Below the pieces are notes generated by a model. It had not been told where the DNA came from. It searched no databases and saw only the letters and a list, made by a program, of their open reading frames with translations. Made by a program: the position numbers and the translations under genes. Positions 1-64,000 of a DNA stretch of 64,000 nt are shown one piece after another. How positions within the stretch are numbered: position 1 is the first letter of the stretch; every line of letters begins with the position of its first letter. The stretch comes from Promethearchaeota archaeon (GTDB taxonomy: Archaea; Asgardarchaeota; Lokiarchaeia; Sigyniarchaeales; SOKP01): NCBI GenBank assembly GCA_048939995.1, contig JBHLOY010000002.1, positions 192,001 to 256,000 on the forward strand. The letters run 5' to 3'.

Positions 1-177
1 GGAATCTTAAAAAATCAATCTATATTTCTTCATTCAAAAATTACTATAATAATTTACTAATGACATCTACTCTGATTTATAGAAAATCACGAGAAATATC
101 TTATAGTATTTAAAACTGTTATATGTGTTTTTAAACCAATCCTAGAAATAATTATAATCCGAAATACTACCCTTACT

Positions 178-558
178 TCAAAGAGGCTTTTCTAGCTCAT
201 ATACTTCTGGAGTTTCAAACAGAACCACATCATGCTTGAAATAGGGATTGATTCTTCCTGATAGCTTTTTTGGAATTCTAATGTATCGAACACCAATCCC
301 ACGGAGGTCTACAAGTTCTCTTCTTTTTAATATGATTATAGATTCTTCTGTATAATATTCTCCTCCATTACTATTTATGTACGAGCTTAGTTCGCTAAGG
401 ATTTTTTTACAACCCTCCTTCTCGAGTAAATTCTTTCCATCTGGAGATGTTGTTTTAAGTAATATATAATTTGTCTCTTCATCTTGTCTTCTTTTTAACA
501 TGGTTTGTCCCTCAAGATTCTTGTATAAAATTTTTGACTTTAAAGTAATATAATTCAT
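178..558 (-). CDS. hypothetical protein
   Basis: 126-aa ORF, no recognised motif. Confidence 0.55.
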   Translation of the reverse strand: MNYITLKSKILYKNLEGQTMLKRRQDEETNYILLKTTSPDGKNLLEKEGCKKILSELSSYINSNGGEYYTEESIIILKRRELVDLRGIGVRYIRIPKKLSGRINPYFKHDVVLFETPEVYELEKPL

Positions 559-681
559 TTATTATTTTAAGTTATTGTTTTAAATTTAGGATTAAAAGAT
601 AATACTTCTAATTCGTATAATTTTTTTGCTTTACTTTATTTTTATATTCATTAATTACTTATTTTAATTGGGAATAGAAGT

Positions 682-1197
682 TTGAGAGAAGATTTAAGTG
701 ATTTTTCCCGAGAACAATTACTAGATTATATTGAGCATCTTTCTAAGATGTGGTTAGCGATCGATGGCACATGGTTTCAAGCTATTGAAAAAGAATACGG
801 CCTTGATAAAGCAATAGATATTGACGTTAAACAATGGAAAAGATTCACTATAATTGAAGCTAAAAGAATAATGGACTTACTTAGACTTCCTGAAAAAGGT
901 GGAATTCCTGCTTTAATTCAGGCACTCAAATTTAGGGTATATGCAAATATTAATGTACAAGAAATTATAGAAATATCAGAAAATCGATGCGTATTTCGAA
1001 TGAATAACTGTCGAGTTCAATATGCTAGAAAGAGTAGAAATCTTCCAGACTTTCCTTGTAAACCAGTTGGATTAGTAGAGTATGGTGATTTTGCAAAGAC
1101 TATAGACTCTCGAATTGAGACAAATTGTATTTCTTGTCCCCCAGATTCACATCCCGAAGAATATTACTGTGCTTGGGAATTTGTATTGGAAGAATAG
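682..1197 (+). CDS. DUF6125 family protein
   Basis: WLAIDGTWF...EA.R, CRVQ..R, FPCK, C..CPPD...CAWEF pattern; TTG start. Confidence 0.75.
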   Translation: MREDLSDFSREQLLDYIEHLSKMWLAIDGTWFQAIEKEYGLDKAIDIDVKQWKRFTIIEAKRIMDLLRLPEKGGIPALIQALKFRVYANINVQEIIEISENRCVFRMNNCRVQYARKSRNLPDFPCKPVGLVEYGDFAKTIDSRIETNCISCPPDSHPEEYYCAWEFVLEE

Positions 1198-1298
1198 CTA
1201 TTTTTTCTAATATAAGTTCATTGGAAATATCTAAATATATAGTATAAATTTAATTTGAATAACAATTTAAAGTAAATCAAAAATTAAGTGAAGTAACT

Positions 1299-2321
1299 AT
1301 GTTTGATAAATCCAATTGCGAAAATTGTGAAAAAATTGATTGTTTAACCCGCTGCCAATGGATAGAGTTTGCTAATGTAGAAGAAGCACGAGAAGAAAAG
1401 AATAAATTAATTAATGGAGAAAATTCTCGAGTATTATCAGAATGTGTGACTTGTTTTGCATGTGATGAATATTGTCCCTACAATTCTCATCCCTTTGATT
1501 TAATTACAGAACTACAAGAAAAATATAATTCTTTAGATATTAATCCAACAATTTTAGAAAATACCATTAAGCAATTTGCTCCCCATGAACAACTTCGATT
1601 AAAAGAAATTGATTCGAATAAATCAGTATTAAATAAATGTGGATTTGGAAAATTAAATGCTCAAAATATGGAAGGGAAGCTATTTGAAAATCTACAATAT
1701 GTAAGTGGGCTTGATTTTTTTTGTAATTTAATGTACCATCATTATGCTAAAGATTCCATGATTAAACAAAGAGCTCCAATAATCTTAAGTAATATTGAAA
1801 AGCAAGGTATTAAGGAGCTGATCTGTTACCATGATGAATGTTATGGCTTTTATGCTTCATATTGCCCCCGTAATAATATAACCTTACCAAAAGATTTCAA
1901 GGCTACTCATATTTATGAATATCTTTATAACTATTTGAAAGAACATAAGTCTGAGATAAATAAACTTAATATGAAAATCGCTTATCAGAGATCTTGTTCG
2001 AATCGATTTATCCCTGAGGTAGATGAATGGGCAGATAAGATTTTTGAATTAATAGGAGTTGAAAGAGTATCCAGAAAATATGATCGTGAGAACGCGATGT
2101 GTTGCGCTGGGATATTTGCAACTCTCGGTAAAAAACCCTTAATGCGCAAAGCTCAGAGTGAAAACATCGAAGATATGATAGAATATGGTGCTAAAGCATG
2201 TGTATATAATTGTCCTATGTGCAAAGAATCTCTTGGATCGAAAGCAGAAAGAAAAGGCTTAAAAAATTACTTATTAAGTGATTTATGTCGATTAGCATTA
2301 GGAGAAGAAATCACTTATTAA
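1299..2321 (+). CDS. Fe-S binding oxidoreductase, CCG-domain (HdrD/GlcF-like)
   Basis: CxxCxxxxC, CVTCFACDEYCP ferredoxin motif, MCCAG and CPMC CCG motifs. Confidence 0.8.
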   Translation: MFDKSNCENCEKIDCLTRCQWIEFANVEEAREEKNKLINGENSRVLSECVTCFACDEYCPYNSHPFDLITELQEKYNSLDINPTILENTIKQFAPHEQLRLKEIDSNKSVLNKCGFGKLNAQNMEGKLFENLQYVSGLDFFCNLMYHHYAKDSMIKQRAPIILSNIEKQGIKELICYHDECYGFYASYCPRNNITLPKDFKATHIYEYLYNYLKEHKSEINKLNMKIAYQRSCSNRFIPEVDEWADKIFELIGVERVSRKYDRENAMCCAGIFATLGKKPLMRKAQSENIEDMIEYGAKACVYNCPMCKESLGSKAERKGLKNYLLSDLCRLALGEEITY

Positions 2322-2445
2322 AATCATACAAACTCGGAAAAAATAGGGAAAAAATTAGGTAATCTTAAACAATAAAAAAAATTTTTATCTTAGAAAACAT
2401 AAAACAACCTAATAGTAAAATGAAAATTTATTTGGGAAATGTGTT

Positions 2446-2862
2446 ATGTCTGAAGAAGAAATTAGGACAAAAATTAGCGATTTAAAGGATGATATAACTC
2501 GTATCGAGGAAGACGCGACTAAAAAGGAAGCAAACGCGGAGAAAGAGATTGAAGAAGATTGGGATCATAAAATAAATGATACTAAGTCAAACCTAGAAAC
2601 TGCTGAAACGGACCTAAAAGAAGCGGTTGAAAAGTCAAACGAATGGTTTTCCAAGAAAAATAGGTTAACTGTGGAGGTTAAAGCGTATAAAAAGGAATAT
2701 GCTAACTTAATAAAAGGGAAAGATAAAGCTCTTAAAGATAAATTAACAAATATTGAAAAAGAAAAGAAAACCAAGATCAAAACAAAAGAGAAGGAAATTA
2801 GTACATTAGAGAAACAATTAGAAAAGCTAGAAAATGAAAAATTAAAGCAGAATTTAAGCTAA
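2446..2862 (+). CDS. coiled-coil hypothetical protein
   Basis: K/E-rich heptad pattern, 138 aa. Confidence 0.7.
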   Translation: MSEEEIRTKISDLKDDITRIEEDATKKEANAEKEIEEDWDHKINDTKSNLETAETDLKEAVEKSNEWFSKKNRLTVEVKAYKKEYANLIKGKDKALKDKLTNIEKEKKTKIKTKEKEISTLEKQLEKLENEKLKQNLS

Positions 2863-2912
2863 TCCCTTGATTTTTTATTAAAATTTTATTTTATAATTAC
2901 TATTTTTGAATA

Positions 2913-3467
2913 ATGATACTACTCATTGGTTTTGAAAAATTTGGTCAATATAGTCAAAATCCTAGTGAACAAATTGTAAGATCTTTTCCCGATAAGATTC
3001 AAAATCAAGTTTTTATAAAAAAAATTCTGCCAGTTAGTTGGAAAAGATGTATCACAATTTATAGAGACCTTATTAGAACAAGGAAATGCTCTTTGGTAAT
3101 ATTAACTGGAGTTTATACTGGTAAAACCATTTTAATTGAGAAATTTGGGTGGAATCTCGCGTTTGGATTGGATAATTATCATCAATTTAAATTAGGATTT
3201 ATTCGACTACCTAAACCAATTAGATTAAAATCAATTATAAACTTGGTAGATTTATTTAATCACCTCCCAGATCAGAATAATATTTTAATTTCAAGTTATG
3301 CAGGAAGCTATTTGTGTAATTTCTTATACTATTGGGCTTTATTCTTAGCACAAAAAAATTATCCAGTAATTTTCATTCACATACCAGCCAAATCTAATCT
3401 CGAAATTATAAAAGAAAGGATTTCTCAAATAATTGAGGCTCTAATTAATATCTTATTTATAAATTAA
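2913..3467 (+). CDS. pcp: pyroglutamyl-peptidase I (peptidase C15)
   Basis: GFEKFG..NPSE, AGSYLCN (catalytic Cys), FIHIP (catalytic His). Confidence 0.85.
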   Translation: MILLIGFEKFGQYSQNPSEQIVRSFPDKIQNQVFIKKILPVSWKRCITIYRDLIRTRKCSLVILTGVYTGKTILIEKFGWNLAFGLDNYHQFKLGFIRLPKPIRLKSIINLVDLFNHLPDQNNILISSYAGSYLCNFLYYWALFLAQKNYPVIFIHIPAKSNLEIIKERISQIIEALINILFIN

Positions 3468-3657
3468 GTGGCAATTTTTGCCCTTTTTCATTTAAAAAAT
3501 CTTTTGAGATGTCTTTTTGGATCTTTAACTCATCATATAACCAACTTAATAGTCGCAATTTAGCATTATAAAGTTCAATTTCCTCCTCAAACAATTCCAT
3601 GTTTAGTTCCCAAATCTGTATTGATATTGGATGATCTAAATTGCTTAGAAAATACAT
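3457..3657 (-). CDS. small hypothetical protein
   Basis: 66-aa ORF directly downstream of the same-strand gene at 3682-4638. Confidence 0.4.
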   Translation of the reverse strand: MYFLSNLDHPISIQIWELNMELFEEEIELYNAKLRLLSWLYDELKIQKDISKDFLNEKGQKLPLNL

Positions 3658-3681
3658 ATTTATTATTATAATATAAGGATA

Positions 3682-4638
3682 TTATTCACTTGTTCTATCT
3701 TTCAATTCCTTTAATTCGGGTATGGTGAAACGTGGAAGATTATATGTTGAGAATCTTTTATAGATCTGCTTTTTTTTACGTGATAGAAGCGTTTCATAGA
3801 GGTAAATAGGAATTGCAAGAAGCCCAGTTACGATAATTGGCAGGAAAAGCACAATTAATGGAGTCAAAATTGCTGGGTCAAAAAGTACTGGTGAGTTTAT
3901 AATTATCTCAAAAGTTAAAATTATCTGACGGATATAAGCAAATATTGTCGCAAGACCAGTATATGTCTCTAACACTTTAAAATATGAGAGATGTACACCC
4001 TCAATTACAGGAGTTCGACGTTGATCTGGAAAGGTTCTATATATCATCAACCCACTATCTTCTAAAAGCCAAATCGGCAGGAAAATAAGTGAGCAAAAAG
4101 ATGCGACAAAAAAAGTCATAAAAAATGTAGCCTCAGCAGTATAGAGTGGTAAGAGATCTGGATCATAAGTTGATGGTAAGACCATTCTAAACATTTGAGG
4201 AGGGACATTGAAAATTGATCTATATATTTGCATAATAATTATTGCTGTACTAAAGGTGAAAAGACTTAAAATTAATGCTCGATATAGAATTCGGCTAGAT
4301 TTGATATCGTTCTTCAAATCCAAAAATCCATATTCAGGTTTTTTCCTCAATATGAAAGATATCTTGTTTATTTTAAATAAAAGTTGGAGCAAATAAGGAG
4401 AAATAAAGTAAAAGATAAAATAGCACAATATAGGGAAAACGTAGAAAAGGATAATATCTGTATATATTGGACCAGGGAGTAGAGGAAGAAACCAACGTAT
4501 ATATTCAATTGGGATTAAATCTAAACTTGGATTATTAAAAGTTAGAATTCCTAAAATTAGAAAAGATACAAATACAATTAAAGAGAATAAAAAGCATATA
4601 AAAATAGGTAAATACTTCTTTTCCAAATATCTCACCAT
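3682..4638 (-). CDS. polytopic membrane protein of unknown function
   Basis: About 6 hydrophobic segments; WLLEDSGL motif. Confidence 0.75.
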   Translation of the reverse strand: MVRYLEKKYLPIFICFLFSLIVFVSFLILGILTFNNPSLDLIPIEYIRWFLPLLPGPIYTDIILFYVFPILCYFIFYFISPYLLQLLFKINKISFILRKKPEYGFLDLKNDIKSSRILYRALILSLFTFSTAIIIMQIYRSIFNVPPQMFRMVLPSTYDPDLLPLYTAEATFFMTFFVASFCSLIFLPIWLLEDSGLMIYRTFPDQRRTPVIEGVHLSYFKVLETYTGLATIFAYIRQIILTFEIIINSPVLFDPAILTPLIVLFLPIIVTGLLAIPIYLYETLLSRKKKQIYKRFSTYNLPRFTIPELKELKDRTSE

Positions 4639-4659
4639 TTAATTTAAATTTTTTTTTAT

Positions 4660-5076
4660 TTAATTTATTTTGAACTGATCTTTAATTTTATCAAGGTTAT
4701 AAGCGATATTCTCAATTGGTTCACCATCAATAACCATATCTATCTTCTCGATTAATTCTTTTGGAAATATTTCTACTTCTAAAATTTCATCCCTAAATTC
4801 TTTAAAATGATCTGTTACTACATAATCACTCGTGCTTCTTTTTGCATTAAACTCATTCATAACCAATTTTTCAAAAACATCAAGCACGTGGTTCATAATT
4901 TGACTTTCTAGTTGAATTACTTCTTGTTTAACATCATCAATCATATGGCCATATTTTTTATTGACTTCTGCCAAAGCCGCTTGTCGTTCTTCTTCAATTT
5001 TATCGATCTTCGGTTTAAGCTGGTGTTTTTTTCTTTCTAATTCTTCAAGTTTAGATTTGATATCTTTTACTGCCAT
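4660..5076 (-). CDS. coiled-coil hypothetical protein
   Basis: 138-aa ORF with N-terminal coiled coil. Confidence 0.7.
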   Translation of the reverse strand: MAVKDIKSKLEELERKKHQLKPKIDKIEEERQAALAEVNKKYGHMIDDVKQEVIQLESQIMNHVLDVFEKLVMNEFNAKRSTSDYVVTDHFKEFRDEILEVEIFPKELIEKIDMVIDGEPIENIAYNLDKIKDQFKIN

Positions 5077-5168
5077 AATTAATCTTCAAAATTTATTAAT
5101 TACCATTTTAAACTTAAAACTTACTTAAAAGTTTATTTGTAAAAATTAGATCAAAAATTTTTAATAAC

Positions 5169-6086
5169 TCATGATCTTTTTTTGTCTAAAAAATTTAAGA
5201 TTCCATTTATCGAATTTCTAATAAAAATCAATTCAAAGTCTTGACTCTTGTAGTCTAGTAACTTGATATTTGCAAAAAGCTTATCTATTTTTTCTAATTC
5301 TGAAATTATAATGTTATAAAACTTGGAATCATCCCGCAGGTGATTAAATTTCCCTATTACATCCACCCATATTGAAAGTTGATTTTTTGCTGTCTGTAAC
5401 ATTTTTTCAGCATTCTCTCTTTTTCCATAATGCGGATAACAGATTAAATAGTTCTTTAAATTTTCATTTAATAATTTTTGAATTGAAACCTTCCAGGAAT
5501 CATAATCAAAAGTCGGTGGTGTTGCTGGACGAAGATAGAACTTTCCTGCTAATTCTTTATGAGTTCCACCAATTTCACCTGCAAATAAAATGTTATTAAA
5601 TAAATATGACTGATGATGGGAAGCATGTCCTAAAGTTTCAATAATTTTGATGTTTTTCTCACCAACGTCAGGAAGGGTCACAAACCTTTCCTCTGGGATT
5701 GGAATTATATCTTCATAAATTTTAGCCATTTCACCTAATGTTTTAACACTAAGAGCCAATAATCTTTCAGGGTTTACTAGATGCTTGATTCCTCTCGGAT
5801 GACAAACAATTTTAGCAACAGGAAAATAGGATACTAATTTTCCCGTCCCCCCTGCATGATCCATATGTATATGGGTTAATATTATATACTTTAAGTCATT
5901 TTTTCCAATTTTTAAAGTATCTAGAGCTATTTTTAATGAATCTATTAATACAGAAGGACCTGGATCTACAAGAAAACTAAATGTGACATCTTTATAAATC
6001 CAAGTGCTAAGAAAGTTCTTGATCCCTAATTTTTCTAAATCTAAACGAACTTCATATAGATTATTAGTGATTTTAAAGATTTTCAT
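5169..6086 (-). CDS. metallo-beta-lactamase fold hydrolase
   Basis: VDPGP, THIHMDHAGG, GHASHH motifs. Confidence 0.9.
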   Translation of the reverse strand: MKIFKITNNLYEVRLDLEKLGIKNFLSTWIYKDVTFSFLVDPGPSVLIDSLKIALDTLKIGKNDLKYIILTHIHMDHAGGTGKLVSYFPVAKIVCHPRGIKHLVNPERLLALSVKTLGEMAKIYEDIIPIPEERFVTLPDVGEKNIKIIETLGHASHHQSYLFNNILFAGEIGGTHKELAGKFYLRPATPPTFDYDSWKVSIQKLLNENLKNYLICYPHYGKRENAEKMLQTAKNQLSIWVDVIGKFNHLRDDSKFYNIIISELEKIDKLFANIKLLDYKSQDFELIFIRNSINGILNFLDKKRS

Positions 6087-6104
6087 GAATAAGAGCAGCT
6101 TTAT

Positions 6105-7136
6105 TTATTTTAAGAGCGAAAAATTTGTGCGGATAGATTTTTCAGCATCTTTAATTATTATTTCGATTAAATCATTTACATCCTCAATAGAATCAATAAT
6201 TCCAATTGATTGACCTAATAATACTGCTCCTGTATCTATATCGCCATTATACACTCTGTCGTAAGCTCCTAGATCCTTTGCTACTTGTTCAGGTGTGATA
6301 GATTGCTCATAAGCAATCATTGCTTCTTTACTAGTTGGAGCTGGGTGTTCTAATGCATATTTATTTTTATATAATCGAATCGGTCCAAAAGCTCCTGTAA
6401 AAAGATCAGTATCCTGGGGGGTTCCAGGGGGTATTAAAGCTTTATATTTAGGATGGAACTCACTTTGTTTACTGGCTATAAATCTAGAACCCATTGCTAT
6501 TGCTCCTGCCCCGAGAGACAAAGCAGCAGCTAAAGCTTGTCCGGTAGCGAAACCACCACAAGCTATTTTAGGTAGATCTGGAAAATATTTGGTAACTTGT
6601 TGTAGTAAAACCAAAGTGGATACTTTTTCATAGGATTGATGTCCTCCTCCTTCAGTGCCAGTAACTACGATGCCATCTACTCCTGAATCAACACATTTCT
6701 TTGCTAACCATACGGCAGGGGCAACATGGAAATGTTTAACTTCAGATTTCTCTCTCAGGTCTTTAAAAGATTTTGACTCAGGAAGTAATTTAGAAGAACC
6801 TGCTGATGTTAACCAATACAAGCATTGTTCTCTCATTTTAGGGTTATTCATAACAATTTTTGGTAAATCGCTTATCATTTCAACAACACCTCTATTATTC
6901 CGAGAAGTCAAAATATTAAGCCCAAATGGTTTATCAGTGTGTTCTATCATATATTCTAAACTTTGCTTATGTTCTTTTACAGGGTCTGTTCCTACTATGT
7001 TCACATTGGATAATACTCCCAAACCTCCCGCTTCGCTTACTGCTAAAGCTAATTCTCGTGTAAAGAAAGGACCCATTGGAGCACTAAAGATAGGATGTTT
7101 TAACCCAAACATTTTGGTGATATTGGTTTCAATCAT
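6105..7136 (-). CDS. nitronate monooxygenase / FabK-like FMN-dependent enoyl reductase
   Basis: PIFSAPM, AVSEAGGLG, EGGGH, ACGG, MGSRF, GQSIG. Confidence 0.9.
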   Translation of the reverse strand: MIETNITKMFGLKHPIFSAPMGPFFTRELALAVSEAGGLGVLSNVNIVGTDPVKEHKQSLEYMIEHTDKPFGLNILTSRNNRGVVEMISDLPKIVMNNPKMREQCLYWLTSAGSSKLLPESKSFKDLREKSEVKHFHVAPAVWLAKKCVDSGVDGIVVTGTEGGGHQSYEKVSTLVLLQQVTKYFPDLPKIACGGFATGQALAAALSLGAGAIAMGSRFIASKQSEFHPKYKALIPPGTPQDTDLFTGAFGPIRLYKNKYALEHPAPTSKEAMIAYEQSITPEQVAKDLGAYDRVYNGDIDTGAVLLGQSIGIIDSIEDVNDLIEIIIKDAEKSIRTNFSLLK

Positions 7137-7267
7137 GATCCATTCACATTTAATTATACAATCTTAAAAGTTTAATATCTTATACTTATTAAAAATGATT
7201 TTTGAATATTTTTAAAATCAATTTAGTAAATTAATATTAAAAAAAAGTAGAATTTGAAAGGTATGGT

Positions 7268-8440
7268 TTAAACCATATTAATGAACTTACCTGATTTAAA
7301 CAAATCGCAAGGCGTGAGATAAGGTTTCCCTAACTTTTTGGATGTTTTTTCTAATATTTCTGTTAATTCTTTGAAGTTGTTTACTGCATTAGCCATAGGT
7401 CCGGGAAAGTTCATTCCTGCTAATATAGCCTCATCAATTACTTTCCAACTTTTAACAATTCCTTCTTCTAATATTCTACAACCTTCATTAGCATTAATTG
7501 CTTCAAAAATTCGATGATCGACTAACCCAGCTTTTTTGGACAAGTCAGGTTGAGGCCGACCCTTTGACCAATCATAAAAACCTTTACCTGTTTTTTTACC
7601 CAGTAAACCCTCATTATATTGCATAGTTAGTACTTTACCAGGTTGAAAATCAGGAGAAAGTTTCTCAGCATAATACAATCCGGCATGATATGCAATATCC
7701 CTTCCAGTAAAATCTGCTAATGTTAATCTAGACATTGGTGTGTTTGGAGATGATAAATCCGCATCGACCTGTTCCCAAGGTATTCCTTTTTCATATGCCA
7801 AATCAATAATGTAATTAGAATATATATTAGCCGGCGCAAGTACTCTATTTACAATAAACCCAGGACGATCCTTCAATACACAGGCCACAAATCTATCCCC
7901 TCTAAGGCAAGGTAAGTTTTTAGAAACCTCAATTCCAATATCCATCGTCTCTTCTGAAGATTTATCTCCTTTTATCACCTCGATCAATCGCATTAAAGGT
8001 GCAGGATTGAAAAAATGCATTCCTATTACATTTTCAGGCTTATCACATTTTTTAGCAATTTCTGTGATACTAATTGAGGATGTATTAGAAGCAAAAATAC
8101 AATGATCGGGAGAATTTTTAATAACATCCTTACATAAGTTTTGTTTAATATCCAGTTTCTCGACAACAGCTTCAATTACTAAGTCTGCATCTTTTACAGC
8201 TTTGATTAATTCTTTTTCTACTTTTAATTTTTTCATTAAATCTGTTGCTGTTAAACCTCTAGGCAATTTCCCTTTAGTTTCTAACTTCTCTAAACCAATT
8301 CTATTGTATTCTAAGCCTTGTTCAATTACTTCGTCAATTATATCAACTGCTATTACGTTATAACCTCCCAGTAAGCAAACTTGGGAAATACCTTTTCCCA
8401 TATCCCCAAAACCAAGCATCACAACATTTTTTACACTCAA
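7268..8440 (-). CDS. 3-hydroxyacyl-CoA dehydrogenase
   Basis: GFGDMGKG Rossmann motif, EAVVE, ASNTSS, GMHFFNP, PGFIVNR, GKKTGKGFY. Confidence 0.92.
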   Translation of the reverse strand: MSVKNVVMLGFGDMGKGISQVCLLGGYNVIAVDIIDEVIEQGLEYNRIGLEKLETKGKLPRGLTATDLMKKLKVEKELIKAVKDADLVIEAVVEKLDIKQNLCKDVIKNSPDHCIFASNTSSISITEIAKKCDKPENVIGMHFFNPAPLMRLIEVIKGDKSSEETMDIGIEVSKNLPCLRGDRFVACVLKDRPGFIVNRVLAPANIYSNYIIDLAYEKGIPWEQVDADLSSPNTPMSRLTLADFTGRDIAYHAGLYYAEKLSPDFQPGKVLTMQYNEGLLGKKTGKGFYDWSKGRPQPDLSKKAGLVDHRIFEAINANEGCRILEEGIVKSWKVIDEAILAGMNFPGPMANAVNNFKELTEILEKTSKKLGKPYLTPCDLFKSGKFINMV

Positions 8441-8595
8441 TTTTTTTCACGTTTATCATAATAAAAATAATGTGTAATATTGGAGAATAGATGTTAAAAA
8501 TCTTTTTAAAAAACTTTTCAAATTAGCAAGAAGTTGGTTAACTGGTTAATCTTTAAACGTAAGAAATAAAAATTATAACTAATATTAAATCTCAA

Positions 8596-9498
8596 ATGCC
8601 ATATAACAAAGTACCTGAACCAGTTGAAGGATTAAAATTCATTGATACTCATTGTCATCTTCCATTTCCCCGGTCTAAAAAGAGTGATAGGTTGCCATCA
8701 GATGAGCAACAATATCTTGATTATTTCAAAATGGGAGGATTATATCTAATAACTAGTTCAATAGATAATATTACACTTAATTTAATTCTAGATTTTGTTA
8801 AGGATAAAATGAATATAGGATTTACATGCGGTTGGGCACCTCAAACAGTTACCTACACTTCAAAAGCAAAATATGAGAACGAATGGAATAAATGGACTGA
8901 ATTTGTAAAGAAAAATCAAGAAAGATATATTGCTATAGGAGAAATTGGCTTAGATTTCCACCATGCACGAGAATTAGCAAAAAGAGAGGAACAGGTCAGA
9001 GAATTAAGAAAAATTTTCGAATTAACTGAATCATTTGAAAAGCCTTACGTCCTTCACGTTAGAAATGCTGCGGAACATGAATATGATAGAGAACATCCTA
9101 AACATAGGTATAATAAAAAAGATGGGGCTACTAAAGAAATCTTAAATATTATTAGAGAATTTAAATTGAATCCAAAGAAGATTCTTTGGCATTGCTTTTC
9201 TGGTCCGGATGAGTATGGAACTTTATTAGCTAAACAAGGATATACATTATCAGTTCCAAGCTCTGCTTATAGTAGCAAAAGATGGAGATGTGTGACTCAA
9301 AATGCTCCTTTAGAAGCTTTAGTAACTGAAACAGACAGTTATTTTCAACACCCTTATCTTAGGGGTCCTGTAAATGTCCCGTCGAATGCAAGATATTCTA
9401 TAGCTGCCATTGCTCATTCTCATAATGTATCGCAAAATTTAGTCAGTGAAATAACTATTTCAAATGCAAAAAGTTTTTTCACTATAGAATTTGGTTAA
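8596..9498 (+). CDS. tatD: TatD family nuclease/hydrolase
   Basis: DTHCH, GEIGLD, LHVR, WHCFSG, ETD motifs. Confidence 0.9.
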   Translation: MPYNKVPEPVEGLKFIDTHCHLPFPRSKKSDRLPSDEQQYLDYFKMGGLYLITSSIDNITLNLILDFVKDKMNIGFTCGWAPQTVTYTSKAKYENEWNKWTEFVKKNQERYIAIGEIGLDFHHARELAKREEQVRELRKIFELTESFEKPYVLHVRNAAEHEYDREHPKHRYNKKDGATKEILNIIREFKLNPKKILWHCFSGPDEYGTLLAKQGYTLSVPSSAYSSKRWRCVTQNAPLEALVTETDSYFQHPYLRGPVNVPSNARYSIAAIAHSHNVSQNLVSEITISNAKSFFTIEFG

Positions 9499-9585
9499 AA
9501 ACGCCTATTTTAGATAATTTAAAAACACAGCACAAAATTTGTCTGGATTTAATTATATTTCAAGATAAAAACATAATTGAGAAAT

Positions 9586-10099
9586 ATGAAAATTTGATTA
9601 CATATTCTAGTCAATCAGGAAATACAGAAAAAATAGCTAAAGCAATAAAGGATGGATTGCATAATCAAGATATTGAACTTAAAACTATTAATGAGACAAA
9701 CCCCAATGGGTTTATAAACTACAATTTAGTGTTTCTTGGTTCTGGAGTTTATGCAAGCAGAGAATATACCTCAGTTTTTAACTTGATGAAAAGAATCTCA
9801 AGATTCCCCCCCATTTTATCTATTTTTGTACCAACGCTAGTCCAAGATTTTATCAAACTCCATTTGAAAAAGTAACAAAAATTCTGGAAAAAAATGATTG
9901 TAACATTATAGGAGAATTTGATTGTATAGGGGAAAATAAAGTTATGTCTTTAGAAACAAGAATGGAGATGATAAAAAGGTTACCAACAGAAGAACAAGAA
10001 AAAGCATTGAAAGATATAAAATTAGCAGAAGGTCGACCCAATCAAATTGATACTGAGAATGCGAAAAAGTTTGCGGTATCAATATTAGACAGTTTTTAA
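9586..10099 (+). pseudogene. flavodoxin family gene with two frameshifts
   Basis: ATG at 9586 (MKI, frameshift, ITYSSQSGNTEKIA...LGSGVY); second shift at the C7 run near 9805-9812 continues FIYFCTNAS...GEFDCIG...GRPNQ..TENAKKFA to TAA 10099. Both shifts are in homopolymers, so sequencing error is possible. Confidence 0.75.
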
Positions 10100-10213
10100 T
10101 GAAAGATTATGATTTCCGTTATTAAATGATTATTTTTAAAATTTTTCATAATAATTAGACTAAATTTTATTTAAATATTAAGTAACAATTGATTTCCATA
10201 ATATAACCATAAA

Positions 10214-11452
10214 ATGGTGAAATTATTGAGAAAGAATGTCAAAGTATTAATTATCGCTTTAGTAGCCATACTTGGTGGTGGAGCAATAGCTTTTATTGTC
10301 ACTGGTTTTGCAACTTCTGGTACAATTAGTAATTCATTTACGTTTCATTATCAGAACCCTCCATTAGCAATAGAGGATCTAAACTTAAATGTGGATCTTG
10401 GAAGTCTAGATATAAAATATAATACTACAAATACTCCTTATATTGTTGAAATTGATGTAGATTTAACAATTTCAGGACTCTATATGACTGGTAGGCAATA
10501 TACCGATTTCTTCATACCTGCTTCTGAATGGTGGCAAAATACAACCTCTCCTTTAAATTTTGATATGGAGATAATTCAAGAAATCTGGTTTAACCCCGCA
10601 TTTTGGTTTAAATTATACGATATTAATGTAACTGTGACCCTTAGAACTGACGTTGTTTATGATATTAGTGGTTTAACTGGAACTGGATCGATTGAAATGA
10701 CAGTTCCTGATGATATTTCATTAAAAAATATTACTCTTTCCTCTGGTACGGGTTCAGTGTTGTTAAGCACTTCCAATAATGTGGAAATTGACGGAGATGT
10801 TGATTTAAAGAGTGGTACGGGAACTATTGGATTAGTAAGTAGTAGTGCCAATATCACAGGTACATTAATAGCAGAATCAGGTACGGGCAGTACATCAATA
10901 GATTTAGCAAATTCTAATTTGGGGGGTGATATTTCCTTAGGAGCAGGTACAGGCAATGTGGTCTTTTTGGTGAGGAAAACGATTTGTTTAGGAGGTTTAA
11001 CAGGAAATACGGGCACTGGAAGTGTCACTGTAAATTTTACAAACTCTGTTCTTGGAAAGAATATTGTTCTTGGTACTGGAACCGGAAAGATTGATATTAA
11101 GACATATAATATGAGTTACCTTGATAATAGTGCATGGACAATGTCCACAGGTACTGGTGAAATACATCTTCAGATTACACAACATGCAAGTATGAATGCA
11201 AATGTAACAGGTACACTAACGACTGGAACTGGAAAAATAGCCATCATCTATAGAGATAATAGTCCACTTATTGGCGCAAGCTTTTTTGGAGATACCGGTA
11301 CAGGCAATTTTATTCGTACTAATACTTTTGGTTTTGAACCAGAGACGTATAACCCTTGGAATTCTGAGGATTATGATTCTGCCACTTCGAAGTACGACTT
11401 TTCTGCTTCAACAGGTACTGGTAATATTGAAATCGAAGGGTTGAGTCTATAA
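10214..11452 (+). CDS. membrane-anchored DUF4097/adhesin-like beta-repeat protein
   Basis: N-terminal TM; about 12 (S/T)GTG repeats at roughly 19-21 aa spacing; N-domain homologous to the proteins at 26945, 31685 and 42418. Confidence 0.8.
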   Translation: MVKLLRKNVKVLIIALVAILGGGAIAFIVTGFATSGTISNSFTFHYQNPPLAIEDLNLNVDLGSLDIKYNTTNTPYIVEIDVDLTISGLYMTGRQYTDFFIPASEWWQNTTSPLNFDMEIIQEIWFNPAFWFKLYDINVTVTLRTDVVYDISGLTGTGSIEMTVPDDISLKNITLSSGTGSVLLSTSNNVEIDGDVDLKSGTGTIGLVSSSANITGTLIAESGTGSTSIDLANSNLGGDISLGAGTGNVVFLVRKTICLGGLTGNTGTGSVTVNFTNSVLGKNIVLGTGTGKIDIKTYNMSYLDNSAWTMSTGTGEIHLQITQHASMNANVTGTLTTGTGKIAIIYRDNSPLIGASFFGDTGTGNFIRTNTFGFEPETYNPWNSEDYDSATSKYDFSASTGTGNIEIEGLSL

Positions 11453-11489
11453 AATCTTCTTTATTTTTTTTTTTATAAAAAAAAAATTT

Positions 11490-12206
11490 TTACCAGCAAT
11501 ACATATCATATGTTGGTTTATCGCTTAGTTCTCCATCTTTAATCCAAATATTTTTCCCTAGAGGATGTTCACCAACTACTTGGGCAATACGAGGGTCATG
11601 AGTAACGATTATAATTGTTTTACTTTCCTCTTCTGCTAATTTAATTAATAGTTGCATGATGGACTTACCCGTTTCTGAATCTAAATTACCAGTTGGTTCA
11701 TCAGCTAAAATCACTTTTGGGTCATTAATTAAGGCACGAGCTATTGCTACTCTTTGAGATTCACCCCCTGATAATTTTCCGACTTTACTATGCGTTCTAT
11801 CTCCTAAACCCACCAGATTTAGTAAGTCTTGAGCACGTTCGCGGTCTTTATCCTTAATCCCATATGGAATTAAAGGGATAAGTACATTATTAATAACATC
11901 TACATTAGGCAATAAGTAAAAGCTTTGAAAAACAAACCCAATAGTCTCTTTACGGTAACGTGATAACTTACGTTCTGGCAACCTCCCTATATCTATTTCA
12001 TCAACTAAAACCTCTCCTGACGTAGGTTTATCCATAGCACCTAAAATATTCAATAAAGTGCTTTTACCACTTCCACTAGGTCCCATAACAGTGAAGATTC
12101 TTCCTCTTTCTATTTCTAAGTCTACCTGATTAAGAGCCTTAATTTCAGTTCTTTCCTCTCCATAAATTTTACTAACATTATTCAATTTAATAAGTGATAT
12201 ACTCAT
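11490..12206 (-). CDS. ABC transporter ATP-binding protein, LolD/MacB type
   Basis: GPSGSGKST, LSGGESQRVAIARAL, ADEPTGNLD, VTHD. Confidence 0.95.
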   Translation of the reverse strand: MSISLIKLNNVSKIYGEERTEIKALNQVDLEIERGRIFTVMGPSGSGKSTLLNILGAMDKPTSGEVLVDEIDIGRLPERKLSRYRKETIGFVFQSFYLLPNVDVINNVLIPLIPYGIKDKDRERAQDLLNLVGLGDRTHSKVGKLSGGESQRVAIARALINDPKVILADEPTGNLDSETGKSIMQLLIKLAEEESKTIIIVTHDPRIAQVVGEHPLGKNIWIKDGELSDKPTYDMYCW

Positions 12207-12214
12207 TCACCCCA

Positions 12215-13459
12215 CTATTCTCCTTTTAAAACCACTACTGGTCTAACTCTTGATGCTTTAATACCAGGATATAATCCTCCTAAAATTCCCAAACCTAAAG
12301 CATAAGCAATAACTTCCAAAACTCCTTCTAAGGTGACTATTGCTGAGGCTCCTCCAAATGGACTTGCACCACTTCCTAGAAGTAGAATTAGAATACTTCC
12401 AATACCCATTCCAATTAATGCCCCTAACAACCCCAAAGTAAGCGACTCATAAATTACATTCAAAAATATGTGTCGATTTTTCCACCCAGTTGATTTTAAT
12501 ATCGCAAATTCCTTCATACGGGCTGTAACTGACATAAGTTGTGTAACTATAATAGCCATCCCCCCCGCAAGCACCGTTATTATACCAATAATACCTGCAA
12601 AAGCATCAAAAACAGCAAATGTCTCTTCTATCGATTCGAAAAATGTAGAAAGCGCAATAGCGTTGATGAAAGTAGGCGAATATCCTCCTCCCTCTGAATA
12701 ATTATTGATCAGATCTGCAAAACTTTCAGTTTCTTCCGTAGTTTCGACATTAAACCTCAAATGGATTGAGCTATACTTTCCTGTCTCTTCTCCAGATAAA
12801 GCTAAGAAAGTCCAGACAGTTTGAATATCCGTATAAATATAATATTCCCTTGGGACAAAATCAGGAGCACCTATATCCTCTTCTTCATAAATGCCGACGA
12901 TAGTTAGGGTGGTGGTATTTATTTGACCTGGATCAAGGCTTATTGTTATTTTTGCTCCAATAGACACAGAAAGTTGAGCCACATCCAATAAACGATTATC
13001 AATTATAGCCTCGTTATTTCCAATAGTAAATACTCTCCCCTGCAATAATTTTGTACTTGGACCACCCCAATTTTGATCTAAGGTTGTATTTAAGCCTTTT
13101 AAAGTTAGAGTATCTGCCAAATTATTTAGTGGTGGGGATCCAGAATAGTTTGAAGTATAATAACGAGGTGCCTGAATTTCAATGTTATATTTTGTTATGA
13201 AGGCTCCTACGTCTGGAGTGCTATATAATTCATCAGGTAAACTTAAGGGCAAATGACTATTGGCACGCCCCTCAACGTCCTTTTCAATAATTTCTACTAC
13301 ACCAATAGTTTTTGACAGATTATCTTGAAATTGGGCACTGACTCCCGCTGTGAATGCTCCAATAACAAATACAAGTAATAAACCAAAACCAACACCGACA
13401 CTAGCCAAAATTGCAGTTCCCTTCTTTCTGAAAGCATTTTTTATACTAAATCTTAGCAT
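12215..13459 (-). CDS. ABC transporter permease, MacB/FtsX type
   Basis: One N-terminal TM, large extracellular domain, R.KEFAILKSTG, three C-terminal TMs ending YPG.KASRVRP. Confidence 0.92.
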   Translation of the reverse strand: MLRFSIKNAFRKKGTAILASVGVGFGLLLVFVIGAFTAGVSAQFQDNLSKTIGVVEIIEKDVEGRANSHLPLSLPDELYSTPDVGAFITKYNIEIQAPRYYTSNYSGSPPLNNLADTLTLKGLNTTLDQNWGGPSTKLLQGRVFTIGNNEAIIDNRLLDVAQLSVSIGAKITISLDPGQINTTTLTIVGIYEEEDIGAPDFVPREYYIYTDIQTVWTFLALSGEETGKYSSIHLRFNVETTEETESFADLINNYSEGGGYSPTFINAIALSTFFESIEETFAVFDAFAGIIGIITVLAGGMAIIVTQLMSVTARMKEFAILKSTGWKNRHIFLNVIYESLTLGLLGALIGMGIGSILILLLGSGASPFGGASAIVTLEGVLEVIAYALGLGILGGLYPGIKASRVRPVVVLKGE

Positions 13460-13690
13460 TACAACTCCACATCAAAAAGTTATATACACTAAATCATCTT
13501 TAGTTGAATAGTAATTTATTTAGGGAAATACGCTTCTTATTATTTCTCCTTTTGATCTATAAATTAAATTCAATCTTGATCCATCTAAAAGCTAGATTCC
13601 ATCTTTACGCTGAAACAAATAACAATCATGTTATTCGACTAAACCTGAGTATTTTTATCTTTTATTCATAAGAATAAAAAAGAAAAAAAT

Positions 13691-14191
13691 TTAGAATTTT
13701 GAACCACAGTAAGAGCAAAACACTGCAGATTCTTTTACTTTAGCTGTACCACAGTTTGGGCAATATTTTACGTTTCCTGCTGAGGGCTGACTTTGTCCAC
13801 CTTTTACTACTTCAGTATGAACCATCTCACCCGTAGATGATGAAAATTTACCGCGTAAAAGACCTCTCGACTTTAGATCTAATACAATTGCTTGCACATC
13901 TTTTATAGTAATTCCTGTTTTTGTACTAATTTGTTCTATGGTTGCAGAAGGATTTTCTTCGTATTCATACAAGACAGCTTTCCTTAACTTATCTTTATTA
14001 ACCCAGATAGTTATTTGTCCTATTATTATTGCAGCAGCAATCCCTAACCAGACGATTCCAAACCAATTGAATAGTTGTCCTTGAAGCGGTCTTATCAAAA
14101 CATCATTTATACCCCAATAAATAAATATTCCTGCAATAATTAGAGCACATATACTAATGCCAGCGGAATATTGGTTTTTTTCATACCTCAT
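13691..14191 (-). CDS. 2-TM protein with wHTH-like middle and C-terminal double zinc ribbon
   Basis: Two TMs, TIEQIS..TG...DVQ helix-turn-helix, CPNCG...CSYCG. Confidence 0.75.
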   Translation of the reverse strand: MRYEKNQYSAGISICALIIAGIFIYWGINDVLIRPLQGQLFNWFGIVWLGIAAAIIIGQITIWVNKDKLRKAVLYEYEENPSATIEQISTKTGITIKDVQAIVLDLKSRGLLRGKFSSSTGEMVHTEVVKGGQSQPSAGNVKYCPNCGTAKVKESAVFCSYCGSKF

Positions 14192-14241
14192 TGTAATTTC
14201 TCTTTAAAATTTTGTTATGTAATAATATTAAAAAAATGCAT

Positions 14242-15615
14242 TCAATCATCTAGCTCAAGCCACCATTCTCCTTGATACTTTCCTTTATAATTTCCTCCTT
14301 TAAAAAAGGGGCTTTTTGCCATTTTATATCTTAGAAATATACCATTATGATCTTTTACTTGTGAGAGCAAGTCCTTTTTAGTTATATTTGTATTAAAATT
14401 CTGTATAACAGTTTCAGCAAAATTAATTTCATCGAATCTACCTGTTCTAACGGGAGGACCCCATTTTGATGGTCCATAACAACCAGCACACGGGACATTA
14501 ACTTTAATACATAAAGATCCACATCCCGCATTAGTAACTGGTCCCAAGCAAACATAGCCTTGTTCTAAAAGACAATCTTCTTCATTCGGTAGGCCTTCGT
14601 AGTCTCGTTTAACTCTTGTAAGTTGAGCTCTATCTCTGATTCTAGAACAAGTATCACAAACTGTCGAGAAATTGTGCCAATCTGTAAGGAAATTCATATT
14701 TTTCGGAAATTGTGGTTTTCTTAAGATTTTGACAATTGCCTTTACAATATCTTCTGAACTTGAAGGCATTTCAGGTAGAACTGGTCCAACTTTTATTATA
14801 CTAGTAAGCATAGGAATATTTACGAATAAAGCAAAAAATTGACTTAAGATTCTTTTACTTTCGGAATTGAGACTTGCAAGATTTTTGCTCACTTCTTTCA
14901 ATTTCTCTATTCTAGTAGCGACTGTTTTAGAAGGTCCATGACAACCTACGCATGGAAACCCGTTATCAGGACATTTTTGAATACATCCCTTACTCGTTAT
15001 TGGTCCAAAGCATAGAGTTCCAGAATCAAGTATGCATTCAGTCTCATTTAAACTACATTCGGTACAGAAGGATAATTCTTCCATGGGAAAAGGTTTTTGG
15101 CCCAATAAATATAGTATATTACCCACCAAACGCTCCGTTCGAGGAGGACATCCCAGTATATACGCATCAACCTTAATGATTTCATCTGCACCTTTAAGAA
15201 ATTCTACATTTTCAGGTACATTGATAGTTGGAATTTTAGGATTTTCATCTGCTATGGATTCAGCTTCTATAAATTTTCGATGAAGTAATTCTTCTCTTGA
15301 CCAATTATTAGCTAAACCAAAGATTCCCCCCATACAAGCACAAGTACCAAAAGTTGTAATTATTTTGCATTTTGCTCTCATTAGTTGTAAATTCTCGACA
15401 TCTTTTACTGTTCGTGCAATACCTTCAATAAATCCAACATCTATTTCGCCATCTTTCCTCGCCTTTAAAGAATCGAGTTTATAGTCCAGTAATGCCGGCC
15501 AATAAACAATTTCTAATTCTGGTAAGATGGGTAATAATCCCAGATGTGCATTTAAAAGACTTTGGTGGCAACCCCAACAACTGGCTAATGCTATAAAAGC
15601 TATTTTAATTGACAT
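14242..15615 (-). CDS. mvhG: MvhG-like [NiFe] hydrogenase small subunit with duplicated C-terminal Fe-S domain
   Basis: ASCWGC, FGTCA..GG, LGCPP, two copies of C..C...C.L..G..C.GP.T..GC...C......PC.GC.GP; start reassigned to ATG 15615 (MSIKIAF). Confidence 0.82.
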   Translation of the reverse strand: MSIKIAFIALASCWGCHQSLLNAHLGLLPILPELEIVYWPALLDYKLDSLKARKDGEIDVGFIEGIARTVKDVENLQLMRAKCKIITTFGTCACMGGIFGLANNWSREELLHRKFIEAESIADENPKIPTINVPENVEFLKGADEIIKVDAYILGCPPRTERLVGNILYLLGQKPFPMEELSFCTECSLNETECILDSGTLCFGPITSKGCIQKCPDNGFPCVGCHGPSKTVATRIEKLKEVSKNLASLNSESKRILSQFFALFVNIPMLTSIIKVGPVLPEMPSSSEDIVKAIVKILRKPQFPKNMNFLTDWHNFSTVCDTCSRIRDRAQLTRVKRDYEGLPNEEDCLLEQGYVCLGPVTNAGCGSLCIKVNVPCAGCYGPSKWGPPVRTGRFDEINFAETVIQNFNTNITKKDLLSQVKDHNGIFLRYKMAKSPFFKGGNYKGKYQGEWWLELDD

Positions 15616-15806
15616 TTTTTCAATTATTTGTAGTGTTAAGATATAAGCTAAAATTACGTATCCATATAAAAATCTATACATCAGTACTTCCAAATTTGTA
15701 AGCTTAAGAGAATAATTATTCAAATTGTATGATTGGATTTTAAAATTAGACTAAAACGTAGATTATTTTCGTAAATTATTAATATATATTTTCTTTTTAA
15801 AATGAG

Positions 15807-16916
15807 ATGATTAATATGAGTGATGAAGATAAAATTTATAGAGAACTACAACAACATCTAGATGAATTACCAATAGGTTTTCCTGCCACAGAATCGGGAA
15901 TAGAAATACGTTTATTAAGACACTTTTTTTCTCCTGAAGAGGCAGCAATAGCAATGAAATTAAGTCGTAGGTTTGAACCTTTATCGGTGATTCATGAACG
16001 ATTGAAAGAAACTGGAATTTCAATTGAACAATTGGAAAAGTATTTAGATAGAATGGTGAGTAAAGGAGGGCTTCATGTAAAAAAGAATGGAGAGAAGTCC
16101 TATGCAAATGCAATGTTATCAATTGGTATGTATGAACATAAGGTAAACCAGTTTTCAGGTGAGTTCCTTGGTGATTTAGGTGGATATTTCATGGAGGAGT
16201 TTGGAAGAGAGTTTAGTCGTACTCAAATTCCCCAATTAAGAACGATTCCTATTGAAGAAAGTGTTTCTCGAGAACTTAATATTGCTCCTTATGATGAATT
16301 GGAGAAAATTATTCTTGGTTCCAAAGGTCCCTTTGCTGTACAGTATTGTGCATGTAGAACAACTAAGGAATTGATGGGTGATCCTTGTAAAACAACCTCC
16401 AGGAAAGAAACTTGTTTAACATTAGGTACAGAAGCACGAATGTACATTGATGAAGGATGGGCTCGAGAAGTAACTAGGGAAGAACTACTCGACATATTAC
16501 AACAAAATCAAGCTGATGGATTGGTCCTCCAACCAGGTAATTATTTAAACCCACAATTTTGGTGTAGTTGCTGTGGGTGTTGCTGTGGAATTTTGGGGAG
16601 GATAAAATTCCTTCCAAAACCCATTGATTTTTTTGCAACTAATTATCATGTTGTTATAGATTCTAGCACATGTACAGGGTGTGAAGCTTGCATTGAGCGT
16701 TGCCCAACTGGTGCATTGTCTATGGTAGAGAGCATTTCCTTGGTTAATTTAGATCAATGCATTGGTTGTGGACTATGTGTGCCAATTTGTTCCGAGGGAT
16801 CAATTCAACTAATAAAAAACGAGGAAGAAGTGATTCCTCCACAAACAAAAGAAGATTTACATGATAAGATTCTTGCGGAAAAAATTGAGCTAGTTCAAAA
16901 GGAGAAGGAGAAATAA
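15807..16916 (+). CDS. wHTH + CxCCxCCC + 2x[4Fe-4S] ferredoxin-domain protein
   Basis: CACR, CSCCGCCC, CTGCEACIERCP, CIGCGLCVPIC. Confidence 0.88.
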   Translation: MINMSDEDKIYRELQQHLDELPIGFPATESGIEIRLLRHFFSPEEAAIAMKLSRRFEPLSVIHERLKETGISIEQLEKYLDRMVSKGGLHVKKNGEKSYANAMLSIGMYEHKVNQFSGEFLGDLGGYFMEEFGREFSRTQIPQLRTIPIEESVSRELNIAPYDELEKIILGSKGPFAVQYCACRTTKELMGDPCKTTSRKETCLTLGTEARMYIDEGWAREVTREELLDILQQNQADGLVLQPGNYLNPQFWCSCCGCCCGILGRIKFLPKPIDFFATNYHVVIDSSTCTGCEACIERCPTGALSMVESISLVNLDQCIGCGLCVPICSEGSIQLIKNEEEVIPPQTKEDLHDKILAEKIELVQKEKEK

Positions 16917-16931
16917 GAAATTCTTATTTTT

Positions 16932-17198
16932 TTATTTTCTATATTTTTTAATTAAAAAATCAGTTAATTTTAGGATCAAAAAGAAGCTAAGAGTCCAAAC
17001 GATGACATCAAACAAGAAGGTAAGCCATGATATTTCAATTGGAGCTCCTGGATATATGACTTGACTCAGCCAATAGATTGGATAACCCCATTGTTGGCTT
17101 CCTAATAAAGATCCAATTGGATTAGGGATGAAACCTAAAACAACATTTAGGATGATCCCACTTAAAACTGAAATGAGAATAGTTATTTTATTTTCCAT
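16932..17198 (-). CDS. small 2-TM membrane protein
   Basis: Two hydrophobic helices flanking WGYP..W. Confidence 0.7.
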   Translation of the reverse strand: MENKITILISVLSGIILNVVLGFIPNPIGSLLGSQQWGYPIYWLSQVIYPGAPIEISWLTFLFDVIVWTLSFFLILKLTDFLIKKYRK

Positions 17199-17315
17199 GA
17201 AATTATCAAAAATCCACTCTTTATAAGTTTTTTAGATAATCTTTTAAAATTAAAAAAAGACTAAAAAAATATTTAAAAGGCAATACCAAATAATTTTTAT
17301 AACGAAATTTATTAA

Positions 17316-18818
17316 TTGAATTCTCAAAGCAGTGGAAAATTTATGATTGATCGTAAAATTGTAATTGAATTAGAACATGTTGTAGGAGAGAAATATGTTT
17401 CTGATCAACCAGAGATCCAATTCCTCTATCATTATGACTTTATAACAGCAGAACCTGAAGGCAAGTGTGATATTGCAATAATGCCTAATAATGCTGAGGA
17501 AGTTCAAGAAATAGTTAGAATTGCTAATAATTACAAGATTCCCGTCGTGCCATGGGTTTCTGGAATAAATTTTGGCTCTATAGCTACTCCTAGAAAAGGT
17601 GGAATAGTTGTAGATATGCGAAGAATGAATCGAGTGCTTGAAGTCAATGAAGATGATATGTATCTTGTTGTGGAGGGGGGAATAACTTGGGCAGATTTAA
17701 AAGGTTATTTAGATAAACACCTACCGAACTTTCGGGCAGGCATTACATTTTCTCCACCAGCTACAGGAGTCATTCCATCTTGTTTGTGTTATGGGATGTT
17801 TGATTTAGGAATGATTGGGGGAACCGGTGCAGAATTTATTAATGGCTTAGAAGTAGTTTTAGGGACGGGAGAGTTAATTAGAGTTGGTTCATGTAGCCTT
17901 ACTAATTATTGGTATGGTAGACAACCATTACCAGATCTTGCGGGTCTATTTATTGGCTGGGAAGGCACAACTGGTATTGTTACAAAAGCCTCAATAAAAA
18001 TATGGCCTAAATTACCTTACCGGACAGACTATGCAGTTATTGCACAAACTGTAGACATTGGTGCTCAGATGATGCTTAAACTTTCAAAAGCAGGTTTAGG
18101 AATTGTAGATCTATGTGCCTTGAATTTAGGTTGGAGCCAAGCTATGATGGGGTTTGATGAAAAACAAGTTGCGATTGATCCTGTTAAATTAGGGTTACCA
18201 GACTTCCTTGGATTAATTACAACGCAAGCATATACTAAAAATCAGCATGAGGCTCAATGCGAAGCAATTAATGGCATTTGTAAAGAATTTGGGGTAGATC
18301 CTCTGAAAATTGAGGAACAGATCAATAATTTTCCCGTAAATATGTTAGGTACTTTCATAGATTTGACACCCTCAACTGGAGGTGGCACCCCCATCCAATT
18401 ATGGGGATGTTGGAATTTTGCACGAGGTGGTGGTGGGGAATGGATTGGATCTTATTGTTCCACAAGGGATATTGTAAAATATTATCATTTATCAAGAGAA
18501 AAGTGCCTTAAATATGAGAAACCTCCACAATTCTATATGCGAATTTTATTTGGAGGTCATTATTGTGTTGCTCGTACTAATGTGTGTTTTAGTAAGGATG
18601 ATCCTGAAGATATAAAAAAAGCTCGAAATCTTTTGATGGAGATCCATGAAGCAGTAGAACAATTAGATGGTGTTGTGATGTATAAGCCACCTTTATGGGT
18701 AGTAGACATTTATAAAAAGAAAACACTTCCAGCTACCGCCAAACTGATAAAACGAATAAAAAAAATGTTAGATCCCAATGGGATAATGAATCCAGGACAA
18801 GGAATAGAGGGTGAATAA
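17316..18818 (+). CDS. FAD-binding oxidoreductase, GlcD/D-lactate dehydrogenase (VAO) family
   Basis: P..AEEVQEIV, GLEVVLGTG, GWEGTTGIVTKA, LDPNGIMNPG; start may be ATG 17343. Confidence 0.9.
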   Translation: MNSQSSGKFMIDRKIVIELEHVVGEKYVSDQPEIQFLYHYDFITAEPEGKCDIAIMPNNAEEVQEIVRIANNYKIPVVPWVSGINFGSIATPRKGGIVVDMRRMNRVLEVNEDDMYLVVEGGITWADLKGYLDKHLPNFRAGITFSPPATGVIPSCLCYGMFDLGMIGGTGAEFINGLEVVLGTGELIRVGSCSLTNYWYGRQPLPDLAGLFIGWEGTTGIVTKASIKIWPKLPYRTDYAVIAQTVDIGAQMMLKLSKAGLGIVDLCALNLGWSQAMMGFDEKQVAIDPVKLGLPDFLGLITTQAYTKNQHEAQCEAINGICKEFGVDPLKIEEQINNFPVNMLGTFIDLTPSTGGGTPIQLWGCWNFARGGGGEWIGSYCSTRDIVKYYHLSREKCLKYEKPPQFYMRILFGGHYCVARTNVCFSKDDPEDIKKARNLLMEIHEAVEQLDGVVMYKPPLWVVDIYKKKTLPATAKLIKRIKKMLDPNGIMNPGQGIEGE

Positions 18819-20064
18819 GATGTATGAAAGAAAAAATCTTGAATTTCTTAAAGGGAAAGGAATCACTAAGATAACTACTGTTCCTAATCTAAAAAAACTT
18901 AAAAATTATCAGAATTTAGATTATTATCGAGATATTCTTTATCAATGTGGGAAATGCGGAACTTGTAGAACAACTTACCAACAAGAATACTGGGCTCGTG
19001 TATGTCCCTCTGGAGAATTTGGAAAATTCGAAGCATATTATCTTGGTGGAAAAAATTTGCTTGCTTGGGGACTTAATACTGGTAGATTAACATGGACAGA
19101 GAATCTTGCAAGAATTTTCTATCAATGTTCAGTTTGTCAAGCATGTATACAGCAGTGTCAGATACCAGAAATCCATCATTATGCTGGAGAATGGTTAATG
19201 GCGATGAGAGAAGAGGCAGTGAATCAGGGAGTAGGTCCCATGCCTGAACATAAGTCTTATACTGATCATATTTTAAAGGAATATAATCCTTATATGGAAA
19301 ATCATCAAGATAGAATGCAATGGGTTCCTTCACATATAAAGCAATCAACTGAGTCAAGCACGGCATATTTTGTAGGTTGTACTTCAAGCTATCGCGAACA
19401 ATCAATAGCGATATCTACAGCAGAAATATTGAATATTGTGAATATTCCCTTCAAAATCTTAAAAGAAGAACATTGCTGTGGCTCTCCAGTATACATGATA
19501 GGTCAAACTGATATTGCAATGCAGAACGCGGAAAGAAATGTAAAAATATTTAAGGAGGAAGGAATTCAGAGAATAGTGACTTCGTGCGCTGGCTGTTATA
19601 GAATGTTAAAGGAGATATATCCTAAAAAATTTGGATTGGAACATAATTTTGAAATAACTCATTTACCAGAATTATTAATAGAAAGCATTAACAATGGAAA
19701 TTTAAAGTTTGAAAAAATGTTGCCAATGAAAGTAACTTATCATGATCCATGCCATTTAGGTCGTCATATGGGCATTTATGAAACACCGCGGCAGTTATTA
19801 GAAAAGATTCCAGGAACGAAACTTAAAGAAATGGTGAGAAATAGACATAATGCTTGGTGTTGTGGTTCTGGGGGTGGAGTTAGGTCCGCTTTTAAAGATT
19901 TATCTGAATTTGCAGCGCACGAACGAATTGAAGAAGCAATTGAAACAGAAGCAGAAGCTATAGTCTCATCTTGTCCGTTCTGTGTTAATCAATTTAAATT
20001 TAATAGTGATGGGAATAAAATTGCTGTTTATGATATTGCTGAGATAGTTAGAAAAGCTTTATAA
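18811..20064 (+). CDS. GlcF/HdrD-like Fe-S oxidoreductase subunit (two CCG domains)
   Basis: CGKCGTC, CSVCQAC, HCCG, YHDPCHLGR, WCCGSGGG, SCPFC; overlaps the preceding gene. Confidence 0.9.
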   Translation: MNKMYERKNLEFLKGKGITKITTVPNLKKLKNYQNLDYYRDILYQCGKCGTCRTTYQQEYWARVCPSGEFGKFEAYYLGGKNLLAWGLNTGRLTWTENLARIFYQCSVCQACIQQCQIPEIHHYAGEWLMAMREEAVNQGVGPMPEHKSYTDHILKEYNPYMENHQDRMQWVPSHIKQSTESSTAYFVGCTSSYREQSIAISTAEILNIVNIPFKILKEEHCCGSPVYMIGQTDIAMQNAERNVKIFKEEGIQRIVTSCAGCYRMLKEIYPKKFGLEHNFEITHLPELLIESINNGNLKFEKMLPMKVTYHDPCHLGRHMGIYETPRQLLEKIPGTKLKEMVRNRHNAWCCGSGGGVRSAFKDLSEFAAHERIEEAIETEAEAIVSSCPFCVNQFKFNSDGNKIAVYDIAEIVRKAL

Positions 20065-20081
20065 TCTTTTTTTTATTTATT

Positions 20082-21344
20082 TTAGGGAAATAATCCTCTT
20101 AATTCATGAGATCTCGCCATATTTGAGATAGCTATCATATATGCTGCATTACGAAGTGAAGTATTTCTTTGTTTTGCTAAATTCCATACTTTCTCAAAAG
20201 CTTCTATCAAGAGAGTTTTCATCTCCCGATTTACTCTTTCTAAATTCCAAAAATATGCATGCATGCTCTGAATATATTCAAAATATGAAACTATCATAGA
20301 GCCACTATTAGCTAAGATGTCTGGGATAACTAATATACCCTTTTTATTTAGAACTTTATCAGCCTTGGAGGTTACTGGACCATCAGCTCCTTCAAGAATT
20401 ATCTTACAATTAATATCATTTACATTTTTGCTTGTAATTTGATTTTCAATTGCAGCTGGTATTAAAATATCGCATTCTATTTTAAAGATATCCATAAGAC
20501 CGATCTGATTAATTCCTGACTCCTTAAATGTTTTAAGCTGATTTCCATTTTGTTTCCATGTTATGATATCATATAAGTTTTTACCTAACCCCTTTTCAGA
20601 ATATAGTCCTCCTGTACTATCTGAGACTGCTAATATTCGGCATCCTTTTTCATAAAGAATTTGAGCTATTACACTCCCTACTTTACCAAAACCTTGAATA
20701 ACAATATTCAACTTATTTAAATCGTACTTAAGCTTTTCAGATAAAGATTGTAATATATAGTACATACCCGTTCCAGCTGCTTCATTACTCCCAACAGTTC
20801 CACCTATTTCGATTGGTTTCCCTACAGCCACACTCGGGACTGACCTTCCTTTTTGCATTGAATACACATCCATCATCCAAGCCATGGTTTCTTCATTTGT
20901 ATTTACATCAGGAGCAAGTATATCTATATCATGACCTATCATGTTTATTATTTCAGCAGTATATCTACGAGTAAGTTTTTCTAGTTCAGTCCTAGATAAC
21001 TTCTTATAAGCTACACGCACGCCTCCTTTAGATCCTCCTAACGGTATTCCTAATAATGCATTTCTGAATGTCATTAGAAACGCTAAAGCCTTTACATCAT
21101 CAAGCGTTAAATCAGCCAGATATCTCACCCCTCCTATCGCTGGACCACGGAGAGTTGAATGATGAACACGAAAACCTTCGAAAATTTTAAGAGAACCATC
21201 ATCCATTATAATAGGAATCGATACTATCAACGAACGTTCTACACGTTTAAGATATTCTATGGTATTAGGACTTAACTTAATCAAATTTGCAGCAATATTT
21301 AATTGCTTTTTTCTAGTTTCATAAGGATTTGGTCTTGGAAGCAT
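20082..21344 (-). CDS. Glu/Leu/Phe/Val dehydrogenase family protein with altered substrate-binding residues
   Basis: GGSKGG, APDVNT, QGFGKVG, IPAAIE, PDILAN; but GPAIGG and MTFRNA instead of GPxKGG and MTxKxA. Confidence 0.9.
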   Translation of the reverse strand: MLPRPNPYETRKKQLNIAANLIKLSPNTIEYLKRVERSLIVSIPIIMDDGSLKIFEGFRVHHSTLRGPAIGGVRYLADLTLDDVKALAFLMTFRNALLGIPLGGSKGGVRVAYKKLSRTELEKLTRRYTAEIINMIGHDIDILAPDVNTNEETMAWMMDVYSMQKGRSVPSVAVGKPIEIGGTVGSNEAAGTGMYYILQSLSEKLKYDLNKLNIVIQGFGKVGSVIAQILYEKGCRILAVSDSTGGLYSEKGLGKNLYDIITWKQNGNQLKTFKESGINQIGLMDIFKIECDILIPAAIENQITSKNVNDINCKIILEGADGPVTSKADKVLNKKGILVIPDILANSGSMIVSYFEYIQSMHAYFWNLERVNREMKTLLIEAFEKVWNLAKQRNTSLRNAAYMIAISNMARSHELRGLFP

Positions 21345-21354
21345 ACTTTTCCAC

Positions 21355-22389
21355 CTATAAATTAATAAGACTATATTCTACAAACTTAAGAGGCTCTATA
21401 GCACATCCACTTGAATCTAATCCTCCTAATTCACTTAATAATTTTTCATCGAGGGGATTATCATTGAGCCATAAATCCTTTAATTTTAATAATGACTCTA
21501 AACCTTTAATTCTAGTAATTTTATTATTACCTAAGTCCAATGTCTCAAGTTCTTGAAGTGTTTCTAACCCTTTTATATTAGATATATTATTTCCGGAAAG
21601 AAATAATTTGTTTAATTTAGGCAATGAATACAAACCCCCTATTTGATTAATACTATTCTCTTTTAAATTTAATACTTGTAGGTTTGTACAATTCTCTAAT
21701 CCTTTTATTTCTTTAATCTTATTTGACGTAATCCAAAATGTTTCTAATTCTGGTAAAGAGGCTAATCCTTTCAATTCTTGGATTTCATTTTCATTTAGAT
21801 ACAATTCTTTTAATTCAACTAGGTTCTCTAATCCTTCTATATTTGTGATTTTGTTTCCTGCAAGGTTTAATACTTTTAGCTTCTTTAGAGATTCCAGACC
21901 TTCTAATTTTTTGATTTGATTTCCCGCAATCCAGAGCACCTCCAGATTACGCAAAGAATCAAGTCCTTTTAACTTATTAATTGAATTCCACGATAAATCT
22001 AACTTCTGCAGAGAATTTAATTTATCTAGTCCTTTTATGTCCTTAATTTGATTTCCTCTAAGATACAGTTCCTTCAAATTAGTAAGGTTTTCTAATCCTT
22101 TTATTTCTTTAATCTGATTTGAAGCTAAATGCAGAATTTCTAATTGTTCTAATTTTTGTAACCCAGAAATTTCAAAAATACTATTACTTCCAAGGTTTAA
22201 AGTAGTTAGGGAAGTTAAATGGTCTATATTTTTAATCTCTTTCAAATCATTTGAGCTTAGTTCTAAGTGTTTTATATCTATACTTTCTAGTCCCTTAATT
22301 TCAGAGATATTTGTTATACCTAATAAACCTAAGTCAAGAAAATCGTCTTTAATTTCATATTTCTCGCCTTCGATTTCTACATAATTCAT
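21355..22389 (-). CDS. leucine-rich repeat protein (SDS22-like 22-aa repeats)
   Basis: About 13 repeats of LxxLxLxxNxIxxIxGLxxLxx. Confidence 0.93.
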   Translation of the reverse strand: MNYVEIEGEKYEIKDDFLDLGLLGITNISEIKGLESIDIKHLELSSNDLKEIKNIDHLTSLTTLNLGSNSIFEISGLQKLEQLEILHLASNQIKEIKGLENLTNLKELYLRGNQIKDIKGLDKLNSLQKLDLSWNSINKLKGLDSLRNLEVLWIAGNQIKKLEGLESLKKLKVLNLAGNKITNIEGLENLVELKELYLNENEIQELKGLASLPELETFWITSNKIKEIKGLENCTNLQVLNLKENSINQIGGLYSLPKLNKLFLSGNNISNIKGLETLQELETLDLGNNKITRIKGLESLLKLKDLWLNDNPLDEKLLSELGGLDSSGCAIEPLKFVEYSLINL

Positions 22390-22485
22390 AAAATTCCCAC
22401 AATATGAAGTTAAATTTTAATAAAAATAGAAGCTCTGAAAAATATATTAATTCAGATAAAATTTATAATTTTTTCTTTCCAAAAC

Positions 22486-23469
22486 TTAATTTGATTTTAT
22501 ATTATAATTAGAAAAGTAATATTCAATATCATCTTCCATATTCAATACTTCAGAGATTACCTCAGAAAACTCCTCTTGTGAAATTTTATTCACATCAATA
22601 AATTTCTTTGCTATATCATAATATTTTTTCTGAATTTCTGGGTTTGAAAAGTTTTTTAATTTTGAGCTGAAAGAATATAAATTAGAGTAAACTTCCTTAT
22701 ATTGACCATAAATTATAGATCTACCAGATAAGGTATCCAAAGTCGATTGCAATGACTCTTTTGCTTGAGCTAAATAATATGTTAAACGAAGTTTATTATC
22801 ATAAATTTCATCCTTTAATAATTTTGCATTTTTTTGATATTCAACTAGAGCTTGATCATCTTCCAGATCCTCACAGAACTTAATGATCTCTTGACAAATA
22901 GTTAACTTTTTTATGATATTATTTTCAAATTCAAATTCTTTTATCGCATTTTCTCTTTTTTTCTTTATTTCTTCTATTTCTTCTCGTAACTTTTCTGATA
23001 ATTTTCCTTTCTGCGTCCAAATAGATTTTAAAATATCCCCCTGTTTTTCAATTAATAACATAGGATCGATAATTTTTTTATAAGAGAGTATTAGATTATT
23101 GATCTCCTCATCAAAATTTTCATAAAGTGTTCGATCTATACTATCTTTTTGAAATAAAGTTTTATAGTTCAATATTATTTTAATTAGACCAGAAAATAAT
23201 TTTTCCACAATTTTGTAATCTTCTTTATCAGCAATAATAATAATATCAATCAAATATTCTGGTATCGTCGTTGCGTAAGCATTAATTTCTCCTAAACCTA
23301 TAGTTTTTATGTCTTGAGATTGTTCTGGTATTACACTTGATATAAAAGTTTTTAAGGCGATATAAAAAGAACCAAATAATTCCATTGGTCTATTGCTTTT
23401 AGTTTGAAAATCTTTTTCATATAAAAGAGCCCCAGATTTAGATTGATAAAGAAATAGAAAATAAAGCAT
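22486..23469 (-). CDS. protein with N-terminal longin-like domain and helical C-terminus
   Basis: LFLYQSKSGALLYEKDF...LFGSFYIALKTF resembles the longin-domain start typical of Asgard proteins. Confidence 0.6.
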   Translation of the reverse strand: MLYFLFLYQSKSGALLYEKDFQTKSNRPMELFGSFYIALKTFISSVIPEQSQDIKTIGLGEINAYATTIPEYLIDIIIIADKEDYKIVEKLFSGLIKIILNYKTLFQKDSIDRTLYENFDEEINNLILSYKKIIDPMLLIEKQGDILKSIWTQKGKLSEKLREEIEEIKKKRENAIKEFEFENNIIKKLTICQEIIKFCEDLEDDQALVEYQKNAKLLKDEIYDNKLRLTYYLAQAKESLQSTLDTLSGRSIIYGQYKEVYSNLYSFSSKLKNFSNPEIQKKYYDIAKKFIDVNKISQEEFSEVISEVLNMEDDIEYYFSNYNIKSN

Positions 23470-23636
23470 TATAGTCTCCAGTTTACAATATTAAATTCAT
23501 TAAAACTTAATTCACAAATATTCATATATCTATTGTTTTATTAAATTATAAATAAATTGCCCTAAATGTATTCTATTTTTATTATATAATTTTAAATTTT
23601 AAAACATCCAGAAAATTCTCTTTATATGATATTATA

Positions 23637-23747
23637 ATGCTAATTTGTCAAACTTGTGGTACAATAATTTTTGGAAGGAAGGAAGGACATTATTACTGTA
23701 ATAATTGTGAAAAAATTACATATCACTTATCGTTTAGGTTTAAGTGA
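23637..23747 (+). CDS. zinc-finger microprotein (36 aa)
   Basis: Hand translation MLICQTCGTIIFGRKEGHYYCNNCEKITYHLSFRFK*; not in the ORF track. Confidence 0.65.
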   Translation: MLICQTCGTIIFGRKEGHYYCNNCEKITYHLSFRFK

Positions 23748-23953
23748 TAATCTATCAGATGATCTAATAAAGATATTAAGTCAGAATGAAATTTATACTA
23801 AAACTTTAGGTATAAGTGGACAACCCTGTGAGGGTGACTTTTCTCATTTATTTATCATTTTATTATTTTAATTATTAAGAATAAATTCTTGACACAAACA
23901 ATCTATTTGTTATAAATAGAATCTTTTTAATTTCTATTCAATCAGGATTTAAT

Positions 23954-24106
23954 ATGAAAGTAGTAGCCTGTAAGGAATGCGGATTTTCAATTGAAAATAA
24001 AGAACCTGGGCTTTATTATTGTGAAAATTGCTCAAAAAAAAAGAAATTTTTTAAAGTTCAAGCTTTTTGTGGATCTAAACCAGATAATGAACTTTATCAC
24101 CATTAA
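23954..24106 (+). CDS. zinc-finger microprotein (50 aa)
   Basis: Hand translation MKVVACKECGFSIENKEPGLYYCENCSKKKKFFKVQAFCGSKPDNELYHH*; same Cys spacing as the 23637 ORF. Confidence 0.68.
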   Translation: MKVVACKECGFSIENKEPGLYYCENCSKKKKFFKVQAFCGSKPDNELYHH

Positions 24107-24274
24107 ATTTAATCAAAGCCTTGAAGTCCCAATTATTATATACTGGGAGTTCTCGGTATATGATTTCTAAACTTATTAGTCATAAACTATCATTTAAACA
24201 TTTCCCTCAAGGAAAGTGAGAAATTTAGATTTTGAAAAATAGTTAAATTTTAAAAAAACTTCTTTTCTCATAGT

Positions 24275-24982
24275 ATGACAGACTCTTTATACATGGATGA
24301 CTCATATCTAAAAAGTTGGGATGCTATTGTGACCAGTGTGAAAGATCATAAATATGTAGTGCTTGATAAAACTGCATTTTATCCAAAGGGAGGAGGTCAA
24401 CCTCATGATGAAGGATATATAATAAAAAATGGGGATAGATATAGGGTTATATATGTAGGTAAATTTTCTGGAGAAATCAGCCATGAAGTTGACAAACCAG
24501 GATTAAAAGCTGGAGATGAGGTACACTGTGAACTGGATTGGGAAAGAAGATATATTTTCATGCGATATCATACAGCTTCGCATTTAATCTCTAATATTCT
24601 TTATAATAGAGCTAATGCGAAAATTACTGGTAATCAAATTGAACTGGATAAAACTCGGATGGACTTCTCAATGGAAAATTATTCACCTGAGAAATTGCGA
24701 GATTTTGTTGATGAAGCTAACAAAATTATTAAGCAAGATTTGCCAATTACAATTGATTATATGTCACAAAAAGAGGTTTTAAGTAAACCTGAGCTTGCAC
24801 GATTAGCTATGGGGCTGCCTGAAAAAATTGAAGAATATCGAATCGTAAGGATTGGAAATATAGATGAACAAGTTGATGGAGGAACACATATTAGAAGTTT
24901 GGCTGAAATTGGTCAAATAGAAGTCATTAGAACCGTAAATAAAGGAAAAGATAATAGAAGAATTTACTTTATCCTTAAATAA
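24275..24982 (+). CDS. alaX: alanyl-tRNA editing protein AlaX-M
   Basis: TAFYPKGGGQPHD, MRYHTASHL, DGGTH. Confidence 0.92.
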   Translation: MTDSLYMDDSYLKSWDAIVTSVKDHKYVVLDKTAFYPKGGGQPHDEGYIIKNGDRYRVIYVGKFSGEISHEVDKPGLKAGDEVHCELDWERRYIFMRYHTASHLISNILYNRANAKITGNQIELDKTRMDFSMENYSPEKLRDFVDEANKIIKQDLPITIDYMSQKEVLSKPELARLAMGLPEKIEEYRIVRIGNIDEQVDGGTHIRSLAEIGQIEVIRTVNKGKDNRRIYFILK

Positions 24983-25156
24983 TTGACTAAGAATCTTATT
25001 TTAATCTGTAAGTTAGAGATTGATCAATTTTATAATACTTTAAAGAGATTTTTATTTTAATTCGTAATTTAGTTATCTTAGATGATCAAAAAACTTAATT
25101 ATGAATTAATCTGATTATTTTTTATCCAATAACATATCTTTTACTTTATAGTTAAA

Positions 25157-26944
25157 ATGGGTGTAAACCAGGACGAACCAAAGAAAAAAACTCCTAAAAA
25201 AGTAATTATATCATTAAGAAAACATCCAGTTATAGTGTATGGAATAATCGGTGTTCTGGCTGTAGCTGGTGTAGTTGGTGGCATCTATCTTTTTACTACT
25301 CCCAATGATTATCCTGACTTGATTATTGGTACAAATTATGGGATTATAGTATCTCTTGATCCCTTTGATAATAATACTCCAATGAATCATGATATTACAA
25401 GTCAAATTGCTGAAGGTTTATTTGATTATGCGACAGCAAGCGACAATTCTCAGCTTATTCATAATTTAGCTATAAGTCATACTTGGAGTAATGATTATTT
25501 AAACCTTACTTGTAATCTTAGGCAAGGCGTCAAATTCCATGACGGAACTGCTTTAAATGCTGCATCAGTTAAATGGAATTTTGATCGAATATGTAATCTT
25601 ATGGATCTTAATATGAGCACAAGTTTTGCTAATGATTTTTGGTTATTTCCAAAAGAAAAAAGACTGGAAAATGATGGAAAAAGAATTCTCAATGAAACGC
25701 AAATTATAAATGATTATACCATTCGTTTCATACTAAACAGTCCTTATACTCCATTTCTTGATTTATTAGCTTCTATATATGCATATATATATTCTCCAAC
25801 ATCTACTCCTTATGATGATTTTATTCCCTTGAGTGGACCAATAATTGGAACTGGTTCTTTCATTTATGAAGGTTATATAGAGAATGAAAAAATTATCTTA
25901 TCCTCAAATCCTTTCTATTGGAGAGGGCAACCTAAGATAAATAAATTAATTTTTCTAATCCTTAATAAGACCGCTCGCTATGAAGCTTTATTATCAAGGG
26001 ACATTTCAATGCTTTGTGGTTATAATCATCGATATGATGCAACATCTGATTCTATTTATTATGATGATTCCATTGATGTAGATTCATTTTTTAATCACCC
26101 TTCTGTTATAGTTCAAGAAGGACCACCTCTTTTCCAATTTACATATCTAATCATGAACAATGAATTGATCAATGTAACAATGAGAAAAGCAATTTCTTAT
26201 GCTCTTAATTATTCGTTAATAATCGATGAATTAATCAATGGACATGGAATAAGGGCGAAATCTCCAATCCCAGAGGGGATGCAATACTCAAACTTAACGG
26301 ATATTAACTATCCACACCATAATGTCTCCAAAGCAAGGCGTGTTTTGAAAGATGCAGGATGGCCTGGAACTTTTTCTTTATCTGCTAATAATAATGTTTC
26401 AGTTGGAAATGAGTGGGAAAATTTGGTTACAAATAATACTCCTCTAGAAACATATAATTTTACCTACACAGCTTCAGAAGGTTCCTTTTTATCACAGATT
26501 TTTTTTCCCTTACTAGCAGATGACCTTAAACAAATAGGAATTAAATTAGAACCAGCTATAATTACACGGGCTGAATGGCATGCAATCGTTCATGAAATAG
26601 GTGGTTATCATTTAAACATGATCAATTTTGCTTTATTAGATACTAACGGACCAAAATTCAATGATCCATCCACTATTATACAAGATTTATATTTAAGTGG
26701 AGGTTTTGACAATCTTGGTCAAGTTAACGACACTTTGGTCGAATCATGGATGGAACAGGTGTTAGGAGAACCTGATGAAAAATTAAGATCACAAATCTAT
26801 TATAATATTCAAAAACATCTAGTTGAAGAAGTTTTTCCATCTTGCTGTCTTTATCGGAAAAATTATTTAAGTATTTTCAGATCTAACCTAAGAGGATGGC
26901 AAGTCCACCAGTTTAAGTCAAATTATAAGGACATTTTTTTTTAA
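25157..26944 (+). CDS. family-5 (OppA/DppA-like) solute-binding protein, N-terminal TM anchor; copy 1
   Basis: LRQGVKFHDGT..NA..V.WN.DR, IGTG.F, NP.YW, MRKAISYA. Confidence 0.9.
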   Translation: MGVNQDEPKKKTPKKVIISLRKHPVIVYGIIGVLAVAGVVGGIYLFTTPNDYPDLIIGTNYGIIVSLDPFDNNTPMNHDITSQIAEGLFDYATASDNSQLIHNLAISHTWSNDYLNLTCNLRQGVKFHDGTALNAASVKWNFDRICNLMDLNMSTSFANDFWLFPKEKRLENDGKRILNETQIINDYTIRFILNSPYTPFLDLLASIYAYIYSPTSTPYDDFIPLSGPIIGTGSFIYEGYIENEKIILSSNPFYWRGQPKINKLIFLILNKTARYEALLSRDISMLCGYNHRYDATSDSIYYDDSIDVDSFFNHPSVIVQEGPPLFQFTYLIMNNELINVTMRKAISYALNYSLIIDELINGHGIRAKSPIPEGMQYSNLTDINYPHHNVSKARRVLKDAGWPGTFSLSANNNVSVGNEWENLVTNNTPLETYNFTYTASEGSFLSQIFFPLLADDLKQIGIKLEPAIITRAEWHAIVHEIGGYHLNMINFALLDTNGPKFNDPSTIIQDLYLSGGFDNLGQVNDTLVESWMEQVLGEPDEKLRSQIYYNIQKHLVEEVFPSCCLYRKNYLSIFRSNLRGWQVHQFKSNYKDIFF

Positions 26945-27949
26945 TTAATAATTATTTTTTAAATCTAATTCCAAAAAAAGTCCATTTGAATTATTAAATA
27001 AAAGATTGAAGTTACATTCAGTAAGATAATCATAAGATTTTAAATAATAAACATTTAGTACTGATGCCGGAGAATGATCAAATCCTTCAACCCCATCGAG
27101 AAGCCGAGGAAAACCAAGATCATTTGGATTGTAATATAATATAAAATATGCACCAACATCTAGGTCATCATCTTCATACTTAAAGTGAATATTTCCAATT
27201 TTATGGGAAATAATCCCTGAAATATTAGCTTTCATGTTATTATGTTGAAATATATCAATAAATATGTCACCCTCCCTAGTAGAAAGGAATAAAGAAATAT
27301 TTTGATTAAGTTGTAAGTTATAGGACTTAAAAAATAAATCTCCCTCATCTTGAATTATTCCTGTGATATTACCTTTTAAAATACAATATGAAAAATCAAA
27401 TTGAATATCACCTTTATAAAGATTAACTATTATATTCTCCACAGAAATGCCAAACGGAACGATTATCTGAGTATCTCCTTGAACTCTAACTCTAATATCT
27501 ATATCACAAATCACATTTGCACTGAGAAAAATTAAGATTTGAATGACTTCAAGCAAGGATAATACCTCTATTAGGCTTAATTCTGGCTTGATTCTCATTG
27601 TAAAATTTACATACTCACTTGTATTTTGCCAATTAAAATCAAAATAGTCTAAATATGATTTTCCTGCTAAGCCTGAACCAATCATTTCAATATTTATATC
27701 TAATTTCGCATAATAATTAACTGGATTTACAATGTATTCTATTTCAACATCTCCTATGTCAATATCAATATTTAGTTCTTCCATATTTGAGGAACTGCTA
27801 GGATTATAAAAATATTGTAAAGTTTTATTGATATTACCGGATGTCGCAAGATTTGTTGAGAGAATGACGATAGGTAAGGAAAAAATGATGCTGAAGCTAA
27901 ATATAATCCCTAAAATGATAACTCTAATAGATTTATTTCGCATCATCAA
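26945..27949 (-). CDS. membrane-anchored DUF4097-like surface protein
   Basis: N-terminal TM; ELNIDIDIGDVEIEY and GD/GN beta repeats; paralog of 31685, 42418 and 10214. Confidence 0.75.
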   Translation of the reverse strand: MMMRNKSIRVIILGIIFSFSIIFSLPIVILSTNLATSGNINKTLQYFYNPSSSSNMEELNIDIDIGDVEIEYIVNPVNYYAKLDINIEMIGSGLAGKSYLDYFDFNWQNTSEYVNFTMRIKPELSLIEVLSLLEVIQILIFLSANVICDIDIRVRVQGDTQIIVPFGISVENIIVNLYKGDIQFDFSYCILKGNITGIIQDEGDLFFKSYNLQLNQNISLFLSTREGDIFIDIFQHNNMKANISGIISHKIGNIHFKYEDDDLDVGAYFILYYNPNDLGFPRLLDGVEGFDHSPASVLNVYYLKSYDYLTECNFNLLFNNSNGLFLELDLKNNY

Positions 27950-28055
27950 TTCTTCACATTAATAGGGCAAAAAACTTAAATAAATAATCAATTAATGATA
28001 TAGGGAAGAATATTATTTAAATCAAATCTCTAGGTATTAATTAAGTCTAACAACA

Positions 28056-28080
28056 TTCGAATTTTGGGTGAAGTCTCGAA
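28056..28080 (+). promoter_or_regulatory. 25-bp palindromic operator, copy A
   Basis: ttcgaattttgggtgaagtctcgaa, followed by gtcaaatct. Confidence 0.7.
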
Positions 28081-28153
28081 GTCAAATCTTTGATTTTGCA
28101 TTAAAGGCTAGCTTTTCTATAAGAGATAACTAGCTGGTTTTGGGTGCAAAAAA

Positions 28154-28193
28154 TTCGGACTTTGTGTGAAGTTTCGAAGCTAATTCTAAAAAT
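28154..28193 (+). promoter_or_regulatory. operator copy B plus TCTAAAAAT box
   Basis: ttcggactttgtgtgaagtttcgaa-gctaat-tctaaaaat, upstream of 28296. Confidence 0.8.
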
Positions 28194-28295
28194 TAATTGG
28201 TAGGATAAATTCTAATTGGCACTAATTTAACTACTGAAATTGTTGCCTTAACCAATTTAAATAAAAAAACAATCACAGAAAAAAGGTTTAAAAAA

Positions 28296-29609
28296 ATGAA
28301 AATGAAAACAAAATCAGGTATACTTATTGGAATTTTTACAATAGCAATGATAATCGGAGTTTTTACTTTGATAATTGGACCAGTCCGCGCTGATTCACCT
28401 ACTTTTATAGTATTTCCATCAGGTGGAGATGATACCGCAAACATCCAAACAGCATTCAATGATGCTATTGCAGCAGGACCAGGAAGCATAGTTCAATTGA
28501 CTTCAGGACAATTTTACACGAACGCTATTTTTGTTGAAAATTTCTATGGTACGTTTAAGGGGGCAGGCAAGCACAGTACTAAAATTGATGTACTTAAAGG
28601 TTTGGATAATACATTAGAGGGAGTAGTTGGTCCTGGTGGACCTTATTTATTTACGTTTGTAGGAGGAGATGTACACATCTCGGATTTAACTTTTGATATT
28701 ACACCTTATATGCCTGCTGAACCATGGGAAGATCCAGAATACCCATCATACGATTTAATATCAATTATCTTACTAACTGGCGAAACTAATTCCCGAATCG
28801 AAAATGTCAAATATATTGGACATGAAGGTACACTAGTTAATCCATTAGGAATAGGCTTTAATGTTAGAGTAGGAGTTGAATATCACTTTGGAACGGGAAA
28901 ACACATTATTACTAAATGTGACTTTGATTCGATATGGGGGGCTATTTCAGCATATGGATTATCTAATGTTGAAATGAAAATTTCATCAAATACAATTAAA
29001 GGAGGTAACTTCGGAGTAATTAATATGGATAATATCAATTCAAAATTTGAGATTACTTATAATGAAATAGAGACAATGTTTATATATGGCATATGGGCAT
29101 GGCAAGCAGGAATTATAGTTCCACCTACCCCTTCCCAGTGGAAAATAACTCATAATACTATAAGAGTGTCAAATCTTGCGGATGGTATAGGTTTAATGGA
29201 TGATCTACCTGAGAAATCACTTGAAGCAGTTGTCTCCCATAATAAGATTACTTTAGATAATACAATGTGGGGAGGCATTTGGACAGCGGGGATGCGGGAT
29301 ACTTTTATCTCTAACAATATCATTCGCGGTACAGGAGACTATGGCATTGCATGTGCTTTTCCCGAAAACAACTTATTGCTTGGAAACAATGTCCAAAATG
29401 TGGATGCCTCATGGGCTCCCATTGTCTTGATTTATGCAAGCGAATGTGTAATAGTTGGAGGATCTACAAAAACAAATGTCCTGGATATTGCTGGTTCCAA
29501 TAATATCATAGTTGGGATGAATAATATACAAGGCAATTCACCAGGCCCAGAAATCCAAGAAGCAATGGAACAAAAGAGGGAACTTATTCATTTGTTCCCG
29601 AAATTTTAA
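28296..29609 (+). CDS. secreted right-handed beta-helix (pectin-lyase/NosD-like) protein
   Basis: Signal peptide ending VRA-D, GGDDTANIQTAF motif, repeated ISxNxI / HNxI / GI turns. Confidence 0.8.
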   Translation: MKMKTKSGILIGIFTIAMIIGVFTLIIGPVRADSPTFIVFPSGGDDTANIQTAFNDAIAAGPGSIVQLTSGQFYTNAIFVENFYGTFKGAGKHSTKIDVLKGLDNTLEGVVGPGGPYLFTFVGGDVHISDLTFDITPYMPAEPWEDPEYPSYDLISIILLTGETNSRIENVKYIGHEGTLVNPLGIGFNVRVGVEYHFGTGKHIITKCDFDSIWGAISAYGLSNVEMKISSNTIKGGNFGVINMDNINSKFEITYNEIETMFIYGIWAWQAGIIVPPTPSQWKITHNTIRVSNLADGIGLMDDLPEKSLEAVVSHNKITLDNTMWGGIWTAGMRDTFISNNIIRGTGDYGIACAFPENNLLLGNNVQNVDASWAPIVLIYASECVIVGGSTKTNVLDIAGSNNIIVGMNNIQGNSPGPEIQEAMEQKRELIHLFPKF

Positions 29610-29643
29610 CAAAACCTATTTCCTTTTCCATATATTTGTAATA

Positions 29644-29703
29644 AAATAGAAAATGGAGGATAAATAAAAGCTTAATCCTCCAATTCTATTTCTTTTTTTT
29701 TTT
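29644..29703 (+). terminator. conserved 3' hairpin plus T-tract, copy 1
   Basis: aaatagaa-aa-tggaggat...atcctcca-a-ttctattt followed by T11. Confidence 0.7.
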
Positions 29704-29855
29704 AATTAATCAGGCTATAATGAGGGGTTTTGGAAGTTTTAATCAATAGGCGATCAAAAGTTTTAATTACGAAACTATCTAATTATGATTTTATAAGAAT
29801 ATGAAATCTGATAGATCGATTTTATTACTTAAAAATAGATTAACTGAAAATTAAA

Positions 29856-31637
29856 ATGTCTTTAGACAATAAAGGTTCAAAGAAAAAAATTCCTAAAAAG
29901 AAAGTTAGAGTAATAAAGAAAAAACCAGTTGCAGTTTTTGGAATAGTTGCTGCTGTGGCCATAGCAGGGATTATTGGTGGAATAACTATCTTTTTATATT
30001 CACCAGAGGAAAAAATTATATATATCTCATTCACAGATTTAGCTGCAGCTCAATCTGGTATTGATCCTCTTATAACCTGGGTTCCAGCTGATTATGAGAT
30101 ACTTAATCAAGTTGCTGAAGGTTTATTTACCCATGATTCAGCTAATCAACAATCCCAAATAATTCATAACCTTGCTATAAATCATTGGAGGAATGATAAT
30201 GCTACAGAATATACCTTTGAACTGAGACAAGGGGTTCAGTTCCATGATGGAACACTATTTAATGCAGCAGTGGTTCAATGGAATATTGATAGAATATACA
30301 CTTTAATTGAAAATGGTAAAATGCACTTTACTTCAAAACAGTTCTGGTTATTTTCCGATGGGACATGGATTATAAACCGTACTGAAATTATTAATAATTA
30401 TAATATAAAGTTTGTATTAAACAAACCTTATATCCCTCTTACTGCATTATTAGCTTCTGTTAATTCATTTATGGTTTCACCTACCTCAACACCTCAAAAC
30501 GATTTTATTCCACTAAACGGAACATTAATCGGAACTGGTCCTTATTTGTATGACGTTTGGAATAAGGATTATAATTTAGTACTCTCTTCCAATCCAAATT
30601 ACTGGGGCGGTAAACCTCAAATTGATAAGTTGATTTTCAAAGATTATGTAACTCCAGAAGATAAATTTGAAGCATTGATTTCTGGAGAACTTTCAATGTT
30701 AAGTGGTTACAATGAAATACACTCTCATGGTCATTATTGGGATTCCCTTGGAATTTATGATAATGATGTCCTGAATACTTTTATGAATGATCCTGATATT
30801 ATAGTAGAAGAAGGTCCTTCAGCGACCTATTTTGAATACTTACTGATGAACAATGAATTAATTAATGCAACTATGAGAAAAGCAATCTCTTACGCTTGTA
30901 ATTATTCAGCTTATATAGATAAGTGGTTAAGCGGTCATGGAATGAGACTTAGATCTCCTATTCCGGAAGGAATTTTATACTCAAACTCAACCGGTATTGA
31001 TGTTCCCTATTATAATATTTCTATAGCGCGACAAACTTTAAAAGAAGTGAATTGGAACGGATTAGCTAGTGCTTTACCTGCTGATGATAACATTTCTGCA
31101 GGTAATGAATGGGAACAATTGATAATTGACGGAACACCTTTAGCTACTTATAATTTTACATACATTAGTGGTATGCTAAATGGTATAGTTTTTTTAAATA
31201 TAACAAAAGAAAATCTTAGACAAATTGGAGTAAAAGTAGAAGCTGTTCCACTTTCTCCTGGAGAATATATACAAATTTTTTGGGAAACACCTCCTTATCA
31301 CTTAAATATGATTGAACTTTCACATATGGGGTATATTACAAGATTTAATGATCCTTGTAGTATTATCAACATTTTATGTTCAAATAAAGCTTTAGATTTA
31401 AATTATTGTCAAATAAATGATACTTTAGTTCAGCAATGGATGGAAGAGGCTCTAGGCGAAACCAATGAGGCTATAAGAGAACAGTTATATTATCAAATTC
31501 AAAAGCGTTTAATTGAAGAGGTTTTCCCGATGTGTTATCTGATTGCAAGAAATTGTTTTAAAATTTATAGATCCAATTTAAAAGACTTTGAGTTTAACCA
31601 TTTTAATCCTGTTTACAAAGATATCTACTTTATTTGA
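29856..31637 (+). CDS. family-5 solute-binding protein; copy 2
   Basis: LRQGVQFHDGT, IGTGPY, NPNYWG, MRKAISYA. Confidence 0.9.
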   Translation: MSLDNKGSKKKIPKKKVRVIKKKPVAVFGIVAAVAIAGIIGGITIFLYSPEEKIIYISFTDLAAAQSGIDPLITWVPADYEILNQVAEGLFTHDSANQQSQIIHNLAINHWRNDNATEYTFELRQGVQFHDGTLFNAAVVQWNIDRIYTLIENGKMHFTSKQFWLFSDGTWIINRTEIINNYNIKFVLNKPYIPLTALLASVNSFMVSPTSTPQNDFIPLNGTLIGTGPYLYDVWNKDYNLVLSSNPNYWGGKPQIDKLIFKDYVTPEDKFEALISGELSMLSGYNEIHSHGHYWDSLGIYDNDVLNTFMNDPDIIVEEGPSATYFEYLLMNNELINATMRKAISYACNYSAYIDKWLSGHGMRLRSPIPEGILYSNSTGIDVPYYNISIARQTLKEVNWNGLASALPADDNISAGNEWEQLIIDGTPLATYNFTYISGMLNGIVFLNITKENLRQIGVKVEAVPLSPGEYIQIFWETPPYHLNMIELSHMGYITRFNDPCSIINILCSNKALDLNYCQINDTLVQQWMEEALGETNEAIREQLYYQIQKRLIEEVFPMCYLIARNCFKIYRSNLKDFEFNHFNPVYKDIYFI

Positions 31638-31684
31638 CATATCCTCTGAATTAAAAGGCTTAGCAAATAAAATAAGAGACTTAT

Positions 31685-32686
31685 TTAATAATTATGGAGT
31701 TCTAGTTCTTCATAAATACCAATTGGAAAATTAAACATCCAATGATAATTATATAATGAGGGATAATCATCAGAAGTTATATGATAAACATCTGTCCCGT
31801 TTACTGCGATCACATTGTATGCAAAACCTATAAGCTCAGCAATTTTTTGATTAATAGCATAATCATCTGGGTGTACATGTAATATAAAGTATGCTCCAAC
31901 CTCAGCGGTATTGTCTCTATAAGTCAATAGATAATTACCCGTAATTATTGTGATATTCCCAGTTACATTAGCATTAGTAGCTTTATTCTGAGAGATTTCA
32001 ATATATACATCACCATCATTAGTATAAAGGGACCAATTGCAATTTTGCGTGTATTCCACATCATAACTTCTTACTTTTATATCCCCTGTGTTTTGAATAA
32101 TTCCAGAAATATTTCCTTCTAGAATACAATAAAAGAAGTCATATTGAATATTACCTTTCATCAAATTGGTTATGATATTTCCAACTGAGACCCCAAGAGG
32201 AATAGTTGCTTTAGAGCTTCCTCTAATATCAACCATAGTATTGATATCATAAAGTACATCAGCTTTAAGTGCTACGATTATATCAACATTTTTTATCAAA
32301 GATAAAATATCACCTTGCTTTATGCCTTTTTTTAACTCCATTGTAAAATTTACAATAGTGCTTGTATTTTGCCAAAGGATATCGAAATAATCTATATGCG
32401 ATTTTCCAACTAAACCTCGACCAATCATTTCAATATTTATATCAATTTTTGCACAATAACTTATTGGATCTGTTATATATTCAATTTCAACTTCTCCTAT
32501 ATCGATATCAATATTCAGTTCATTCAAAAATGAAGGTGAGCTAGAATTGTAATAGAATTGAAGAGATTCATCTATTCTGCCATAAGATGAGAGACTTATT
32601 GAAAAAATAACAATGGGCGTCGAAAAAATGATAATTAAACTGAATATAAGCATTATAATGATAATTCTAATATCCTTCCTTACCAT
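31685..32686 (-). CDS. membrane-anchored DUF4097-like surface protein
   Basis: ELNIDIDIGEVEIEY; close paralog of 26945. Confidence 0.75.
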   Translation of the reverse strand: MVRKDIRIIIIMLIFSLIIIFSTPIVIFSISLSSYGRIDESLQFYYNSSSPSFLNELNIDIDIGEVEIEYITDPISYCAKIDINIEMIGRGLVGKSHIDYFDILWQNTSTIVNFTMELKKGIKQGDILSLIKNVDIIVALKADVLYDINTMVDIRGSSKATIPLGVSVGNIITNLMKGNIQYDFFYCILEGNISGIIQNTGDIKVRSYDVEYTQNCNWSLYTNDGDVYIEISQNKATNANVTGNITIITGNYLLTYRDNTAEVGAYFILHVHPDDYAINQKIAELIGFAYNVIAVNGTDVYHITSDDYPSLYNYHWMFNFPIGIYEELELHNY

Positions 32687-32802
32687 TGTTAAATCTTTCC
32701 AAGAGTAGATAACAAAATTACAAATAATGATATAGGTGAGAATACTATTTAAACCAATCCGTAAAATGCCTTGCTAAAGCGGGTTTTAGTATACTTATAA
32801 TA

Positions 32803-32843
32803 TTCGAACTTTGAGCGAAGTTTAGAAGCTATTTCTAAAAATA
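32803..32843 (+). promoter_or_regulatory. operator copy C plus TCTAAAAATA box
   Basis: ttcgaactttgagcgaagtttagaa-gctatt-tctaaaaata. Confidence 0.8.
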
Positions 32844-33047
32844 GATACCATGTTTAGTTAAACCATTGTCTAAAGTTTTTGTGTGTTACAATGTGTTTCT
32901 TTGTTTTGCTAAAATATTGTAAAAGACCCTACCAATTAATCATTCTTTTTTTTTAGTATTTTTTCTTGAGCATAATTTTTTTATATACATAACCCTTATA
33001 AGCTAATTATTAGAATACTATTATTGTGGTGATTCCACCCAATTCTC

Positions 33048-34049
33048 TTGATTAATTTTGATCTTATTGAACGTTTTTTTTCGTCTATTGCAATAGTAGT
33101 AATAATTTTTTGTTTTATATTTTATTTTTCTCAAGGGCGTAAGAAAGAGGTTCTACATGAAAAAATTTTGATGTATAGTTTTGCAAGTTTTTGGCTCAGT
33201 ATTTCTTTAGCAAGAATATTTTATTATTTTTCTGACATTTTTTTAGAGGGAACTTACTCAGGTGATTTAAGCACACTTATTGAATCATATGATCTCTTAA
33301 ATTATATTATTCTTTACTTTTATCTATATTCTCATATATATATTTTAATAAGTATTATAGCATTAAGTGTTATGTTTATATGGTTTTCAATAAAGTCAAA
33401 AAAAGAATTTCAGCTAGTTTCCTCAGTAGTAGCCATTGGATTTACAATATTTTTAATAGGATGGGTTTTTGAAACGACGGCATTAAAGCAATTAAACCTT
33501 ATACCTCCAGCATTACCATCTATTTTTATAATAGTAGGAACCATAATTGCAACGATACCTCTAATTGTGGATATTGAGTTTTTTTCAAGCAAATTAATTA
33601 ATTGGTTAGTTTTAATTTCAATTGTTTTGATTTTACTTTTTTTTAGTTTAACCATTTTTACGAATCTCCCATTAGTACTTTTAAGTCAGATTATAATCTT
33701 AATTTCAACCTCTGTTTTAATTATGGTGATCATTTTTGTGGCATTTTACATAATCAAGAGAATTAAAGTATCAGAAGTTCAGGAAATAGTTCCAAAGGAG
33801 GAACTTAAAGATTTTATAAAGACTTTTATGAAGCCTGCTACCATTACAATCGAGGAAATTCAATTATATAAAGAGAAAGGATTATGTTTGGTGTGTAAGA
33901 GTAAAGTCACACGATTAAATTATGTCTGTCCCAAATGCTATGCATTATATTGTTTAAAATGCTCAAGAGCATTAACTAATTTAGAAAATAGTTGTTGGGT
34001 CTGTGAAACCCCCTTTGATGAATCTAAACCTATGAAAAAGTCTAAATAG
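33048..34049 (+). CDS. multi-pass membrane protein with C-terminal C8 RING-like zinc finger (candidate E3)
   Basis: About 7 hydrophobic segments; CLVC-x10-CPKC-x4-CLKC-x10-CWVC-ETPF. Confidence 0.72.
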   Translation: MINFDLIERFFSSIAIVVIIFCFIFYFSQGRKKEVLHEKILMYSFASFWLSISLARIFYYFSDIFLEGTYSGDLSTLIESYDLLNYIILYFYLYSHIYILISIIALSVMFIWFSIKSKKEFQLVSSVVAIGFTIFLIGWVFETTALKQLNLIPPALPSIFIIVGTIIATIPLIVDIEFFSSKLINWLVLISIVLILLFFSLTIFTNLPLVLLSQIIILISTSVLIMVIIFVAFYIIKRIKVSEVQEIVPKEELKDFIKTFMKPATITIEEIQLYKEKGLCLVCKSKVTRLNYVCPKCYALYCLKCSRALTNLENSCWVCETPFDESKPMKKSK

Positions 34050-34074
34050 AATAATTAATAGGAAGGTAAAGCTT

Positions 34075-34284
34075 ATGATTGAATTATTAATATTGCTGCT
34101 TCTAATATTTTTAGCAATCCCTTATATTATATTGTCTTTTATAACATTCTGGGTATATAAAGATGCAAAAAAAAGAGATATGAATGTATTTGCTTGGATT
34201 TTGGTAATTTGGTTAATACCATTCTTTATTGGGTTGGTCATTTATTTAAAGATTAGAATACAATATTCTGTCACGAGATTATAA
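34075..34284 (+). CDS. small PLDc_N-like 2-TM membrane protein
   Basis: WVYKDAKKR....W......P..G...YL pattern. Confidence 0.75.
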   Translation: MIELLILLLLIFLAIPYIILSFITFWVYKDAKKRDMNVFAWILVIWLIPFFIGLVIYLKIRIQYSVTRL

Positions 34285-34303
34285 TATTTTCATAATTTCT
34301 AAT

Positions 34304-34450
34304 TTACTTACATTCTTTGGAATCTTGTTCAATAAAAAATTTTAAGACTTTATCATTTGGAGGGCGATGTTCTGGAATTTTTTTTGCTTCAATTTTCAAA
34401 AATCTTAACTCTTCACTATTGTAATTATGGGTTTTGCTTTTTTTAGTCAC
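34304..34450 (-). CDS. possible small protein (48 aa)
   Basis: Hand translation from GTG: MTKKSKTHNYNSEELRFLKIEAKKIPEHRPPNDKVLKFFIEQDSKECK*. Confidence 0.35.
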   Translation of the reverse strand: MTKKSKTHNYNSEELRFLKIEAKKIPEHRPPNDKVLKFFIEQDSKECK

Positions 34451-34549
34451 CTGATTTCACTCAAAATTTCCGTTAAATTATACTTATATTAATTAATGTT
34501 AATAACTATAATAAAATTAATTACATTTATGTAAGCAATATTAATTTCG

Positions 34550-35566
34550 ATGTTAAAGCCTCCTCAAATCTTATTTACCGGAGAAAATGGTGTTGGTAAA
34601 ACAACTATCTTGAATTTATTTCCAGAAGATATTATTTTAGAATTAGACGATAACTTTAATGAAATTTTTCAAAAGCAAGTTAATATTACTGGATTCAAAG
34701 GTATAGAACATTGTATTTTAAGAGAAATTGATTTAAGAGAATTAGTAGACAATTTTTTTTCTTTTCAAAAACTACTACAGGCTCTTGATATCATTCTCAT
34801 TGTAACTGATTCAACTGAACGAAATATTAAATATACTTATAATTTATTTTCTGAATTGAAATATAAATTACCTAAAATTGATTTTTATATAATTGCTAAT
34901 TTTCAAGACAGAAAGTCAATTTCAATGCCCATAGAAAAAATTGAATCTATATTAAAAGAGAAGGTTTTTGGATATTCGGCCATCCAAGAGGATTCAAAAG
35001 ATTCTATGACTGAAATTATTAAAGAGATTTTAGAAATTTCAATTATTAAAAAACAAGGAAAAAAGCTTTCATTTGATAAAATTGATTACAATACAATTTG
35101 GTCAGACATCGAAGAAGCAAGATTGTTGGAAAAGAAAGGAGACCATTATGCGGCATCAAAAAAATTCTCAATTGCTGGATCTAAATTTAAAATACTAAAT
35201 TCAAATGAGGAAAAAGAAGAATTTAAAGCGTTATACAATTTATGTAAGGCTTGGGAGTGTATAGAATTAGCTGAAGAATATGAGGATGTTTCGAAGTTTG
35301 CTGAAGCTGTGAAATTTTTTGATCAAGCAATTGAATCTCTATATGATGAGAAATTAAAATTTTTAGTATCCGCTAATTTAGCACATTGTGAAGCTTTAAA
35401 ATTAGGAATGGAGTCAGATACATCAGATCAACTACATATTAAAGAAAAATTATATTTAGAAATAATCGATTTAATTAACAAAGCAGTTAATTTATATAAA
35501 AGAGGAGGTTTTGAAAAAGAAGCGGAATTTGCTTTAACTACCTTGAATAAATTAAAGAGCCTTTAA
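34550..35566 (+). CDS. degenerate Ras/Arf-like small GTPase fused to TPR-like helical domain
   Basis: GENGVGKTT P-loop, VTDST, ANFQD (G4-like), YSA (G5-like); no DxxG; C-terminal helical repeats. Confidence 0.75.
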   Translation: MLKPPQILFTGENGVGKTTILNLFPEDIILELDDNFNEIFQKQVNITGFKGIEHCILREIDLRELVDNFFSFQKLLQALDIILIVTDSTERNIKYTYNLFSELKYKLPKIDFYIIANFQDRKSISMPIEKIESILKEKVFGYSAIQEDSKDSMTEIIKEILEISIIKKQGKKLSFDKIDYNTIWSDIEEARLLEKKGDHYAASKKFSIAGSKFKILNSNEEKEEFKALYNLCKAWECIELAEEYEDVSKFAEAVKFFDQAIESLYDEKLKFLVSANLAHCEALKLGMESDTSDQLHIKEKLYLEIIDLINKAVNLYKRGGFEKEAEFALTTLNKLKSL

Positions 35567-35619
35567 TTGAGTAAATTTAAAATTTTAGTAAAATATCTTA
35601 AAACATTACAGGAATCAAA

Positions 35620-36114
35620 TTGACGTTATTCGAAAAAGATTTTCTATTTCCAGTATACATCGATAAAAATACTTTAAATCATATTGATGAATTATGCAAA
35701 AATTCTGATAGAGAACTTTTTGGCTATTTAATTGGTTTAATTTTAAAATGGAAAAAGAATAAATATATTATTATAAAAGAACAGATTTATATTAAAAATA
35801 CAGTTAGAAGTAATAAATTTAACACATCCCAAATTGAAGGAACTGCTGGAAAATACGAACAGGAATTTCAAAAGTTGAAACATAGTATGAGGAACGAGAA
35901 TTTACGAGTTGTAGGATGGTGGCATTCCCATATCAATTTAGGGTGCTTCTTATCCTTAACTGATATTCATACACAAGAATATTTTTTTCCTGAACCTTAC
36001 CAAGTTGCATTAGTAGTTGATCCTATTCGAGAGGAATACAAATTTTTTACATTAGATGCAGGCTCAAAAAAGAAATACAAAACGCTAAGTTATGCTATTA
36101 TATCTTCAACTTAA
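35620..36114 (+). CDS. JAB1/MPN/Mov34 (Rpn11-like) metalloisopeptidase
   Basis: ELFGYLIG, VVGWWHSH...FLSLTD, VALVVDP JAMM motif. Confidence 0.92.
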   Translation: MTLFEKDFLFPVYIDKNTLNHIDELCKNSDRELFGYLIGLILKWKKNKYIIIKEQIYIKNTVRSNKFNTSQIEGTAGKYEQEFQKLKHSMRNENLRVVGWWHSHINLGCFLSLTDIHTQEYFFPEPYQVALVVDPIREEYKFFTLDAGSKKKYKTLSYAIISST

Positions 36115-36131
36115 CAATTTAGTTTATATCT

Positions 36132-37013
36132 ATGCGTAAGAAAGAAAATCAAGGAATTAAAGTGATTGGAACGGATTCCATAGATTCAGATAGATTCGAT
36201 CGCCAAAAGAGAATTATTGGTTGGGATCAAACTATTATTTCTAATGCGACAATTATGGTAATTGGTGCTGGAGCTACTGGAAATGAAGTTATAAAAAATT
36301 TAGCTTTAGTCGGAGTTGGAAAGATATTTTTAATTGATTATGATTTCATTGAAACTTCAAATTTAAGTCGTTGTGTGTTGTTTAACCCTAAAGTAGCAAA
36401 GGATAAAGAATACAAAGCAGATGTTATTAAAGATGTGTGTAGAGACTTAAATCCTGATGTCGAAGTTGTTTCAATTAAAAAAGACTTAAATTCAATAGAT
36501 AAAACTCTTTATAGCAAGTGTGATGTAATATGTTCTTGCTTAGATAATCTTGAAGCACGGATAGAAGCTAACAATTATGCATATTATAATCGAATTGCTT
36601 TTGTTGATTCTGGGATCGACGAATTTTTTGGTTCAGTTCAAGCAGTATATTCAGAAGTTGAAAATTCAGCTTGTTTGCAATGCGGTATATCAGAAAAGGA
36701 TTTGGATTTAATGTGGAAAAAATTTTCTTGCACTGGAGAGGAATTAAGGTCTGAAGAAGGTGAAACCACAAATAAAATAGCAACAATCATTACGACTACT
36801 TCAATAATAAGCGGTATTCAATCTCAGCAGGTTTTAAAATTTTTACTTGGAATTAAATATTATAAGGAAGATAAAAAATGGAATCCTTATATTGGAGCAC
36901 CATTGGTTGGTAAGCAATTAATTTATAATGGCCTAACAAACAGTTTCAACATTATTGATAAAATAAAAGATCCAAATTGTTGGACTTGCTCATACAAAAA
37001 ATCTAAGATTTAA
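36132..37013 (+). CDS. ubiquitin-like activating enzyme E1 (ThiF/UBA family)
   Basis: RFDRQ, GAGATG, DYDFIETSNLSR, CLDN..AR, CLQC, FSC (catalytic Cys), CWTC. Confidence 0.93.
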   Translation: MRKKENQGIKVIGTDSIDSDRFDRQKRIIGWDQTIISNATIMVIGAGATGNEVIKNLALVGVGKIFLIDYDFIETSNLSRCVLFNPKVAKDKEYKADVIKDVCRDLNPDVEVVSIKKDLNSIDKTLYSKCDVICSCLDNLEARIEANNYAYYNRIAFVDSGIDEFFGSVQAVYSEVENSACLQCGISEKDLDLMWKKFSCTGEELRSEEGETTNKIATIITTTSIISGIQSQQVLKFLLGIKYYKEDKKWNPYIGAPLVGKQLIYNGLTNSFNIIDKIKDPNCWTCSYKKSKI

Positions 37014-37030
37014 ATTAGGAGGAAATATGG

Positions 37031-37558
37031 ATGCCAGAATTACCCTTTGAGATATGGAAAGAAAGAGTAAATAATGAGATAAAGATCCTAAGAAATATTA
37101 GCCTCATTGAAAATAAATCTATAGCATGGCATGATAATAGTGTAGAATTATGGATTAATTTAAGTGCCTTTGGATTCGTTAAAAGAGAAATTGAAGGAGT
37201 TATCAATGTAAAACCTCAGATGAATCACCGAATTCTCATTAAAATAAATAGATCCTTTCCATATCCAGGAGGGATTGATTTTGCTTGGTATTCAGAAATA
37301 TTTCACCCAAATATCCATCCCATTGAATTAAAAGGATTGAAAACTATAGGCACAGGTTATATTTGTTTAAATATTTTAAGACAATGGACAAAATTATCAG
37401 ATTTGGAAACTACAGTTAAATCCCTTGAAAAATTAGTAGAGAATCCCAATCCAGAGGATCCTCTTCAATATGATATTTGTATTGAAGCTGCTGAATTCTT
37501 TAAAAGAAATTCAATTCAAGAACTTAAAAAGATTTATAAAAAAGAAAATTATATTTAA
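37031..37558 (+). CDS. ubiquitin-conjugating enzyme E2
   Basis: FPY..., IFHPNI, GYICLNIL..W, L..L...PNP.DPL. Confidence 0.92.
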   Translation: MPELPFEIWKERVNNEIKILRNISLIENKSIAWHDNSVELWINLSAFGFVKREIEGVINVKPQMNHRILIKINRSFPYPGGIDFAWYSEIFHPNIHPIELKGLKTIGTGYICLNILRQWTKLSDLETTVKSLEKLVENPNPEDPLQYDICIEAAEFFKRNSIQELKKIYKKENYI

Positions 37559-37824
37559 GAATTAAAAAACAAACCTCCAATAACTTTTGTCCATAACATC
37601 AAAATATCATATTCTTTTAACCCAAATTTATGAATTGCCTCCCTAATTGATATTGCATTCGGTAATTCCTTTTCCTTATACACTAAAGCATAAGAACGTT
37701 GTTCTGAACTTATAAAACCCATATGTTTAACAACAATTTCTATAATACGCTCTATTATATGATGTTCCTTTACATCTAACTTTATTCTTTTGCCTGTTCT
37801 GGTATCTTCTATTGATAATTTCAT
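37555..37824 (-). CDS. ubiquitin-like protein with GG and 5-residue C-terminal propeptide
   Basis: beta-grasp pattern, GLKEYDIL.L, ends TKVIGG-LFFNS; convergent with E2. Confidence 0.85.
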   Translation of the reverse strand: MKLSIEDTRTGKRIKLDVKEHHIIERIIEIVVKHMGFISSEQRSYALVYKEKELPNAISIREAIHKFGLKEYDILMLWTKVIGGLFFNS

Positions 37825-37875
37825 TTTTTTTTTTTAATTTTTCTTTTAAAGACAAATAAATTTATTCAACTAATC

Positions 37876-37915
37876 ATTTTTAGATTTGAGTTCGAAACTT
37901 TTCACAAAGTTCGAA
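37876..37915 (-). promoter_or_regulatory. operator copy D plus TCTAAAAAT box upstream of the Ubl gene
   Basis: Minus strand reads ttcgaactttgtgaaaagtttcgaa-ctcaaa-tctaaaaat, ending 52 nt before the Ubl ATG. Confidence 0.82.
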
Positions 37916-37922
37916 TTAGAGA

Positions 37923-39218
37923 TTATTCTTGTTCTTTCAACTTTTTATTAATTTCATCCAATATTTTATATTTTGGAAAATCTTTTAAAATTGAGGTTAA
38001 AATGGTTTTTTCTCTTTTTATTCTGTTATAATCCTCTAATTTTAGGTTAATTATATTTTGGAAAGCTAAACCCTTAAACTTGTCTACTAAATCATCTGAA
38101 ATTGTCTCTTTTTGATATTTCCCGAATAAGAAATTGATGTAATCTGGTACAAATTTCTTTAGAGGTGATTTTATATTTCTATCAAAGAGTTTATCAGAAA
38201 TATCATTTAAAATATTGTCTAATAAATCTACGGTTTGTGAATTTCTTTCTTCTTTAGAAATATCAGGTTGTAATCTTTTGAGATAACTAAACTTTAGAAT
38301 GTTCTCATCTATAATTAAATGCAACATTTTATCAATTTTGTCATCCTCTCGAAAATAATATACCACTTCATCATTAAGTCTTAAATTGAAAAATTTTGTA
38401 TCATATAAATCCTCTTCAGTAATCTTTTGCGTACAAAAAGTAAGTGTAGCTAGTTTAATATTATATTTAAGAGAAAAATTTTCTTGTGAAATATATTCTG
38501 GATATCGACTTGGATGATTTATAGAAAGAAATAATAATATTTTATAAAAATCTTCTTTTGATGGGAGTATATTCTCAATGAAGCTATAATTCAAATGATT
38601 GATTAAATCTAGAAATAAAATTTCAATTTGGCTATCTTCAACATTCTGCTCTTTAAGAAACCTTCTGACGTTTTCTTTGATACTTTCTATTTTATCTATT
38701 TCTTCTTCTAAAACTGATTGATAATCTAATTGGTATCTTTTCAGCATTTTATTATATCGTTCCTCACCTATTCTAGTGATTCTGTATTCCATGTTTTCAC
38801 TATCAACAAAACCTTTTTTCATTAAAAGATTTAAATATTTTGATAGAGAATTATGATTGAGAGAAAGAGGTTTTTCAATAAAATCTGACCACTTTAAATA
38901 GTCGTTATTAAATAACATCCACAAGATGATATGAGCATAATTTCTCTTGTTTAAAATGATCTCTGGAGGATATCTTAATTTTCTCTCAAATGAATCTTTA
39001 AATTTTAAATCTATATATCTTTTTTTACCTTCAGCAGTAGCTAGATAAACTCCTTTACTCTTTTTCTCAACATATCCGTTTGAAATTAATAATTTCATGT
39101 ATTTAGACAATGTAGCTAAGCTGATTTCTAACGGCTCATCTAAAAAGACAGACCAATTACATTCCTCATTATTATTAAGCATCCAGAGGATTATATATTC
39201 AAAATCTTTCTTCTCCAT
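37923..39218 (-). CDS. tandem winged-helix DNA-binding protein (candidate regulator)
   Basis: Two repeats of IILWML.NN...WS.F...PL.....LSKY...L...G.V......Y..T..G. Confidence 0.8.
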   Translation of the reverse strand: MEKKDFEYIILWMLNNNEECNWSVFLDEPLEISLATLSKYMKLLISNGYVEKKSKGVYLATAEGKKRYIDLKFKDSFERKLRYPPEIILNKRNYAHIILWMLFNNDYLKWSDFIEKPLSLNHNSLSKYLNLLMKKGFVDSENMEYRITRIGEERYNKMLKRYQLDYQSVLEEEIDKIESIKENVRRFLKEQNVEDSQIEILFLDLINHLNYSFIENILPSKEDFYKILLFLSINHPSRYPEYISQENFSLKYNIKLATLTFCTQKITEEDLYDTKFFNLRLNDEVVYYFREDDKIDKMLHLIIDENILKFSYLKRLQPDISKEERNSQTVDLLDNILNDISDKLFDRNIKSPLKKFVPDYINFLFGKYQKETISDDLVDKFKGLAFQNIINLKLEDYNRIKREKTILTSILKDFPKYKILDEINKKLKEQE

Positions 39219-39427
39219 GCCTGATGGGTTAATTAAATCTTCTGGAGGATAATTGATTTTTTTAGCACAGATTTTATTTATACACCTATTATTATTTCTT
39301 TATTTTAATTTTCAATTAAATTTTGAGTAATCTCGCTTATATATAAGATATAACAAATATGTTTAAAAAATTTCATTTAAAAATAAAAATCCTCATATTC
39401 AATATTTTTTATTTAAATAACTCAAAC

Positions 39428-39452
39428 TTCGGATTATATGCAAAATTCCGAA
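39428..39452. promoter_or_regulatory. operator variant, copy E'
   Basis: ttcgga-N13-tccgaa, same 25-bp length, between the regulator and 39596. Confidence 0.55.
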
Positions 39453-39481
39453 CTGTTTCTTGGAATAATAAGTGGAAGATA

Positions 39482-39522
39482 TTCTAAGTTCGCTAAAGGT
39501 TTCGAACTTAAATCTAAAAATA
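39482..39522 (+). promoter_or_regulatory. operator copy E plus TCTAAAAATA box
   Basis: ttctaagttcgctaaaggtttcgaa-cttaaa-tctaaaaata. Confidence 0.72.
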
Positions 39523-39595
39523 AAGATTAAGCATAATAACCAATTGACACAAATTTGCCAAAAAAGAAAAAGAAAAAAAAAAAAGATGAAAAAAA

Positions 39596-40366
39596 ATGAA
39601 TAGAAATAACCTATCTAAATTGATTCTCTTAACCTTTCTGATGTTCGCTATTTTCAGTTTTATACCAGTAGTTGCAGCAAGCTCAGGTAATGCAACCAAA
39701 AGACCATTAGATGATTGGTTAGATCCGAATTACGCTGCTTTCCCGTGGGGCGAAGAAAATTGGGCTTTTTATGACTTTTGGAGCCCTTATTCTGGTTTAG
39801 TGACGAAGATGGGGTTACCTTGGCCTTTGGCTGGCTTCGGCCCATTTGTTAACGACATGATATACGAAAATAGTTTAGTAATAGGAGATACTATAATTGA
39901 TGGTAATATTAAAGAACGAGCATTAAACGATGGAACTGCTTTAATAACCCTGCAATTAAATGTGAAAAACGCTCCATGTTCAGTTTATGATTACTTCGAT
40001 TTTATTCTTTACTGTCTTGGGGCTGCTCCTTACCCTCAAGCCGTATTGGGAGATGGAATTGATGGGTATATCGATTATACCGTGTTAGTTAAATTTTATA
40101 TCCCTGAACCTGGAGCAGAGCTACCAAATGTATTTGATATGTGGTATTATTATGTCTCGATTAATATTCACGGTATTGGTTATGGAACATTAACAGAACG
40201 TGCAGTTGAGCTCGGTTTTGCCGAAACTGCTGGTGCACCAGGAATGGTAGAACTTCATCACATAGCCCTTTTTAAGCCTGATTTCAAAGAAACTCATCCT
40301 AAATATGATCCATTTTATGGTGATTTATGGCCAGTTGACTCCGTTGAAGTTTATGAATTGAGTTAG
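39596..40366 (+). CDS. secreted protein of unknown family (paralog of 43681)
   Basis: Signal peptide; RPLDDW, NVKNAP, HGxGxGT, HPxY, LWxVD shared with 43681. Confidence 0.8.
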   Translation: MNRNNLSKLILLTFLMFAIFSFIPVVAASSGNATKRPLDDWLDPNYAAFPWGEENWAFYDFWSPYSGLVTKMGLPWPLAGFGPFVNDMIYENSLVIGDTIIDGNIKERALNDGTALITLQLNVKNAPCSVYDYFDFILYCLGAAPYPQAVLGDGIDGYIDYTVLVKFYIPEPGAELPNVFDMWYYYVSINIHGIGYGTLTERAVELGFAETAGAPGMVELHHIALFKPDFKETHPKYDPFYGDLWPVDSVEVYELS

Positions 40367-40422
40367 AAGCAGATTAATGGAGAGAAATACCAAGTGAGGG
40401 TTGAAATTTTTAAATAATAATA

Positions 40423-40508
40423 TAGAACAAGGAGGAAAAAGATTAGAATAATGGCTTCTCGAATGACCACATCCAAACCACTATTCCTCCATTCTTTTTT
40501 TTTTTTTT
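40423..40508 (+). terminator. conserved 3' hairpin plus T-tract, copy 2
   Basis: tagaa-caa-ggaggaa...ttcctcc-a-ttct then long T run. Confidence 0.62.
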
Positions 40509-40643
40509 AAAATATTCTTTTTAATTTTTGCTTCTTTTTAGATTCTGATAAAATTATATCTTAAATCTGATTATCATAGACAGAAAAGTTTAAAAATAGA
40601 ATCAACTAATCTTCAAGTTATACATAAATGTGAATTCTATTAA

Positions 40644-42356
40644 ATGATTAAAATGATAGAAAAAGCTTCTTCTAAAAAAAGATTTCCTAATATCAAAGAA
40701 TTCAAGAAAATAATCATAGTTGGAGGGTCAATAATAAGCTTAGCGATAGTTGGGATTATAAGTGGAATTATTATTATGGGAGATATCCCGCAAGGAGGTA
40801 TTCTTAAAGTAGGTATAACTAAACCTATTGGAGAAATTGACCCTCTTATGTATAGCTTTTCTTCAGAAGAAATAGTAATTAATCATGTTACCGAGACGTT
40901 ATTTGATAATATTTATATAGGTGGTAAATCTCAAACTCTTCCTCATCTAGCATTAGATGGAAATTGGAGTTCGGACTACCTAAATTTCACATGCACACTT
41001 AGAAAGAATGTCATGTTCCATGACGGAACGCCATTTAATGCTGCAGCCGTTAAATGGAACTTCGATAGAATTCCTCAAATTATCGATCCATCACTTCCAG
41101 ATTGGTATTGGTGGGCTTACCTATTTCTTTTACCAGATGGGCGCTGGATTGTAAATAAAACTCTAGTCTTAGATTCCCATATTGTAAAATTTGTTTTAAA
41201 TGATGTTTTTGTACCTTTTCGAGAATTATTAACTCATAGTACTACAAGTATTTTATCACCATCATCAACCCCTGCGGATAAACCCCTAAATATACACATT
41301 GATAATTTAGTTGGAACCGGTCCTTTTATATATGATGGTTATGAACCTAATGTCAATATGTCATTATCTCCTAATCAGAATTACTGGGGAGCAAAACCTA
41401 AAATTGATGAGGTAATTTTAAAGTTTTATTCTCCAACTAATCGTACTAATCGTATTAATATTTTATGGAATGCGCTTTTAGCAGGAGAAATTCATATAGT
41501 AGACCGAGATTTTATTAAGTTTTTAATAATGTACTATCCAGACCGATCTATCGAACTCCTTAAAGGAGTTGCAGGAATTACAGTTCAACAAAAGCCTACT
41601 ATAAGCAATTATTATGTTTTTTTTTATCCTAAACTTGTTAATAGTACAATGAGAAAGGCAATATCTTATGCAATTAACTATTCTAATATACTTGAAATAG
41701 TTCCTAACTCTATAACAGCCAGATCCCCAATTCCAGAAGGTATCTCTTACTCTAACATTACTGGTATTGACATTCCTTATTATAACATTTCAAAGGCGAG
41801 ACAGATGTTAATTGACGAAGGTTGGCCTGGAACAGCGGGTTTAACGGCAAATGACAATATTACAGCAGGAAACGAATGGGAACAATTAGTAACTAATGGA
41901 TCCCCTCTTGCAATATATAATTTATCTTATTATACAGAGAATCCATACAATGAATTACCACCAATTCCTTTTCCAGAAAATCTTAAACAAATTGGAGTCA
42001 ATGTATCATGTCGATCAATTTGGAGTGGTGCTCCGTCTCAACTTGAAACATTAATGTGGATGTATGACTATAACGATCCACACACTGGTATTATGATGGA
42101 TTATCATTCAAAATGGACTTTATGGACCGACTTTAATGTTAGTGTATTAGATGAATTGATAGAAGAAGGAATTAAGGAGATAAACCCTGTTTTAAGAGAA
42201 GCGATATACTATAATATTCAAAAACTTATAATCGAGGAAATTTGTCCTGTTATATTTACTCTCTCTCCACGAAATTTAGATATATATGCATCAAATTTAA
42301 TGGACTGGCAAATTTATCCATTCAAAATAGTATTTAAAACAGTTCACTTCGTCTAA
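40644..42356 (+). CDS. family-5 solute-binding protein; copy 3
   Basis: LRKNVMFHDGTPFNA, VGTGPF, NYWG, MRKAISYA. Confidence 0.9.
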   Translation: MIKMIEKASSKKRFPNIKEFKKIIIVGGSIISLAIVGIISGIIIMGDIPQGGILKVGITKPIGEIDPLMYSFSSEEIVINHVTETLFDNIYIGGKSQTLPHLALDGNWSSDYLNFTCTLRKNVMFHDGTPFNAAAVKWNFDRIPQIIDPSLPDWYWWAYLFLLPDGRWIVNKTLVLDSHIVKFVLNDVFVPFRELLTHSTTSILSPSSTPADKPLNIHIDNLVGTGPFIYDGYEPNVNMSLSPNQNYWGAKPKIDEVILKFYSPTNRTNRINILWNALLAGEIHIVDRDFIKFLIMYYPDRSIELLKGVAGITVQQKPTISNYYVFFYPKLVNSTMRKAISYAINYSNILEIVPNSITARSPIPEGISYSNITGIDIPYYNISKARQMLIDEGWPGTAGLTANDNITAGNEWEQLVTNGSPLAIYNLSYYTENPYNELPPIPFPENLKQIGVNVSCRSIWSGAPSQLETLMWMYDYNDPHTGIMMDYHSKWTLWTDFNVSVLDELIEEGIKEINPVLREAIYYNIQKLIIEEICPVIFTLSPRNLDIYASNLMDWQIYPFKIVFKTVHFV

Positions 42357-42417
42357 TATATGCCAAGCACATTGGTCTAAAAAACCATAAAAAAATTAAA
42401 AAATTTTTAACATAAAT

Positions 42418-43467
42418 TTATTCAATATAGGGTATACTTGTCAGATCCATGTCAAAATTTCCCTCTAGGATTTCAAACCTGATATTGTAATAATACTTAA
42501 CGATGTTAAGTAGTAAATCATCTGATGTAAAATAAAAAATACCCTCATATGTAGTATGTGCAATACGATTGAAATCAAAACCCTTTACAAGCGGACAGAT
42601 CAGACCAGGAACCTGCAATACACAAGTAGGAAATCCACTTTTATCCATGAATTCCCCTCCGTAGGGAATTTCAAGCATTGCACCAATATCAGCGCTACTA
42701 TCCTCATAAAGAACAAATATCTCTCCATTATTAACTTTGAATATCCCTGTTATGTTAGCACCAATATCTCTATATTGAAGAACTTCAATATCTATATTAC
42801 CCTCTCTAATGTTTATGTCCCAACTACTATTTTGAGCATATTGTACATCATTTGACTTGAAAATTAAATTTCCATCATTTATATTTCCAATTATGTTTCC
42901 TTGAATTGAACAGTGCTCAAAATTATACAAAATATTTCCATTGGAGACGTTTGTTAATAAATCTCTAAAGGAAACGCCATAAGGAATAGTTATTTCAAAG
43001 TTTCCTTTAGTTAGATTGGTAATAATATCAAATACAATATCTTTTCTAATATTTACAACGATGCTTATTTCTTTCTTTAACCAATATAGTGGATTAAACC
43101 AATCATCTGATATTATCTCCATTCTAAAATCTACTGGAAAACTTGAATTGTTCCAAGAAATGTTTAAATAATCATTGTACGATTGACCTGCTAAATTTTC
43201 CCCAATCAAGGCAATATTTACGTCTATTAACACGTAATAATCAACTGGGGGATCAATATATCTTATTTCTACATTTCCCTCATCAGCGTTAATGTACAAC
43301 TTTTCAATAGATGCTGGTGAGCTTGGTTCATAAGTAAAAGAACAAGATTCGTAAATATGGTCATACAATGAAGACCTGAATGATAATAATTGGATTGGAA
43401 TAATTATTATAAGGGAACCCCATAAAATAACCAATATAGCTACTCCAATAACAATTTTTTTCGCCAT
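42418..43467 (-). CDS. membrane-anchored DUF4097-like surface protein
   Basis: IEKLYINADEGNVEIRY and repeated GN turns; paralog of 26945 and 31685. Confidence 0.75.
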   Translation of the reverse strand: MAKKIVIGVAILVILWGSLIIIIPIQLLSFRSSLYDHIYESCSFTYEPSSPASIEKLYINADEGNVEIRYIDPPVDYYVLIDVNIALIGENLAGQSYNDYLNISWNNSSFPVDFRMEIISDDWFNPLYWLKKEISIVVNIRKDIVFDIITNLTKGNFEITIPYGVSFRDLLTNVSNGNILYNFEHCSIQGNIIGNINDGNLIFKSNDVQYAQNSSWDINIREGNIDIEVLQYRDIGANITGIFKVNNGEIFVLYEDSSADIGAMLEIPYGGEFMDKSGFPTCVLQVPGLICPLVKGFDFNRIAHTTYEGIFYFTSDDLLLNIVKYYYNIRFEILEGNFDMDLTSIPYIE

Positions 43468-43587
43468 TTTTAAATCTATTAATTACAAACAATTAATTCT
43501 ACAATCAATTAGATAAGGTAATTATCTATTTAAATTAATCCCTCAACACTTTTTTTTTTTGACCCTAAAACAGTACAAATTTTAAAA

Positions 43588-43628
43588 TTCGAACTTTGCG
43601 CGAAGTTTCAAAGTCAAATCTAAAAATA
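43588..43628 (+). promoter_or_regulatory. operator copy F plus TCTAAAAATA box
   Basis: ttcgaactttgcgcgaagtttcaaa-gtcaaa-tctaaaaata. Confidence 0.82.
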
Positions 43629-43680
43629 AGATTGTCGACCAAATATCAATCACAGCAATTTAAAAAAAAAGTGAAATCAA

Positions 43681-44478
43681 ATGAACAAAACATATAGAGG
43701 ACTTTTATCAATAACATGTTTAGCAATTTTTGGGATTTTAATCATGGGCGCTATACCAGCAGTACAGGGAGCCTCTTCGATTCAAAGGCCACTTGATGAT
43801 TGGTTTTATGATGTCTTTGGTTTCGATATGAATTATCATGTAGGAGGTTGGGTTGATGGATATCAGGTAAGACCTCAAGGCATAGATTATGATACGACTA
43901 CTGATGAGTGGATCTATCAACCGATTTGGGAATGTACATATGATGGCTATATCCTTGATAGAGATATGCATGATGGCCGACATATGATTACAGTTAATAT
44001 TAACGTCAAAAATGCTCCAGTTATCGTTGCTCCACCTTTTGGGAGTGGAGGATACTATTGGGTCTTCCAAGGTACTATGAATTATAATTATGAATATAAA
44101 TTCATAGTAGATCTAGCAGAATGGGCTTGGTGGTTGATTTTTTTGGAATTTGATGATGATGGCTTTGATGAAAATGGAAATATCCTGTTACCTAGATGGG
44201 ATATACCTATGGTTTATGGCTCAATCTTCGGATTTGAATTCATTTCAGTGCATTTTCATGGCGAAGGAGAAGGAACAATAGTCAATTACTGGGATGAATC
44301 CTGGGTGGGAAATGGAGATCGTATTTGGGAACCAGATGAATCAGCAAAATTGAGTACCAATATGCTTGGACTTGTAAAGGATGATTTTAAACTAGATCAT
44401 CCCAATTATTGGCCCTCTGAATATTCTAGTATACCTTGGAGTGTATTATGGGCAGTTGACTTTGTAAAATTACATTAA
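43681..44478 (+). CDS. secreted protein of unknown family (paralog of 39596)
   Basis: Signal peptide; acidic and aromatic-rich; motifs shared with 39596. Confidence 0.8.
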   Translation: MNKTYRGLLSITCLAIFGILIMGAIPAVQGASSIQRPLDDWFYDVFGFDMNYHVGGWVDGYQVRPQGIDYDTTTDEWIYQPIWECTYDGYILDRDMHDGRHMITVNINVKNAPVIVAPPFGSGGYYWVFQGTMNYNYEYKFIVDLAEWAWWLIFLEFDDDGFDENGNILLPRWDIPMVYGSIFGFEFISVHFHGEGEGTIVNYWDESWVGNGDRIWEPDESAKLSTNMLGLVKDDFKLDHPNYWPSEYSSIPWSVLWAVDFVKLH

Positions 44479-44508
44479 ATTGCTAAAAGAAATTGCTTTC
44501 AATATTAT

Positions 44509-44594
44509 ATATAGAACTGGAGGATTATGACTAAAGAGAGGGCGTTCCAAGAGACTTTATTATAATTCCTCCTTTTCTATATTCCTTTTTTTTT
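44509..44594 (+). terminator. conserved 3' hairpin plus T-tract, copy 3
   Basis: atatagaa-ct-ggagga-ttatga...ttataat-tcctcc-tt-ttctatat then T9. Confidence 0.7.
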
Positions 44595-44630
44595 CTATGT
44601 AAGATAAATTTAATATGTTAAGTTAAATAA

Positions 44631-45182
44631 TTGAAATTGATGATACATATTACTTATTTCGTTCATGGTACTTCTATTCATAACAAGAAAGGAATAGTTG
44701 CTGGATGGAAGGGTAGTAAACTTTCTAATAAAGGTAAAAAACAAGCAAAAAAATTAGGATTTTTAGTATCTGATAAAAAATTTGATGTAATTTTTAGCTC
44801 AGATTTAACAAGAGCTATTGAAACCGCTAAATTAGTCTTCTCGAATAAATACAGTATAATTGAAGACAAAAGGTTACGAGAAATTAATTTTGGAGATTAT
44901 ACCAATTTAAGAGTTGCACTATTAAAACCTAAACAAATTAATTATATAGATAATCCGTTTCCTTCTGGTGAAAGCTATAAGGATGTAGAAACCAGGATGG
45001 CAGATTTTCTTAATTTTTTAAAAAATGATTATCAAAATAAACATGTAGTTATTGTGGCACACCAAGCACCCCAGTTAGCTTTAGAAGTGTTATTAAATAA
45101 TAAAACTTGGATTCAAGCCTTCAATGAAGATTGGAGAGTTAAAGGGGAATGGCAACCAGGGTGGGAATATATAATTAATTAA
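44631..45182 (+). CDS. histidine phosphatase (PGM) family protein
   Basis: FVHG, SSDLTRA.ETA, LREINFG, GESY, VAH. Confidence 0.88.
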   Translation: MKLMIHITYFVHGTSIHNKKGIVAGWKGSKLSNKGKKQAKKLGFLVSDKKFDVIFSSDLTRAIETAKLVFSNKYSIIEDKRLREINFGDYTNLRVALLKPKQINYIDNPFPSGESYKDVETRMADFLNFLKNDYQNKHVVIVAHQAPQLALEVLLNNKTWIQAFNEDWRVKGEWQPGWEYIIN

Positions 45183-45205
45183 TGATCTTTCTTTTTGATG
45201 ATTTT

Positions 45206-46156
45206 TTAGATATTGAATCCATCGTCAAAATCATCAAACTCATCCTCATCGATTTCAACATCAAATCTCTCTACTTCCTTTTCTTTAAGCTTTTTCTTAA
45301 GTTCTCTTCGTTCTTTGTGGGTTTGATCATAACGTTTAATGTAGACTTTTTCATATTTTTCCCGTAGTTTCTCTACACTCTCAACTTGTCCAATTTTATC
45401 TTGTAATCCATCTTCAAAAAACCAATTCCTTTTAAATTCTTTAGCTGGAATCCCAACATAAATATAATTGTCTTTTAGTATTTGCCCTACTGTTGTAACT
45501 GAATTAGCTGCTAGTACACTTCGTTTTCCAATATGAGTTCCTGGCATTACTATTGCATGTGAACCGATTCTGACATCATCTTCGATTACAGTCTTGCGAA
45601 TAATTAGTAAATTGCCTATAATAACGCTAGATTGGATTATAGCCCCTTGACCAACAACGCAATTCTTTCCGAACTCTATAAATTCTGTATCCACCCAACC
45701 TTCAAAGAGCGAATTTGAAAACTTGGTTTTAACAGAGAAGACTTTAAAACAAACATTATCTAAAAAGGGGAACGGAAATTTATGTGCCAACCAAAAAGGA
45801 AATCTCTTAATTGTGCTTCTCAGGCTCCAATAACGATAGTCTTTATCAGATCGATGCCTAAGGAAAGTCCCTTGACGTGGTTTATGAATTGCATTTACTA
45901 TTACAAGAATAATTTTTGCAAAAAAGATAGCAGAAAATACCGCAGTAACATACATAACAAAACATAAGAGTGGTAAAAAAGTATAGAAATGAATTGGTCT
46001 TACATAATCCCATAACCATTGCCAATATGCCCAAAATTCAAGCAAAATTGGCAAAATTGAAGCCCAAATTATAATAATATAAAATGTTAAATATCGTTTC
46101 TTCACTAAAACCGTCGGTAAGAACGGCCCTACCCTCATCGTATTCGGAACTGACAT
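45206..46156 (-). CDS. TM + left-handed beta-helix acyltransferase-like protein, module C
   Basis: Two TMs, HKP..G.F.R...D.DYRYW, hexapeptide repeats, Y.GIPA. Confidence 0.82.
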   Translation of the reverse strand: MSVPNTMRVGPFLPTVLVKKRYLTFYIIIIWASILPILLEFWAYWQWLWDYVRPIHFYTFLPLLCFVMYVTAVFSAIFFAKIILVIVNAIHKPRQGTFLRHRSDKDYRYWSLRSTIKRFPFWLAHKFPFPFLDNVCFKVFSVKTKFSNSLFEGWVDTEFIEFGKNCVVGQGAIIQSSVIIGNLLIIRKTVIEDDVRIGSHAIVMPGTHIGKRSVLAANSVTTVGQILKDNYIYVGIPAKEFKRNWFFEDGLQDKIGQVESVEKLREKYEKVYIKRYDQTHKERRELKKKLKEKEVERFDVEIDEDEFDDFDDGFNI

Positions 46157-46162
46157 ACTTTT

Positions 46163-48055
46163 TCAATCCTCCTTTGTTTTTACTAACTTAAGTTTATCCT
46201 CATCAATATTTACATCATGCTCTACTTCAAACTTCTCAGAATCGTCAACTTCTCTCTTTATTATGATATCCCGTCGTTCTTCAGCATATTTGTTCTCTTT
46301 CAACTTAATTGCTGGAATTCCAAAATATACCCATGCAGGTTCTAGAATTTGATTGACTGTGGTACTTGAAATTGCACCGATGACAGAATCATTCCCCATA
46401 ATTGTTCCTGGGGCTATAGTTGTATGGCCACCCACTAAGACGTAATCTCCAAATATTACCGGCTTTACAATTAAATATTTGCCAACAATCATCGAGGACA
46501 TGATTGTAGCACCTTGACCTATCAAATTCTTTCTTCCAAATGTGATAAATTCACCATCACACCACGCATCATTAAGATGACTCGAGAAATCCATTTTAGT
46601 ACCAAACCATCTAAATGCTAGTACATCTAACCAAGGAAGTGGAGAATTTCTTAAAAGCCACAAAGCAATTTTCTTTAATTCTGTACGAAGAAGCCAAAAT
46701 TCATAGTCCATATCTCTGAGTTGAGCCAGAAAGATTCCCTCCTTAGGATGGTGGATTAGATTTACAAGAATTAATAATAATTTGCTAAAAAGTAAAACTC
46801 CAAGAATAAATATGTATGACATAAAAAGAATTGCTATTGGAAGATATAAAAGTGAGTTTATATGAAAATCATATAGATATAAATGCCATCCTTTTGTTAA
46901 TTCATACCAAAACAAGCAAATAAACAGGCCTGTCAACCATAAGATTGGCAAGTATACTGCTAAGAATTTAATATTGACTCTACTTATTGCACTTGTTGTA
47001 GTAAAATCCAAAGCAAGATCTTCACTTTTTAGATTATCAATATCAATATGTTCAAGATCATCAACATCATGCAATTCTTCTTCTAAGTCTTCCTCTTCTT
47101 CAAATTCCTCTACTTTGATAAGAGATTCTTTTTCATTTTCTTTCATTTTTTCTTTTTTCTTTTTCTTGATATAATTTTCTGGATTTTCGTTTTTTATTAA
47201 ATCTTCTTCAGTTAACCCTAACCAATTCATAATCTTTTTCTTAAAAATCTTTCTCAGAGGAAGACCAAAATAATAATTGTTTTCTCCCTTGAGAACGCTA
47301 TGTGCATTAGTAGATGACAATGGAAGTAAATAAGCATCGCTTTTAATCTCAGAACCTGGTCCAATCTGATTCATAGCAGCAAGAGTAACATTGTCTCGCA
47401 AATAAATTCGAAAATAATTAATATTACCAAATATTCCAGTAAGAATGTGACTAGCTAATGTCGAATTAACTCCTATATAGCAGTTTTTGCCCACGTCTAT
47501 AAACTTATCGGACCCTACCGACTCTTCTATTGTTGTACCCTTCCCTACCTTAGAATCAATCTGCCTAAGATACCACTTTGATATCCAAGGAAATGCTCCT
47601 TTATTAAAAACATTTTTCCCGTATTTATAAATAAAACTCCTTAAATGGTAATAGTTTGCAGTTTTACTCTTAATATTTCTGGGGATAATCCCATCTTTTG
47701 AAGGAGAAATCTTTTCTGTAATTGCCCAAAAAATTCGTGTGATGATTCCTATCAAAAGTAACCTAACCAAATAGCAGGCTATTATGACTAAGGGCATACA
47801 TAATAGAGAAAGTAAAGGTCCTAACTCCGTAAATATGGAAATGAAATTAGCCGTTTCCAAAAAATTAGGGAGAAAAATGAAGAGAACATAAGCAAAGAAT
47901 ATGAAGCCGGGTACTAGCCAAGAACCATAATAAATAATTAAAAAAATCGTAATATAGAGATGAAATTGAAGGCTAACTTCTTCCTTAACCACTTCTTCTT
48001 CATTATTATTATCTGAATCTTCATTCTTTCCTGAATCTTCAGACATTGTTTTCAT
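46163..48055 (-). CDS. fused TM-LbH modules A+B
   Basis: Two TM+hexapeptide units joined by an acidic linker. Confidence 0.82.
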   Translation of the reverse strand: MKTMSEDSGKNEDSDNNNEEEVVKEEVSLQFHLYITIFLIIYYGSWLVPGFIFFAYVLFIFLPNFLETANFISIFTELGPLLSLLCMPLVIIACYLVRLLLIGIITRIFWAITEKISPSKDGIIPRNIKSKTANYYHLRSFIYKYGKNVFNKGAFPWISKWYLRQIDSKVGKGTTIEESVGSDKFIDVGKNCYIGVNSTLASHILTGIFGNINYFRIYLRDNVTLAAMNQIGPGSEIKSDAYLLPLSSTNAHSVLKGENNYYFGLPLRKIFKKKIMNWLGLTEEDLIKNENPENYIKKKKKEKMKENEKESLIKVEEFEEEEDLEEELHDVDDLEHIDIDNLKSEDLALDFTTTSAISRVNIKFLAVYLPILWLTGLFICLFWYELTKGWHLYLYDFHINSLLYLPIAILFMSYIFILGVLLFSKLLLILVNLIHHPKEGIFLAQLRDMDYEFWLLRTELKKIALWLLRNSPLPWLDVLAFRWFGTKMDFSSHLNDAWCDGEFITFGRKNLIGQGATIMSSMIVGKYLIVKPVIFGDYVLVGGHTTIAPGTIMGNDSVIGAISSTTVNQILEPAWVYFGIPAIKLKENKYAEERRDIIIKREVDDSEKFEVEHDVNIDEDKLKLVKTKED

Positions 48056-48209
48056 CTGATTTAAGTTTGAAATGTATAAATAAATTGGTAATTAATTTTT
48101 ACTTAAAATTACTACACTATATTTATAATAGTTATTTTTTTTATCTTTTAAAGTTATATGTGTTAACATTTTCATGATTTTTTTGGATTTATAATAAGTT
48201 TCATCTGGA

Positions 48210-48614
48210 ATGAACATGAAAAGCATGAAAGAAATATGTAAAAATTGTGGAATCTGTTGTCAGAACACAGAAATGTTGTTATCAGAACAAGACATTCGGT
48301 TAATTGAAGAGAAATTGTTGAATATAACTAGAAATGATTTTACAGAATTAAATGAAAGAGGAATGCATCAATTAAAAAATAAAAATAGTCATTGTGTCTT
48401 TTTGGATAATAGCTCAAAAATGTGTACTATATACAAAATCAGACCCCAAGGTTGCAGATTTTATCCCATAGTATATGACTATAATAAAAAAGTGTGCCTT
48501 TATGATAGAGACTGCCCAAGGGTTAAAAAATTTTACTTAGATGACTATAAATTCAAAAAAGTATGCGAAAAAATTAAAAATTTTATTAAATCGGGATTAA
48601 AAGTTAAATTATAA
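48210..48614 (+). CDS. YkgJ family zinc/Fe-S cysteine cluster protein
   Basis: CKNCGICC, CVFLD, CTIY..RP..CR.YP. Confidence 0.88.
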   Translation: MNMKSMKEICKNCGICCQNTEMLLSEQDIRLIEEKLLNITRNDFTELNERGMHQLKNKNSHCVFLDNSSKMCTIYKIRPQGCRFYPIVYDYNKKVCLYDRDCPRVKKFYLDDYKFKKVCEKIKNFIKSGLKVKL

Positions 48615-49608
48615 AAATGCTTTTAATGTGATCTCTATTTCTATAAGAATTAAATGCCTCTGAGAATTTTACTAAAGGAAATTCTTTCGAAATTAGATTT
48701 TTAACTTTAATCTTGCCCAACTTTATAGCTTCTATTGCTTTTTCGAAAGGACCACATCTGCTTGTATACAATATAATCTCTCTTACAACCAAATCTGTTA
48801 AATTTATCATTGAATCTAACCCATGTGTGCTCTTTATATGAATTTTACCTCGCGTTCTAGTAGAGGCAATGATGTCAGAAATTGCATTTGGATTTCCAGT
48901 AGCATCCAAAGTTATGTCCGCTCCTAAATTATTTGTAACTTCTTTAATGTAATTGGGTATGTTTTTTACTTGTAAACGGTTTATAAGAGTTTTAGCCCCT
49001 AAGTTTTTTGCTAATTTGAGTTTTGTTTCAGACCCATCAATTATAATTACTTCAAGGCCTTTAAGAATAGCGATTTGAGTAATTAATAAACCCAATTTCC
49101 CCGCACCAAAAATCGCTATAGTTCGATCCTGATTCCCTATAGGCATCATTTCAAACGTCTGATAAGCCGCGGCTAAGGGTTCGATAAAGGAAGCTTCCTT
49201 AAATGAAATATTTTCAGGAACTTCATGTAATAAATAGGAATCGACTGCAATATAATTAGCGAAAGCCCCATCAATGTCGATTCCTATAGCTTTTCGCGAT
49301 ACACATTGGGAGAAAATCTTCTGTTGACAAAAATTACAATCAAAATCAATGTTAGCATTTATTTCAGAGGTAACTTTTTTCCCCAGCCACTTAGTACTAA
49401 CTTTCCTTCCTAGCTCTACAATTTCGCCTGAAAATTCATGCCCCAAAACAATTGGTACAGGTGTACTTAACTCTCCTTTTGAGATTGCTAAATCAGTTCC
49501 ACATATTCCCGCAACTTTAACTTCAATTAAAACTTGATTAGCATTGATCTTAGGCTTTTGAAATTCTTTTAATGCTAATTCTTTTCCATCGAATACTATG
49601 GCTTTCAT
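48604..49608 (-). CDS. zinc-dependent medium-chain alcohol dehydrogenase
   Basis: GICGTD, GHEFSG, EPLAAA, GAGKLG, SRCGPF. Confidence 0.9.
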   Translation of the reverse strand: MKAIVFDGKELALKEFQKPKINANQVLIEVKVAGICGTDLAISKGELSTPVPIVLGHEFSGEIVELGRKVSTKWLGKKVTSEINANIDFDCNFCQQKIFSQCVSRKAIGIDIDGAFANYIAVDSYLLHEVPENISFKEASFIEPLAAAYQTFEMMPIGNQDRTIAIFGAGKLGLLITQIAILKGLEVIIIDGSETKLKLAKNLGAKTLINRLQVKNIPNYIKEVTNNLGADITLDATGNPNAISDIIASTRTRGKIHIKSTHGLDSMINLTDLVVREIILYTSRCGPFEKAIEAIKLGKIKVKNLISKEFPLVKFSEAFNSYRNRDHIKSIFII

Positions 49609-49770
49609 AATTTATAGAGTAATTTTAATATTATAAATAAAAAAATTTAATTTCTCAAATTAATATTAAGATTCAGATAAAGCATTTTTATGTAAAATAA
49701 GCCTTACTTACTTTAATTATCTTTATTTTATATCTATTAGAATTCTATTAAATATTATAAAAGTGATTTC

Positions 49771-50307
49771 ATGCAAAAAACTATATTAACATGGGAAATT
49801 ATTGGTATGGTCTTTATTACTTTTTTAGGATCTTTTCTCCATTTCCTCTTTGAATTATCAGGATATTTTCCACCGATTGGAGCGATAGCCGCAGTAAACG
49901 AAAGTGTATGGGAACATTTAAAACTTGGATATTGGCCATTAGTACTTTATTCTTTAATTGAGTATCGATTTATTAGAGATAAGTCAAATAATTTTGTAAT
50001 CGCAAAGGCAGTTGCTGCTTTTGTAATACCTGTCGTAATTATTGTGTTCTTTTACTCGTATACCGCAATTCTAGGGACTGATTTACTATTCTTGGATATT
50101 TTTAGCTTTGTTTTAGCAATTATAATTGCTCAATTAGTCAGTTATAAAATTTTAACTTTACCTAAAATCTCAAATGCGTACACCATTATTTCTTGGATAT
50201 CAATTATCACACTTGGAATCTTATTTGTAGTATTTACTTATTTTCCGCCTTACTTTCCTCTTTTTGAAGATCCAATAACAAATTCCTATGGAATTGTAAT
50301 TCACTAA
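49771..50307 (+). CDS. DUF6512-like membrane protein
   Basis: LHF.FE, VNESVWEHLKL, FTY.PP...LF.DP. Confidence 0.75.
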   Translation: MQKTILTWEIIGMVFITFLGSFLHFLFELSGYFPPIGAIAAVNESVWEHLKLGYWPLVLYSLIEYRFIRDKSNNFVIAKAVAAFVIPVVIIVFFYSYTAILGTDLLFLDIFSFVLAIIIAQLVSYKILTLPKISNAYTIISWISIITLGILFVVFTYFPPYFPLFEDPITNSYGIVIH

Positions 50308-50396
50308 TAGCCATTAGTTCTATATTCAAATCAATTTACTTTTTTAATTCTTTTACATATATAATTATCTGAAATAAAATTTATTTGATTTAACTC

Positions 50397-52037
50397 ATGA
50401 ATTCATTTGATTTTGATAAAGAGGTCCAAAAGTATTTTAATCGCTCATATTCTGATATAAAATGCGTAGATTGGGAAAAATGGTTAGATGTATCAAGCAG
50501 AGAAGAATATGAGGATTTATCGTTAAAATTATCTGGTTTATCCTCAGTTGATGGGCTTTTTGAGAAAATGCGTACCGAATTAACCGACTCAAAGCAAATA
50601 TCCTTGAATTTAGCAACATTTCTAAACAATTTTGATGATTCAAATATTCCAATATTATGTCATACTTCTGGGACGACTAATAGTGAGATTTCAGCTTTAA
50701 AATGGTTTAACATGTCTAGAGATATAGTTAAAAGAACTTGGGCCCCTGGTATGCAAGCTATTTTTGAATCGAGTGGTTTAAATAGAAGATTATCTGCAGT
50801 AATATTTGTTCCATCACGAATTAAAATAGATGGACTTCAATCATACGAGGGGCAAAAATATCTGTCTTTATATTCGTCAGAATTTTCACAGAGAGTTATG
50901 CTTTCACTAATAAAACCACAAAACTATAGCTTTTATGAGTATAAGAATTCAAAGAATTTGGAGGTTATTTCTAAAATTTTAAGTTTGGAAAAAATAGCTG
51001 TTATCTCTGCTCCCGCAATAACAATCTTAGGATGGGCAGATTTAGAAAAATTCCAAATTGGTTTAAGGAAATCTCTAGAAGATTTACCAGAAGAAAAAGT
51101 TCCAATTCTAGATGAATTATTAACAATTATTGAAAAAAAAGGTATAGAACAGGCATCTGAAATTATTCAAAAGAGACTCTCTGAAAAATTATCTAACGCG
51201 ACCCTAATATTTAGTATAAGTTCTCTTTCTGAACATAATTGGTCTATGATACGTAAATTTATGAGATGGGAAGAAGGTGGAGAACGATTTACTAATCTTT
51301 ATGTAGCCTCTGAGATTGGCCCATTTGCAGCTAGTATTTCAAAAGGAGATTTTAGGCTTTCACGTATGAATAGAATGTATGTTTTTCCCCTTACTTTGCC
51401 TGTCCTCGAATACGGAAACAAAAAAATGCGTATTTCCGAAATTTCAGATCAAACTGGTAAGCTCTTCATTTCAAGAATGGGTGATTCAAAGGCTTTAATA
51501 AATATAGATATTGGAGATATAATTACTGTCAGGAATTCAAATGGTCTACCCCAGATCGATGGAAACATCATTAGATCAAGCTTTCAGTTAAAATATGAAG
51601 TAAAATTATCAAACAAGGTTGAAATTCCAAATAAATTTAGGATTTTAGCTGGAGATTTTTTTTCCTTAAAAAATTTAATAATCAAACAACCGAGAAATTT
51701 GTTAAATTGTCTAAAAGCTAATTGTGAACTAGAAACTGATGCATTATTACTTCTACCAAAGGATGATCAGAGTTGGGATTTAGTTCTACCAGGAGATTTG
51801 AAATCAAACTGTATTAATGAAAAAAAAATATTTGAAATTATCTCAAAATGTCCAACTCAAGCAGATATTTATCAAGCACTCATAAACAATTCAATTAATC
51901 TAAAATTTATAGAAGATCAACCTGTTGATTTTTTGGCTACACGAGAAGAAATATTAAAGAAAGTAAGAGAAGGTCAAATGCCCAAGGGTATTTTAAAGAA
52001 GTGGCCCTTATATGTGATTTCCACTAGAAATCAATAA
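50397..52037 (+). CDS. GH3/PaaK-like adenylate-forming (ANL) enzyme
   Basis: HTSGTT P-loop, YVASEIG, IDIGDII match the three ATP-binding motifs of GH3/PaaK enzymes. Confidence 0.65.
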   Translation: MNSFDFDKEVQKYFNRSYSDIKCVDWEKWLDVSSREEYEDLSLKLSGLSSVDGLFEKMRTELTDSKQISLNLATFLNNFDDSNIPILCHTSGTTNSEISALKWFNMSRDIVKRTWAPGMQAIFESSGLNRRLSAVIFVPSRIKIDGLQSYEGQKYLSLYSSEFSQRVMLSLIKPQNYSFYEYKNSKNLEVISKILSLEKIAVISAPAITILGWADLEKFQIGLRKSLEDLPEEKVPILDELLTIIEKKGIEQASEIIQKRLSEKLSNATLIFSISSLSEHNWSMIRKFMRWEEGGERFTNLYVASEIGPFAASISKGDFRLSRMNRMYVFPLTLPVLEYGNKKMRISEISDQTGKLFISRMGDSKALINIDIGDIITVRNSNGLPQIDGNIIRSSFQLKYEVKLSNKVEIPNKFRILAGDFFSLKNLIIKQPRNLLNCLKANCELETDALLLLPKDDQSWDLVLPGDLKSNCINEKKIFEIISKCPTQADIYQALINNSINLKFIEDQPVDFLATREEILKKVREGQMPKGILKKWPLYVISTRNQ

Positions 52038-52122
52038 TCAATTGTCTGATTAATAAGTTATAAAAAAACAATATAAATTCCTTTTTGCCTTAAATTATAA
52101 GTAAAATAGAATGGTTTTCAGA

Positions 52123-52596
52123 ATGAAAGATAAATTCAATCTCGTTGGTACAAAGATTACTGAATTTGAATTACCAAATTCTCGAGGAGAAACAAAAAAT
52201 ATTCGAGGTTTACAAGGACAAAATGTGGTCCTTGTACTATTTAGGAGTAAAAACTGACCTTATGCAAAAGCTCATGCTCAGAAACTTAGTAAAGAATATG
52301 ATAAGTTTAAAGATTATAACGCAACACTTTTTACCATTTTACCTGATGATTTTGAGAGTGCTCAAATATTTGAAAAAAATTTTGCAAAGAATGTATACCC
52401 CATATTCTATGATGATACAAAAAAAGTTAATAAAATGTTAAAACAGGAAGTTAAACCTTTAAAACTAGGAAGAATGCCAGCCCTTCTTATTATAGATAAA
52501 GAAGGAATTATCAGATATGCATACTACAGCGATTCGATGTCAGATATCCCCGAGAATGAAGTTGTATTTGAAGTACTCAAAAATCTTAATAAATAA
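52123..52596 (+). CDS. peroxiredoxin-like (AhpC/TSA) protein with in-frame UGA, probable selenoprotein
   Basis: Hand translation ...EFELPNSRGE...VVLVLFRSKN-TGA(52255-52257)-PYAKAH...YPIFYD...MPALLIIDKEGIIRY...; frame stays open for 112 more codons; alternative in-frame ATG at 52111. Confidence 0.8.
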
Positions 52597-52806
52597 TATG
52601 ATTTGGTATGAATAAAATATAAAAAATTGTTGAATTTTATTCTAATAAGTTAGCCATACTTTACCAAATCAACCAATATTTTTACTTTAGAAATAGGAAC
52701 ACTTCTTAAATCTGGATTTGGGAGAAAAAGTATACTGCTGTTAAGCTAGTCAAATTTATTATAGTTATAACTATAATTTTAACTATAATTTATTCTTATA
52801 TATGAC

Positions 52807-53700
52807 TTATTTCAAAAAACGTGGATCACTTTCGAGAAATTTAATAGCCTTTAAGACACTTTTTTCCTTATCTTTTATCTCTAACATAATATCAAAATCA
52901 AATTTTTTAGTCTTTTTAATAAATTCTTTAAAGTGGTTAAGATTGACATTATCAGCATGCGTAGGTTTTCCTTTTTTGGGGTGTTGAGAGCTATAATGTA
53001 CAATTGGTTTTCCATCAATAGCCTTCCAAGTTTGAAGGGAAAGTTTAAAGGCACCTTGAAGAGAAAGGCCTGAATTAAAGCATTCATGATGATACACATC
53101 TAATATGAGAGGAATACCTTCAGTCTCACTAATCTTAACACATTCGCTTAAATTATAATTTTTGTCATCATTTTCAATCACATATCTCTTTTTAATCGAA
53201 GATTCCAATGTTTTATAAACTTTTTTAAATCTATTAATACTTGCACTTTTATCGCCATATACACCACCTATGTGGGTCATTATTTTAGCTGTCGAATCTA
53301 ATCTAAGTAAATCTAACACATTAGTATGATATTGTAATTCTTTAATACTATTTGCGACCACATTTGCATTTTTTGAATTTAAAACCGTATACTGTCCAGG
53401 ATGCATAGTTATTCTCATTTTATTCTGTTTAATATATTTCCCAATTTCTCTAAACTTAAGCTTGAAATAATCTTGCCAATCAAATTTCATAATTGGGTGC
53501 GAAGCAAATGGAATCAAATCAGATGTTATTCTAAAGAAAAATATTTTATTCTCACAATTATATTTAAGAATTTGGAGTAAGCAGTCCAAATTCCCTCCAA
53601 TAGTATTAATAAGTCGTTCTTCGGAATAATTCTTTAAGCGAAAGGTTCTACTACTCCTACATTTTAAACTTAAATTAATGCAGGGATATCCAATTTTCAT
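52807..53700 (-). CDS. uvsE: UV damage endonuclease
   Basis: IGYPC, FFRITS.LIP.ASHP, MHPGQY..LNS, H.GG, ENDD, D.YHH, HAD, MLE.K.KE. Confidence 0.95.
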   Translation of the reverse strand: MKIGYPCINLSLKCRSSRTFRLKNYSEERLINTIGGNLDCLLQILKYNCENKIFFFRITSDLIPFASHPIMKFDWQDYFKLKFREIGKYIKQNKMRITMHPGQYTVLNSKNANVVANSIKELQYHTNVLDLLRLDSTAKIMTHIGGVYGDKSASINRFKKVYKTLESSIKKRYVIENDDKNYNLSECVKISETEGIPLILDVYHHECFNSGLSLQGAFKLSLQTWKAIDGKPIVHYSSQHPKKGKPTHADNVNLNHFKEFIKKTKKFDFDIMLEIKDKEKSVLKAIKFLESDPRFLK

Positions 53701-53715
53701 TCTAATCGATTTTTT

Positions 53716-54567
53716 CTAGCCTTTTGAAATTATTTTATCTTTTCTCCTAGTATAAAGCTCTTCATATTTCTTTCCTAACTGCTCCATATCATGTTTTTGT
53801 TCAGCAATCACTTCTTCCAATCCTTCCTCAAAAAATACGTCTTTTTTATACTTTCTCGCAGGAGCGCCAAGATAAACCCATCCTTCTTCTAATTCCTGCC
53901 CAACAGTTGTAAGTGAGCTAGCAGCTAATACACAATTCTTATGAATGTGAGTTCCTGGCATAACAACAGAATGGACGCCGATCCTTACATTATCCTCGAT
54001 GATTGTTTTTCTAATAATCAGTAAGTTCCCAATGATTGTAGCAGATTGGATAATACTTGCTTGGCCACAAACTACGTTTTTTCCAAATTCTATAAACTCT
54101 GTATCACACCATGACTCAAAAAGTGAATTTGAAAGAGTTGTCTTAACTCCAAAGAATTTAAAGCAGAGATTATCTAAGAAAGGAAGCGGAAACTTATGAG
54201 CAACCCATATTGGCCACTTTTTAATAGTATTTCGAATACTCCAATAACGATAGTCACGATCCATTGGATCTCTAAGAAATGTGCCTTCACGAGGCTTATG
54301 CAGAAGATTAGCGCAAATTAATAAAAACTTAGCAATTAATAACGATGAAAAAACCAGTGAAACATACATAGTGAATATTAAAAGTGGTAGAAAAATAAGA
54401 AAATGCACAAACCTAGTCGTGTATAATGAACTCCAATACCACCAAAATTCGAACTGGATCACAAAAAGACTAAACCAAATTTCAAAGATGTATAGGATTA
54501 AATATTTTTTCTTTACTAATACTAGACTTGTATGAGGTCCTACCCGAAAATTTCCTGGTACAGACAT
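53716..54567 (-). CDS. TM-LbH module C (standalone)
   Basis: Paralog of 45206 (MSVP..RVGP, DYRYWS.R.TIK). Confidence 0.82.
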   Translation of the reverse strand: MSVPGNFRVGPHTSLVLVKKKYLILYIFEIWFSLFVIQFEFWWYWSSLYTTRFVHFLIFLPLLIFTMYVSLVFSSLLIAKFLLICANLLHKPREGTFLRDPMDRDYRYWSIRNTIKKWPIWVAHKFPLPFLDNLCFKFFGVKTTLSNSLFESWCDTEFIEFGKNVVCGQASIIQSATIIGNLLIIRKTIIEDNVRIGVHSVVMPGTHIHKNCVLAASSLTTVGQELEEGWVYLGAPARKYKKDVFFEEGLEEVIAEQKHDMEQLGKKYEELYTRRKDKIISKG

Positions 54568-55460
54568 TAATCCTCTTCTTCGTGATTATAATTATTATTT
54601 AATAAATTTTTTTTTTCATCATCGATATTAACTTCATGTTCAACTTCAACACTTGTTTCTTCTTCAACATCCCTCTTAAAAATTCTATCTCGTCTTTGTT
54701 GTGCATACTTGTTTGGTTTATACTTCATTGCCGGAAGTCCAAGATAGATCCAGCCAGGTTCTAAAAATTGGTTATAATTTGTATTTGTAAATGCGCCACT
54801 TACGGATTCTTCTCCAAAAATAGTGCCAGGAGAAACATTAGAAACTCCTCCTACTACCGTATAATCTTCAAAAATTACCTTCTTTATAATCAAATATTTT
54901 CCAACAACCATAGAGCTCATAACTATACTTCCTTGGCCTATAGTTATTTTCCTGCCGAACTTAATAAAATCTGTATCTACCCATGCATCTTGAAGATGAC
55001 TAGAGAAATCCATATGGACACCAAACCATCTAAAACCCCACATTACAATCCAGGGCAATGGACTATTTGTCATCAGCCATAATGCTAACTTCTTTAACTC
55101 GATTCGCAATCGCCAAAACTCAAAATCAGTATTCCCGGGCTCTGCTCTAAATACTCCCTCTTTTGGCTTATGTATCATATTTACGATTAATAAACATGCC
55201 TTTGAAAAAATTGCTATACCAAAAATAAAAATAAAGTATAATATAAAAAGCCAAAATGGAATCAGCAGCATACTAGCAATCCAATTATTTAGATATCGAG
55301 AAACATCAAAAAACACAGTAATTGCCATATATCCACTAATCCACAAAATTGGAATGTATAGAACAAGAAATTTCCAACTTATTCTACTTATTGCACTACT
55401 GGTGATAAAATCAATTGTATAGTCTATTTTATCATTTGTTTCGTCTTTAGCTTCACTCAT
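54567..55460 (-). CDS. TM-LbH module B (standalone)
   Basis: DF.TSSAISR, EFW..R.ELKK, MDFSSHL.DAW, MSSM.VGKYL; homologous to the C-halves of 46163 and 57468. Confidence 0.82.
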   Translation of the reverse strand: MSEAKDETNDKIDYTIDFITSSAISRISWKFLVLYIPILWISGYMAITVFFDVSRYLNNWIASMLLIPFWLFILYFIFIFGIAIFSKACLLIVNMIHKPKEGVFRAEPGNTDFEFWRLRIELKKLALWLMTNSPLPWIVMWGFRWFGVHMDFSSHLQDAWVDTDFIKFGRKITIGQGSIVMSSMVVGKYLIIKKVIFEDYTVVGGVSNVSPGTIFGEESVSGAFTNTNYNQFLEPGWIYLGLPAMKYKPNKYAQQRRDRIFKRDVEEETSVEVEHEVNIDDEKKNLLNNNYNHEEED

Positions 55461-55470
55461 CTTGCAAACT

Positions 55471-56352
55471 TCACCTTACTTTTTCCTCATTTTTCTTATC
55501 TCTGAGCTTTTCTGCCTTTTCAAAATCTGCTTCAGTTATATCTAAATAGTCTATTACTTTTTTTTTAAAGATACGACGCAATGGAGCACCAAAATAGTAA
55601 TTATCACCTTTTAGGATGTTAAATTTAGTCGCGCCACTCATCGGTAATAACCATGAGTTATCGTTTACTTCTGAACCAGGGCCAACACAATTAAATGCAC
55701 CAGCAGTAACATTATCACCAATTTTAACTCTAAAATAAGAAATATTACCAAATATCCCTTCTACAGCATGAGAACTGATCGCTCCTCCTATCCCAAAATA
55801 ACAATTCTTCCCAATAGTGACGAATCTATCAGCGCCTACATTCTCTTCGAGAGTAGTTCCTTTTCCGATTATATTGGTTCCAATAAAATTGTAAAGCCAC
55901 GTGATTAGCCAAGGAAAAGGACCTCTTATTATAGAATTTTTTGGATATTTTATAACAAAACTTCGAATATGATAATAATTTGCCGTTTTACTAGGAATGT
56001 TTCTAGGGATAATTCCATCCTTAGAAGGTGAAATTTTTTCAGTTGTCCTCCAAATACCTCGTGTGATAAGGGCCATGAAAAACACATGAACTAAATAACA
56101 TAATATGATTATCAATGGCATAAAAATTGAAGCTAAAAGCGGTTCCAGTCGCGTAAACAGCAAAATGAATTTATTTTCTTGCAAAAAATATGGTGAATAG
56201 AATAACATGACATACAGCATGAAAATAATTGCTGGAATAATGAACGACCCAAAATAAATTATGAAAAATAAAATCATATACCAATGAAACTGGAGATTTA
56301 TTTCTTCCTTAGCGATTCCTTTATCAGTTTCATTTATTTGAGTGGTTTTCAT
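55471..56352 (-). CDS. TM-LbH module A (standalone)
   Basis: SPSKDGIIPRNI, YYH.RSF, SHAVEGIFGNI; homologous to the N-halves of 46163 and 57468. Confidence 0.82.
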   Translation of the reverse strand: MKTTQINETDKGIAKEEINLQFHWYMILFFIIYFGSFIIPAIIFMLYVMLFYSPYFLQENKFILLFTRLEPLLASIFMPLIIILCYLVHVFFMALITRGIWRTTEKISPSKDGIIPRNIPSKTANYYHIRSFVIKYPKNSIIRGPFPWLITWLYNFIGTNIIGKGTTLEENVGADRFVTIGKNCYFGIGGAISSHAVEGIFGNISYFRVKIGDNVTAGAFNCVGPGSEVNDNSWLLPMSGATKFNILKGDNYYFGAPLRRIFKKKVIDYLDITEADFEKAEKLRDKKNEEKVR

Positions 56353-56530
56353 CTCTTAACTTATGCACATTTTTTTAAAGTTATCATAGAAATAATTATA
56401 TGAATATTATTATGAGTTCTTTGACTATTTATTATGATATAATTTAAAAATTTCCACACTATTGATTTTAGGAATAATATATTAAGAAAAAATAAAAGGT
56501 TAAATATTATATTTTATTAAAAATTTTGAA

Positions 56531-57367
56531 TCAATCTTTAGGTTTTTCTTTTTTAGGAAACCATGGTATAAATGAGCTAGTTCTCTTCTTGTATGCGGCA
56601 TATTCTTCATTCCCTTCGAATCTCTTATCTAATAATCGTACTCCTGATACTTTTATTATTTGAAACGTAATATATGCAGGGCCAATAAATGTTATAAATC
56701 CGAATGGGACAGCTAATGCTATTACAAAGAGACCCCACCATTGAGTTACTTCTCCAAAATAATTAGGATGTTGCGAATATTTCCATACACTTTTAGTCAT
56801 AATTCTGTTCTTGTTAGCTGGATTTTGCAAAAATTTATAAAGGGAATAATCTGCGATAGTTTCAAAGAGAAATCCTATTAACCAGATTATTGATCCTAAC
56901 CATAAAGTTACTCCTCCAAAATCTAATAAATTGGTTACAGGAGGATTGGCACTTATATTTACAAACCATACAGGGATACAAACGAGAAAAACTATAATTC
57001 CTTGGAATAAATAGACTTTAAAGAGACTTTTTAGAGCAACATTTTTTTTCCAACGTTCACGCATTGCTTTATATCGATAATCTTCAGGTTTTCCTCTATT
57101 TCTTATAAAAACATAGGTTGCTAGCCTAATCGCCCAGATTAATACTAATATCGTTACTATAATTTGACGAATGCAATAACTTGACGTGAATACCAGATTA
57201 AGTATAAGGCTTGTTAATGCAACAACAAAATAAGCAGGGCCATAAAATATGTCCATGATTGCATTATTTCTTTTTATTGTTCCGACTATAAAAGCAATGA
57301 ATATGTATATAAATAGTGCTAATGCTGAGTATCCAATTGTTGTTAACATAATTTCAATAGTTGTCAT
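56531..57367 (-). CDS. DUF1295 family (steroid 5-alpha-reductase-like) membrane protein
   Basis: WAIRL, EDYRY, E..AD, W.YSQHPNYFGE, YK.RTS.FIPW. Confidence 0.9.
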   Translation of the reverse strand: MTTIEIMLTTIGYSALALFIYIFIAFIVGTIKRNNAIMDIFYGPAYFVVALTSLILNLVFTSSYCIRQIIVTILVLIWAIRLATYVFIRNRGKPEDYRYKAMRERWKKNVALKSLFKVYLFQGIIVFLVCIPVWFVNISANPPVTNLLDFGGVTLWLGSIIWLIGFLFETIADYSLYKFLQNPANKNRIMTKSVWKYSQHPNYFGEVTQWWGLFVIALAVPFGFITFIGPAYITFQIIKVSGVRLLDKRFEGNEEYAAYKKRTSSFIPWFPKKEKPKD

Positions 57368-57467
57368 AAAAAATACGATTAAATATTAAAATCTTAAAAG
57401 ATGATTATTTGGAAAATATTTATAGTTTATATCTATTAAATAAAGATTTTAAGATTTTTTTTAGGAG

Positions 57468-59288
57468 CTACAGCTTTTTTTTTTTATCCTCTTCGATGTT
57501 TACTTCATGTTCAACATGAAACTTAACTTCTTCATCTACATCTTTTTTAACAATGATGTCCCTTCTCGTTTCGGCATATTTGTTCGGTTTTAGCTTTATT
57601 ACTGGTATTCCTATATAAATGTAGCCTGGCTCTAAAACTTGGTTTAGTGTGGTAATAGAGATAGCAGCAACAACCGTATCCTTTCCAACGATTGTTCCAG
57701 GGGCAATAGTTGTGTGACCTCCTACTAAAGCATAGTCATCTAGAATTATCCTAGAAATTATTAGATATTTCCCGATTACCATTGAGCTCATCAGATTTGC
57801 GCCTTGCCCAATCATTACTTTTCTCCCAAAATAGATAAACTCGCCATCGCACCATGCATCATATAGATAACTTGAATAATCCATTTTGATTCCAAACCAC
57901 TTAAAAGCAAGAGCATCAGCCCAAGGGATAGGGCAATTTCGCATTAGCCATAAAACAACTTTTTTTAACTCAGTACGCAAAAGCCAAAATTCGTAGTCCA
58001 TATCTCTGAGTTGAGCCAAAAAAATTCCTTCCCTAGGGCGATGAAATAAATTGACGAGGATGAGAAACAACTTACTATATAAAAAACAACCTAAAATGAA
58101 AGCAAAATATAGGAAGAATAACAGTGCGGGTAAGAAAAATACGAAGAGGATAGGGTTGGTTACGAACACTGTGTAGGTATAAAATAGGATCCCAACTTGT
58201 AATCCGCTAATCCAGAAGATAGGGAGATAAACTGCCAGAAATTTAATATTAATTCTACTAATTGCTGAGCTAGTAGTAAAATCAACAGTTAAATCTAATT
58301 CTTCATTTTTGATATCATCCTTCTGTTCTTCTTTTAATAATGGATTAGATTCACCTTGAAATTCGTTTAAGATTTTTTTCTTTTTATGCTTCTTGGATTT
58401 TTTATCAGGCACTAAAGTTTTTAAAGAAATCTTATTTTTATCCAATTCTTCTTGCGTTAAATTAAGATATCTCATGACTTTTTTATCAAATATACGTCTT
58501 AAGGGAATTCCGAAATAATAATTATGTTCTCCCTTTAGAACGCTATGCTTAGTGGCAGATGCCAAAGGTAATAGATAAGAATTATCTTTAATCTCTGTTC
58601 CAGGACCAATCTGATTGATCCCTGCTGTGGTAACATTATCTCCAACGTTGATTTGAAAGTATGCGATATTGCCAAAAATTCCTTCTACTAAGTGAGTAGC
58701 TAACGTCGAGCCTACAGCAAAATAACAATTTTTTCCTACAATTCCGAATTTATCATTTCCAACAGATTCCTCAAGTGTACTTCCCTTTCCAATAACCATT
58801 GAACCCACAAAATTAAATAGCCAATTAGAGAGCCATGGAAATAGTCCCTTAACGAACAAGTTCTTAGGATACTTAATGAGAAACGATCTAAGATGATAAT
58901 ATTTCTCAGTTTTACTTCTAATGTTACGTGGAATAATGCCACTTTTACTGGGGGACTTCTTTTCAGTATATCTCCATATTAAACGAGTGATTATTGCGAC
59001 AAATAATAATCTAATAAGGTAACATATAATCAAGACAATTGGCATCGTCAGAAATGCAATTAGCGGCTCAAGTTCGGTAAAAAGACTAACAATATCGGGT
59101 ATAGCTAAAAATTTTGGCAAAAAGAAAGCAAAAACATAGAACATAAATAGAGCGATGGGAACGAGAAAGGATGCTAAATAGATTGTTAATAAAATGACTA
59201 TAGCTGAAAAATATTGAACGCTTAGTTCTTCCCTCTGTACGGGAGGTTTTAACAGTTTAGATGCTTTTACTTGGGGTCTTGATTCCAT
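57468..59288 (-). CDS. fused TM-LbH modules A+B (second copy)
   Basis: Full-length paralog of 46163 with a basic/acidic linker. Confidence 0.82.
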   Translation of the reverse strand: MESRPQVKASKLLKPPVQREELSVQYFSAIVILLTIYLASFLVPIALFMFYVFAFFLPKFLAIPDIVSLFTELEPLIAFLTMPIVLIICYLIRLLFVAIITRLIWRYTEKKSPSKSGIIPRNIRSKTEKYYHLRSFLIKYPKNLFVKGLFPWLSNWLFNFVGSMVIGKGSTLEESVGNDKFGIVGKNCYFAVGSTLATHLVEGIFGNIAYFQINVGDNVTTAGINQIGPGTEIKDNSYLLPLASATKHSVLKGEHNYYFGIPLRRIFDKKVMRYLNLTQEELDKNKISLKTLVPDKKSKKHKKKKILNEFQGESNPLLKEEQKDDIKNEELDLTVDFTTSSAISRINIKFLAVYLPIFWISGLQVGILFYTYTVFVTNPILFVFFLPALLFFLYFAFILGCFLYSKLFLILVNLFHRPREGIFLAQLRDMDYEFWLLRTELKKVVLWLMRNCPIPWADALAFKWFGIKMDYSSYLYDAWCDGEFIYFGRKVMIGQGANLMSSMVIGKYLIISRIILDDYALVGGHTTIAPGTIVGKDTVVAAISITTLNQVLEPGYIYIGIPVIKLKPNKYAETRRDIIVKKDVDEEVKFHVEHEVNIEEDKKKKL

Positions 59289-59694
59289 ATAAAATATAGT
59301 CCTTTATCAATTATACTTTTTAATTAAGAAAAGATGTAATTTGTACTTTTACTAAATAAAATTATTATTTCAATAAAAACCTCTTTTACATTTCTTCTTT
59401 ATTTATAAAATTTAAAATAAAACGCTAAGCATCGACAAAAAAATAAGTAACCCTTAATTTCCATAATAGTGAAAAATATAAGAGTAAAATATTACCTATA
59501 TCATGAATTATTTTAAGATAATATTGTCAAAAACAGATAACCCTAATCAATCTCTTAATAAACATTATACCATAATTTTATATTATCATAAATCATTAAG
59601 TTCTAGTTAGGTTAAGGCAAATAAAATTATTAAATTATAATAAAAGCCGATAAAATTCAAATATTGATTGTAATCAAGCTTATGGAGGAATTAA

Positions 59695-61935
59695 ATGTCA
59701 GATAATTCTTTTTCATTGATGGATCTGCTTCCCAAATATGTTATTAATTCTAAAGGGGAAAAGAAAAAATTTGAGGAAGAGAATATTGCTAAAATCTTAA
59801 ACAAAGAAACTGGCTTGGATATACATATCGCCGAGAATGTTGCTGAAGATGTGATAAGGAAAATCATTGGTCTTGGGATTGAAGAGATTCGAACTAATTA
59901 TATCCGGGAATTAGTTTGCGTAGAATTAACTCGACGTGGATTAAACAAGCACAGAAATCTATTTGCACGTGCAATTAATTTAGAAAATATCTCATTTAAA
60001 TTAGATGAGAAATTCTTAAAAAAGTACAAAAATAAGCAACCTAATTGGGGCCCACTTGGATATATAACCTATAAAAGAACTTACGCACGAATTATTGAGG
60101 AAGAGAATCGAAAAGAAGAATTTTGGGAAACTATCCGTCGTGTCATTGAAGGATGCTATTCAATACAAAAGGAACATTGTATGAAATTGAGTTTACCTTG
60201 GAGTGATGAGAAAGCGCAGAGATCAGCCCAGAAAATGTTCGAAAAGGTTTGGAATTTCAAGTTCTTACCCCCTGGAAGAGGACTCTGGATGTCAGGAACT
60301 GAATTCGTCCAAAAAAATGGATCTATGTCTTTAAATAATTGTGGATTTGCTTCTACCGAAGACATTAATCGAAAATATTCGAAGGCTTTCGAATTTGTAA
60401 TGGATGCCTTGATGTTAGGTGTAGGCGTTGGATTTGACACTAAAGGAGCAGGTAAAATATTAATAAAAAAACCAAAAGAGGATAATTTTGATTTTCAAAT
60501 ACCAGATAGTAGAGAAGGATGGGTTGAGAGTCTAAGATTAGCTTTAGAAGCATATTTCTTAGGAAAGCAAATCCCAAATTATGATTTTTCACTCATTCGT
60601 CCTGCTGGAGAGCCAATCCGAGGATTTGGGGGTATTGCATCAGGACCAGGGCCGCTAAAAGAAATGTTAGAAGATATCAGAAACGTTTTAGAGAAAAGAA
60701 TCGGAAAACCTATTACTTCGGTTGATATCGTTGATATTATGAATTACATAGGTAAATGTGTCGTTGCTGGGAATGTGCGACGTAGCGCAGAAATTGCATT
60801 AGGTGATCCTACAGATTTAGAATTTGTTACTTGTAAACAAGATGAAAAAGCATTATATTCTCATAGGTGGGCCAGTAATAATAGTGTATTTGCTGTAAAA
60901 GGAATGGATTATTCATTTGTTGCCAATCAGATTGCCGTAAATGGTGAACCGGGTATTTTTTGGCTTGAGAACGCGAGGGACTATTCAAGGATGGGAGATT
61001 CTCCTGATTTCAAAGATAAGCAAGCCGCAGGAGTTAATCCATGCGGAGAACAAACTCTTGAATCATTTGAACTTTGTTGTTTGGTAGAAACTTTTCCTTC
61101 TAATCACGAAACTTATGAGGAATTCCAAGAAACATTGAAGTATGCCTATCTTTATGGAAAATCTGTTACATTGGTGAATACGCATTGGCCTGAAACGAAT
61201 GCAGTAATGCTTAAGAATAGACGAATGGGAATCTCCCAAACGGGTATAGCTGAAGCTTTTGTAAAACATGGGAGGCGGAAAGTGATTGAATGGTCTGATC
61301 GAGCTTATAAATATCTACGAGAATTAGATGAAGAATATTCGAATTGGCTTTGCATTCCCAAAAGCCTTAAGATTACTACTATTAAGCCCAGTGGCACCGT
61401 TAGCCTATTACCAGGTGTTACCCCAGGTATTCATTATCCTCATTCAGAATATTATATTCGGAGAATCAGATTATCAAAAAATTCTGATTTAATAGAACAA
61501 ATTCGCAATGCTGGATATCATATTGAAGAAGATCTATATTCTCCCAATACCGTAGTTGCAGAATTCCCTATCAAAGAGAAATATTATGACAGATCAAAAA
61601 AAGAAGTTTCAATCTGGGAACAAGTAGCTAATGCAATCGATTATCAATCAAAGTGGTCGGATAATCAAGTATCTATTACAGTTACATTTAATCCTGAAGA
61701 AAAAGAAGAAATAAAACGGGTTTTAGAGTTTTGTGAAGATAAGTTGAAAAGTGTAAGTTTTTTACCATTAGAAGAGCATGGTTATAAACAAGCTCCTTAT
61801 GAGGAAATCACTAAAGAACAATATAAAGAAAGAACTTCCAAAATAACTCCTTTGAACCTTAATGATACAAGAGACAGAGCCATTGGTGAGAAATTTTGTG
61901 ATTCTGAGACATGTGAAGTAAGGTTTGATTTATAA
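59695..61935 (+). CDS. nrdJ: class II (adenosylcobalamin-dependent, RTPR-type) ribonucleotide reductase with N-terminal ATP-cone
   Basis: TYKRTYAR, PPGRGLW, LNNC, VVAGNVRRSA, NPCGE, TTIKPSGT, C-terminal FCDSETC; VINSKGEKKKF ATP-cone-like start. Confidence 0.92.
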   Translation: MSDNSFSLMDLLPKYVINSKGEKKKFEEENIAKILNKETGLDIHIAENVAEDVIRKIIGLGIEEIRTNYIRELVCVELTRRGLNKHRNLFARAINLENISFKLDEKFLKKYKNKQPNWGPLGYITYKRTYARIIEEENRKEEFWETIRRVIEGCYSIQKEHCMKLSLPWSDEKAQRSAQKMFEKVWNFKFLPPGRGLWMSGTEFVQKNGSMSLNNCGFASTEDINRKYSKAFEFVMDALMLGVGVGFDTKGAGKILIKKPKEDNFDFQIPDSREGWVESLRLALEAYFLGKQIPNYDFSLIRPAGEPIRGFGGIASGPGPLKEMLEDIRNVLEKRIGKPITSVDIVDIMNYIGKCVVAGNVRRSAEIALGDPTDLEFVTCKQDEKALYSHRWASNNSVFAVKGMDYSFVANQIAVNGEPGIFWLENARDYSRMGDSPDFKDKQAAGVNPCGEQTLESFELCCLVETFPSNHETYEEFQETLKYAYLYGKSVTLVNTHWPETNAVMLKNRRMGISQTGIAEAFVKHGRRKVIEWSDRAYKYLRELDEEYSNWLCIPKSLKITTIKPSGTVSLLPGVTPGIHYPHSEYYIRRIRLSKNSDLIEQIRNAGYHIEEDLYSPNTVVAEFPIKEKYYDRSKKEVSIWEQVANAIDYQSKWSDNQVSITVTFNPEEKEEIKRVLEFCEDKLKSVSFLPLEEHGYKQAPYEEITKEQYKERTSKITPLNLNDTRDRAIGEKFCDSETCEVRFDL

Positions 61936-62031
61936 TCTAGATTTTAATAAAAAAAAAGTTATTAATAAGGAAAAAAAGATTAAAATTCTTCCTTCTCAAA
62001 GCGTATCATGCCCAAAAAAATATAAACTGAA

Positions 62032-62478
62032 TTAAATATATCTCGGTTTGTCTTTAGTTTCATTATAATAAGATTCAACTCCTATCTCTTTCATTCTATT
62101 ATTCATTTTTAGCCATCTTCGTTTAAGGTGTGGATCAAAATTAGTCTTGTCGCATGGAAATTCATCGCATTGAAAACAAAAATCAACCCTTTTCTCCTTA
62201 GAACAATCTTTAACTTGACAATCGGGGTAAATACAAGTTCCTTTTCTACAGCCATTGCAATTTTCTTTCGTGAAATAGGAAAGCAATTCTTTAAAAGAAG
62301 GATAATGTTTAAAGATGGGAAGAAAAGAAGAAAATCTTTCAGCATATACATCAAAAGAACCTAGTAAATTCAGAAGGGATGTGCTATTTTTCCGTATTTC
62401 TCCATTAGAATGAGCATAACATTTGTAGCAATTAAGCCCGCAAGGAGCAAGTCTTTCTAAAATTTCCTCATATTTCAT
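62032..62478 (-). CDS. DUF3795 family Cys-rich protein
   Basis: APCGLNC..C, C.GCR, C....C, CFQC.EFPC. Confidence 0.85.
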   Translation of the reverse strand: MKYEEILERLAPCGLNCYKCYAHSNGEIRKNSTSLLNLLGSFDVYAERFSSFLPIFKHYPSFKELLSYFTKENCNGCRKGTCIYPDCQVKDCSKEKRVDFCFQCDEFPCDKTNFDPHLKRRWLKMNNRMKEIGVESYYNETKDKPRYI

Positions 62479-62660
62479 AGTTTATTCCTCATTTCTATTT
62501 TTTAATTATCAATATATAATTAATGATTAATTAAAATTATAAATTGGAAAAAACTTCTTCTGATTAATAAGAATTTAAAGTAAAAATTAAAAACTATCCA
62601 AGAAATGTAATTTTTATTAATTAAGAATTTTATAAATTATGTTAAAATGAGTGATTTTTA

Positions 62661-63596
62661 ATGTCTGAAGAAGATCCAGTTGAAGAATTAGAACAATTGG
62701 CAGAAGAAAAAGAAGTAAGAGCTAAGCCAAGGACTACTCCAACAAAGAAAAAGGCAAAGAAGAAAACAACCACTCCTACAACAGCTGAAGGAGAAGTGAA
62801 AGCTACTAAACAAATTGTATTTAAGAAGATGCTTGTTAATTTTTGGCGTACTCGCCTTCATGATGAAGAACTAGGAGTCCATCAACAGTTGAAGTATCAA
62901 GCAAAAACTAGATGGTATTCCAAGAATTTTGATATGGAAGGTGATATTGAAGAGGATAATGAAAAGAAATATATAATAGCTTTTAGTAAAGAGCAATGGG
63001 AAGAATCTCCTTTAGAAGAGAAACGATTAGTTTGCCGCTTCTTTACAACTATGGAAGAATCATTGGAAAGTCGACCTAAAGGGGGAACTTTCAGGGGAGG
63101 CATTGAATTAAGTATTGCACATTCATTAATACAAAGCTATGAGATAAAACATGCTGCTCCTGTTTTTATAATGCAAATCCCTGGAACGATTAATTTAGTG
63201 AGATTAGTAAGAGGTTGGAGATTAATTGGAACCCGTTGGTCATTTCCTCTTTTACCCGAAGAAAAAGGCGATGAACTTCAAATAGTACGTGCAAGAGGTG
63301 TTGTCGGACCAGGCAGAAACTACAAAATCTACATAGGGAAAAAATTGATTGCTAGAATTGATGGTCATCCAATACAAAAAGAATTTGAAATCGAAATCTA
63401 TGATGAAGATTATGCAAAAGATAAAACCTTTCGTACTTATATGATTTTATTCGGGTGTGCTTGTAATTTTATGGACGGTGCTGATAAAATCATTAAAAGA
63501 CTTTATAAAAAGATGAAAAACACAGGAAGTAGCACCTATAAGCCTCCTAAGAACGAATTAGATCTTTTTAGGAATCCAAGAATGATGCGCAGATAA
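62661..63596 (+). CDS. hypothetical protein, possible LURP-one/tubby-like C-terminal region
   Basis: Low-complexity N-terminus; NYKIY...IARID.....FEIEI pattern. Confidence 0.55.
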   Translation: MSEEDPVEELEQLAEEKEVRAKPRTTPTKKKAKKKTTTPTTAEGEVKATKQIVFKKMLVNFWRTRLHDEELGVHQQLKYQAKTRWYSKNFDMEGDIEEDNEKKYIIAFSKEQWEESPLEEKRLVCRFFTTMEESLESRPKGGTFRGGIELSIAHSLIQSYEIKHAAPVFIMQIPGTINLVRLVRGWRLIGTRWSFPLLPEEKGDELQIVRARGVVGPGRNYKIYIGKKLIARIDGHPIQKEFEIEIYDEDYAKDKTFRTYMILFGCACNFMDGADKIIKRLYKKMKNTGSSTYKPPKNELDLFRNPRMMRR

Positions 63597-63644
63597 AATA
63601 TATTGACAAATTATAAAAAAATTTTTATTTTTTATATTTAAAAT

Positions 63645-64000
63645 TTAAGGTACATACTTTTTCTTCCATGCCTTATACCCTTTTGTTTCTTTTCCTCGAT
63701 AAATAGCAATTTTTCCGGTTTCTTTTTCATATGTTTTCTGTAAGGTCTCCTCGTCAGCATCTCTTAATTCTTCACGTTTAATTTCTTCTTCAATTTCATA
63801 TTCTTCCTCTATTCTTTTGACCCTCTTCAATACGGCATAAACGGCATGATTCCAAAGAGCGAAACCTATATATACTAAACCTACAATTATCAGAAGTATT
63901 ATACCAATAAGCAAAACCCATTCTCCCCAATTAAAATTAATAATAACAAATACCCATAATTCTCCAATCCAATTCCACAGGAATGAAGGTATAATGACAA
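63645..64000 (-). CDS. membrane protein, 5' end beyond window
   Basis: Frame of the 63645-63914 ORF stays open to the window edge with Trp-rich hydrophobic sequence; C-terminal YEKETGK.AIYRGKETKGY. Confidence 0.7.
   Translation of the reverse strand, partial: VIIPSFLWNWIGELWVFVIINFNWGEWVLLIGIILLIIVGLVYIGFALWNHAVYAVLKRVKRIEEEYEIEEEIKREELRDADEETLQKTYEKETGKIAIYRGKETKGYKAWKKKYVP

Follow-up and report, generated by a model that had tools for sequence, protein, structure and literature searches.

A split three-module membrane LbH system in a Lokiarchaeal genome, related in sequence to the membrane domain of Pls and PosA

Pls is the epsilon-poly-L-lysine synthetase and PosA the delta-poly-L-ornithine synthetase, and each carries a membrane part built from left-handed beta-helix (LbH) modules. 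LbH acyltransferases are mostly homotrimers, and mitochondrial complex I has a gamma-carbonic-anhydrase/CA-like LbH heterotrimer. In the PosA model a module consists of TM-TM, a beta-strand, two helices and a five-turn LbH, with the modules packed as a pseudo-trimer (PMC10522769). PDB sequence searches with PosA and with two of the proteins described below (AB3 and C3) gave no solved Pls-type membrane domain, the matches being soluble LbH enzymes and A domains, and literature searches found nothing on a Pls cryo-EM structure or on TIGR02353, no defined catalytic residues of the Pls/PosA polymerisation domain and no paper describing the Loki A/B/C module family considered here.

That family is encoded in a 64,000-nucleotide stretch of a Promethearchaeota archaeon genome, hereafter the window. 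A sequence-only reading had described eight modules of two TM helices plus hexapeptide repeats, running in the order A, B, C along the minus strand, and all six ORFs were recovered at their positions (Table 1), giving three A, three B and two C modules. In each module two hydrophobic helices are followed by hexapeptide repeats for which an LbH fold is predicted; PF00132 reaches its cut-off in A2, C2, AB3 and C3, falls just below it in AB1 (25.3 bits) and has no match in B2. The module genes are packed as tight operons, with −1 to 10 nt between neighbours: B2 starts 10 nt after A2, the B2 stop and the C2 start share 1 nt, and C3 starts 6 nt after AB3. AB1 has no adjacent cognate C gene, no third C-type copy was found in the genome, and fusions of the A1/B1 type without an adjacent C occur also in two other genomes (G195 and G049). 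The two to three isoforms that had been proposed are present, as the sets A2+B2+C2 and AB3+C3, plus AB1.

Table 1. Module genes and neighbouring features, in window coordinates
Feature	Position	Strand	Details
C3, module without His, 316 aa	45206..46156	−	acidic tail
AB3, A-B fusion, 630 aa	46163..48055	−	A part 47126-48055, B part 46163-47125
CxxCxxCC (PF03692) gene	48210..48614	+	Pfam; divergent from AB3
Zn-ADH gene	48604-49608	−	adjoins CxxCxxCC gene
546-aa protein	50397-52037		GH3/AMP-binding-like features in ESM Atlas
C2, module without His, 283 aa	53716..54567	−	
B2, module without His, 297 aa	54567..55460	−	
A2, His-bearing module, 293 aa	55471..56352	−	2 TM + LbH
DUF1295 membrane protein (steroid-reductase / ICMT / PEMT-like)	56531..57367	−	Pfam PF06966, E 2e-62; lies between AB1 and A2
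AB1, A-B fusion, 606 aa	57468..59288	−	A part 58389-59288, B part 57468-58388

The three module types are real by two measures, namely type-specific bands of identity and clades with support of 99-100 in a tree of 182 modules. Modules of one type are 52-64% identical to each other (E 1e-100 to 1e-134), B and C modules 34-39%, and A modules to either B or C 19-28%. With FastTree all Pls modules cluster together and A does not group with Pls module 3, and so the A/B/C split may be a triplication independent of that in Pls. The family was present in all 43 sampled Lokiarchaeales genomes, 29 of which hold at least 11 modules. C3 has 673 homologs at E <= 1e-5, and the best 120 of these 673 are 67-92% identical to it, with source names that are all Asgard lineages.

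The motifs quoted in the sequence-only reading are correct (LATH, ISSH or LASH in A, MSS in B, IQSA or IQSS in C), as is its point that A alone has a His at the catalytic position. By alignment the equivalent of the catalytic His115 of E. coli LacA is present in A1 (His199, codon 58692-58694), A2 (His195, codon 55768-55770) and A3 (His203 of AB3, codon 47447-47449), and is missing from B1-3, C2 and C3. The His of Pls module 3 aligns with LacA His115 likewise, and in the seven Pls/PosA proteins compared the His is kept in module 3 alone. One conserved His per triple is then found in the Loki sets (in A), in Pls/PosA (in module 3) and in a group of three-module proteins of 650-680 aa (in module 2), and the conserved His of a single module is a likely catalytic residue of the Pls/PosA-type domain, as judged from these alignments.

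Gene order was surveyed at 99 loci (20 and then 79 more) from other Lokiarchaeales MAGs, in which A, B and C occur as separate genes, as A-B with C, as C-A with B, or rarely as natural C-A-B triple fusions (P0131, P0280 and P0317), and every adjacency agrees with a cyclic A>B>C order. A locus search with P0131 alone as query found none, and one with an alignment as query did find loci. AlphaFold2 folded the triple fusion P0131, from an alignment of colinear rows only, with a pLDDT of 83.4 and a pTM of 0.86, and every module of the model is laid out as TM-TM-strand-helix-helix-LbH, as in the PosA model; AB3 folded alone reached a pLDDT of 63 and a pTM of 0.45, which may reflect a shallow alignment. 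The asymmetric A:B:C heterotrimer that had been proposed is strongly suggested by the cyclic order, by the A-B, C-A and C-A-B fusions, by the way in which sets diverge as units and by the predicted fold of P0131, and the pTM value together with the published PosA model would fit a predicted trimer-like packing with the His at an interface. [quoted passage not shown] Foldseek gives as the nearest solved folds the CoA-dependent maltose and galactoside O-acetyltransferases (Maa/LacA-type).

The resemblance to the C-terminal modules of Pls had also been put forward, and here part of the claim stands and part does not. A profile built from 11 modules of the host genome and run against 1.84 billion proteins finds true Pls/PosA proteins (P0267, P0272, P0263 and P0271) at E of about 1e-30 to 1e-32, each with three matched stretches that begin at the TM hairpin and take in the LbH, and each above the curated TIGR02353 cut-off of 423.1 bits. 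Among NCBIfam models TIGR02353 ranks first or nearly so for the Loki proteins (E 5e-13 on AB3; residues 61-268 of B2, from TM2 to the LbH end), but its scores are 17-48 bits for the window proteins and 54 bits for P0131, far under the cut-off, against 471-635 bits for true Pls/PosA; homology holds and family membership fails. In hhalign comparisons the best match of A is Pls module 3, the one with the His, and those of B and C are modules 1 and 2. Three tandem modules in one polypeptide, as in Pls, are absent from the window, where a set takes two to three genes, and occur in the rare triple-fusion relatives. AMP-binding and PP-binding domains gave no Pfam or NCBIfam match in the module ORFs. 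The likeness to Pls/PosA holds for the membrane catalytic part, of which the module complex would be an evolutionary relative; scores under the cut-off and the lack of adenylation (A) and thiolation (T) domains set it outside the family.

Neighbouring genes say little of function. Beyond close relatives no neighbour with a telling function is conserved, and in distant genera the operons lie among unrelated housekeeping genes (ERCC4, SDR, HypF, aconitase/IPMI, PfkB, SAM synthetase, acyl-CoA dehydrogenase, LSm and others). The CxxCxxCC gene, along with the Zn-ADH gene, is conserved beside sets of the AB3-C3 type; it adjoins them at 18 loci of related genomes, which could be synteny alone. A DUF1295 homolog adjoins module sets at four of the first 23 loci, in four genera, and at one of 79 further loci, standing directly after C at locus L019, and might conceivably be a partner of the modules. 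The 546-aa protein was considered as an activating enzyme but is not supported as one, having no Pfam, NCBIfam or PDB match and lying near sets at 6 of about 100 loci; its GH3/AMP-binding lead comes from ESM Atlas features alone.

The reading that best accommodates these results, to which a probability of about 0.6 is given, is of a heterotrimeric, single-site, membrane-anchored acyltransferase that would use a free thioester donor, probably acyl-CoA. Each set (A2+B2+C2, AB3+C3, or AB1 with a borrowed C) would form one 1:1:1 membrane-anchored body of pseudo-threefold symmetry, in which six TM helices, a hairpin from each module, carry three cytoplasmic LbH domains packed like a LbH acyltransferase trimer. 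The general-base His would come from A alone and, with A as its sole supplier, there would be one active site per complex, at a single subunit interface, with B and C as structural or substrate-binding partners. The free thioester donor would then give up its acyl group to an acceptor that lies in the membrane or at its surface. PP-binding (PF00550) and PPTase/ACPS (PF01648) gave no match in the 98% complete genome, which has 17 AMP-binding genes of acyl-CoA-synthetase size. Adenylation and carrier domains being absent, a free thioester such as acyl-CoA is the most likely donor; acyl-CoA and a carrier domain have the same pantetheine arm.

Amide-ligase or poly-amino-acid chemistry draws no support from a system with neither A nor T domains in a genome lacking carrier and PPTase; the sequence-only reading had proposed an acyl/amide ligase, and the envelope polymer or lipid modification that it suggested as product is conjecture. 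A broader form of the idea, in which A:B:C is a true Pls-like polymerase that takes monomers (amino acids or others) from a separate activating enzyme, couples them iteratively and extrudes the polymer via the six-helix bundle, the isoforms serving several polymers, is unlikely. The sole characterised members of the module family, Pls and PosA, are polymerases (PMC10522769), the single-His design is common to them and to the Loki sets, hhalign pairs the modules as given above, and bacteria offer a precedent for an A domain split from the membrane part (Pseudonocardia, locus L004). The 546-aa protein would be at hand for activation, although the genome lacks carrier and PPTase, that protein is without domain matches and seldom near other sets, and no adenylating gene is conserved beside the operons. 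More speculative, and rather improbable, is that Lokiarchaeales have carrier-independent heterotrimeric membrane polymerases, each A:B:C set building and exporting via its six-helix bundle an envelope polymer or lipid-linked chain of its own that has not been seen before, with Pls/PosA as a NRPS-fused offshoot of an older LbH machine.

Loss of the His from two of three modules might also be read as the mark of a largely non-catalytic membrane scaffold or pseudoenzyme, a LbH heterotrimer kept for structure or regulation like the gamma-CA of complex I. In a paralogous A' subfamily with the motif xHLWD, Gln replaces His in 11 of 28 modules, and so the His is not universally required; a PDB search with C3 finds gamma-CA subunits of complex I (E 3e-6 to 1e-5), and a NuoD/hydrogenase-large-subunit-like gene precedes one C-A + B set in two genomes (G147 and G040). 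That neighbour is not general, however, the three Zn-ligand His of gamma-CA do not appear to be present at the aligned column, and in A modules of the window type the His is invariant (24 of 24 A-B fusions and every A module of the 20 loci), all of which makes a scaffold very unlikely. A gamma-carbonic-anhydrase reading as such was set aside, its NCBIfam matches being weaker than TIGR02353 and just one His column being conserved. That A, B and C are three independent homotrimeric membrane acetyltransferases with different substrates, merely clustered, is highly improbable, since the usual homotrimeric state of LbH acyltransferases, the lone A-like module (contig 13) and two-gene pair (contig 10) also carried by the host genome, and the two-gene sets that are all that family f2 genomes have, must be set against the missing catalytic His of B and C, a stoichiometry fixed by fusions, and the invariant order and co-divergence of the sets.

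Asgard archaea are the archaeal group nearest eukaryotes, and these archaeal relatives supply a Pls/PosA-type polymerisation domain as separable subunits. Splitting, with a single His, makes the mechanism open to mutation and to reconstitution from parts. Conserved and membrane-sited, the family is a candidate for making or modifying lipids or parts of the envelope, and its cyclic order, kept strictly whether modules are split or fused, would be a natural example of the passage from homotrimer to obligate heterotrimer.

Set beside known systems, the predicted heterotrimeric acyltransferase shares with LacA and Maa the LbH fold (such enzymes being the best Foldseek matches), the catalytic His position and Hexapep Pfam matches. 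LacA and Maa, however, are soluble, and the three active sites of each homotrimer are equal, whereas each Loki subunit carries in addition a hairpin of two TM helices and a linker of two helices, and the His is confined to one of the three subunit types. Complex I gamma-CA, like the predicted Loki complex, is a membrane-attached LbH heterotrimer with most sites degenerate, but has Zn-His site chemistry, lacks a 2-TM hairpin per subunit and is part of a respiratory complex, no such partner being conserved near the Loki sets. The three-module proteins of 650-680 aa (P0213, P0230 and P0270, and P0264 with an N-terminal SDR) come nearer in being membrane LbH triples without NRPS loading domains, with one conserved His per triple and TIGR02353 matches under the cut-off (168-184 bits), but unlike the Loki sets they hold all three modules in one polypeptide, have their His in the second module (motif LLPHA), and cluster in the tree with Pls modules and away from Loki modules. 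With the Pls/PosA membrane domain itself the likeness lies in three modules of 2 TM, linker and LbH that would form one unit, in the layout TM-TM-strand-helix-helix-beta-helix common to the P0131 and PosA models (PMC10522769), and in the single module that keeps a His aligned with LacA His115. In contrast to Pls/PosA, the Loki unit is split over two or three genes, its His module stands first (A-B-C) or second (C-A-B) where that of Pls stands third, its modules come without adenylation or thiolation domains in a genome without carrier or PPTase, and the system is archaeal, with many paralogous sets per genome.

Coordinates and pairwise BLASTP confirm the sequence-only reading that the window of the Lokiarchaeal (Promethearchaeota) source MAG (3.75 Mb, 98% complete; G000:C17:192001-256000) holds eight modules of three types, A, B and C, in that order along the minus strand. 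Once the A-B fusion genes AB1 and AB3 are split the tally is A = 3, B = 3 and C = 2, and every module has two strongly hydrophobic helices (TM1 and TM2) followed by a hexapeptide-repeat region, a left-handed beta-helix (LbH). Identities are 52-64% inside a type, 34-39% between B and C and only 19-28% between A and B or C. Gaps are operon-like, with 10 nt from A2 to B2, a 1-nt overlap of B2 and C2, and 6 nt from AB3 to C3. With several sets in the window the proposal of isoforms also holds. A third C-type gene was sought genome-wide in G000 and none was found; A1/B1-type fusions without C occur in other genomes as well. The TM1-TM2 loops carry 0-2 K/R residues versus 5-11 in the 40 residues past TM2, a charge bias that puts both N terminus and beta-helix on the cytoplasmic side.

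Module genes and their neighbours in the window
Feature	Position	Strand	Remark
AB1	57468-59288	minus	A-B fusion, 606 aa
DUF1295 membrane protein	56531-57367	minus	between AB1 and A2
A2	55471-56352	minus	
B2	54567-55460	minus	
C2	53716-54567	minus	
UvdE UV-damage endonuclease	52807-53700	minus	start 15 nt past C2
Orphan protein	50397-52037	plus	546 aa; near module sets in 6 related loci
CxxCxxCC (PF03692) gene and overlapping Zn-dependent alcohol dehydrogenase	48210-49608		divergent from AB3
AB3	46163-48055	minus	A-B fusion, 630 aa; 5.7 kb further along
C3	45206-46156	minus	

With C3 as query at E <= 1e-20, matches were found in 40/40 sampled genomes of its own family and 3/3 of the sister family, and in 0/157 genomes of other Asgard families; the module profile gave weak matches in two additional families, and counted at least 11 modules per genome in 29 of the 43 own- and sister-family genomes. 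Across 20 loci of 14 genomes the sets always run A (with His), B, C, as genes or fusions, in the forms three genes, A-B + C, or C-A + B (G147 and G040). In an independent second sample, covering 79 loci of species-representative MAGs, the forms were C-A fusion + B at 67 loci, A-B fusion + C at 8, A B C at 5, A-B alone at 6, A-B A-B at 3, and C A-B and C-A B B at one each, with no adjacency breaking the cyclic order A>B>C, although related genomes in these order counts are not independent. That three distinct fusion states all keep to one cyclic order is nevertheless the pattern expected if three unlike subunits form a ring of set handedness. Together with the distribution, the co-divergence, the triple fusions and their fold, and the lack of the His in B and C, it counts as evidence for the proposed A:B:C heterotrimer. 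The types also co-diverge, A3-like modules always accompanying B3-like and C3-like ones and A2-like modules B2-like and C2-like ones. Tandem A genes precede B and C in one genome (G113, L022:14058-15922, minus strand; A A B C). Sister family f2 has two-gene sets of an A-like His module and then one B/C-like module (L017:8221-9893 and L018:8290-10488, the B/C-like module of L018 being longer by about 140 aa at its C terminus), and so three distinct subunits are not universal.

All three modules are joined as C-A-B in P0131 (797 aa), P0280 and P0317, all from Promethearchaeota. The AF2 model of P0131 (47 colinear rows) reached pLDDT 83.4 and pTM 0.86, so that its three modules, each built as TM-TM-strand-helix-helix-LbH, are confidently placed relative to each other; AB3 alone, from a shallow alignment, folded poorly, at pTM 0.45.

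The claim of a catalytic asymmetry, with His in A only, is supported. In the module alignment the His column reads LATH in A1, ISSH in A2 and LASH in A3, MSS in B and IQSA or IQSS in C, and by profile-to-sequence hhalign the A-type His coincides exactly with E. coli LacA His115, the residue serving as general base in galactoside acetyltransferase; at this position the B profile lacks a His. Homotrimers of B or C would be inactive for want of this residue. None of 24 A-B fusions departs from the A His, nor does any A module at the 20 loci in 14 other genomes. In the A' subfamily of C-A + B sets (motif xHLWD) Gln replaces it in 11 of 28 modules (motif LLTNQLWD; L028, L030, L032, L034, L035, L039, L041, L048, L050, L051 and L052), and so some of these sets may be inactive or work differently; this has no bearing on the A type of the window.

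The nearest solved folds are the CoA-dependent maltose and galactoside O-acetyltransferases. Neither a PP-binding domain nor an ACPS-type phosphopantetheinyl transferase was found when sought in the G000 genome, which makes a carrier-tethered, Pls-type donor unlikely for the Loki sets and leaves the suggested amide-ligase or polymer chemistry unsupported. AMP-binding ligase genes number 17. A free CoA thioester, presenting the same pantetheine arm as a carrier, is probably the economical donor. Database names are generic ('DapH/DapD/GlmU-related', 'acyltransferase', 'hypothetical'), and a literature search found no paper on this module family.

The genes next to the operons in distant genera have unrelated housekeeping roles and gave no functional partner. 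The CxxCxxCC and Zn-ADH genes accompany AB3-C3-type sets at 18 loci of related genomes and DUF1295 lies beside module sets at 5; together with the orphan, these recurring neighbours may be synteny only. Only 3 close relatives share the C2-UvdE arrangement. The orphan had no match in Pfam, NCBIfam or PDB searches, and its ESM Atlas neighbours, by language-model features only, are clusters partly carrying GH3 or AMP-binding families, a likeness that may serve as a lead only.

Elsewhere in G000, contig 10 (L001:7309-8904, minus) encodes a 279-aa His module, matching the third module of TIGR02353, the NRPS terminal domain model (profile positions 480-695, E 1e-10), and then a 249-aa module with Phe in the His column, a metallophosphoesterase adjoining the pair. 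On contig 13 (L003:7421-8227, minus) an A-like module of 268 aa (motif LSSH) stands by itself, neither a B nor a C partner being close by; it falls in a clade of single-module proteins (22 rows).

The epsilon-poly-L-lysine and delta-poly-L-ornithine synthetases (Pls/PosA) are the known systems closest in layout. For seven of the eight modules TIGR02353 ranks first or nearly first among NCBIfam matches (E 5e-13 to 1e-3; in B2 the match opens at TM2 and extends through the whole beta-helix), but scores are far under its 423-bit cut-off, and Pls/PosA membership fails on score, the single-polypeptide rule and A/T domains. A profile of the 11 G000 modules, searched against 1.84 billion representatives, matched 6559 proteins at E <= 1e-3. 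Four of the best 150 (P0263, P0267, P0271 and P0272) clear the TIGR02353 cut-off and contain A or T domains, each with three matched stretches at E of about 1e-30 to 1e-32. The same search returned three-module proteins of 650-680 aa without loading domains, as well as the 960-aa metagenomic protein P0264, whose three membrane LbH modules are preceded by an N-terminal SDR in place of NRPS loading domains. The comparison also took in three genes annotated as Pls/PosA on plasmid records, including A. baumannii PosA, identical to PDB 8G95 across the A domain. In the Pseudonocardia plasmid NZ_CP012185.1 (L004:2441-6414) the Pls/PosA gene encodes only 796 aa, with a separate AMP-binding gene ahead, and so loading enzyme and membrane part are split in bacteria too.

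Every Pls/PosA compared has the catalytic-column His in module 3 only (motif QTHLFED), whereas the 650-680 aa proteins have it in module 2 only and the Loki sets in A only. By hhalign the Pls module-3 His likewise aligns with LacA His115, module 3 is the best match of A (score 98 vs 91 and 55), and B and C match best to Pls modules 1 and 2 and worst to module 3; despite this pairing, FastTree places the Pls modules all together, separate from the Loki modules, so that the triplication may be shared or may be independent. No Pls membrane domain was found among solved PDB structures, and the only published description found is an AlphaFold/RoseTTAFold model of PosA, in which the membrane helices number six and three LbH domains of five turns each pack with roughly threefold symmetry; every TM pair is linked to its LbH through a beta-strand and two helices (PMC10522769). 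Overall the proposed Pls-like architecture is supported, with homology from the profile search, and the Loki sets and Pls/PosA have a membrane catalytic part of common design.
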